This document shows, piece after piece, positions 1-32,000 of a stretch of DNA of 32,000 nucleotides. Position 1 is the stretch's first letter; each line of letters starts with the position of its first letter. The position numbers were made by a program, and so were the translations under genes. This DNA is from Candidatus Thorarchaeota archaeon (GTDB lineage: Archaea > Asgardarchaeota > Thorarchaeia > Thorarchaeales > Thorarchaeaceae): NCBI GenBank assembly GCA_008080745.1, contig SHMX01000009.1, forward strand, positions 30,001 to 62,000, given 5' to 3'. A model generated the notes under the pieces. The model was not told where the DNA came from, did not search any database, and saw only the letters and a program-made list of their open reading frames with translations.

Positions 1-56
1 ACCAGAATTTTTTCATCATCACATTCCACAATGAACCAATCAGACAGTGAACTCAT
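1..56 (-). CDS. Possible 5' fragment of a gene running off the window edge (MSSLSDWFIVECDDEKIL...)
   Basis: ATG at 56 on the minus strand, GGAG about 10 nt upstream, frame open to position 1, just downstream of the aldolase stop. Too short to identify. Confidence 0.3.
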   Translation of the reverse strand, partial: MSSLSDWFIVECDDEKIL

Positions 57-87
57 TGACTTATTCTCCCGAATAGGTCATCATATC

Positions 88-972
88 CTATGCCTTCATC
101 AATTCGTGCAGTTTTTTGGTCATAGATATGGCATCATCCCATTCTCTCTGCCACATGTTCCTGCCAAAAATCAGACCTGCTGCTCCTTCTTCAAGACATA
201 CTTGTGCTCGATGTATTACATCATCATCGCTGATCTTACTCCCTCCTGAGAATAACACTAATGTCTTTCCAGCACTCTTTATGACATGTTTGACTCTTTC
301 TCGATAGTCATAATCAAGCGAATGATAGGGCGCAGGTTGGTCTTTCTTTCGTTCATCAATCTCTGGAACATTTAGTTTGACAACATCCGCCCCAAGCTCA
401 GCTGCTACTCTAGCTGCGTAATCCACTGCATACAAAGAGTCGCGACCTCCCTTCTTTTCAATCGCTTCTCCTCTTGGGTATGCCCACATAATGACCGGCA
501 TTCCGTATCTGTCAGCATCATGCTTCACTTGACGAAATTGGTTCATGTCATCATATTGGGCAGGACTTCCTACGTACAAGGTATAGCCAATTGCGTCCGC
601 ACCGATACGGACTGCATCTTCAACCGAGGCGGTCATTGGTGATATCGCATGACTATCGGGTGGGATACTTGTCTTCCCATTGATTTTGAGCACGATAGGT
701 ACTTTTCCAGCGTATTGCCCCGCATATTTCTCTACTAATCCCAGATGTAATGCAATTCCTGAATATTTGCCCTCCAGAGCTAATTTGAATTGAAAGTCTG
801 GATCTGCAGAAACTGGATTGGGAAAGAAATCACGTGGTCCATGTTCCATTCCCTGATCTATTGGGAGAATAAGCAATCGTCCATTCCCTGGTCCGTGTTC
901 ATACATGAGTCTATGTAGTCGGACTCTTTTACCAAAACTGAGATGATTCAATACATCAAGTGTTATTGTCAT
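88..972 (-). CDS. fbaB: Class I (DhnA/FbaB-type) fructose-bisphosphate aldolase
   Basis: Motifs LPIDQGMEHGP, AIGYTLYVGS, WAYPRG, ADVVK (Schiff-base Lys), SGG and GLIFGRNMWQ; upstream GAGG/AGGT. Confidence 0.92.
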   Translation of the reverse strand: MTITLDVLNHLSFGKRVRLHRLMYEHGPGNGRLLILPIDQGMEHGPRDFFPNPVSADPDFQFKLALEGKYSGIALHLGLVEKYAGQYAGKVPIVLKINGKTSIPPDSHAISPMTASVEDAVRIGADAIGYTLYVGSPAQYDDMNQFRQVKHDADRYGMPVIMWAYPRGEAIEKKGGRDSLYAVDYAARVAAELGADVVKLNVPEIDERKKDQPAPYHSLDYDYRERVKHVIKSAGKTLVLFSGGSKISDDDVIHRAQVCLEEGAAGLIFGRNMWQREWDDAISMTKKLHELMKA

Positions 973-1102
973 TGTAATTACCTGCCTCTGATACCTCTAG
1001 ACACTGTACTTTTTCTATTTCCATCTTCCGCTACCTTATGAAACACCATAGCCGCCGAAAGAGATATGTCCTCTTTTCATTGCCAAATCATGAGGGTCAT
1101 TA

Positions 1103-1708
1103 TTGCAAATGGAAATTCTTGTAGAGATTTTGCTAATCGTGGTTTTTGCCCTGATTGGTGGTGCATTAGCCAGCTATCTAATGATTGTTCGTTATGAGGG
1201 GAATCTAGTCGATTTTCCTCATGAGATTGTTGCTGAGGATAATTTCATATCCACCAAAGAATTAGAAGAGCTTCTTCAATCAGAAGAAGTAGATTCTGAG
1301 AAAGTGCAAAAGATAATCGATTATACAAGCCAACAATCCGAATTGCAAGACTTTCACAAGTATCTCCGGACATATTTCTTGCCAGTTGAACTTGCAATAT
1401 TTCGAACCCTTGCAGAAGCAATGATTGAAGATGGGCCTATCACCATGGGGCCGGATCCTTATCTCGTAGGTGGATGGAGGAACAAGAATCAGATAATGGA
1501 GCGGGCTAAAGTTCCCAAAAAAGCCCTATATGGCAGGAATAATGTCATCAAAAGGTTTCTCACACTTGGGATTATTAAACGTAGGGCCTCTCGAAGTAAA
1601 TGGGGCCGTCAAAAATATCAGTATAGTCTCAACAAAGGCTTGGATATCGTTAAACGGTATGTTAGAACTTTGTGGGAAACCAAAGAAAAACACAATACCG
1701 ATAAGTAA
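1103..1708 (+). CDS. Hypothetical protein with an N-terminal transmembrane helix and a C-terminal winged-helix-like domain
   Basis: Hydrophobic residues ~5-28. C-terminal NKNQIMERAKVPKKALY...LTLGIIKRR...GRQKYQYSLN resembles HTH plus wing. Start is TTG 1103 or ATG 1109. Confidence 0.6.
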   Translation: MQMEILVEILLIVVFALIGGALASYLMIVRYEGNLVDFPHEIVAEDNFISTKELEELLQSEEVDSEKVQKIIDYTSQQSELQDFHKYLRTYFLPVELAIFRTLAEAMIEDGPITMGPDPYLVGGWRNKNQIMERAKVPKKALYGRNNVIKRFLTLGIIKRRASRSKWGRQKYQYSLNKGLDIVKRYVRTLWETKEKHNTDK

Positions 1709-1768
1709 CCAGTCTACTGACCTTATGGCTGATGTGTCATTACTACTTCAGCTATCTGGAGAATTACA

Positions 1769-2695
1769 ATGTGTTCGTATTATCGTACTGTTTTGGAAGA
1801 TGTAAAAATCCCATCTATCAGCTTGAAGGTGTGTAGAGTAGACGATGATAGGTTTCTCGCTAATACATATCTGATCGAGTCTTCCAGTGGTCTTGAGATT
1901 CTTCTTAAACCATGGATTGTAGGAGCTGAGCTTGCCAATCTAGCAAGAGAGTGCAGTATGGATTTTCTAAGAACCATGTATTATCTAGTTGACGAAATCA
2001 AAGTAGCAAGTTACGCAAATATAACAGAGGTTGTCCCTCTCGCTGGTGCACTATACTACAGCATTGCAGAGGCATTTGAAGAGGTCTACGGTGAAACGAT
2101 AAATCGATGTTTTGTGGGGGCTAAGAGGGTTTCTACGGAGGATGGATGGGAAACTAATCTGGCCTATGAGAATTTTGAAGCATTAACTCCCGAATCCATA
2201 ATTATTGTGGGGGACACCATCGCCACCGGAGGTACCATTATCAAGATCCTAGAAACAACAATTAGACAGCGTGACGATATTCAAGCATTAGTTGTCTTTT
2301 CTATTGCGGGTGGGGTTGATGGAGCCGTTCGTCTGAAAGAATTTGCCGATACAATCGACATCCCTCTATATGTCTTCTTTAGCAATGCCATCTTTGGAGT
2401 GGAACCCAACGGAACTGATATGCCTTGGCTTAGCCCACATACTATCAGTCCAGCAACTAACCTTAATTTGGCGAAAGAAGTATACGGTGAATGGCTTGGT
2501 CGTAATTGGTGTAGTGTCTGGGATTGGGGTGAGAGAGCCAAACAGCCCACCAAGCATCTTGAAGACTTAATTGAGAGATGTGACGCGGTCTTGTCAGAGT
2601 CAACAGATCCCAAAACGATTCAAGTACTTACCACGGTCAAAAAGGAAGCAAGTAATACATTAAATGACTTGCATTCCACACTCGTTTTAAAGTAA
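1769..2695 (+). CDS. Type I phosphoribosyltransferase-fold protein (UPRT-like, substrate unknown)
   Basis: PRPP-binding loop IIIVGDTIATGGT; VVPLAGALYY resembles the PRTase N-terminal loop. Confidence 0.65.
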   Translation: MCSYYRTVLEDVKIPSISLKVCRVDDDRFLANTYLIESSSGLEILLKPWIVGAELANLARECSMDFLRTMYYLVDEIKVASYANITEVVPLAGALYYSIAEAFEEVYGETINRCFVGAKRVSTEDGWETNLAYENFEALTPESIIIVGDTIATGGTIIKILETTIRQRDDIQALVVFSIAGGVDGAVRLKEFADTIDIPLYVFFSNAIFGVEPNGTDMPWLSPHTISPATNLNLAKEVYGEWLGRNWCSVWDWGERAKQPTKHLEDLIERCDAVLSESTDPKTIQVLTTVKKEASNTLNDLHSTLVLK

Positions 2696-2758
2696 TTAGG
2701 AAATATTATCCTTTTTCACCATTGTATAAATCTGCATCAATAAATAGGAAATACCTCC

Positions 2759-3634
2759 ATGATTCAAGCAGTATTTGTCTATGATGCAAAAGGTAACTTG
2801 TTGGCATCTCAGAAGACTGGTCGTGTCTTATCTGATTGCGATATAGGTAGATTTTCCAATGTGATATTCCGAATGGTTCAGTTTGCCCCGTCTGAGATTG
2901 AATGTTCAGCACTTGGCGATTTCATGATCTGCTATCTAGTGTCCAATGACGTATCTCTGATAATTGTTGCAGAACGTTCAGATAGTGAAATCAATCTTAC
3001 TCGAACCTGCCAAAAATTGAGTGAGAGAATCGAACTTCTAATCCATCAAAACAGAGTTCATGATATCTCACAAGCTATCATTGAGAATGTCTATGAGATG
3101 TCTATCAAAATATCTCTTTTTGGACTACCTGCTGTTGGAAAGACTACAATCAGCTGTCTAATAATGAAAGATCGAATTCCTCTCATTCACAATGCTACTA
3201 TAGGAGTTGAGGTGAAAATGGTGCCAGAAGGCATATTTGGTCCAAATCGTGGTCTTGTGCTCTGGGATATTGGTGGGCAGAGCAGATTTCGTAGTCTTTG
3301 GCCAAGATACCTTTCGGGTTCTAATCTAGTAATCAATGTTACAGATAGTAGTCTTTATAGCACACTCTGGTCGAAAAAGATGCTTTCACTTGTCCAAAAA
3401 GCAGCACCAGATGCATTATTATTGGGCATCGCAAACAAACAAGACCTTCCACAGGCACTTACTGGTCCTCGTGTCGAATCCATTCTTGGTATTCCAACTA
3501 CCGAGCTATGTGCAATCGATGCAATCCATTCTGATGAACGCGAATCATTGATTGATACTATTAGAAACATACTTGGTATTCCAACAGATGATGACAAATC
3601 TGATGAAGATTCAGCATCAGCCTGTGTGTTTTGA
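2759..3634 (+). CDS. Longin-like domain fused to an Arf/Rab-like small GTPase
   Basis: G1 GLPAVGKTT, G2 TIG, G3 WDIGGQ, RFRSLWPRY, G4 NKQD, G5 CAI. The N-terminal ~100 aa has a longin-like pattern (MIQAVFVYDAKGNLLAS). Confidence 0.88.
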   Translation: MIQAVFVYDAKGNLLASQKTGRVLSDCDIGRFSNVIFRMVQFAPSEIECSALGDFMICYLVSNDVSLIIVAERSDSEINLTRTCQKLSERIELLIHQNRVHDISQAIIENVYEMSIKISLFGLPAVGKTTISCLIMKDRIPLIHNATIGVEVKMVPEGIFGPNRGLVLWDIGGQSRFRSLWPRYLSGSNLVINVTDSSLYSTLWSKKMLSLVQKAAPDALLLGIANKQDLPQALTGPRVESILGIPTTELCAIDAIHSDERESLIDTIRNILGIPTDDDKSDEDSASACVF

Positions 3635-3717
3635 ATTGCACTCGTTAAAAATAATATATTGGTACGTGAAGGCTTACCTTTTTCAAGGACCGTTATACAG
3701 CAAAGAATGACCTACCA

Positions 3718-5724
3718 ATGTCAGTTTCAAAGGACCTTCTCAATCGTGCATTATACACAATCCGATTTTTATCGGCTGATGCAGTTCAGGCTGCTAACTC
3801 AGGACATCCTGGGATGCCAATGGGTGCCGCCTCCATGGCATACGCATTATGGATGAAGCAGCTACGTCACAATCCTGCCAATCCATCATGGCCGGATAGG
3901 GATCGCTTCATTCTGTCTGCTGGACATGGTTCGATGCTACTTTACTCATTGTTGCATCTTACTGGATATAATCTCTCACTTGATGACATCAAAGAGTTCA
4001 GGCAATGGGAGAGTAAGACACCTGGCCATCCAGAGTGTTGTCGCACTCCGGGTGTCGAGGTCACCACTGGACCTCTAGGACAAGGTGTGAGCAATGCTGT
4101 CGGAATGGCAATCGCTGAAAAGCATCTTGCGGCTGTGTTTAATATGCCAAATCATGATATAATAGACCACTATACCTATGCTATTGTTTCTGATGGTGAC
4201 CTTATGGAGGGTATTTCTTACGAGGCAACATCTATTGCAGGTCATTTAGGACTGGGCAAGCTAATCTTTCTCTATGATGATAACAGAATATCAATTGATG
4301 GAAGCACAGACCTGACTTTCAGTGATGACCATAAGGGTCGTTTTGAGAGTCTTGGTTGGCACTTCCAAGATGTCAAGGACGGGGATGATATTGAAGCAAT
4401 TACGAAAGCTATTATTGCCGCAAAGAAAGACCCACGTCCATCTCTAATTGATTGCCACACTCATATTGGTCTTGGACTTCCGACCTTACAGGACTCTGCT
4501 GAATCTCATGGTGCACCTCCTGGCGATGAAGAGCTGGATGCGGCAAAAGAAAAAGCAGGTTGGCCTGTTCAACCCCGTTTTCTCATACCTGATGATGTGA
4601 AAGAGCATTTTCGAGAATCCGTTACACGAGGTAAGAATTGGGAAGCTGAATGGGTAGAACGAATGGAAGCTTATGCGAAAGATCATCCTGACCTTGCCAA
4701 AGAACTCAAACGGAGAATAGCTGGTGAGTTACCTGACGGTTGGGAAACACACTTACCAAAATATGATGCTGATTCAAAAGGTGTTGCAACCCGAAATCCC
4801 TCTGGTGATGTGATTAATGCTCTTGCTTCAATCCTCCCTGAACTAATGGGTGGCTCTGCCGATCTTACCCCCTCTAATAAGACTTGGATAAAAGGTAGTG
4901 TTTCATTCCAGCGTGATAATCCTGAGGGCCGTAACATTCACTTTGGAGTTCGTGAACATGCCATGGGCGGGATTGTAAATGGTTTGGCAGCTCATGGTGG
5001 AATAATGCCTTATGCTGCTACGTTTATGATGTTCTCTGACTATATGCGGCCTGCTGTTCGAATATCTGCTCTCTCAGGCCATTCAAGCATATGGTTGTTT
5101 ACACATGATAGCATTGGATTGGGAGAAGATGGCCCGACTCATCAGCCAATAGAACATTTAGCAAGTCTTAGAGCCATACCTGAACTTGTAGTGATAAGAC
5201 CAAATGATGCCAATGAGGTTGTTGAGGCATGGAAGGCTGCAATACTCCGACGAGATGGCCCCACTTTGATATCGATGACTAGACAAAAAGTACCAATTAT
5301 TGACCGATCCAAATTCACCTCGGCGGATGAACTGCACAAGGGTGCATACGTTCTTGCTGATTTGGGCGACAACGATCCTGATATCATCCTGATGGCAACT
5401 GGTTCCGAGGTTCATCTTATCACAGAGGCTGGCCAGAAATTGGCGGATGAAGGAGTTGCTGTTCGTTTGGTATCGTTTCCAAGTTGGGAACTATTCAAAA
5501 AACAGAGCTCAGAGTACCGCGATTCGGTCTTGCCTCCCTCGGTCAGGAAGCGACTTGCTGTTGAGGCGGGTAGAAGTCTTGGATGGCATCAGTGGGTTGG
5601 TGACCAAGGCGATATTATCTCTATTGATGAGTTTGGAGTGTCTGCTCCATCTGATGTAGCATTCCGTGGTTTTGGTTTCACTACAGAGAATGTGCTTGAA
5701 CGGGCACGTAAGCTTCTAGAGTAG
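3718..5724 (+). CDS. tkt: Transketolase, full-length single-chain bacterial type
   Basis: [29 protein letters not shown], ThDP motif SDGDLMEG...[27 protein letters not shown]. Confidence 0.97.
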
Positions 5725-5733
5725 AGAATTCCT

Positions 5734-6408
5734 CTACTCCCCCTCTTTTTCTCTTAGTCTTAGAACATCTAATGCAAATATGTTCATGACCTGTTTCTCT
5801 ACTCTTCGCAGTCTTTCCTGCATGGCCACTCGCTTGATGCCTATCTCGCGTGCCAGATCTGAGATTGTCACCTTTCTTGGTATCTCGTAATATCCTGAAA
5901 AGTAGGCTAACTCAAAAGCTTCTTTCTGTTTCTTTGTGAGGTTGGAATAGAAAGGATATTGTGGCAATGGGAATCTCCGATATATTTTGACAGTATCGTA
6001 TCTATCTCTCAAGACATGTATGAGATTTCTAAGGGCGTTTTGTGATGGAGCAAGGACAACATGATATTGTATACCATTCTCAATTAGAATGGGCAGTTTT
6101 GACATACAACCATTGGATAATATTCGTTCGTAGATTGATTCTTCGTTGAGTCGATGAACGACTCTCGTCCAATAGACCTCTTTTGACCTGTGTGAAACCC
6201 GGACACTGACAATGCTGGATGATTGACTGAGTTCTTCCACATATTGAATCAAAACATCTTCTCCATGGTCTGACTCTAATATTCCAAATCCGGTATCACC
6301 ATTGATTGTAAGAATTGATACCTTGACTGGAATTCTTTTAGTGAGCTCACAGGAATAGTATTCCGTGGAGCTAATTGCTATGGTACTCTGAACAATCAAA
6401 TCAATCAC
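5734..6408 (-). CDS. Bacterio-opsin-activator-type (HTH_10) transcriptional regulator
   Basis: C-terminal LTKKQKEAFELAYFSGYYEIPRKVTISDLAREIGIKRVAMQERLRRVE is the Bat-type HTH signature; GTG start. Confidence 0.85.
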   Translation of the reverse strand: MIDLIVQSTIAISSTEYYSCELTKRIPVKVSILTINGDTGFGILESDHGEDVLIQYVEELSQSSSIVSVRVSHRSKEVYWTRVVHRLNEESIYERILSNGCMSKLPILIENGIQYHVVLAPSQNALRNLIHVLRDRYDTVKIYRRFPLPQYPFYSNLTKKQKEAFELAYFSGYYEIPRKVTISDLAREIGIKRVAMQERLRRVEKQVMNIFALDVLRLREKEGE

Positions 6409-6433
6409 CCGTCATATGACGGCACTATACTGA

Positions 6434-7402
6434 TTGGTAAAAAAATTCATGCATTTTACTGCGATTGATATGATTTCACAAATACAGGACAAAGAAAGGC
6501 AACATTACATCGCTGTGGGGCTGGCTATATTTGTCACCATTTTATGGTCCTCTTCTTGGGTTATCATCAAATATGGGCTTCAAGAGATACCTCCCCTAGC
6601 TTTTTCAGGTCTCAGATATGCTTTGGCTTCTCTCATCTTATTGTGTGTCATTTTAGTCCGCCCAGAGATGCGAGCACATACTCGGTTTCAAGGGCGAAAA
6701 TGGTGGGGCCGGCTTTTTCTATATGGGACTATATTTGTAACAATAACACAAGGTGCTCAATTTTTGGGTCTTGCATTATTGCCTGCAGTAACTGTTTCTA
6801 TGTTACTCAATCTCACTCCTATTGTTGTACTAATAATGGGTGTTTTTCTTCTTCACGAGATACCAAATAAGAAGCAAGTTGGTTGGATATTGATTGGAGT
6901 GTCTGGAGCTCTCCTATACTTTTGGCCTGTTATTCTTCCAGCAACTCAAACTATTGGTGTGCTTATTGTCATCTGCGGTGTTATTGCCAACGCTCTCTCC
7001 TCAATACTAGGTAGATCTATTAATCGAGAAATGACCACTCCTCCCGTTGTTGTGACAGGCATAAGCATGGCTTTTGGTTCAACTCTTTTGCTCATCTCCA
7101 GTATCATATTGGAAGGGTATGTTCAACTCAGCCCATTTTCTTGGTTCTTGATTATCTGGCTTAGTGTAGTGAATACAGCAATTGCATTCACTATATGGAA
7201 TAAAGCGATGCAGTTTCTTCGTGCTATTGATATCTCCATAATAAATGGCACAATGCTACCTCAAATTGTAGTGTTATCTATGATCTTTCTAGACGAAATA
7301 CCCGATTTTACAGACTGGGTCGCTTTGGTCATGGTTGTGTTTAGTGTCTTATTTCTGCAATTAAATCAGGCAAAACAAAAGAAGTCTGTTACTATGGAAT
7401 AG
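6434..7402 (+). CDS. DMT superfamily (EamA-type) transporter, ~10 TM
   Basis: LWSSSWVIIKYGL, PPLAFSGLRY, two EamA repeats. The real start may be a downstream ATG. Divergent from the Bat-HTH gene. Confidence 0.88.
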   Translation: MVKKFMHFTAIDMISQIQDKERQHYIAVGLAIFVTILWSSSWVIIKYGLQEIPPLAFSGLRYALASLILLCVILVRPEMRAHTRFQGRKWWGRLFLYGTIFVTITQGAQFLGLALLPAVTVSMLLNLTPIVVLIMGVFLLHEIPNKKQVGWILIGVSGALLYFWPVILPATQTIGVLIVICGVIANALSSILGRSINREMTTPPVVVTGISMAFGSTLLLISSIILEGYVQLSPFSWFLIIWLSVVNTAIAFTIWNKAMQFLRAIDISIINGTMLPQIVVLSMIFLDEIPDFTDWVALVMVVFSVLFLQLNQAKQKKSVTME

Positions 7403-7727
7403 TAAGAGTCCTCACAAGAGGTGGCACTTTTCCTTTATGTCGAATTGAGAATCCTATACTTTTGCGTTTCCTCTTGGGAATAATCTTGGCTAAATAATAT
7501 CGTAGTGATTCATTTCCCGCGTCTTCAATGCCACAGTCACCATTCTGCAAAGCTTCTGCAATTGTTTGATTTACAGTCCTACCTAGACAAATTGATTCTG
7601 AATCAAATGGTGGTTTACCATCGATTATCGCATATATTTTTTCAGAGGAGTCATACCCTTCTTTTCCTACAACTTCATGGTATGTGAATGGGCCACGCCA
7701 ATAGATTTCGTATTGTGTCATCAGCAT
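7392..7727 (-). CDS. Small hypothetical protein, possibly a degenerate GIY-YIG-like domain
   Basis: WRGPF...KIYAI...ICLGRT..QTIA pattern; basic low-complexity tail; overlaps the DMT 3' end by 11 nt. Confidence 0.4.
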   Translation of the reverse strand: MLMTQYEIYWRGPFTYHEVVGKEGYDSSEKIYAIIDGKPPFDSESICLGRTVNQTIAEALQNGDCGIEDAGNESLRYYLAKIIPKRKRKSIGFSIRHKGKVPPLVRTLTIP

Positions 7728-8237
7728 CCAACATTCTCTTTCTCTTGAAGTGCAATAAGAAGTTCACTCGAAAAGTCCGAGTTATGATGTTTATATTTCT
7801 ATCAACTCATCTCTTTATTGAACTAGAAAAGCAAATAGTTCATGAATAATACAATTATGCGTATGCTATTCCCGTTTCTAATAATAGCTTTCTGAGGATT
7901 TTGACTTAATAATTAACTAATTTCTATATTGTATTTGCCATAATATTGGTGGTTTCCCACTACCAATACTCTCTATTTTGCATTATGGGGTTGCGGACGG
8001 TTCTCTTTCGGAATCCTATAATGCTTTTATCGCTCGCAATCCTGTAGAGGTTGTTCCTTTTGTGATGAAACTTTTTCAATTTCTATTTTCTCACATTGAG
8101 TTATCCCATTTCTACTATAACCATTTCTACGAATAGCTAATCGTGGACTTTCGCTTAAAATCTTCTATACGTATCCTGTAGTGGGTTATTCTACTAACCT
8201 GGTGGCGATTTCGACTCGGCCGCATGGTGATATAGAA

Positions 8238-10073
8238 TTGAAAAATATAACAAAAAAGCGAGCACTTAGTGTAATCTTCATCTTCGCTTTTATGTTGATG
8301 GCAGTTTCTCCCGGTCTCATTGCTGCACAGGGTACACTTCCTGGTCATGCAAAGAGCGGGCCATATATAGACAAACTGGTATTCAACGTAATTACAGGTG
8401 ACGATGCTCAAGTTCTTGCTTTACTGGATGATGACATCGACTTAATAGGTGAACAAGTCGATCCCAGCTTCCTTCCACAGTTGGAAGAAGCTGACGATGT
8501 CGAGATTGTCAATGTACTCAGGAATGGATATGGATACGTCACGATCAACTGTGATAAATACCCATTCAATATTACTGCATTCCGAAGAGCCCTTGCCTTT
8601 GCATTAGATAAGCAAGCAATCTCTGACGAGGCTTGGGATGGCCTCTCACAACCACAGGACTCCTGTGTGCCAGTGGTCAATCCATTCTCTATTGAAGGCA
8701 AATTACCTTACACATACTACGAAGCTAATATTGCAAAGGGTCACGCATTACTTGCTCAGGCAGGTTTTGAAAACGTTGATGATGACGACTGGCTAGAGGC
8801 TCCCGATGGTTCGAACTTTGATGTTCTTATTGAATGTGCTCAGTCCTCAAACATTGCTATTGAGGTCGGTCAGGAAGTTGCAGAAGCTCTCGTAGCATTG
8901 AACATCGATGCAACATCCGTCGCAACGGACTTCTATGAATACCTGAACAGGTTATACTTCCATGAGGACTACGATATCGTATTCCTGGGTTCAAGCTTCA
9001 ATAACTTCGACGTTGACTGGCTCGCTTATGAGTACTGGTCCGAATATGCTGATGAGCCATACTGGAACTTCCCCAACTTCAGGAATGCATCATACGACAG
9101 CTGGAGAGATCAACTTCTCTATGGTGTCCAATACGAGGATGTATACGAAGCTGCTATTGAGATGCAGAAAATCTGGGTCTATGAATGTCCCATGATCATC
9201 TGCTATGAGAATATTCTTCTGTCAGCCTATCGAACCGATGTGTTTGAGGGTTATGTGAACGATGTAAGTGATGGTGTACCTGGCTGGTGGACTAATTACA
9301 AGATTCACAGAAAGGACTCGGCTGGAGGCCCATTCGGTGGTACGTTCCGCTGGAGCAACCCACTTGACATTGACACCTTCAACTTCATGGCAAGCACATC
9401 TGCTTACACTGCGAACGTCAACAATCAGCTCTGGGACAGTCTTATCACTCAGAATCCGAACGGTGAGGATGTCAATTGGCTCTGTGAGTCATACATTGGA
9501 GAAACTCACGATGATAATCCCGCAGTGCCGGACGGTAATACTCGCTTTACCTTTAGTATGATTCAGAACGCAACCTGGACCGACGGTGAACCAATCACTG
9601 CCTACGATGCTGCCTTCTCATTGAACTATTATCGCAATGCTCCAGGCAACCCCTATGGTGTTGACCTGACTGACCTTGCTGCAGCTTATGCGCAGGATCC
9701 CTATACACTCATTGTTGAGTTCGACTCTGAGTCATTCTGGCATCTGCACACTGTTTCATACAAGCCTATCATACCCAAGCATATCTTTACCAATCCTGAA
9801 TTCCCAGCTTGGAACGAGTGGAACCCTGACCCAACCGATCCAGACGAACCATTCTTTGTGACCTCTGGTCCATTCACAATCAGCGAATATGTTGCTGGTG
9901 AGTTCACTGAACTGACCTATAACCCTGATTACTTCTTTGGAATCGAGCATCCAGAAGCAACACCAACTACATCTCCATTCGCTGGTGATCTGGTACTGGC
10001 TGTTGTTGCTGGTGCAGTCGGTGCAGCAGTGGTTATTCTCGTCGGTGGATATATTCTGTTAAGGCAGAATTAG
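8238..10073 (+). CDS. Family-5 (Opp/Dpp-like) ABC solute-binding protein, circularly permuted, with signal peptide and C-terminal membrane anchor
   Basis: TTG 8238 preceded by GGTGA (ORF track starts at 8181). Family motifs FRRALAFALDK, ATWTDGEPITAYDAAFS, SGPF...NPDYF; C-terminal TM LVLAVVAGAVGAAVVILVGGYILL. Confidence 0.9.
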   Translation: MKNITKKRALSVIFIFAFMLMAVSPGLIAAQGTLPGHAKSGPYIDKLVFNVITGDDAQVLALLDDDIDLIGEQVDPSFLPQLEEADDVEIVNVLRNGYGYVTINCDKYPFNITAFRRALAFALDKQAISDEAWDGLSQPQDSCVPVVNPFSIEGKLPYTYYEANIAKGHALLAQAGFENVDDDDWLEAPDGSNFDVLIECAQSSNIAIEVGQEVAEALVALNIDATSVATDFYEYLNRLYFHEDYDIVFLGSSFNNFDVDWLAYEYWSEYADEPYWNFPNFRNASYDSWRDQLLYGVQYEDVYEAAIEMQKIWVYECPMIICYENILLSAYRTDVFEGYVNDVSDGVPGWWTNYKIHRKDSAGGPFGGTFRWSNPLDIDTFNFMASTSAYTANVNNQLWDSLITQNPNGEDVNWLCESYIGETHDDNPAVPDGNTRFTFSMIQNATWTDGEPITAYDAAFSLNYYRNAPGNPYGVDLTDLAAAYAQDPYTLIVEFDSESFWHLHTVSYKPIIPKHIFTNPEFPAWNEWNPDPTDPDEPFFVTSGPFTISEYVAGEFTELTYNPDYFFGIEHPEATPTTSPFAGDLVLAVVAGAVGAAVVILVGGYILLRQN

Positions 10074-10085
10074 AACCAATAGAAA

Positions 10086-10115
10086 AAAGGGACTTCTGTC
10101 CCTTTCTTATTTTTA
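10086..10115. terminator. Bidirectional intrinsic-terminator-like hairpin
   Basis: AAAGGGAC-ttct-GTCCCTTT perfect 8-bp stem with an A-run before and T-rich tract after, between convergent genes. Confidence 0.7.
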
Positions 10116-10123
10116 TTATCTTT

Positions 10124-10975
10124 CTAGGTGTTTTCAGCCCAAAATAATACTAGACCTGGGAAAACCTCAGAAACTCCATATCTTTTGAAATGTGCTTGGA
10201 TTAGTTTTGAGAGTTTCGAGCCCTCAATAACCCCCAGTTCTGGAAAGAGTTGAACTGAGGTTACACGGATGAATTCGCTCAAAGTTGGCTCTGTTGGCTC
10301 GTTAAAGAACACAAAGGGTGCAATAATTCGTAATATACCTTCAGAGGCTAAAACCCGTTTACACTCGAATATTATCCGTGGCAGCTGCTTCTGGTCCGGT
10401 ATTCCAGTAAGCCAAATCTCTTTGTATCTTCCTGTAGATATTGGCATATCTTGAGGTTCACCTTTGACGGATCGATGTTTGATATCATATTTTCTTAGTA
10501 TTGAAGTATCACCCATGGTTTCAATGATGCCTCCATTATTTCGCTCTACGAGATATTGTACAATATGCATATCCTGTTCTTTTAGTCTGGGTATTGCGAT
10601 GATCAGTGTTCTACCAATGGGGGAATCAAATGTCCTTTTACTAAGGTGTTCTTGGATGTTTTTAGTCAGTGTGCCTCTGTATGCATCATAAAAATGTAAG
10701 ACCACTTCGATTGCATCCTTCAGTATTCCCCGTAATCTGGCTTCACCTCGTGGCCCAATGGAATACACACGACGCTTCGGACCTGTGAGCCCCGGCTCCA
10801 TACTACTCTCAACTAGTCCCTCTGATTCCATCTCGTGAAGCCATCTGTATAATGTGGTTAGACGTATATTCTTGTCATATTCGCTAAGAGAATGAAGGAG
10901 GTCATATCCATGACATGGCATTTGGTCTAGAATCAGTAATATCTTATCTTTAAGAATCGCTCTAGAGGAACCCAT
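10124..10975 (-). CDS. PadR-family regulator with a C-terminal degenerate methyltransferase-like domain
   Basis: HGYDLL...LYRWLHEMESEGLVES...PKRRVYSIGPRGE (PadR); C-terminal IIFECKRVLASEGILRII resembles the class I MTase e..RvLkpgG motif. Confidence 0.8.
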   Translation of the reverse strand: MGSSRAILKDKILLILDQMPCHGYDLLHSLSEYDKNIRLTTLYRWLHEMESEGLVESSMEPGLTGPKRRVYSIGPRGEARLRGILKDAIEVVLHFYDAYRGTLTKNIQEHLSKRTFDSPIGRTLIIAIPRLKEQDMHIVQYLVERNNGGIIETMGDTSILRKYDIKHRSVKGEPQDMPISTGRYKEIWLTGIPDQKQLPRIIFECKRVLASEGILRIIAPFVFFNEPTEPTLSEFIRVTSVQLFPELGVIEGSKLSKLIQAHFKRYGVSEVFPGLVLFWAENT

Positions 10976-11343
10976 GAATATCGTCCAATATTATTACTCG
11001 CGTCCTGAATATAATATGCATCTTTAACGCTGTAAAACACTGTCTGAAAGATTGTACCTTTTGTGATGATGTATTTTGCTCCACGCTGTTATATTATGTT
11101 TTGACGATTTTCAAAGATTCAACCTGTTTTTCGTGTTGCTAGACGGGTGTGACTAATGTGTCAGTATATACACTTTGAAGCTCTCTTAAGCATTATTTCA
11201 CATTGTAGTTTATTTTGAACGCTCTTTATCGCCATATATCGTTTTAGAATTTCCATTTTGCCGAAAACCCCTCTTATACCATTGCGTTAATCGTTTGTAC
11301 TTTATATTTTTGATACCATATATTACTCAGGTGAGAAAGAAAA

Positions 11344-11544
11344 ATGGAATGTTATGTCTGTGGAATGACCATGACAAAACCGGATGATTTTGCTAATGGC
11401 GATACTCACAGTAATTATTGTGTATACTGTGCCTCTGAACAAAAAATCAAGTCAGGTGGTACTGTTAGGGAAAGCATTATTCAATTTTGGCTCTCTCGAT
11501 ATGAGTCTGTTTCAAATCATGAATCTGAACCGATCTCTACTTGA
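11344..11544 (+). CDS. Small zinc-ribbon protein (CxxCGM...YCxYC type)
   Basis: CYVCGMTM...NYCVYC; strong RBS AGGTGAG upstream. Confidence 0.65.
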   Translation: MECYVCGMTMTKPDDFANGDTHSNYCVYCASEQKIKSGGTVRESIIQFWLSRYESVSNHESEPIST

Positions 11545-11954
11545 TTATTTCATCCATCAGTGTTCTTGGAAACTTATCCGTTATCTCTTAAGAGTGAATA
11601 TCCGTAACAAAATGATTAGTGAATGGTCCTCGTTAGATACATCTTCTATAAACCAGCTATTCTTTCGGAAGCCCGTCTTCCCATATACTCATTGACCTAT
11701 TATTATGCACCGCCCGTAACCCAGAGTGTAGAGATTGACTCTATGCTGTCTCAAAACATGAAATGCAATACGCTGCATAACATTGTCTGTATCAGTTCCA
11801 TCCCGTCCGAATCTTCCATCACCAGAGTCCGAAGACATACTTTCTCTCTACAATACACGAAATATCCTCCCATTGTACTATCCTGACTGGAATTCGCTAA
11901 CCTTTTATCTTTGATTAAACTCTGAAACCATACTAAACTTTGGAGTTTGGAGAT

Positions 11955-12353
11955 ATGCAATTTGAATGGATAATCGCCGCGCTTGGTATTATTGGAACAA
12001 TAGCAATCATTGCTTTTGTAGTAGCCTTCCTTATCTATGGTTTCTGCCTTGGTCTAGCATTAGGACCAGTTAATGGACGAAATAGAGGTCTGGGATCAAC
12101 TTTTGTCACTGCGTTCTTTATCTCTCTAACCTATCTGATTCTACTGATACCTTTCTTTGGAGCATTATTGTTTTGTATAGCAATTATACTCCAATGGTAC
12201 ATCATCAAGAGTCGTCATGATGTCGGTTGGGGTGGTGCAATTGTTGCTTGGATAATTACCATCATCATTGTTGCTATTGTAGTAATTCTACTGGTACTTG
12301 TGATATTCGGTGGTCTTGGTGTTATCTTCAATCTGATACCAGTTGGTCCATGA
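11955..12353 (+). CDS. Small integral membrane protein (~4 TM)
   Basis: Four hydrophobic segments; ATG 11955 in frame with the ORF-track start, with GGAG upstream. Confidence 0.75.
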   Translation: MQFEWIIAALGIIGTIAIIAFVVAFLIYGFCLGLALGPVNGRNRGLGSTFVTAFFISLTYLILLIPFFGALLFCIAIILQWYIIKSRHDVGWGGAIVAWIITIIIVAIVVILLVLVIFGGLGVIFNLIPVGP

Positions 12354-12377
12354 ATCAATATAATTCTGTGACACACC

Positions 12378-13070
12378 ATGTCCTGGTCTAAAGATTCTCA
12401 AACCATTGAGTGTGATGAAGTAATATACAACGATTCTCGAGGTCGGTTGGAGTTCGACATCATGTCGATTCTTCGCCGCCCTCGCAATTTTCTTTCCCTC
12501 ATGGGGCCACTTCTACTCTCTCATCATCCTTTCTGTTCCGAATTTGAAGAACACAGTCTGTGTATTAGAAATCGTTCTTGGTGCATGGGATGCTTCCTGA
12601 ATACAATCTTCTTCATTATCTGTTTTGGGGCTCTATTCATTTTCTGGATATTACAACCTGTTCTCTTTGACAGATTTTGGATGTTTTATGGTGGAATTGC
12701 AGGTATGATTTTATACATACTAATCGGGATATCCAGAATTGATGAAAAACGACGAGTTCGTATCGGTAAAAAATTCCTCTTGGGGTTCTCGTTTGCCTGT
12801 GTTAGTATATCAATTTTGATCGCAGGTGGATCTATTGAGTACCTTCTTACTGAAAAAATGACCTTGATTTACATTTTATATCTCGGCTTCATAGTTTTTC
12901 TAAGTATAAAACGTGCTTTAGAGATATCAAATACTTGTGAAGCATGCGAGTTTAAAATGAGATGGAGTAGATGTCCGGGTTTTCATGACATTATATGTTC
13001 GTTAATCACTCATGGGTATATTCAGCCAAGACCAGCTAATGTATCCGTAGTTTCAAAAGAGGGAATGTAA
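12378..13070 (+). CDS. 4-TM membrane protein with Cys/His-rich soluble ends
   Basis: HHPFC...HSLC...WCMGC before TM1; CEAC...RCPG..C after TM4. Confidence 0.75.
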   Translation: MSWSKDSQTIECDEVIYNDSRGRLEFDIMSILRRPRNFLSLMGPLLLSHHPFCSEFEEHSLCIRNRSWCMGCFLNTIFFIICFGALFIFWILQPVLFDRFWMFYGGIAGMILYILIGISRIDEKRRVRIGKKFLLGFSFACVSISILIAGGSIEYLLTEKMTLIYILYLGFIVFLSIKRALEISNTCEACEFKMRWSRCPGFHDIICSLITHGYIQPRPANVSVVSKEGM

Positions 13071-13163
13071 ACCAAGACGTTTTTTGGTACATCTATCCTT
13101 TACTCCTTTCGACAAACTCATTTACCTTTCTGTATTTTATTTGAATATCTTGGTGATCGCAGG

Positions 13164-13766
13164 TTGAGTAAAATTGTCTTTGAGACCCCGGTTATCCGAA
13201 TTAGGGCAGAGAAGATTCGTTTTCCGAGGGTATGTCCTGTTTGCACTGCACCCGCAAGAAGCACAACTCGAGTTACAGCCACTCCAGGAAGAAAAGAATA
13301 CATCTCACCATCATATCGATTAGGATTTACTCCCTCTGCAAAAAAGAGGCTAGGTATACAACCTCCCGAAAGTCGTACTTTTCTCGTTCCGGTCTGTTCA
13401 GACCATCAATATGAAGGTGGGAATGATTGGCGATTCCGTAGCCTTTGTATGTGTTTCAATGGTATACTGTTTTCAATAGTCTTCTTCTCAACGTTAATTT
13501 TTGGAAGTGACCTATCTATTGGACGTGGAATAAATTTGTGGTATTTCGGATTACTTGGTCTTTTTATCATCTCTCTTATTGGAAGTGTACTTGCTTTTCG
13601 TCCCCAACCTATTCAGGATGCAGTCCGGATTATGGGTTTTGATAGAGGCGCTCGATATGTATGGTTCCAATTCAAAAACCCCGAGTATCGTGAGAGATTC
13701 ATTCAAGAAAATGCGATGGATGTCGAATTAGTAAAATGGATTGTAAAGGCACCTCCAAAGAGTTGA
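13164..13766 (+). CDS. Membrane protein with an N-terminal Zn-finger-like motif and 2 TM
   Basis: FPRVCPVC...VPVCSDH followed by two hydrophobic helices; TTG start. Confidence 0.72.
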   Translation: MSKIVFETPVIRIRAEKIRFPRVCPVCTAPARSTTRVTATPGRKEYISPSYRLGFTPSAKKRLGIQPPESRTFLVPVCSDHQYEGGNDWRFRSLCMCFNGILFSIVFFSTLIFGSDLSIGRGINLWYFGLLGLFIISLIGSVLAFRPQPIQDAVRIMGFDRGARYVWFQFKNPEYRERFIQENAMDVELVKWIVKAPPKS

Positions 13767-13880
13767 ACAATCCGCGCGATACCCGCATTTTTTCATAAAA
13801 GATAATACTACAAACGAGGATATATTCTCCTGCCACCACTATCAAATGAGAGAATTGTATGATTTATGGAGTGACTCTGA

Positions 13881-14126
13881 ATGTTGAATAGTGGTCTAGA
13901 AGAAATCGAAGTTGTTGGCTTAGTATCTAAGATTAGGAACCAGTATGTTATAACAACTGATGAGGGGATTCAATACGAACTTGCTGCAATTAAACCACAA
14001 GAGGCAGTAGCTCGTGATTATGATTTGGGTAGCTTTGCCCATTCTCTTGGAAAAAGAATGCTCGTCATTGGTATGACTGACGGTGAAACTATCTGGGGTG
14101 CTAAATTAGAAGAACAGGCCAGCTAA
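13881..14126 (+). CDS. Small hypothetical protein (OB-fold-like beta pattern)
   Basis: GGAGTGA RBS upstream; alternating beta-strand pattern EVVGLV...YVITTDEG..YEL...GKRMLVIG. Confidence 0.6.
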   Translation: MLNSGLEEIEVVGLVSKIRNQYVITTDEGIQYELAAIKPQEAVARDYDLGSFAHSLGKRMLVIGMTDGETIWGAKLEEQAS

Positions 14127-14127
14127 A

Positions 14128-14180
14128 AAAATAGTGGAGTCTGATCTAGTACGCCCAGATCAGATTCGACAATCTATTTT
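14128..14180. terminator. Long hairpin between convergent genes (terminator or 3' stability element)
   Basis: GAGTCTGATCT (14137-14147) pairs with AGATCAGATTC (14157-14167); outer AAAATAG pairs with CTATTTT. Confidence 0.6.
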
Positions 14181-14553
14181 ATAGTTCAAGCTTAGCTTCG
14201 TTCTTCCATAGGCCGTGAATATTACAGTATGATGTTGCCATAATGGTACCTGGTTTTTCAGTCTTGAATACAAATACTGCATATGGCTCAGAATACATCT
14301 TGCTGGTGTCTGCACCTTGTGTTGACTCACCATGATGGTCAAAGGTGTGGTAGCCTATCTCAACAGGAAACTTCTCTCCCTCGGGTAGGAAGAATGCATC
14401 AGCCCATTTAATATGATGTGCGGTTGTATTGGGGTGTGGTATTTCTTTTCCTACTGAAATAGTAATGTGAAACAAATTATCTCCTTTCTTCTCGATTTCA
14501 ATAACGGGTACGTGTTTTTCATTTTTCCAATCATCTGTTTGAATCCAGCTCAT
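14179..14553 (-). CDS. sor: 1Fe superoxide reductase (neelaredoxin / class II SOR)
   Basis: EKHVP, HPNTTAHHIKW and CNIHGLW iron-ligand motifs; no N-terminal desulforedoxin domain. Confidence 0.93.
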   Translation of the reverse strand: MSWIQTDDWKNEKHVPVIEIEKKGDNLFHITISVGKEIPHPNTTAHHIKWADAFFLPEGEKFPVEIGYHTFDHHGESTQGADTSKMYSEPYAVFVFKTEKPGTIMATSYCNIHGLWKNEAKLEL

Positions 14554-14576
14554 CTCTCTTTCCTCTTTATTTCGAC

Positions 14577-14627
14577 GATGGGCAAGTAATTAACTGCCCA
14601 TCAAGAAATACTCAGCGTATGTTAAAA
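14577..14627 (-). promoter_or_regulatory. Putative sor promoter (TTTTAA box) followed by an inverted repeat at the predicted start site
   Basis: Minus-strand TTTTAA at 14627-14622; GATGGGCA-N10-TGCCCATC at 14577-14602, about 20-45 nt downstream of the box. Confidence 0.5.
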
Positions 14628-14645
14628 TTCTTCGCTTGTCTGACT

Positions 14646-16142
14646 TTATTTTGATATTTCTTCTAAGTGTGAGAGAGTCCATCTTCCTCTATCAGTCAAA
14701 TCATAGTACTTTCGAACTCTCTTTTCATGAGATCTCATTTCTTTTGTTTCTACTATTAGTCCCCCTCTGGCTAACTCACTAAGATGCTGATATACACTAG
14801 GAATTCTAACTTGTATTCCATATTTCTCATCCAACTGCTTCCATATTTCGTATCCGTAATTCTCATTCTTGGTGAGAATTCGTAATATGCAAACCTTTGT
14901 TCTTCCCAATTTTGTTGTGTATTTTCGCCCCTCTAATCTACTCAGAAGATGTACCAAATCTTTCCGTCCCTTCACAAAAGATTCTGCAATCTCTGGAGAC
15001 TTAAGACCACTGCCTGTTATTATGCAGATTACCGTATCAGTAGGGTCAATAATACCCTGGTCTACAAGTTTTTTGAGGGCAGCTATAGTGGTTGCAGATG
15101 CAGGCTCAGCAAAAACGCCTTCAAGTTTAGCCAACCGCCTTACACTATCTAATATCTCACTGTCCATAACAGTGATTCCCCTCCCTTTGGATTCTCTAAG
15201 TGCACGTAATGCTTTACTGCCACATACCGGATTGGCAACACCAATATCCATTGCCAATTTTGGTTTGCCTGTCGAGGGCTTGACCTCCGTATCTCCCCTT
15301 CGATATGCGTCTACTATTGGTGAAATCCCTTTGACCTGCGTTCCGATGAGTCGAGGAAGATTCCCCTCAATAAGACCCAATTCTTGGAACTCTATGAGGC
15401 CTTTCCATATCATTGAAAGATTTCCTCCACTTCCCATAGGTGTGAGTATCCAGTCTGGTAGTTTCCATTCCATTTGTTCACAGATATCAAATATCATGGT
15501 CTTTGTTCCTTCTAGGAAGGGAGGATTGTTGGAAGTTATGGGATGATATGTTGGTTCTCGTTGCATGGCGAGTGAGATAGCTTCTTCTCTAGTCCTTACA
15601 ATCTCAACATCTGCACCATAAGCAAGTATTTGGTAGAATTTACCTATGTCAACTCGTCCTCTTTGTGCCATGAATACCTTTGCATCAATTGCTGCTTTCG
15701 CTGCGTATGCTACTACAGAAGCTGCAAGATTTCCCGTTGAACCACAACAAATCTTGGTTCTATTGTTCTCTAAGGACACGGATACCTCAACACTACTTCC
15801 TCTATCCAAAAATGAACCTGTGGGATTTGTGGTTTCATTTTTCAAAAGAAGATTTCGAACACCTATTTCAGATGAGAGCAAATTGGCTGGATGCAGATAG
15901 GTATTGCCTTCTCCTAATGAGATGATATGTTTCTGATCCATTATGGGTAACAGCTCAGCATATTTCCAGACCCCACTAACTCTTTTCTTCAATGCCTTTT
16001 TGTCAAGTTTCCCCTTTAGAATCTCAAGATCATATTCTATTTCGAGAATCTCTCCACATTTATTGCAGGTTCTTAGAGATGATGTGCTTGGGTGTGTTCT
16101 TCCACACTTTGAACATGCAAGACCTCTTACAAAAGATGCCAT
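14646..16142 (-). CDS. Threonine-synthase-fold protein lacking the PLP lysine, fused to a C-terminal PadR-like winged helix (probable regulator, not ThrC enzyme)
   Basis: ThrC motifs CSKCG, SLGEGNT, NPTGSFLDRG (K replaced by L), GSTGN, PMGSGGN, EPASA, TGSGLK. C-terminal YGYEIWKQL...SVYQHLSELARGGLI...RKYYDLTDRGR. ATG 16142 has an AGGTGAG RBS. Confidence 0.88.
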   Translation of the reverse strand: MASFVRGLACSKCGRTHPSTSSLRTCNKCGEILEIEYDLEILKGKLDKKALKKRVSGVWKYAELLPIMDQKHIISLGEGNTYLHPANLLSSEIGVRNLLLKNETTNPTGSFLDRGSSVEVSVSLENNRTKICCGSTGNLAASVVAYAAKAAIDAKVFMAQRGRVDIGKFYQILAYGADVEIVRTREEAISLAMQREPTYHPITSNNPPFLEGTKTMIFDICEQMEWKLPDWILTPMGSGGNLSMIWKGLIEFQELGLIEGNLPRLIGTQVKGISPIVDAYRRGDTEVKPSTGKPKLAMDIGVANPVCGSKALRALRESKGRGITVMDSEILDSVRRLAKLEGVFAEPASATTIAALKKLVDQGIIDPTDTVICIITGSGLKSPEIAESFVKGRKDLVHLLSRLEGRKYTTKLGRTKVCILRILTKNENYGYEIWKQLDEKYGIQVRIPSVYQHLSELARGGLIVETKEMRSHEKRVRKYYDLTDRGRWTLSHLEEISK

Positions 16143-16150
16143 CGTTCTCA

Positions 16151-16180
16151 CCTATATATAGGCCTAGGGTTATATATTCC
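16151..16180. promoter_or_regulatory. Overlapping divergent promoter/operator region with palindromes
   Basis: Perfect palindrome CCTATATATAGG (16151-16162); inverted repeat ATATATA-N10-TATATAT (16154-16177) containing TATA-like boxes. Confidence 0.5.
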
Positions 16181-16205
16181 TAATCAATCGCAAGCTCGTC
16201 CAGTA

Positions 16206-16808
16206 TTGGTGGTATTTCCTATGGAAAAAATAAGTTCGAGCACAAAGAATTCAACAGTCTACATTGCCTTATTAGCAATATTTACTGCCCTTACTGCGGT
16301 CATAACTGCAGTAGTTGCAATCCCTTTTCCTACAACATCCGGATATCTTAATATTGGAGATATGATGGTCATGTTGAGTGGAATGCTTCTCGGTCCTGTT
16401 GGTGGATTGATTGCTGGAGGAGTGGGTTCAGGCATGGCTGATGTTGCTTTGGGATATTTGCCCTTTGCCCCAATTACGCTGATAGTAAAGGGGTTTGAGG
16501 GTTTCATTGTTGGATTGTTTAGTCTAAAATCGAAAAAGGCACAAAACCTCACAAGAATGGATGCAATTGGAATCGTCCTAGCCGCAATAGCAATGCTCCT
16601 AGGATACTTTGTATTTGAGAGTATATTATTCGGGCCAGTTGCAGCTTGGGAGGAGTTAGTTAGTATCAACTGGATTCAAGTTACTGTTGGCGGAATATTT
16701 ACAGGATTATTTGGTCCGAAGATTCGTTCATATTTGCATAATGCCTCAGTAACATTGGCAGAACCAGGCGAATATGAAGAGCTAGAACTTTCAGAAATCG
16801 ACGCTTGA
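16206..16808 (+). CDS. ECF transporter S component (family containing PdxU2/HmpT-like B6 transporters)
   Basis: GYLNIGD...LLGPVGGLIAGGVGSGMADVALGY..FAPITLIVKGFEG signature; ~5-6 TM; alternative ATG at 16221. Confidence 0.82.
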   Translation: MVVFPMEKISSSTKNSTVYIALLAIFTALTAVITAVVAIPFPTTSGYLNIGDMMVMLSGMLLGPVGGLIAGGVGSGMADVALGYLPFAPITLIVKGFEGFIVGLFSLKSKKAQNLTRMDAIGIVLAAIAMLLGYFVFESILFGPVAAWEELVSINWIQVTVGGIFTGLFGPKIRSYLHNASVTLAEPGEYEELELSEIDA

Positions 16809-16965
16809 AAACTGAATCGTTTTAGATATCGGAATTTGCAGTTTTCAAGATACTTCTGGAATGAAGATAGAAAACGAATATGTTCTTTCAGAATCGTTTT
16901 TTAATAATCAAGTATTGGACTATCTTGGCTTACTATCAGAGTCGAATTGATTGGAAGGTCTTGAA

Positions 16966-18243
16966 ATGGACAGAGAAAAGTTACGAATTGATGCCAAACA
17001 ACTCGAAGCCATAAACGATTTTCTCCTGAATGAAGATAATCCTTTGATTACTGATTTATTGGAGGTAATTGAAAAGTATGGTGGTGTTGATGAAATTAAT
17101 GGAAAAGCCGAGAAAGCAAGAAAGTTAGAGAATCTCCTAGCTATGTTAGAAGAGAAGGATTCTCCCTATTTAGAGGATCTTAGATGGCTTCAAGAACAAC
17201 GTGACAATGGTGCTTTCATTAGTATTTCCGATTATAGACGAAATGTTCTGGGCGATAAAGCTGACTCGGTGGAATTTGATGAAAGTTTTGCAGTCACCCT
17301 TGAGATTAGCGCCTGTCAATATTTCCCATGGCTCATTGAACAAGCTAAACAGGCAATTGAAAATCAAGAACTTATGCCTGCCCGCTTTATCCGCGTTAGA
17401 AAGATGAAGGAACAAACAGAAGATGATGATATTATTGCTTTTGCTGCTGCTATGCAGATTTTAGGAGCTTCATATGTCGAAACTTTGGATACAAAAGGTA
17501 CGGCCCCTGGACCTGATGGGGCACCTGTGAACATTCACCTCGGTGGTCCTGAGACCATCACTGGTTATTTTGGTGGAGTTGGTATGCCAAATGATTTTGT
17601 CATCAGGTGGGCAGATGAATTCCTTCACTACTATACCACTTATGGTGTAAAACAGGTTTTGAATATCAACCCTGGTAGTGTCCTTATCGGGTATATGATG
17701 CACAAAATGGGCATCGATATAGAGTTCAAAATATCGGTCTATATGGGAAATGATAATCCTTATGCATGTCTGTGGACTCTACTAACTGCCAAGTTATTCA
17801 GTCGTCCTGATGGAACCACATCTCTGATTGGTTTCAACCTATCTAACAGTGTTGACAATACCACTATTGAACTTGCATCCTTCATTCGGGGTGAGTTTGG
17901 TTTTGAAGATGTAGTACGACTAGAACATCATATCACTGAAACCTACAAGTCCATTGTCAGACAGCCATATGATAGGACCGAAGAACTCGTGGAGCTTGCG
18001 GATCATGTTAAGAACATAAGTGCCAAACACGAGGGTGGCATTCCTGAAATTGATGTCACACGTGAGCATCCAAGTGATATTCTCGATTACTTCCGTGATA
18101 AGAGTGAAATTGTAGAGTCTGGTGATATGCCTAAGATGCTGCGAAACTATCTTGACAAGCATCATGCTCTCAATCGCACTGCAGAAGAGTTGACAAAGAA
18201 AGGTCTTACCTTTATCGCAGCTCCAAAGCTGCACAAGAAATAG
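16966..18243 (+). CDS. Conserved-looking soluble hypothetical protein (possible enzyme)
   Basis: Long clean ORF; ATG 16966 with GAAGGT upstream; Gly/His-rich motifs HLGGPETITGYFGGVG, EHHITETY, KHEGG. No family recognised. Confidence 0.8.
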   Translation: MDREKLRIDAKQLEAINDFLLNEDNPLITDLLEVIEKYGGVDEINGKAEKARKLENLLAMLEEKDSPYLEDLRWLQEQRDNGAFISISDYRRNVLGDKADSVEFDESFAVTLEISACQYFPWLIEQAKQAIENQELMPARFIRVRKMKEQTEDDDIIAFAAAMQILGASYVETLDTKGTAPGPDGAPVNIHLGGPETITGYFGGVGMPNDFVIRWADEFLHYYTTYGVKQVLNINPGSVLIGYMMHKMGIDIEFKISVYMGNDNPYACLWTLLTAKLFSRPDGTTSLIGFNLSNSVDNTTIELASFIRGEFGFEDVVRLEHHITETYKSIVRQPYDRTEELVELADHVKNISAKHEGGIPEIDVTREHPSDILDYFRDKSEIVESGDMPKMLRNYLDKHHALNRTAEELTKKGLTFIAAPKLHKK

Positions 18244-18276
18244 TATTGGTTAGAAGTAAGGGCAAACGCCCTTACT

Positions 18277-18747
18277 TTACATATCTGGTTGGAATATATC
18301 ATCATACATTTGTTGTAGACGATCTTTGTGTTTTTGTTCTTCCTCTGCCAATGTTTCAAAGATAGTTCTGTGTTCTGCTACACTGGTCAATTCGGATAAT
18401 GCTTTGTAGAAGTTATATGCTCCTTCTTCACGTTTGATTGCTACTACAAGGATATCTTGGGGCGAAGAGTCTGGTTTCAGTGGGACATCAACCAGATATT
18501 TTCCTAAATCCAATTTATCCAGCTCTTCTTCCGTCTTACACTCAAAGGTATCACAGACCCCCTCACTTAGGGCCTTCTCAAGCTTTTCTTTGTGAGTTAC
18601 TTCTTGATGTGCTAAATCTTCAAGTAGTTTTGCAGATGAGGAGAGAGTCGCCTCTTCTGCGGCGTTTTTGTAGAATTCGTAAGCCTCTTCCTCCCTCTGA
18701 ATTGCAAGGGAGATTAACCTCTCAAATGATTTCTGAACTTCTGTCAA
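18277..18747 (-). CDS. Rubrerythrin/ferritin-like di-iron protein without a rubredoxin domain
   Basis: Duplicated motifs REEEAYEFY...EVTH and REEGAYNFY...EEQKH; TTG start. Confidence 0.85.
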   Translation of the reverse strand: MTEVQKSFERLISLAIQREEEAYEFYKNAAEEATLSSSAKLLEDLAHQEVTHKEKLEKALSEGVCDTFECKTEEELDKLDLGKYLVDVPLKPDSSPQDILVVAIKREEGAYNFYKALSELTSVAEHRTIFETLAEEEQKHKDRLQQMYDDIFQPDM

Positions 18748-18798
18748 TGGCTATAACCCATTGGCTTTTCGGCTAAGTCTGTTTTAAGGATGATGTTT

Positions 18799-19965
18799 CT
18801 AGGAGCTTAACATCGATACTATCTCGTTATGACCATTAATTTCTGCATAATTAATTGCTTGTTTTTCAGAATTGTCATATAGTTCAGCTATTGCACCATT
18901 GTCCAGCAGAATTCTGACTATCTCAACATGACCTCTCTGTGCTGCAATCATAAGCGCTGTAGCTCCCGTATTCGATTGTCTGTTTACATCCACTCCTCGT
19001 TTGAGTAAAAAGATTACAAAATCTGTTAGCCCTCCTTCTGCAGCTGACATAAGAGTGGTGTATCCGTCGTTTCTTGTTATGTGAATATTTGCACCATTTT
19101 CTAACAATGTGTCAACAATCTCTTGGTTACCACTTGAAGCGGCTGTCATGAGATTGGTCTGGCCCGAATTTAATTGTATATTCACCTTTGCTCCATTCTC
19201 AATAAGAATTTGAACGATTTCTTTCTCTCCTTTTTGTGATGCTAGGGTGAGTGCTGTCCATCCTGTTCCATATTGTGTGTTAACTTCAGCTCCTGCTTCA
19301 ATGATGACTCGAACTATTTCAGGTTCCTTTTTCTCAACTGCAATTACCAAGAGGCTGTATCCATTCTGATCCTTCCAATTTGGGTCTGCATCGTATTCTA
19401 AGAGTGTTTTCACCACTTCGTTATTTCTGGATTCTACTGCATATCTCAGAGCATTCCAGCCATCTGGTTGTTCACGCTTAATTTCCACTTCATGTACTTC
19501 TACAAGCTCACGAACTAGCTCGACCACGCCTCCCTGTGCAGCTGCCATCAATACGGTGTACCCATCATTTCTCACATATTTTGGATCTGCACCCCTCTTA
19601 ATTAGAATCTGTGCAATTTCGAGGTTTCCTTTTGCTGCTGCAAGTTGGAGTATTGATTGGCCGTTGTTTGTTTGACCCGTAACATCTGCTCCCTCCTGAA
19701 TTAAAAATCTAGCAATATCTTGATGCCCCTCATGGATAGCAACCATCAGAGGACTCCAGCCGGTTTCATCCTTGTCATCTAAATTTGCTCCTGCAACTAT
19801 CAGTTTCTTGACAATTTGTAGCGATCCTTGTGTGGCAGCATAAAGAATAGCTGCCCGTCCCATATGGTCTCGAAAATTGGGATTTGCTCCATTGTTTAGC
19901 ATCTCTTGAACGTCGTCTTGGTTTCCAGCAATCACTGCATTGATGAGAAGTGTAGAGTCAATCAT
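18799..19965 (-). CDS. Ankyrin repeat protein (~12 repeats including caps)
   Basis: Repeated G-x-T/S-x-L-x-x-A...G...IV..LL..GA.vn units of ~33 aa; ATG 19965 with an AGGAGAGG RBS (ORF track starts at 20013). Confidence 0.93.
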   Translation of the reverse strand: MIDSTLLINAVIAGNQDDVQEMLNNGANPNFRDHMGRAAILYAATQGSLQIVKKLIVAGANLDDKDETGWSPLMVAIHEGHQDIARFLIQEGADVTGQTNNGQSILQLAAAKGNLEIAQILIKRGADPKYVRNDGYTVLMAAAQGGVVELVRELVEVHEVEIKREQPDGWNALRYAVESRNNEVVKTLLEYDADPNWKDQNGYSLLVIAVEKKEPEIVRVIIEAGAEVNTQYGTGWTALTLASQKGEKEIVQILIENGAKVNIQLNSGQTNLMTAASSGNQEIVDTLLENGANIHITRNDGYTTLMSAAEGGLTDFVIFLLKRGVDVNRQSNTGATALMIAAQRGHVEIVRILLDNGAIAELYDNSEKQAINYAEINGHNEIVSMLSS

Positions 19966-20055
19966 TCTGACCTCTCCTTTGTAAAGAATGGAATATTTTT
20001 GAGTAGAAGCCAACCTTTTTGATGTCTATGTTATGGACCTTGAAGTGGGATTAAC

Positions 20056-20511
20056 ATGGAAACGGCAAATGGGAACACATTGAACTGTGCTGAAAGTGTT
20101 ATTGTAAGAGTCGATAGGAATTATCCTCTATCGGCACTCAATGACTCTGTTATGCGAATCGCCTCAATGTGTGGAGGTGGAATATGTGGAAGTGGCCAAA
20201 TCTGTGGTGCTGCCAATGGGGCAACGATTTGTTTAGGTTTGGCTCTAGGCACCGATGGCACGGAGGAATCGGACTTGTTCAAAGAACGTAGGGCCTTTGC
20301 AAGAAATATCGGAAATCAGTTTCTTCAGGAGTTTGTCGAGGCATGGGGTACTACTGATTGTCGGCATCTCAAAGCTATGGATAGTGGGGCGATGAATCCT
20401 GCAGGAACATTACGGATACAACAAGAACCTGTCAGGGATCGGTGTGACGAGTACGTCCAATGGTCTGCGGAAAAGATAGTGGAAATTCTTTCCAAGATTA
20501 AAGAAGAATAA
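20056..20511 (+). CDS. C-GCAxxG-C-C family putative redox/metal-binding protein
   Basis: NCAESV, GQICGAANG, TTDCRHL, RCDEYV. Confidence 0.85.
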   Translation: METANGNTLNCAESVIVRVDRNYPLSALNDSVMRIASMCGGGICGSGQICGAANGATICLGLALGTDGTEESDLFKERRAFARNIGNQFLQEFVEAWGTTDCRHLKAMDSGAMNPAGTLRIQQEPVRDRCDEYVQWSAEKIVEILSKIKEE

Positions 20512-20595
20512 AGACACAATTCTCCCTTAATAATCGAAGTTTGCCCCATTCAAAGTCTTTTATAATTAACAATAATTAATACGGGGTGGGGACAT

Positions 20596-21375
20596 ATGTA
20601 CATGACACCACTACTCGAAATCCAAGATCTCAAAGTTAGTATTGATGGGTCTCAAATTCTAAATGGGGTAAGCCTTCAATTCGAAGCTGGCAAGGTATAT
20701 GCTGTCCTTGGACCCAATGCCTCAGGAAAATCAACTTTGGCAAAGGCCATAATGGGACTTCCCGAGTTCAATATTACTAGTGGAGATATTCTTTACAATG
20801 GCGAGTCCATTCTTGACGATAATATTACTGAGCGAGCTAACATGGGTATTGCATACGCATTTCAAATCCCTCCTGCTATTCCCGGGGTAAGATTTGATGA
20901 CTTTATTTGTCGAATATGTCCAGAATACCAGTGCAAAGAACCCGAGGGGCATTTTATGGGGAAAGCGTGCTCTTGTAGAATGGAATTATACGATGATTTT
21001 GAACGATTGGGAATTTCTAATCTAGCATACCGTGATCTAAATGAAGGTTTTTCTGGAGGCGAACAAAAAAGATCTGAGTTGTTTCAGGTACTAGCTATGC
21101 AACCCCAAATCATGTTTCTGGATGAGCCCGACAGTGGGTTAGATTATGACTCACTGAAACTGGTTGGTCGTGAATTGAAATCCATTCGTGAAAAGGGAAC
21201 CACCACCATGGTTGTGATTAGCCATCACCGATACATACTTGAGTTCCTAGAAGTTGATGTAGTCTATATTTTGCAGGGTGGTAGATTGGTTTATACTGGT
21301 GACATGGAGGATATTCCCGTATTGGCTGAGAAGGGCTATGAACGATTTCTCTCCGAAATGAAGGAGGCTGCATAG
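20596..21375 (+). CDS. sufC: SufC-like ABC ATPase of the minimal SUF (SmsC) system
   Basis: Walker A GPNASGKST, AFQIPP, NEGFSGGEQKR, FLDEPDSGLD; adjacent to a SufBD-family gene. Confidence 0.9.
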   Translation: MYMTPLLEIQDLKVSIDGSQILNGVSLQFEAGKVYAVLGPNASGKSTLAKAIMGLPEFNITSGDILYNGESILDDNITERANMGIAYAFQIPPAIPGVRFDDFICRICPEYQCKEPEGHFMGKACSCRMELYDDFERLGISNLAYRDLNEGFSGGEQKRSELFQVLAMQPQIMFLDEPDSGLDYDSLKLVGRELKSIREKGTTTMVVISHHRYILEFLEVDVVYILQGGRLVYTGDMEDIPVLAEKGYERFLSEMKEAA

Positions 21376-21378
21376 AGG

Positions 21379-22602
21379 ATGACATCATCAGAACGTAAAG
21401 AACAAGCAGAAGCAGCAAAAGATCGAAAAGCAACGTATGGGGCTGATATTGACCTTGATGAGTATCAATTCGGTGGTAATCCACAAAAAATGGCGGCTGA
21501 CCAGATATCTGAGGATGATAAAGATCTGGTGGAAGAGGTAGGATTCCGTACCGATCAGAAGGGTGTATCTGGCTCTTTTGCACAATTTGATAATGAAAGC
21601 ATTCTTGCCGATGTACTGATGAGCCAAGAAGGGCTAGAAGTTATGCCCATTTCTCAAGCTCTTACGAAATATGATTGGTTATCAGACTACTTATGGAACG
21701 CAGTTTCGGTAGATACAGACAAATATACTGCTAGGAGTGAACTTGAATCCTACGATGGCTACTTCATTAGGGCTTTGCCTGGTCAAAAGATTAGGATGCC
21801 CGTTCAAACTTGTCTTGTTATGAAGAAGAAGCAATTTGCACAAAACGTCCATAACATTCTCATTGCTGAAGAAGGTTCCGAATTACATATTGTGACTGGA
21901 TGTGCTACCCCCTCCACTGTAGAGCAGTCTCTTCATCTGGGAGTGTCAGAGTTTTATGTGAAAAAGGACGCCCGAATGACTTTTACCATGGTACACAAAT
22001 GGAATGAGGCTGTTGATGTCCGACCGCGTTCTGCTGCCATAGTTCAAGAAAATGGCGTGTTCGTTTCTAGTTATGCTATATTAAGTCCCATCAAATCCAT
22101 TCAGACCTATCCAAAAGTTAGATTGGTTGGAAAGAACGCTCGAGCTGAGCTATACTCAGTTGTTTACGGTACAAAGGATTCTGTTTATGATATTGGTGGT
22201 TCTCTTATGTTAGAGGCTGAGGGCAGTAGCGGAAAGGTGATTTCCAGAACTATTGCTACAGAAAACTCCGAGATTATCGCAAGAGGCGATTTACAGGGAC
22301 GGGTCGCAGGAGTGAAAGCTCGACTTGAATGTAATGGACTTTTGCTAAGCAAGTCTGCAAAAATTGTAGCTGTACCCGTTCTTGACGCATCTGCAGAAGG
22401 GGTAGAACTCAGTCATGAAGCCACCGTTGGAAAAGTAGGTGCTGATCAGCTGAATTATCTTATGAGTCGAGGTCTAACCGAAGATGAAGCAACTTCCCTA
22501 ATTGTCCGAGGCTTCATTAAATTACAGGCTCCTGATTTACCTCCCGCACTTCAAAGGACGATTGATGAAGCTGTACAACTAACATTGGAACAAGGTCTCT
22601 GA
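21379..22602 (+). CDS. sufB: SufB/SufD-family scaffold protein (SmsB type)
   Basis: QNVHNILIAEEGS, TGCAT, LECNGLLL (Cys), ELSHEATVGK (His/Glu), YLMSRGLTEDEATSLIVRGF. Confidence 0.9.
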   Translation: MTSSERKEQAEAAKDRKATYGADIDLDEYQFGGNPQKMAADQISEDDKDLVEEVGFRTDQKGVSGSFAQFDNESILADVLMSQEGLEVMPISQALTKYDWLSDYLWNAVSVDTDKYTARSELESYDGYFIRALPGQKIRMPVQTCLVMKKKQFAQNVHNILIAEEGSELHIVTGCATPSTVEQSLHLGVSEFYVKKDARMTFTMVHKWNEAVDVRPRSAAIVQENGVFVSSYAILSPIKSIQTYPKVRLVGKNARAELYSVVYGTKDSVYDIGGSLMLEAEGSSGKVISRTIATENSEIIARGDLQGRVAGVKARLECNGLLLSKSAKIVAVPVLDASAEGVELSHEATVGKVGADQLNYLMSRGLTEDEATSLIVRGFIKLQAPDLPPALQRTIDEAVQLTLEQGL

Positions 22603-22743
22603 TTCCCCTTGTTCTGTTGTTCAGTTATCACATTTGTCTACATACTCTCTATTCAGTACCTGTATTGATGGAGAAACTAGTGCAATCGTGTGAAGTATGT
22701 ATCAATCTGGTGTAAGCAAAAAGAAGACTGGAGTAAGAGGTTC

Positions 22744-24042
22744 TTACTCTTCTTCTTTGGGAACTATCTCTTTCATGCCTGCTGGAAGGAATTTATGGAG
22801 TGCTTTTGGAATCTCTATTGAACCATCTTCCCTCTGATAGTTCTCCATAATCGCCACAATAGTTCTGGGGTTCGCCATCATTGTATTATTTAGAGTATGA
22901 AGATAATCCTTTTCAGTTCCACCTTTTTCTATTCGATATTTTATGCCCAGTCGTACAGCTTGATATGATGTACAATTACTACAAGATCCTACCTCTCTAT
23001 ATCGTTCCTGCCCAGGGAACCACGCTTCCAAATCGTATTTCTTTGAAGCAACTATTCCAATATCGCCTGTACAAACATTCACTACCCGATATGGTATTTT
23101 TAGAGCTTGGAAAAACTCCTCCTCGTTTTTAAGCAGTTCTTCATGAATCTTCCAAGAATCATCCGGATGGCTAAACACGAATTGTTCAACCTTGTTGAAT
23201 TGATGTACTCGGAATATTCCTTTGGTGTCTTTGCCGTGACTTCCTGCTTCTTTTCTAAAACAAGCACTAACACCTGCTAGTTTGATTGGTAACTCGGTAG
23301 GTTCGAATATCTCTCCCATATACATTGCGGCCATCGGGTGCTCTGCTGTAGCAATTAGATATAGGTCCTCGTCTTCAATTTTATACATAACATCTCCAAA
23401 ATCTGCAAGGTCCGTCACCCCCTCATAGGGCTCTCTTCGCATCATAAATGGGGGGTAAATCGGTGTGTAGCCCTTTTTTACAAGTATCTGCAATGCCATT
23501 TGCTGCATAGCAAGATCCACCAGTACTAGTTCATTCTTTAGATAATAGAATCTTGAACCTGCAATTCTTGCAGCTCTTGGTATATCTGCAATGTCAAGTG
23601 GTTCTAAAAGATCAACATGACTCTGGATGTCGAAGTCAAAGGTTGGTCTTCCTCCCCATTCCCTAACCACTACATTGTCCTCTTCGTCCTCGCCATAAGG
23701 AACACTCTCATGGAGCAGATTTGGAATACTCATCTGAATCTCTAAGAGTTCGTTTTCCAGTTTCTCAGCTTCATCTTCTGTTAGTTTGATATCTTCATTT
23801 ACTTTGTTAACCCTGTCAATTATCGATGATGCATCTCCTCCTGACTTCTTGATCTTGCCAACCTCTCTTGAGAGTTTATTTCTCTGTGTTCTCAAATCTT
23901 GAATCTCTCTTTTTAGTGCCCTAACTCTTTCATCCAAGTCAAGTAGTCTTTCAAAGTCTTCAAGTTTGGCAAAATCTCTTCTTTTTCTCAGATCCTTTTT
24001 AATCATGTCTGGATATTCACGAATGAATTTGATGTGTATCAT
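22744..24042 (-). CDS. serS: Seryl-tRNA synthetase (bacterial/standard type)
   Basis: N-terminal coiled coil; LIATAEHP, CFRKEAG..G.DTKGIFRVHQFNKVEQF, EVGSCSNC, HTLNNT. Confidence 0.97.
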   Translation of the reverse strand: MIHIKFIREYPDMIKKDLRKRRDFAKLEDFERLLDLDERVRALKREIQDLRTQRNKLSREVGKIKKSGGDASSIIDRVNKVNEDIKLTEDEAEKLENELLEIQMSIPNLLHESVPYGEDEEDNVVVREWGGRPTFDFDIQSHVDLLEPLDIADIPRAARIAGSRFYYLKNELVLVDLAMQQMALQILVKKGYTPIYPPFMMRREPYEGVTDLADFGDVMYKIEDEDLYLIATAEHPMAAMYMGEIFEPTELPIKLAGVSACFRKEAGSHGKDTKGIFRVHQFNKVEQFVFSHPDDSWKIHEELLKNEEEFFQALKIPYRVVNVCTGDIGIVASKKYDLEAWFPGQERYREVGSCSNCTSYQAVRLGIKYRIEKGGTEKDYLHTLNNTMMANPRTIVAIMENYQREDGSIEIPKALHKFLPAGMKEIVPKEEE

Positions 24043-24126
24043 CAGATAATCTCCTTTGGATTATTCTATCAAGAGGTATGTATTGTGAGAAATCAAGTCC
24101 CTTTTCAGTTTCACGTCTTGACTATA

Positions 24127-24765
24127 TTATTGAATCTTTGCAGAGGGACAGAGATGATTTACAGTACAATTTTTACAGTCTGGAGACCGAGCATGACATG
24201 TCTGTCTACCATGGGCCCCCATTAGTCTAGCATATTCATACCATTGGTTTTTTGCTATCAGATCCATCAGATCTTGTTCTATTTTTTTTGGATATTTTTC
24301 TTGAGTGAAACCGAGTCTTTGAGATACTCTCTTGACATGTGTATCCACTACTATCCCCTCCTGGATATCAAATGCTACGGAGAGTACAACATTAGCAGTC
24401 TTTCTGGATACGCCTTTCAATTTCACCAAATCAGTCATATTACGTGGAATCTCTCCGTTGAATTCCTCCACGATGGTTTTTGCACTACTTATGATGTATT
24501 CGGATTTTCGATTGTATGTCCCACAAGGTCTAATCAGCTCGATAACATCATTTTTAGATGCATTCATGAGGTCTTTAGGTGTTGGATATCTCTCGAAAAG
24601 TTTTGGTGTTATTTTGTTAACACAGGCATCTGCAGTGTGAGCAGATAATATTGTAGCTATCGTTAACTGGTAAGGGTTATCCCATCTAAGATATGTTTTA
24701 GGCGCATCTGGATATGTGCTATCAAGAATTTGTATAACTTTTTGAACTCGCTTCTCATCATCCAT
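24127..24765 (-). CDS. nth: Endonuclease III
   Basis: HhH LKGVSRKTANVVL (catalytic Lys), VDTHV (Asp), and C-x6-C-x2-C-x5-C 4Fe-4S motif. Confidence 0.95.
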   Translation of the reverse strand: MDDEKRVQKVIQILDSTYPDAPKTYLRWDNPYQLTIATILSAHTADACVNKITPKLFERYPTPKDLMNASKNDVIELIRPCGTYNRKSEYIISSAKTIVEEFNGEIPRNMTDLVKLKGVSRKTANVVLSVAFDIQEGIVVDTHVKRVSQRLGFTQEKYPKKIEQDLMDLIAKNQWYEYARLMGAHGRQTCHARSPDCKNCTVNHLCPSAKIQ

Positions 24766-24822
24766 TACAATCTCTCAGCCTACGTTTAGGTGATGTAACG
24801 GTTTATTGAATACCATGATAAA

Positions 24823-26208
24823 TCAGTCGTTTGTGCTTTGGTTATTTTCAAGAGGCACCTTACATATCACTGCAATTATTATTAGATTCAATCCAATCAC
24901 CACTAAAAATAACATAATGGGACTAAAGTATGTGAAGAGAAAACCTCCTATAGAAGGCGCGATAGCACTTGCGAGATAACCAACAATAGTCACCACTCCT
25001 AATGTTTTGGCTGTATCTTCTTTTGGTAGATTCTTTTGAATAATTGCAAAGATGATTACTCCCCATAAGATATCATTTAATGACTTGAGGGTAAGGGCCA
25101 AAAACGGTGTAGTGAAAATAACTTCGAGGCCAAATATTAGATTAAGAGATGAAATGCTGAAAAATGGTATCCATATTGGGATCACGGGTGCGATGATGAG
25201 TAACATAGCGCAAATAGGCATGATGACATAGACTCGCATAGCTGCCTTCTTGATGCCTTCTTTATCTGTGAATCTGCCTATTTTCAGAAGTAGAGGGATT
25301 GAAACAAAAAGAGGAAGCAATACCATTAGATTGATAGAATCTACGGATACACCCAGAAATTCGTTTGTGTAAATTAGGGCTGCAAAACGGAACAAGTTGT
25401 CACTTGTAGCATCAAGCGCCATAATGATGAGAACTCCTGGCATTACTTTCATAGCTAAAACTGCTGCGCGTTTATTCTCGCTGACAAAATCCCTCAAAAT
25501 AGACATCTTGTGCGAAATTTTTGGCTTCTCACCCCCTTCAAGGTATTTTGCTCTTATGCAACTACAAAGTAGAAGTAAGACTCCACCAGTTATGTAAATG
25601 AGTCTGAATCCGTCAACGAACCCTATGATTGGGATTAACATACCAAAAACAAGAAGTGTAACTATCCCAAGAGCACTACCTACCTTGAACATCGAAATTG
25701 CCAATCCACCATGATTCTTTGGAATGTTTTCCATTATGTATGCAGAGGATCCTCCTCGGGCAATATCTTGCATTGAGAATACCAATAATGCTCCAAATAC
25801 CATGAAAAACTCCGTGGATATTCCCATCATCACATAGTGAATCCCCATCATGACCATGGCCATAACAGATAGCATTCTTCTATCCATAGTGTCTCCTACA
25901 TATCCACTCAGAAACCGTGTTACTGTTATTGCAAGAATAGCTATAGAACTGACTATCCCTATGGTCATATAGTCCCAGCCAATATAACGTAGGTAGAGAT
26001 TCAGATAGACCTGCATGACGAAAAAGGCATTGAACACCCATGCCGTACCAACATAGATTCTATAATTCTTCCAGCCAAAAATATCTCGTAAAGCTTCACG
26101 AAAACTTGCATCTTCCTTTTCTCTTTCTGGAATGGACTCGCCCGGAATTGGTGCTTTTGAGTCATTCTTAATGGGTTTTTGTATTGTTTCTTGTGCAAGT
26201 TCTGTCAT
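24823..26208 (-). CDS. MFS transporter
   Basis: Motif A-like SGYVGDTMDRR and GRFTDKEGIK; ~12 hydrophobic segments. Confidence 0.85.
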   Translation of the reverse strand: MTELAQETIQKPIKNDSKAPIPGESIPEREKEDASFREALRDIFGWKNYRIYVGTAWVFNAFFVMQVYLNLYLRYIGWDYMTIGIVSSIAILAITVTRFLSGYVGDTMDRRMLSVMAMVMMGIHYVMMGISTEFFMVFGALLVFSMQDIARGGSSAYIMENIPKNHGGLAISMFKVGSALGIVTLLVFGMLIPIIGFVDGFRLIYITGGVLLLLCSCIRAKYLEGGEKPKISHKMSILRDFVSENKRAAVLAMKVMPGVLIIMALDATSDNLFRFAALIYTNEFLGVSVDSINLMVLLPLFVSIPLLLKIGRFTDKEGIKKAAMRVYVIMPICAMLLIIAPVIPIWIPFFSISSLNLIFGLEVIFTTPFLALTLKSLNDILWGVIIFAIIQKNLPKEDTAKTLGVVTIVGYLASAIAPSIGGFLFTYFSPIMLFLVVIGLNLIIIAVICKVPLENNQSTND

Positions 26209-26330
26209 ATTGCTGTCAGTTCCAAAGTTGATGCTTACGGATGGTTAACTAGATTATCTGAAAGCTCATGATTGAGTCTGACTTGAACTATTTATGCTCC
26301 ACTCGCTAGATCAATCCAAAATTTGAGAAC

Positions 26331-26354
26331 CCCAGGAGAGATTCCTCTCCTGGG
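26331..26354. terminator. Perfect 10-bp hairpin downstream of the small-gene cluster
   Basis: CCCAGGAGAG-attc-CTCTCCTGGG, 15 nt after the stop at 26370. Confidence 0.65.
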
Positions 26355-26369
26355 TCTATCTAATTATGT

Positions 26370-26624
26370 TCAGTTGTCAAAAACTATTATCTGTACATCA
26401 CCATTCTTTTTTGGCATTGCTAGCAATCGATGAGTGCAAATATCTGCAGTCAGAATTAGGCATTCTGGTGAAGAATTCGATGCCATCAGATTCTTCACAG
26501 CAAGTTCTAGATTCAAAGCTACCAATCTAACAACTTCTGGGTCCTCATAGATATCGATTTCTCTTCCATTTTCTTGCATATCCGCACTAAGGATTGGATC
26601 CAATGCTAGGTCCGATCTTATCAT
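26370..26624 (-). CDS. Small hypothetical protein (84 aa)
   Basis: GGAGTGA RBS before the ATG; protein-like composition; followed by a hairpin. Confidence 0.7.
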   Translation of the reverse strand: MIRSDLALDPILSADMQENGREIDIYEDPEVVRLVALNLELAVKNLMASNSSPECLILTADICTHRLLAMPKKNGDVQIIVFDN

Positions 26625-26686
26625 TTAATCACTCCATTTTTCTTCTTTTTCTCGTTTTCACTTCTTACCATGGCTCAGTTTCTGGA

Positions 26687-26941
26687 TCATCTTCTGGATA
26701 CATCTTCTTCTCTCCTCCATTCAAAATTTTGTACCCCGAACAGGTAATCGAACAGCAAACCCGCAGGTGTCATATACACATTAACACAATCTGATGATTT
26801 ACTTCAGAAGGGACAGGTTTCTTCACACGGGACTTGCACGATTCTTGCAATGCCCTTAACTATCCCAATAGAAATCAATCGTAGAAGAGCACGATTTTGT
26901 GTCATCTCTTCGTACGCGGATTTGATATGATCAATCGCTAT
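26687..26941 (-). other. Hidden ~84-codon ORF with one in-frame TGA (26806-26804): selenoprotein candidate or pseudogene
   Basis: Reads (I)AIDHIKSAYEEMTQNRALLRLISIGIVKGIARIVQVPCEETCPF*SKSSDCVNVYMTPAGLLFDYLFGVQNFEWRREEDVSRR. Perfect GGAGGTGA 6 nt before ATA 26941; alternative ATG at 26905. Confidence 0.5.
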
Positions 26942-27195
26942 TTCTGTTCACCTCCTCCGATTACCTCTCCGGAGCTACCGTATTCTTCTTGGCTAGGGTC
27001 TTTTATCCCTTCCAAGAATCGTGTTACACTAGAATAGAGGGTTTCTGATACTATAATGAGTCGATTATCACCACTCCTTGAAATAATGGGCAGAAACAGC
27101 CTCTCCATGATGTCTGTGAAGGCATTAAAATAAACGTGATCTTGAACATTAGCAATGGGACAATTTATATGAATGATGTCTAAACAAATGGCCAT
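26938..27195 (-). CDS. Small hypothetical protein (85 aa; start uncertain)
   Basis: Open frame whose TAG overlaps the next ORF's ATA; no clear RBS; could start at ATG 27108. Confidence 0.45.
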   Translation of the reverse strand: MAICLDIIHINCPIANVQDHVYFNAFTDIMERLFLPIISRSGDNRLIIVSETLYSSVTRFLEGIKDPSQEEYGSSGEVIGGGEQK

Positions 27196-27238
27196 CTAAG
27201 GTGGTTGTACCATTACTACATTTCTTTCCTCTGCAGAA

Positions 27239-28276
27239 TTGAAATTACTCAATCGTGTTGCATTGGACCCCGCTCAAAGGAAGAGTTCTCTCTCTAAACA
27301 GCTAGGAGTTACTCGTTCTGCTGTAAACCAGATATGGACACGACTAGAAGAGCGAAATAATCTCTCCGTACGGAGCATGATTGATTATGGAAAAATTGGT
27401 CTTATTCCAGTCATGGGGTTAGTATCAACACATGATGAACCACAAAAGCTCAAAGAACTTAGTGGGTGGTTTCAAAACAATCCCTTTGTTGTATCTCTTA
27501 ACGTGTCAACTGTTGCCGCATCTGTTGAGTCAGTTCTTCTATTTGAAGCTATTTTTCCTGTTGGTCCACAATTATCAAAATTCAAATCGTATATTGAAAC
27601 ATCGAAAGAATCTGAATCCACATCTGCATTCATATCCCCCATAACTCATCAGGACTATACTCTCAATATTGGAAACTTTAGTGGGTCTCAATGGGATCTT
27701 GCTGACCCCTTTCGACTTGAAGCTGTAATTAGTGCTACTAAAAAATTTGCAGATGTACTTCCAGAGGATTTACCAATGGCAATCAGCCCTCCTGTTTCAG
27801 GTGATGTGGAATCTGCAATTATTGTAGGGGCACTTGAGAATAGTTATTTTGCAACTACAAATGAGGTCTTGACCCTATTTCGAAAACTAAAGTTTCCACA
27901 CCCATCAGGTCGCACAATACGTCGCAGAATGAAGACACTCAGAAAGAGTATTGTACAACCCTACGTTGACATCGACGGATTGGGTCTGACACAAAAAGTA
28001 GCATTGGTGGTTAAAGCCTCGCCAACCTCGGACATAGTAAAAACCCTGATTGCGCAATCTACTAGTTTTCCGAAAACCTGGGTAGCATGTGGTACTTCCT
28101 TGACCCTAATCTATCTTGATTTACCTCCGTCCGTTGATTGGTTTGCTATTTCAACAACTCTTTCAATCCTTGACTCATCCGGCTCTATCATCTCTCCCTT
28201 CATAATTTCAGATGGCTTGATTAGAAAAGGCTTAGAAGGGGTATTGCCTTCTCTTATTCATAAAAATCATACTTAA
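27239..28276 (+). CDS. Protein with two tandem Lrp/AsnC-like wHTH+effector modules
   Basis: LSKQLGVTRSAVNQIWTRLEE...IDYGKIGL and SGRTIRRRMKTLRK...IDGLGL. The frame is open back to 27200; the real start may be ATT 27212. Confidence 0.72.
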   Translation: MKLLNRVALDPAQRKSSLSKQLGVTRSAVNQIWTRLEERNNLSVRSMIDYGKIGLIPVMGLVSTHDEPQKLKELSGWFQNNPFVVSLNVSTVAASVESVLLFEAIFPVGPQLSKFKSYIETSKESESTSAFISPITHQDYTLNIGNFSGSQWDLADPFRLEAVISATKKFADVLPEDLPMAISPPVSGDVESAIIVGALENSYFATTNEVLTLFRKLKFPHPSGRTIRRRMKTLRKSIVQPYVDIDGLGLTQKVALVVKASPTSDIVKTLIAQSTSFPKTWVACGTSLTLIYLDLPPSVDWFAISTTLSILDSSGSIISPFIISDGLIRKGLEGVLPSLIHKNHT

Positions 28277-28295
28277 CATATAGTGAGACGAGGTT

Positions 28296-29744
28296 ATGCC
28301 CTTGTCAAAAAGAGGGAAAAAAGAATTGACAACTGATAGTCTTCCGGAAAACTACAGTACCCCCTATGACCATCTTATCCCCTCTGTTGAAGATCCCTCT
28401 GCAAATTTCTATCTTGATTTGATGAGAATCTATCTAGCAATATATTCTGGAACGCTCTCCCTAGAAGATGCCGTTAGGATTTTTGAAAAACAAAAATCAA
28501 ATCCCGAATCTGTAAAAGTGCTAATCGATCCTACAATCATCCCTCTTCGAGAAACATATATCAGAAAGATACTATCCAACCTCGAAACTTTACAGAAATA
28601 TGAATTGAAGTCTCTCGATGCAATTCGTTCAGCTTTCAATTTTGCTTTCTTAATGGAAGAATCACCTATTTCTCCTCTCGATCTTGACATGCTGAAATAC
28701 TTCCTGAAGAACCCTCTAAGTACTATATCAAAAGCTGCCTCCATGCTATCTGTAGCTTCAAGAACGGTTTCACGTGCACTAAAGAGGCTTAGAGAGAGGC
28801 ATTCTGTTCGCTTTCAATCCCTGCATGATCCAAGTGCATTTGGTGTCCAGTCAGCTTTATTCTTCTTTCGCCTCCAGAATACTGTGTCTTGGGATTTTGT
28901 TGAAGATGGATTAGCCAGATTTCCTCATACGAAATCCATGCTTAAGACCCCCATGTCTGATTATGGATATGCAACTTTCATGTTTCCATATAGTTCCTCT
29001 AACTTGTCACGTTTTCTTAGCAGTATAGAACAACTTCAGGATGAAACCTTTGAACATACAAGTGTACACCTCATGCGTGCTTCGGGCACCCATTTTAACA
29101 TGGATTTGTTCTCAAACGAGCAATGGAGATTTCCTGACCAAGCTACTGGTTTTCTACATCCGGGTGCTCCATTACCTACTGGAATCGAACCTTCACTTTT
29201 GTATTGTAAAGGGAGAAACCCAAAGGTAGCACCCTATGATTTTGAAATAATTTCCCAATATCGTCTTGATATTCGTGCATCTCCAAGTACTATCCAGAAA
29301 TTCCTCTCTCTTCGAAATATAGAATATGATGTACGTTACATATCCCGATCAATTAAGAGATGTAGACGCAACAATTTGCTATTACCTAATGTTTCCTGGG
29401 GTAGTCTCGGACTACCAAATAACTTCTGCTTCGAGATTCTTTGTAATGGTGAATGGGTACAACGAATAACTCATGCACTTGAATTATTCCCAAATAGCCT
29501 CTCATATATTTCAGACCGTGGTATTGTTATTTGGATTCAGGTACCTGGATACCATCAGGTGGATTATTATCAAATGATACGCAATCTGGAGCGTTATGAG
29601 AGCGTAGAATCTGTTGAATCGATTATGACCCTCAAGCAGAAGGGTTCACGTTCTACATTAGACTTGCTGAAAAACTGGAGAATAGAAAAAGGGGAATGGA
29701 CTACTAATCCCGATAGTTTAGATCTTGGAGAATACATTTGCTAA
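28296..29744 (+). CDS. Protein with an N-terminal helical region plus two Lrp/AsnC-like wHTH+effector modules
   Basis: LDLDMLKYFLKNPLSTISKAASMLSVASRTVSRALKRLRE...DPSAFGV and YISRSIKRCRRNNLL...GSLGL; GAGG RBS. Confidence 0.75.
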   Translation: MPLSKRGKKELTTDSLPENYSTPYDHLIPSVEDPSANFYLDLMRIYLAIYSGTLSLEDAVRIFEKQKSNPESVKVLIDPTIIPLRETYIRKILSNLETLQKYELKSLDAIRSAFNFAFLMEESPISPLDLDMLKYFLKNPLSTISKAASMLSVASRTVSRALKRLRERHSVRFQSLHDPSAFGVQSALFFFRLQNTVSWDFVEDGLARFPHTKSMLKTPMSDYGYATFMFPYSSSNLSRFLSSIEQLQDETFEHTSVHLMRASGTHFNMDLFSNEQWRFPDQATGFLHPGAPLPTGIEPSLLYCKGRNPKVAPYDFEIISQYRLDIRASPSTIQKFLSLRNIEYDVRYISRSIKRCRRNNLLLPNVSWGSLGLPNNFCFEILCNGEWVQRITHALELFPNSLSYISDRGIVIWIQVPGYHQVDYYQMIRNLERYESVESVESIMTLKQKGSRSTLDLLKNWRIEKGEWTTNPDSLDLGEYIC

Positions 29745-30739
29745 TCTTTGCTCTTCATTCGATATTCAAGTTCCTTAAACACCTCTGATGTAGCTTTCCG
29801 CCAATCGCCTACAAAAGGAGGTCCAAAAACAACTTCATTTACTCCCATTTTCCAAAGATCTTCGTATTGGTCTATCATATGGTCTGGTGTTCCACTGATA
29901 GCAAATGTATCAAGAATTTCCGCTGTTATTAGTGATACTCCTGCTTCAGCTCCATTCTTTTCTACAGCTTGCCTAATCTTTTCAATTCTGTCTCTATCAA
30001 TATCAAGCTTATCTGTCACACTCTCAGGTGTATCTGCAATTATCAAGGACACCACTCTTTTTGCTAGTTTGTTGTCCTCGGTTTGTGATGTTGGGATGGT
30101 AGCTAACCAGACCACTTTGTATGGTGGAGACCTATTATTCTTCTGCGCTGATTGATTAACGGATTTGATTGCATCTCTCAAATACCCTCTAGGGCCGGAT
30201 AGAATCACCCCGTCTGCATATTCCCCTGCTAATTTCAGCATCTGGGGTCCGCGCACTCCAAGAAAAATTGGCACTTCTTCAAGTTTTTTCATCCTTAGTT
30301 TAAACCCATCAAGATGAAAATATGCGTTTTTGATCGTTACAATTTCTCCTCTCCACAGAGACCGCAATGTTTCAATAGCGTCTTCTAAAGCAGAAACTGG
30401 TTTCTCCAAGGAGATTCCCTTTTTCTTAAGATCCTGAATTCCTCCAATACCAATTCCTAGAATGAACTTTCCTTCATTTAGTTCGTTAAGTGTGATTGCC
30501 GCTCTAGCAATTGTCGAGATGTTATGAATGGTAATTGGAACTATTGCGGTACCGACCTGGACATTCTCTGATTGTACTATTGATGCGCTTGTGAGAGAGT
30601 ATATTTCCTGTCCCAGATCGATATCCTCTCCTATCCATATTCTATGAGCTCCAAGATCCTGAGCATTCTTTGCAATCCATGATGTTGCGGATAGATGCAT
30701 ATTTGTTGTTATTCCCAAGCTTACTCCTTTCATTTTCAC
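29741..30739 (-). CDS. Luciferase-like (LLM) oxidoreductase, Mer-like, probably F420-dependent
   Basis: RIWIGED, VGTAIVP, GKFILGIGIG, VPIFLGVRGPQMLKLAGEYADGVIL, FAISGTPD, EVVFGPP. Confidence 0.85.
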   Translation of the reverse strand: MKMKGVSLGITTNMHLSATSWIAKNAQDLGAHRIWIGEDIDLGQEIYSLTSASIVQSENVQVGTAIVPITIHNISTIARAAITLNELNEGKFILGIGIGGIQDLKKKGISLEKPVSALEDAIETLRSLWRGEIVTIKNAYFHLDGFKLRMKKLEEVPIFLGVRGPQMLKLAGEYADGVILSGPRGYLRDAIKSVNQSAQKNNRSPPYKVVWLATIPTSQTEDNKLAKRVVSLIIADTPESVTDKLDIDRDRIEKIRQAVEKNGAEAGVSLITAEILDTFAISGTPDHMIDQYEDLWKMGVNEVVFGPPFVGDWRKATSEVFKELEYRMKSKD

Positions 30740-30828
30740 TCATACTATTCATACATACCAGTTAGATAATTCATTCCATCCAATACGTAGATATTTCTGT
30801 GTACGTTCCATCATCATTCTGATGAATA

Positions 30829-31383
30829 TTGAAGATTGCATGGGGTATCACTGGTTCAGGTGACAAAATCAATGAAACCATTGATAGTATGGTCAAATTG
30901 GTCGAGTCTTCTGGTTACCAGATTGATGTTTTTATCTCAAAAGCTGGTAAACAAGTTCTTGGTTGGTACAAATTATGGGATAGAATCAGAGGCTCGTTTG
31001 AAACTGTAAAAGTAGAGATTGATGCTAATGTCCCTTTTATTGCAGGTCCTCTCCAAATTGGAGCCTATGACTTGTTGGTTGTTGCTCCGCTTACTGCCAA
31101 TTCTGCTGCAAAAATAGCATATGGTATCGAAGACACGCTTCTAACTAATGCCGTTGCTCAAACGTTGAAAGGTAGCACTCCTGTCATCCTCTTCCCAGTC
31201 GATCAGTTCCCAGGAACCGTAGAAACTATAGCTCCAGATGGACGAGTGGTTTCAATACGAACTAGACAGATAGATTTAGACAATGTAGAACGATTACGAC
31301 AAATGAAAGGTGTGACAGTGGTCAGTTCAATCAGTGAGATCATTGCACTTGTTAAGGAATATCTCCCACACACCGATTTCTGA
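30829..31383 (+). CDS. afpA: Archaeoflavoprotein AfpA-like FMN-binding protein
   Basis: KIAWGITGSG, YDLLVVAPLTANSAAKIAYGI.DTL.TNAV, PVDQ; TTG start. Confidence 0.82.
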   Translation: MKIAWGITGSGDKINETIDSMVKLVESSGYQIDVFISKAGKQVLGWYKLWDRIRGSFETVKVEIDANVPFIAGPLQIGAYDLLVVAPLTANSAAKIAYGIEDTLLTNAVAQTLKGSTPVILFPVDQFPGTVETIAPDGRVVSIRTRQIDLDNVERLRQMKGVTVVSSISEIIALVKEYLPHTDF

Positions 31384-31392
31384 GGTAACAAG

Positions 31393-32000
31393 ATGTGCAC
31401 GCATCGTCTATCCAAAGAGCGAATGAATGAAATCCAGAGCTTGATAATATTATGGTATAATTCCGCTGGTCGTTTCTTTGCATGGCGAAATTCTTCAAAT
31501 CCATTTCACATTCTCATAGCTGAGATGATGTTGCGTCGCACAACTGCAAAAGCAGTTGAAAAAGTCTATCCCGATTTTATTCGAAAATATGATACCTCTG
31601 CAAAATTATCGTCTGCCAATCTTGAATCCATCACCAAGCTAGTGTCATCTTTAGGACTCCAAAATACTCGTGCACAACATCTAAAGTCCACAGCACAAAT
31701 ACTCGAATCGGATTATGAAGGCATAGTTCCCTCTGAAAAGAAACAGCTACTAGCCCTGCCGGGAGTAGGCAGATATGTGGCATCTGCAGTACAAAACTTT
31801 GCATATCATCTACCTGTACCGTTAGTCGATGGAAATGTTCTTCACTTTCTGAAACGAGTTTTTTCTTTGACATTCACGGGCTCTGATGACCCCGATGCCT
31901 GGAACTTCATGGATTTGTTTGGCCCTCCTCATCCTCCTGAGTTCTATTTTGGTATAATTGACCTGGTAGCTAAAATCTGTCTTAGACTTAATCCCAGATG
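31393..32000 (+). CDS. HhH-GPD DNA glycosylase, MIG (T/G mismatch) type; 3' end truncated by the window edge
   Basis: Translated by hand, not in the ORF track: ...NPFHILIAEMMLRRTTA...LPGVGRYVASAV...VDGNV...KICLRLNPR. LRRT and the HhH Tyr match MIG rather than MutY (LQQT, Ser) or Nth (Lys). GAGGT RBS. Confidence 0.85.
   Translation, partial: MCTHRLSKERMNEIQSLIILWYNSAGRFFAWRNSSNPFHILIAEMMLRRTTAKAVEKVYPDFIRKYDTSAKLSSANLESITKLVSSLGLQNTRAQHLKSTAQILESDYEGIVPSEKKQLLALPGVGRYVASAVQNFAYHLPVPLVDGNVLHFLKRVFSLTFTGSDDPDAWNFMDLFGPPHPPEFYFGIIDLVAKICLRLNPR

Follow-up and report, generated by a model that had tools for sequence, protein, structure and literature searches.

A lysine-less threonine-synthase fold fused to a PadR winged helix as a candidate vitamin B6-responsive regulator of Asgard archaea

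The window (the whole stretch of DNA that was analysed, 32,000 nt) contains a gene whose product combines the fold of threonine synthase (ThrC) with a C-terminal DNA-binding domain, and which reads leucine where the enzyme has its catalytic lysine. It belongs to a 3.16-Mb Asgard genome (Lokiarchaeota-like) assembled from marine sediment. Among sequencing runs, the stretch was matched by two DNA runs from one marine-sediment study, which may be its source, and by no RNA run. Is such a protein still an enzyme, or is it a regulator, and in that case what would it sense and which genes would it control? The question was approached through the anatomy of the protein, its relatives, its gene neighbourhood and the spacer that separates it from a divergent transporter gene. 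The features of the locus are as follows, with residue numbers of the fusion protein counted from the GTG at 16151.

14646..16142, minus strand: ThrC-fold/PadR fusion gene, 498 aa from the ATG at 16142
16056..16115, minus strand: N-terminal four-Cys zinc ribbon (C13, C16, C29, C32), from the alignment and the model
15012..15923, minus strand: PALP domain, fold-type II PLP-enzyme, threonine-synthase-like, residues 77-380 (Pfam PF00291, 4e-59); proposed as the candidate ligand sensor
15807..15809, minus strand: TTG codon encoding Leu115 in place of the Schiff-base lysine, from the read-out and the alignments
14673..14888, minus strand: PadR-type winged helix-turn-helix (wHTH), C-terminal, residues 422-493 (Pfam PF03551, 2.6e-16)
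16151..16177, unstranded: conserved element, candidate operator, consisting of the palindrome CCTATATATAGG (16151-16162), a 7-nt spacer (CCTAGGG) and TTATATAT (16170-16177)
16221..16808, plus strand: S component of an ECF transporter, PdxU/PdxU2/RibU family (PF07155, 4e-34, 118 bits); proposed target of the fusion protein
16951..18243, plus strand: 430-aa protein without a Pfam family, directly 3' of the S component gene

Domain architecture of the fusion protein

The sole long open reading frame of this part of the window (14646..16151, minus strand, 501 aa) begins at an in-frame GTG at 16151, which adds three residues to the product. The ATG at 16142 fits the database version of the protein (498 aa), with which the coordinates 14646-16142 of the initial annotation agree, and stands 8 nt beyond the conserved palindrome. 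In the alignment of the fused family, C13, C16 and C32 of the zinc ribbon were invariant and C29 nearly so, and the AlphaFold2 model had beta strands at residues 8-13 and 35-40 in this region. The PadR region scored 59.8 bits against PF03551 (cut-off 27 bits) and was modelled as three helices, a beta hairpin and a final helix, consistent with the complete C-terminal wHTH that had been read from the sequence at the outset.

The model, which was built from a 54-sequence alignment, had a mean pLDDT of 92.4 and a pTM of 0.84, with low confidence in the linker between PALP and PadR (approximately residues 390-416; pLDDT <50 at 409-413). Its top Foldseek matches were the threonine synthases 2zsj, 6nmx, 1v7c and 2d1f, with TM scores of 0.85-0.88 by target and rmsd values of 2.1-2.8 Å. 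The best NCBIfam matches were also threonine synthase models, among which TIGR00260 was passed with 195 bits against a cut-off of 167. The fusion protein is thus predicted by the model to keep an intact ThrC fold, and it shares with the solved enzymes (2zsj, 2d1f, 6cgq, 1uim/1v7c) 35-38% identity over ~340 residues as well as the cofactor motifs, with GSTGN, PMGSGGN, EPASA and TGSGLK all present as first listed. The N-terminal zinc ribbon is likewise as in archaeal-type ThrC, whereas the ~110-residue linker plus PadR extension is extra to the enzyme.

Loss of the Schiff-base lysine and retention of the cofactor pocket

Around the cofactor site the minus strand reads ACA AAT CCC ACA GGT TCA TTT TTG GAT AGA GGA AGT, which translates to TNPTGSFLDRGS. 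The replacement of lysine by leucine claimed in the initial annotation was borne out, with TTG at 15809-15807 lying two substitutions away from AAG, and with Leu115 aligned opposite the Schiff-base lysine of NPTGSFKDRG in 2zsj, 2d1f, 6cgq and 1uim. Its counterpart in the Thermus enzyme, counted on the printed alignment, is Lys61. In PLP enzymes of fold type II this lysine is indispensable, since it forms the internal aldimine and acts as the catalytic base. The fusion protein matched threonine synthase in fold and in sequence similarity, and lacked the Schiff-base lysine (Leu115). No other conserved lysine specific to the fused family was found in the alignment, K104 and K384 belonging to motifs common to the aligned solved threonine synthases.

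The best 120 homologues (47-66% identity), from Lokiarchaeota, Thorarchaeota, Hodarchaeota, Sifarchaeia and Odinarchaeia, all combined PALP with PadR and all carried I or L within NPTG[SA]F[IL]DRG. The same two residues occupied the lysine column in 30/30 Asgard genome loci. A wider sample came from a search of 1.84 billion cluster representatives, the best 150 of which were aligned. It had been suggested that lysine loss would co-segregate with the fusion, and this held for the representatives with a long PadR domain, in which lysine was found in 0/51 (L, I, V, M, T, N or F at the column) vs 76/76 of the full-length unfused relatives, a count that leaves out three non-K 'unfused' rows that were truncated copies of the fused family. 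On these alignments, lysine loss is a fixed trait of the long-PadR fused family.

The suggestion held only in part for a sister clade of ~470 aa proteins in Bathyarchaeia, Lokiarchaeota, Odinarchaeota, Baldrarchaeia and Helarchaeota, whose PadR domain has a shorter wing and in which the lysine column holds R, K or S. Two fused representatives of this clade keep the lysine, so that its loss is not a precondition for fusion. Nor is the loss what makes the protein a regulator, because lysine-keeping short-wing members (Lokiarchaeota, Bathyarchaeia) also adjoin a PF07155 S component gene. In a quick, unrooted FastTree phylogeny of the PALP core, from which the lysine column had been removed, the fused proteins lay on one side of a branch with 99 support, with the exception of P0157, which fell among the unfused relatives, and the short-wing group was sister to the lysine-less group. 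An order in which the fusion came first and the lysine was lost later is only suggested by these sequences.

Despite the loss of the lysine, its surroundings were conserved. In the fused family F114, D116, R117, G140, N141, G240, G242, E349, T379, G380 and K384 were invariant or nearly so, the fixed positions covering the flanks of the lysine (F114, D116, R117), N141 of the STGN motif, the glycine-rich loop and T379-G380-x-G382-L383-K384. In fold-type II enzymes these residues contact O3', the phosphate and the ring nitrogen of PLP, which argues for retained cofactor binding. To judge from this pattern, the cofactor pocket is under selection despite the loss of the lysine.

The substrate site presented a different picture. 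Thr88, Asn154, Ser155, Arg160 and Asn188 of the Thermus enzyme, which we take to be the residues holding the substrate phosphate, correspond to Leu, Thr, Ser, Phe and Ser in the fusion protein, which besides its leucine at the Schiff-base position differs from ThrC in the Thr88, Asn154, Arg160 and Asn188 columns. The Arg160 column was hydrophobic in 51/51 fused representatives and the Thr88 column was mostly Leu. Loss of the substrate site in the fused family is suggestive only, because these columns, that of Arg160 included, are variable in the unfused relatives as well.

Gene neighbourhood and the intergenic element

The fusion gene stands head-to-head with the S component gene, which encodes 195-200 aa and has an alternative TTG start at 16206. 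The S component had both the PF07155 fold and its closest similarity to a B6 S component, as expected of a PdxU/PdxU2-like protein; its only match among PDB sequences was chain S of 4HZU, HmpT/PdxU2 (1.9e-11), and no riboflavin S component was found in this search up to E = 1. The preferred substrate of HmpT/PdxU2 is pyridoxamine (PMC4860826), and PdxU and PdxU2 both belong to PF07155/COG4720 (PMC9997740). Vitamin B6 is a candidate substrate of the S component; PF07155 also holds riboflavin transporters, and the HmpT match is moderate.

A divergent PF07155 S component lay within 1.5 kb of the regulator in 30/30 best loci from a sample of 301 Asgard genomes, most of these loci coming from one taxonomic family and not being independent observations. 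The pairing was seen in a Lokiarchaeote, a Hodarchaeote, a Thorarchaeote and a Sifarchaeon, the last with an acetyltransferase gene in between, as well as in four more distant Asgard genomes and one Aigarchaeote, and it was kept where everything else around differs. In three cases pdxS-pdxT replaced the S component beside the regulator. The genes were arranged as regulator-pdxS-pdxT on one strand in G007, and as pdxT-pdxS divergent from the regulator in G041 and on the P0138 contig; all three regulators lack the lysine. Four loci (two from Odinarchaeia, G006 and the P0170 contig) had neither partner. The link to B6 thus comes from a PdxU2-like S component as partner in most loci and from pdxS-pdxT in three, and the gene neighbourhood, as read from these genomes, independently supports a role in B6 supply.

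The spacer between the regulator and the S component is ~78 bp long (16143-16220) and contains the conserved element, which reads ATATATAA-N7-CCTATATATAGG from the regulator gene. Across 31 loci, nearly every one of 28 core columns was at least 90% identical, compared with about 35-45% in the flanks, and the proteins of these loci are only 50-55% identical. The palindrome, which would suit an inverted-repeat operator bound by a PadR dimer, adjoins the gene and ends 11 nt before the ATG in 23/31 loci. The bipartite pattern has a single occurrence in the 3.16-Mb genome. In the Hodarchaeote both arms form a perfect 24-bp palindrome, and the spacer between pdxS and the regulator in G041 contains CCTATATATAG and a second similar box. 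As a conserved candidate operator, the element offers a direct experimental handle.

Archaeal TATA boxes lie ~26 nt upstream of the transcription start. If this rule holds here, ATATATAA would be the TATA box of the regulator gene, with a nearly leaderless mRNA, and the palindrome would fall between TATA box and start, the classical position of a repressor. One of the two AT boxes would serve the S component gene in the other direction, and we propose that the element overlaps the TATA-like boxes of both divergent promoters. The conservation of so AT-rich an element could largely reflect two TATA boxes rather than an operator.

Elsewhere in the genome a second CCTATATATAGG was found at C7:32394, ~260 nt upstream of a 472-aa ORF and with no Rfam match. 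Two further sites were rejected as members of a regulon: a similar palindrome on C4 proved to be the promoter region of the TBP gene, and a match on C2 with seven mismatches, near a second, weak PF07155 gene, falls within a 446-aa ORF and was taken as chance.

Neither PdxS nor PdxJ was found in the genome, a draft estimated to be 98% complete in which absence is not proof, and no Phos_pyr_kin kinase match exceeded the cut-off; two EcfT genes were present. PdxS was found in 20/189 Asgard genomes at least 90% complete and in 0/39 from the organism's family, these too being drafts in which absence is not proof. A dependence on imported B6 would fit a regulated uptake gene. The pairing of regulator and S component would then mark a locus of B6 uptake in organisms that for the most part gave no PLP synthase hit, a point of relevance to nutrient dependence and syntrophy among the archaea most closely related to eukaryotes.

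The 430-aa protein encoded directly after the S component had no match in Pfam, NCBIfam, the Atlas features or the PDB sequences, and every homologue carries the name 'hypothetical'. In at least 26 related loci its gene comes after that of the S component, with 56-89% identity of the protein; where a substantial part of the gene lies in the flank the identity is 68-89%, far above that of the regulator. The two genes may form one operon, judging from their arrangement. The AlphaFold2 model of the protein, based on a shallow alignment, had a pLDDT of 52.8 and was too poor for a fold search. It is conceivable, if unlikely, that regulator, S component and 430-aa protein make up a full B6 acquisition module, in which the ThrC fold would sense free PLP non-covalently and repress the divergent operon, and the 430-aa protein would be a new B6 salvage enzyme. 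One example of such a role would be a vitamer kinase, for which no hit in the genome passes the cut-off.

Proposed function and alternative readings

Taken together, the fusion protein is probably a one-component regulator that responds to PLP/B6, a counterpart in Archaea of the bacterial PdxR that was assembled from unrelated parts. The ThrC fold, without its Schiff-base lysine and with its pocket kept, would serve as a sensor of vitamin B6, most likely of a phosphorylated vitamer such as PLP, and binding of the ligand would be reversible, as the protein cannot make an internal aldimine. The PadR winged helix would recognise ATATATAA-N7-CCTATATATAGG in the spacer, probably as a dimer; dimers of ThrC and of PadR are textbook cases. 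The simplest mechanism would be repression, given the palindrome between TATA box and start and the overlap of the element with the TATA-like boxes of both promoters. With plentiful B6, both B6 uptake and the regulator itself would be repressed, and scarcity of B6 would bring release. In relatives able to make PLP, the same kind of regulator stands beside pdxS-pdxT.

Several other readings were weighed. As the domain descends from threonine synthase, its sensor might read a metabolite of an amino-acid pathway (O-phosphohomoserine, threonine or a PLP-amino-acid adduct) instead of B6 status, and PLP bound in the absence of the lysine could form an external aldimine with an amino acid. We consider this distinctly unlikely, since genes of the threonine or methionine pathways were not conserved neighbours in any locus examined, the partners being a PdxU-family transporter or pdxS-pdxT, and since the Arg160 and Thr88 columns of the Thermus substrate site have turned hydrophobic and mostly Leu, respectively, in the fused representatives. 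It is more improbable still that the S component imports a different micronutrient, for instance riboflavin or hydroxymethylpyrimidine, to which the protein responds, and that the connection to B6 is coincidental. PF07155 takes its name from riboflavin S components, and transport of HMP was the original proposal for HmpT (PMC4860826); against this, HmpT/PdxU2 was the only PDB match retrieved, three relatives adjoin pdxS-pdxT, and the sensor is the fold of a PLP enzyme whose cofactor-binding motifs are kept.

That the protein is still an enzyme, a threonine synthase or a related PLP enzyme working without the canonical lysine, with the PadR tail adding autoregulation only, appears very improbable. 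The score above the TIGR00260 cut-off and the lysine kept by some sister-clade members speak for it, but the dependence of fold-type II PLP enzymes on the lysine is established, throughout the family its place is taken by a hydrophobic, inert residue, and the fused family has no further conserved lysine of its own. Moreover, separate lysine-bearing ThrC-type genes, the presence of which the initial annotation had raised for checking, exist in the genome as two paralogues, L002 (437 aa, NPSGSFKDRP) and L003 (394 aa, NPTQSFKDRG), besides which it also carries a threonine dehydratase. Nothing but the single substitution itself speaks for an inactivating mutation confined to the strain or for a gene in decay, and this reading has practically no probability: the frame is intact, the model is confident, and the same class of substitution occurs with a conserved surrounding motif in hundreds of homologues at 35-66% identity, so that this family-wide conservation rules out both the mutation and the pseudogene. 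The best explanation of these sequence features is that the fusion protein would be a transcription regulator and not a threonine synthase.

Regulation of B6 supply is known in Bacteria via PdxR, with which the B6-responsive regulator proposed here can be compared. Like PdxR/MocR proteins (GabR, TauR), it has a winged-helix DNA-binding domain and a sensor derived from a PLP enzyme in one polypeptide. In MocR proteins a GntR wHTH at the N-terminus is joined to an aminotransferase-like domain of fold type I, which keeps the PLP lysine. In contrast, the wHTH of the ThrC-PadR family is C-terminal and of PadR type, and its sensor is a ThrC of fold type II that has lost the lysine; Pfam found only PALP and the C-terminal PadR in the fusion protein. 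The PdxR regulon of bacteria comprises pdxST and pdxU, and MocR regulators are reported not to be present in Archaea (PMC5320631). These regulon genes are the same two gene sets that stand beside the ThrC-PadR family. By its domain composition the fusion protein is not a member of MocR, and the catalytic feature that defines threonine synthase is missing from it; the likeness to PdxR/MocR is, by this comparison, one of function and not of homology.

Among archaeal regulators, ThiR joins ThiN to an HTH. RbkR joins riboflavin kinase to a wHTH (PMC5397151). The design that ThrC-PadR would share with them is an archaeal cofactor-pathway enzyme domain linked to a DNA-binding domain, which controls the genes for synthesis and transport of the vitamin. 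RbkR and ThiR differ in having other enzyme folds and other vitamins, and RbkR is described as bifunctional with kinase activity, whereas the ThrC-PadR sensor is without the catalytic residue. No published description of the ThrC-PadR family or of an archaeal B6 regulator was found in a literature search, with most subscription journals outside its scope. If the proposal is true, the family would fill the archaeal gap in the regulation of B6 supply, and would plainly illustrate how an enzyme fold can become a sensor and nothing else once its catalytic lysine is lost.

Recognition of the family also corrects a widespread mis-annotation, which distorts metabolic reconstructions of Asgard archaea. 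The initial annotation had expected automated pipelines to call such proteins threonine synthase, and public sources do name the homologues so. NF004170 (PRK05638), a 'threonine synthase' equivalog, spans the PadR region too, aligning with residues 12-496 of the fusion protein over positions 3-441 of its 442. The fusion protein itself scored 295.4 bits, below the cut-off of 421 bits, which was passed in 0/14 control genomes. The model fits the short-wing clade, in which P0159 reached 451.6 bits with Arg at the lysine column, and the passing of an equivalog cut-off by a relative with Arg for Lys both agrees with the expected mis-annotation and makes the name 'threonine synthase' doubtful for NF004170.

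Genes flanking the regulator and the S component

The ECF S-component gene was followed directly at its 3' side by a gene of no known family, and three further genes lay downstream of the regulator, the ThrC-fold/PadR fusion gene:
16951-18243, + strand: 430-aa protein, no known family
14179-14553, - strand: desulfoferrodoxin, within 13164-14553
within 13164-14553: two small ORFs without a Pfam family, 81 aa and 200 aa

The 430-aa protein had no match in Pfam, NCBIfam, PDB sequences or Atlas. Its homologues, labelled 'hypothetical', numbered in the thousands, with 68-89% identity among Loki-, Thor- and Sifarchaeia for the loci in which enough of the gene was fetched. The order S component to 430-aa protein was seen in at least 26 related loci, and the protein may belong to a B6 uptake operon. 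In a Lokiarchaeote and a Sifarchaeon (loci L006 and L010), the order of the desulfoferrodoxin gene and the two small ORFs downstream of the regulator was kept, and a rubrerythrin gene lay past the 430-aa gene.

Vitamin B6 synthesis

Across the whole genome (98% complete), PdxS and PdxJ were not found and Phos_pyr_kin gave no match above the cut-off. Among 189 Asgard genomes that were near-complete, PdxS was detected in no more than 20. These results suggest that B6 auxotrophy is widespread in Asgard archaea and that a salvage kinase has escaped recognition.

Annotation and other fusions of ThrC-like proteins

The relative P0159, with Arg at the Schiff-base Lys position and a PadR tail, passed the NCBIfam equivalog NF004170 'threonine synthase' (451.6 bits vs. 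a cut-off of 421 bits); this model probably gives the enzyme's name to a regulator family. The catalytic Lys was retained in ThrC-like proteins of about 615 aa (P0179, P0189, P0195, P0211, P0214 and others). Pfam placed a LeuA allosteric/dimerisation domain (PF08502) at the C-terminus of P0179, in which this enzyme family is joined to another partner domain; the other proteins were grouped with P0179 by length.

Palindromes elsewhere in the genome

The palindrome of the proposed operator, CCTATATATAGG, had a sole further copy in the genome, at C7:32394-32405 (locus L016), preceded by three ATGTACA repeats and followed about 260 nt downstream by a 472-aa ORF; this region had no Rfam match. Immediately upstream of the TATA-binding-protein gene was another palindrome, TATATACTAGGGCTTAGTATATA (C4:346533-346555).

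Follow-up and report, generated by a model that had tools for sequence, protein, structure and literature searches.

In bacteria, the PLP-dependent MocR-type regulator PdxR controls regulons that hold pdxST, pdxK and pdxU, and in its ligand-free form it activates pdxST while repressing pdxR from the divergent spacer that the two share (PMC5320631). On the uptake side, the S-component solved as 4HZU chain S, HmpT, has been re-assigned as the pyridoxamine transporter PdxU2 (PMC4860826), and PdxU and PdxU2/HmpT both belong to PF07155 (PMC9997740). B6 transporters are known in very few prokaryotes, and how organisms that have neither synthesis nor salvage genes come by PLP is still an open question (PMC9997740). 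In the literature searched, we found no description of a fused threonine synthase-like/PadR (ThrC-PadR) regulator or of B6 regulation in Archaea. Here we analyse a divergent gene pair of a Candidatus Thorarchaeota archaeon that is, in our judgement, likely to form a two-gene B6 supply module, in which an ECF S-component would act as the importer and a ThrC-PadR protein as a repressor binding a 22-bp dyad, with a B6 vitamer as the signal.

Within the window (the whole stretch of 32,000 nt that was analysed), the regulator gene (14649-16142, minus strand, 498 aa) and the S-component gene (16221-16808, plus strand, 195 aa) diverge from a 78-bp spacer with a putative shared control region (16143-16220), bounded by the regulator ATG at 16142 and the S-component ATG at 16221. 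These ATG starts were chosen as the ones backed by orthologue alignments, and the measured distance agrees with the 60-80 bp or so estimated in the initial annotation; taking the longest ORFs instead (starts GTG 16151 and TTG 16206) would shorten the spacer to 54 bp. A Shine-Dalgarno-like GGTGG (16209-16213, plus strand) stands 7 nt before the S-component ATG. In genome-wide positional k-mer counts, GGTG and GGAGG gave strong peaks at -8 to -14 from start codons and no clear TATA peak was seen. A sigma-70 promoter scan of the spacer found no match, the model being bacterial and irrelevant to an archaeal host. The region is present in only two DNA runs, both of one marine-sediment study, and the labels of close homologues put the genome in the Thorarchaeota, which belong to the Asgard archaea.

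A desulfoferrodoxin-type superoxide reductase (SOR) gene (14182-14553, minus strand) and a rubrerythrin-like gene (18280-18747, minus strand) bracket the pair, and the order SOR, (ThrC-PadR), S-component, orf430 is kept in the family. The last of these, orf430 (16951-18243, plus strand, 430 aa), lies directly 3' of the S-component gene and follows it in most same-family loci, regulator-less ones included. It is labelled 'hypothetical' everywhere, has more than 8000 database homologues and is about 78% identical across Thorarchaeota, far above its neighbours. It gave no Pfam, NCBIfam or Atlas match, AlphaFold modelled it only poorly (pLDDT 55.7; the model repeats a strand-helix pattern) and Foldseek with that model returned nothing at E < 0.1, on which grounds orf430 was set aside as a clue to the substrate; a role in B6 salvage, given a family without a B6 kinase, is conceivable though unsupported.

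The S-component is assigned to PF07155 ('ECF-ribofla_trS') by the curated cut-off (E 4e-34, 118.5 bits against 26.7) and is also matched by PF12822 (E 5e-9, 36.9 bits against 30.7). The signature read from it in the initial annotation is present as GYLNIGD, GGVGSGMAD and GYLPFAPITLIVKGFEG, and across 35 Asgard orthologues the conservation of its core is 90% or higher. Residues 9-169 align to residues 3-160 of 4HZU chain S (E 1.8e-11), the sole relative in the PDB, so the protein can be aligned as a membrane protein to a solved S-component. The HmpT pocket residues E41, H84, Q87, Y120, N140 and Q143 correspond to D47, K90, E93, Y129, N150 and Q153; three of the six are identical (Y, N, Q), one is a conservative change (E to D) and two differ, the Lys and Glu that replace H84 and Q87 being invariant in the 35 Asgard orthologues. 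Like PdxU and PdxU2/HmpT of Firmicutes (PF07155, COG4720), with which about 160 residues are aligned, it is solitary (group II type) and relies on an ECF module encoded elsewhere, and it is found where PLP synthase is missing and next to a predicted B6-linked regulator; unlike them, it has an archaeal host, and identity is only about 25-30%. On this alignment and family assignment, the transporter joins the PdxU/PdxU2 group as a new and distant member, with vitamin B6 as its predicted substrate.

No EcfT gene lies within the 32,000-nt window, in line with the earlier remark that ECF module genes are missing from it; the two CbiQ/EcfT matches of the genome sit on contig C10, with EcfA, EcfA' and EcfT, and on contig C2, with a fused EcfAA' and EcfT. 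As judged from the genes, an energising module (EcfT plus two ABC ATPase domains) is thus encoded in the same genome, and the solitary S-component has partners available. Although there are two ECF modules, only one clear PF07155/PF12822 S-component was seen in the genome, together with a 23-bit match (C2:252126-252524); it presumably has further vitamin importers that are still unrecognised. In one Asgard family, a divergent S-component/regulator pair (locus L071, G060:C30:20000-27500) has EcfT and two genes of ABC ATPase size, one with Pfam confirmation, as its immediate neighbours, making a complete transporter locus.

The divergent gene encodes a ThrC-like domain (Pfam PALP, residues 74-377, E 4e-59) followed by a C-terminal PadR-type winged helix (PF03551, residues 419-490, E 3e-16, 59.8 bits against a cut-off of 27), which by its wHTH domain makes the predicted regulator a member of the PadR family. 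A helix motif, VYQHL, is invariant in 15 of 15 diverse fusions. The ThrC fold is a fold-type II PLP fold, and in the regulator motif NPTGSFLDRG the catalytic Lys is replaced by Leu; Leu or Ile occupies this position in all 13 close regulator homologues compared, and the two ordinary ThrC paralogues of the same genome retain SFKDR. Since the PMGxGG glycine-rich loop and the TGxGLK motif of the fold are invariant among the fusions, a PLP-type ligand pocket is plausible. The label 'pseudo-ThrC' given at first fits the regulator of the window and fails for one large related family that keeps the catalytic Lys.

Across the ThrC-wHTH fusions, the residue at the Schiff-base position (window 15807-15809) differs by lineage. 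Lys is kept in fusions of Asgard family f9 (L084, L087, L091-L093) and of Hermodarchaeota; Arg is found in f3, f6, f7, f15 and many Bathyarchaeia; Leu, Ile or Met is found in the window's family, f8, f10, f16, f27, Nitrososphaerota and one Methanomethylicota MAG; Ser and Ala were also seen. The NCBIfam model PRK05638 'threonine synthase' (NF004170), a profile of 442 positions, covers regulator residues 9-493 with the wHTH tail included, so the fused architecture is already in the databases, annotated as an enzyme. The regulator scores 295 bits against this profile, under the 421-bit cut-off, and the name is that of an enzyme but the regulator has no catalytic lysine.

Both of its parts invite comparison with described regulators. 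The PadR-family regulators PadR and LmrR have ATGT-N8-ACAT operators. The protein described here shares with that family the PadR winged helix and a dyad-symmetric predicted operator with a short fixed spacer beside its own gene; it differs from known PadRs in having the wHTH attached to a 400-residue enzyme-like sensor, which makes dimerisation through the ThrC fold probable, and in its half-site, TATAYARG. Like PdxR, it is a one-component protein that combines a PLP-enzyme fold with a winged helix, its family forms divergons with B6 synthesis or uptake genes with a predicted repeat operator in the shared spacer, and it is probably autoregulated. Unlike PdxR, whose sensor is a fold-type I aminotransferase domain and whose DNA-binding domain is N-terminal and GntR-type, it has a fold-type II (threonine synthase) sensor and a C-terminal PadR-type domain; many fusion members have lost the Schiff-base lysine (L, I, R, S, M, A), with one large family keeping it, and the predicted operator overlaps an archaeal TATA box. 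Having neither a GntR wHTH nor a fold-type I domain, the regulator falls outside the MocR/PdxR family, and the features it shares with MocR/PdxR regulons, namely B6 genes and an operator-like dyad in a shared spacer, amount to functional analogy only. The resemblance to PdxR is one of convergence, not homology.

The gene pair is conserved well beyond the window. In the same family, 35 of the 36 genomes sampled carry the S-component, with ThrC-PadR as the divergent gene next to it in about 20 of 29 loci and a desulfoferrodoxin gene in that place in the others; these genomes are related and do not count as independent observations. The regulator is absent from 14 of 37 same-family genomes, 13 of which keep the transporter, where absence means 'not found' because most of the genomes compared are MAGs. 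About a third of the family thus retains the transporter and has lost the regulator, which indicates that control is dispensable. A full-length ThrC-wHTH fusion adjoins a PF07155 S-component in f3, f6, f9, f10, f12, f18, f21, f24 and f30, in divergent, co-directional or convergent orientation, and the same holds for 17 of the 27 fusions that come from Bathyarchaeia, Nitrososphaerota and others. The adjacency on which the initial annotation had built its two-gene regulon is therefore conserved within the family and extends to nine or more other Asgard families, to Bathyarchaeia and to Nitrososphaerota. The same type of regulator also stands beside the PLP synthase genes, lying upstream of pdxS-pdxT in G043 (Pfam-confirmed), divergent from pdxS in G074 and in seven f27 genomes, and beside pdxS-pdxT in one Hadarchaeota MAG and one Nitrososphaerales MAG.

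The spacer between the two genes contains the two AT-rich elements described earlier, a perfect 12-bp palindrome, CCTATATATAGG, at 16151-16162, and the pair ATATATA-N10-TATATAT, with ATATATA at 16154-16160 and TATATAT at 16171-16177. A repeat search returned a 24-bp dyad with arms at 16154-16165 and 16166-16177, within which the 22-bp dyad TATATAGG-N6-GTTATATA (16155-16176; N6 = CCTAGG) is the predicted operator. It is the sole site of the genome that scores at least 15/16 against TATWYARG-N6-CYTRWATA, compared with three to six such sites in shuffled genomes. TTATATAT (16170-16177, plus strand) is inferred to be both its right half-site and the TATA box of the S-component gene. The palindrome itself occurs once in the window (0.05 expected) and twice in the 3.16-Mb genome. 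A pattern search of 61 relatives found it in 17 same-family genomes, almost always as one copy per genome, and all copies but one (G003) sit at the S-component/regulator locus.

Comparison of the spacers indicates which bases matter. In the 23 distinct spacer sequences that have the regulator, C[CT]TATATATA[AG]G is followed after exactly 7 nt by TTATATAT, and the remainder is not alignable; the 7-nt gap between the two AT blocks is invariant in these loci as the flanks diverge. At same-family loci without the regulator, only GGCTCAAGGTTATAT(G/A) survives before the S-component (TTATATAT plus the upstream GGCTCAAGG), which points to this element as the BRE/TATA of the transporter and assigns the left block to the regulator. 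A conserved dyad-symmetric site is thus present beside the PadR-type regulator, and its role as the binding site of that protein is predicted. The functional unit is probably the 22-bp dyad at 16155-16176 rather than the 12-bp palindrome, which we read as the left half-site joined to the inner half of a vestigial tandem site. The original proposal of a palindromic operator accordingly survives in having a conserved operator-like dyad behind it and has to be revised as to the unit.

The other genomic copy of CCTATATATAGG (contig C7:32340-32405; L035:1940-2006) is preceded by three tandem ATGTACAT palindromes and has the gene of a TrpB2-like PLP enzyme about 260 nt downstream. It was rejected as a regulon member, being a half-site without a partner that failed the dyad scan. 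No Rfam or tRNA match was found beside it, and the array may serve an unannotated RNA as a strong promoter or form an operator array of its own.

Related dyads of the form TATAYARG-N6-CYTRTATA, often in tandem, occur beside ThrC-wHTH fusions in many Asgard families, Bathyarchaeia and Nitrososphaerota, where the associated neighbour is a PF07155 S-component or pdxS-pdxT. Representative sites are TATATAGG-TTTTTT-CTTATATA in f10, TATATAAG-TAATTA-CTTATATA in f12, TATTCAAG-TTTTAA-CTTGAATA in f6 and, in tandem, TATACAAG-N6-CTTGAATA in f3. In f9, TATATAAG-N6-CTTATATA is present twice with an overlap of TATA that forms the 12-mer CTTATATATAAG, and by its make-up this tandem junction is the counterpart of CCTATATATAGG in the window. 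The dyads before the S-component or pdxS in other families are perfect or nearly so, and are often tandem with an offset of 18 bp. Dyads such as TATACAAG-TTATAA-CTTGTATA are placed just before the ribosome-binding site of pdxS (G074, f27), and in Bathyarchaeia loci a related palindrome, TAGTATAGTTATAACTATACTA, lies between the fusion and the S-component. The operator subtype, with inner GTT-NN-AAC conserved or N6 variable, seems to track the split at the Schiff-base Lys position.

When one genome per species was scanned, dyads scoring at least 15/16 were found at 8 of 27 fusion loci (205 kb) versus 1 of 53 ordinary ThrC loci (418 kb). In the family-level comparisons, dyads were absent from the two f9 loci without a fusion and from fusions that adjoin neither pdxS nor an S-component (f7, f15, f17). 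A dyad with the fixed N6 also precedes pdxS and S-components that have no divergent neighbour (co-directional or convergent), and two back-to-back TATA boxes cannot explain the latter sites. The operator-like dyad thus recurs upstream of S-components without a divergent gene and upstream of pdxS, which supports the prediction that the AT-rich elements are a conserved operator rather than merely two TATA boxes.

What the module would carry was approached through the distribution of vitamin synthesis genes. Searches for PdxS drew a blank in the genome, which is 98% complete, and in all 76 same-family genomes, and the best PdxT match in the genome reached only 22.6 bits, beside his genes; with PLP synthase (PdxS/PdxT) not found, the organism appears to need B6 import. 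Among 301 Asgard genomes, the S-component was present in 10 of 46 PdxS-positive genomes (mostly weak matches) and in 227 of 255 PdxS-negative ones. For the controls, the corresponding counts were 87 of 104 and 150 of 197 for ThiC, and 20 of 43 and 217 of 258 for DMRL synthase. The S-component and PdxS are therefore nearly mutually exclusive, the DMRL synthase association is weaker and ThiC has no such pattern. The PdxS contrast agrees within families f5, f9 (genus g31) and f27. Family f27 has PdxS, lacks ThiC and DMRL synthase and has no S-component; f17 and f9-g53 have ThiC and DMRL synthase, lack PdxS and retain the S-component. These three lineages discriminate, and they indicate that the distribution of the S-component follows PdxS and not DMRL synthase. 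Complementarity with PdxS, together with a regulator family that alternatively flanks pdxS-pdxT, upholds the link to B6 first suggested from the PLP-type fold of the sensor, and supports the prediction that the S-component imports a B6 vitamer. On each of the three points named in the initial annotation as possible refutations (adjacency, operator and B6 link), the outcome thus favours its proposal, as far as comparative genomics can judge.

The form of the vitamer is less certain. No canonical B6 kinase (PF08543), that is, no full-length PdxK/ThiD-type kinase, was found in the family, which means that an unphosphorylated vitamer would need an unknown kinase or that a phosphorylated vitamer is imported; the vitamer carried may accordingly differ from that of PdxU/PdxU2 and could be PLP. 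One may go further and suppose that the S-component imports PLP (or PNP/PMP) and that the Lys-less ThrC domain senses free PLP non-covalently. The family without PdxS/PdxT and without a PdxK/ThiD-type kinase and the Lys/Glu pair in place of the pocket His/Gln point that way, and we put this forward tentatively, as a possibility rather short of an expectation. If it were true, the protein would be the first PLP-type ECF transporter and, with its regulator, would constitute the first B6 regulon described in Archaea (Asgard, Bathyarchaeia, Nitrososphaerota).

For the two-gene B6 supply module as a whole, we infer protein-DNA binding, the B6-vitamer ligand, the transported vitamer and repression as follows. 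By docking onto one or other of the two EcfA/A'/T modules, the S-component would bring a B6 vitamer into the cell, and a regulator dimer would bind the dyad at 16155-16176. The dyad lies 13-34 nt upstream of the regulator's ATG and its right half-site is the predicted transporter TATA box, so that binding should block TBP/TFB or RNA polymerase; on this geometry, the bound regulator would repress both genes. The ThrC-like pocket would hold the signal, which is likely to be PLP or a related vitamer: when B6 is replete the regulator would be bound and the genes off, and when B6 is scarce it would be released and the genes on. Transcription of the transporter would start about 26 nt downstream of its TATA box, leaving a leader of about 20 nt that carries the Shine-Dalgarno element. 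An archaeal TATA box normally lies about 26 nt upstream of the transcription start. In most loci only about 12-18 nt separate the middle of the palindrome from the conserved start codon (ATG) of the regulator, too short a distance for it to be the regulator's own TATA box; the regulator is more likely transcribed from the right block in reverse, in which case the dyad would lie over its initiation region.

The same parts and the same cargo could be wired with the opposite logic, the ligand-free regulator activating, much as apo-PdxR activates pdxST and represses pdxR from one divergent spacer. The left half-site is indeed just upstream of the S-component BRE/TATA, a position used by some archaeal activators. 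However, the predicted TATA box itself (16170-16177) doubles as the right half-site, the tandem dyads of other families span about -50 to -8 before the S-component ATG, and further dyads fall between a TATA-like element and the SD of pdxS. As far as geometry only can tell, these positions fit occlusion better than recruitment, and we consider activation by the ligand-free form unlikely.

The module could also be real while its cargo is something other than B6, either another micronutrient (HMP/thiamine precursor, riboflavin) or an amino-acid-related compound, with the ThrC-like domain sensing O-phosphohomoserine or threonine. In favour of this, Pfam calls PF07155 'riboflavin transporter S component', HMP was the cargo originally assigned to HmpT, the pocket departs from that of HmpT at two of six positions and the sensor goes back to an enzyme of amino-acid biosynthesis. 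Like PdxS, neither ThiC nor DMRL synthase turned up in the window's family, and a family that needs several vitamins with only one clear S-component speaks against the B6 reading. Yet lineages with ThiC (f3, f9, f17, f21) or DMRL synthase (f17, f9-g53) retain the S-component and the regulator, whereas PdxS lineages lose the S-component, including f27 without ThiC and DMRL synthase; the regulator family with the same type of dyad flanks pdxS-pdxT in at least five lineages; and the RibU equivalog match of the S-component reaches only 24 bits against a cut-off of 99. HMP was set aside as the cargo on the ThiC control (87/104 versus 150/197), and a cargo other than B6 appears distinctly improbable.

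That the AT elements are nothing but the TATA boxes (with BRE) of back-to-back promoters, with no operator and no regulatory link, is very improbable: TATATATA and TTATATAT are both ideal TBP sites, divergent genes require two promoters, the right block survives as the S-component promoter in regulator-less loci and the half-sites are TATA-like, so that conservation may partly reflect promoter function, but the palindrome centre is too near the regulator ATG for a TATA box, the tRNA promoters of the genome resemble TTTATA and not CCTATATATAGG, TATATATA is rare (24 copies in 3.16 Mb) and the 12-mer all but unique to the locus in relatives, and the fixed-N6 dyad recurs where no divergent promoter is at hand and before pdxS.

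If the locus is the B6 supply module proposed here, its regulator would represent a PLP-enzyme fold recruited as a predicted sensor for its own cofactor, convergent with bacterial PdxR, and the module offers a candidate archaeal B6 importer. It also draws attention to a widespread archaeal regulator family, with ThrC-wHTH fusions ranging over Asgard, Bathyarchaeia, Nitrososphaerota and Hadarchaeota, that is annotated 'threonine synthase' in databases, and it comes with a defined predicted operator that is directly testable by EMSA. The prediction that follows is that this Thorarchaeota family and most of the sampled Asgard genomes depend on B6 from other organisms, and such a dependence would matter for how they live in syntrophy and for how media to culture them are designed.
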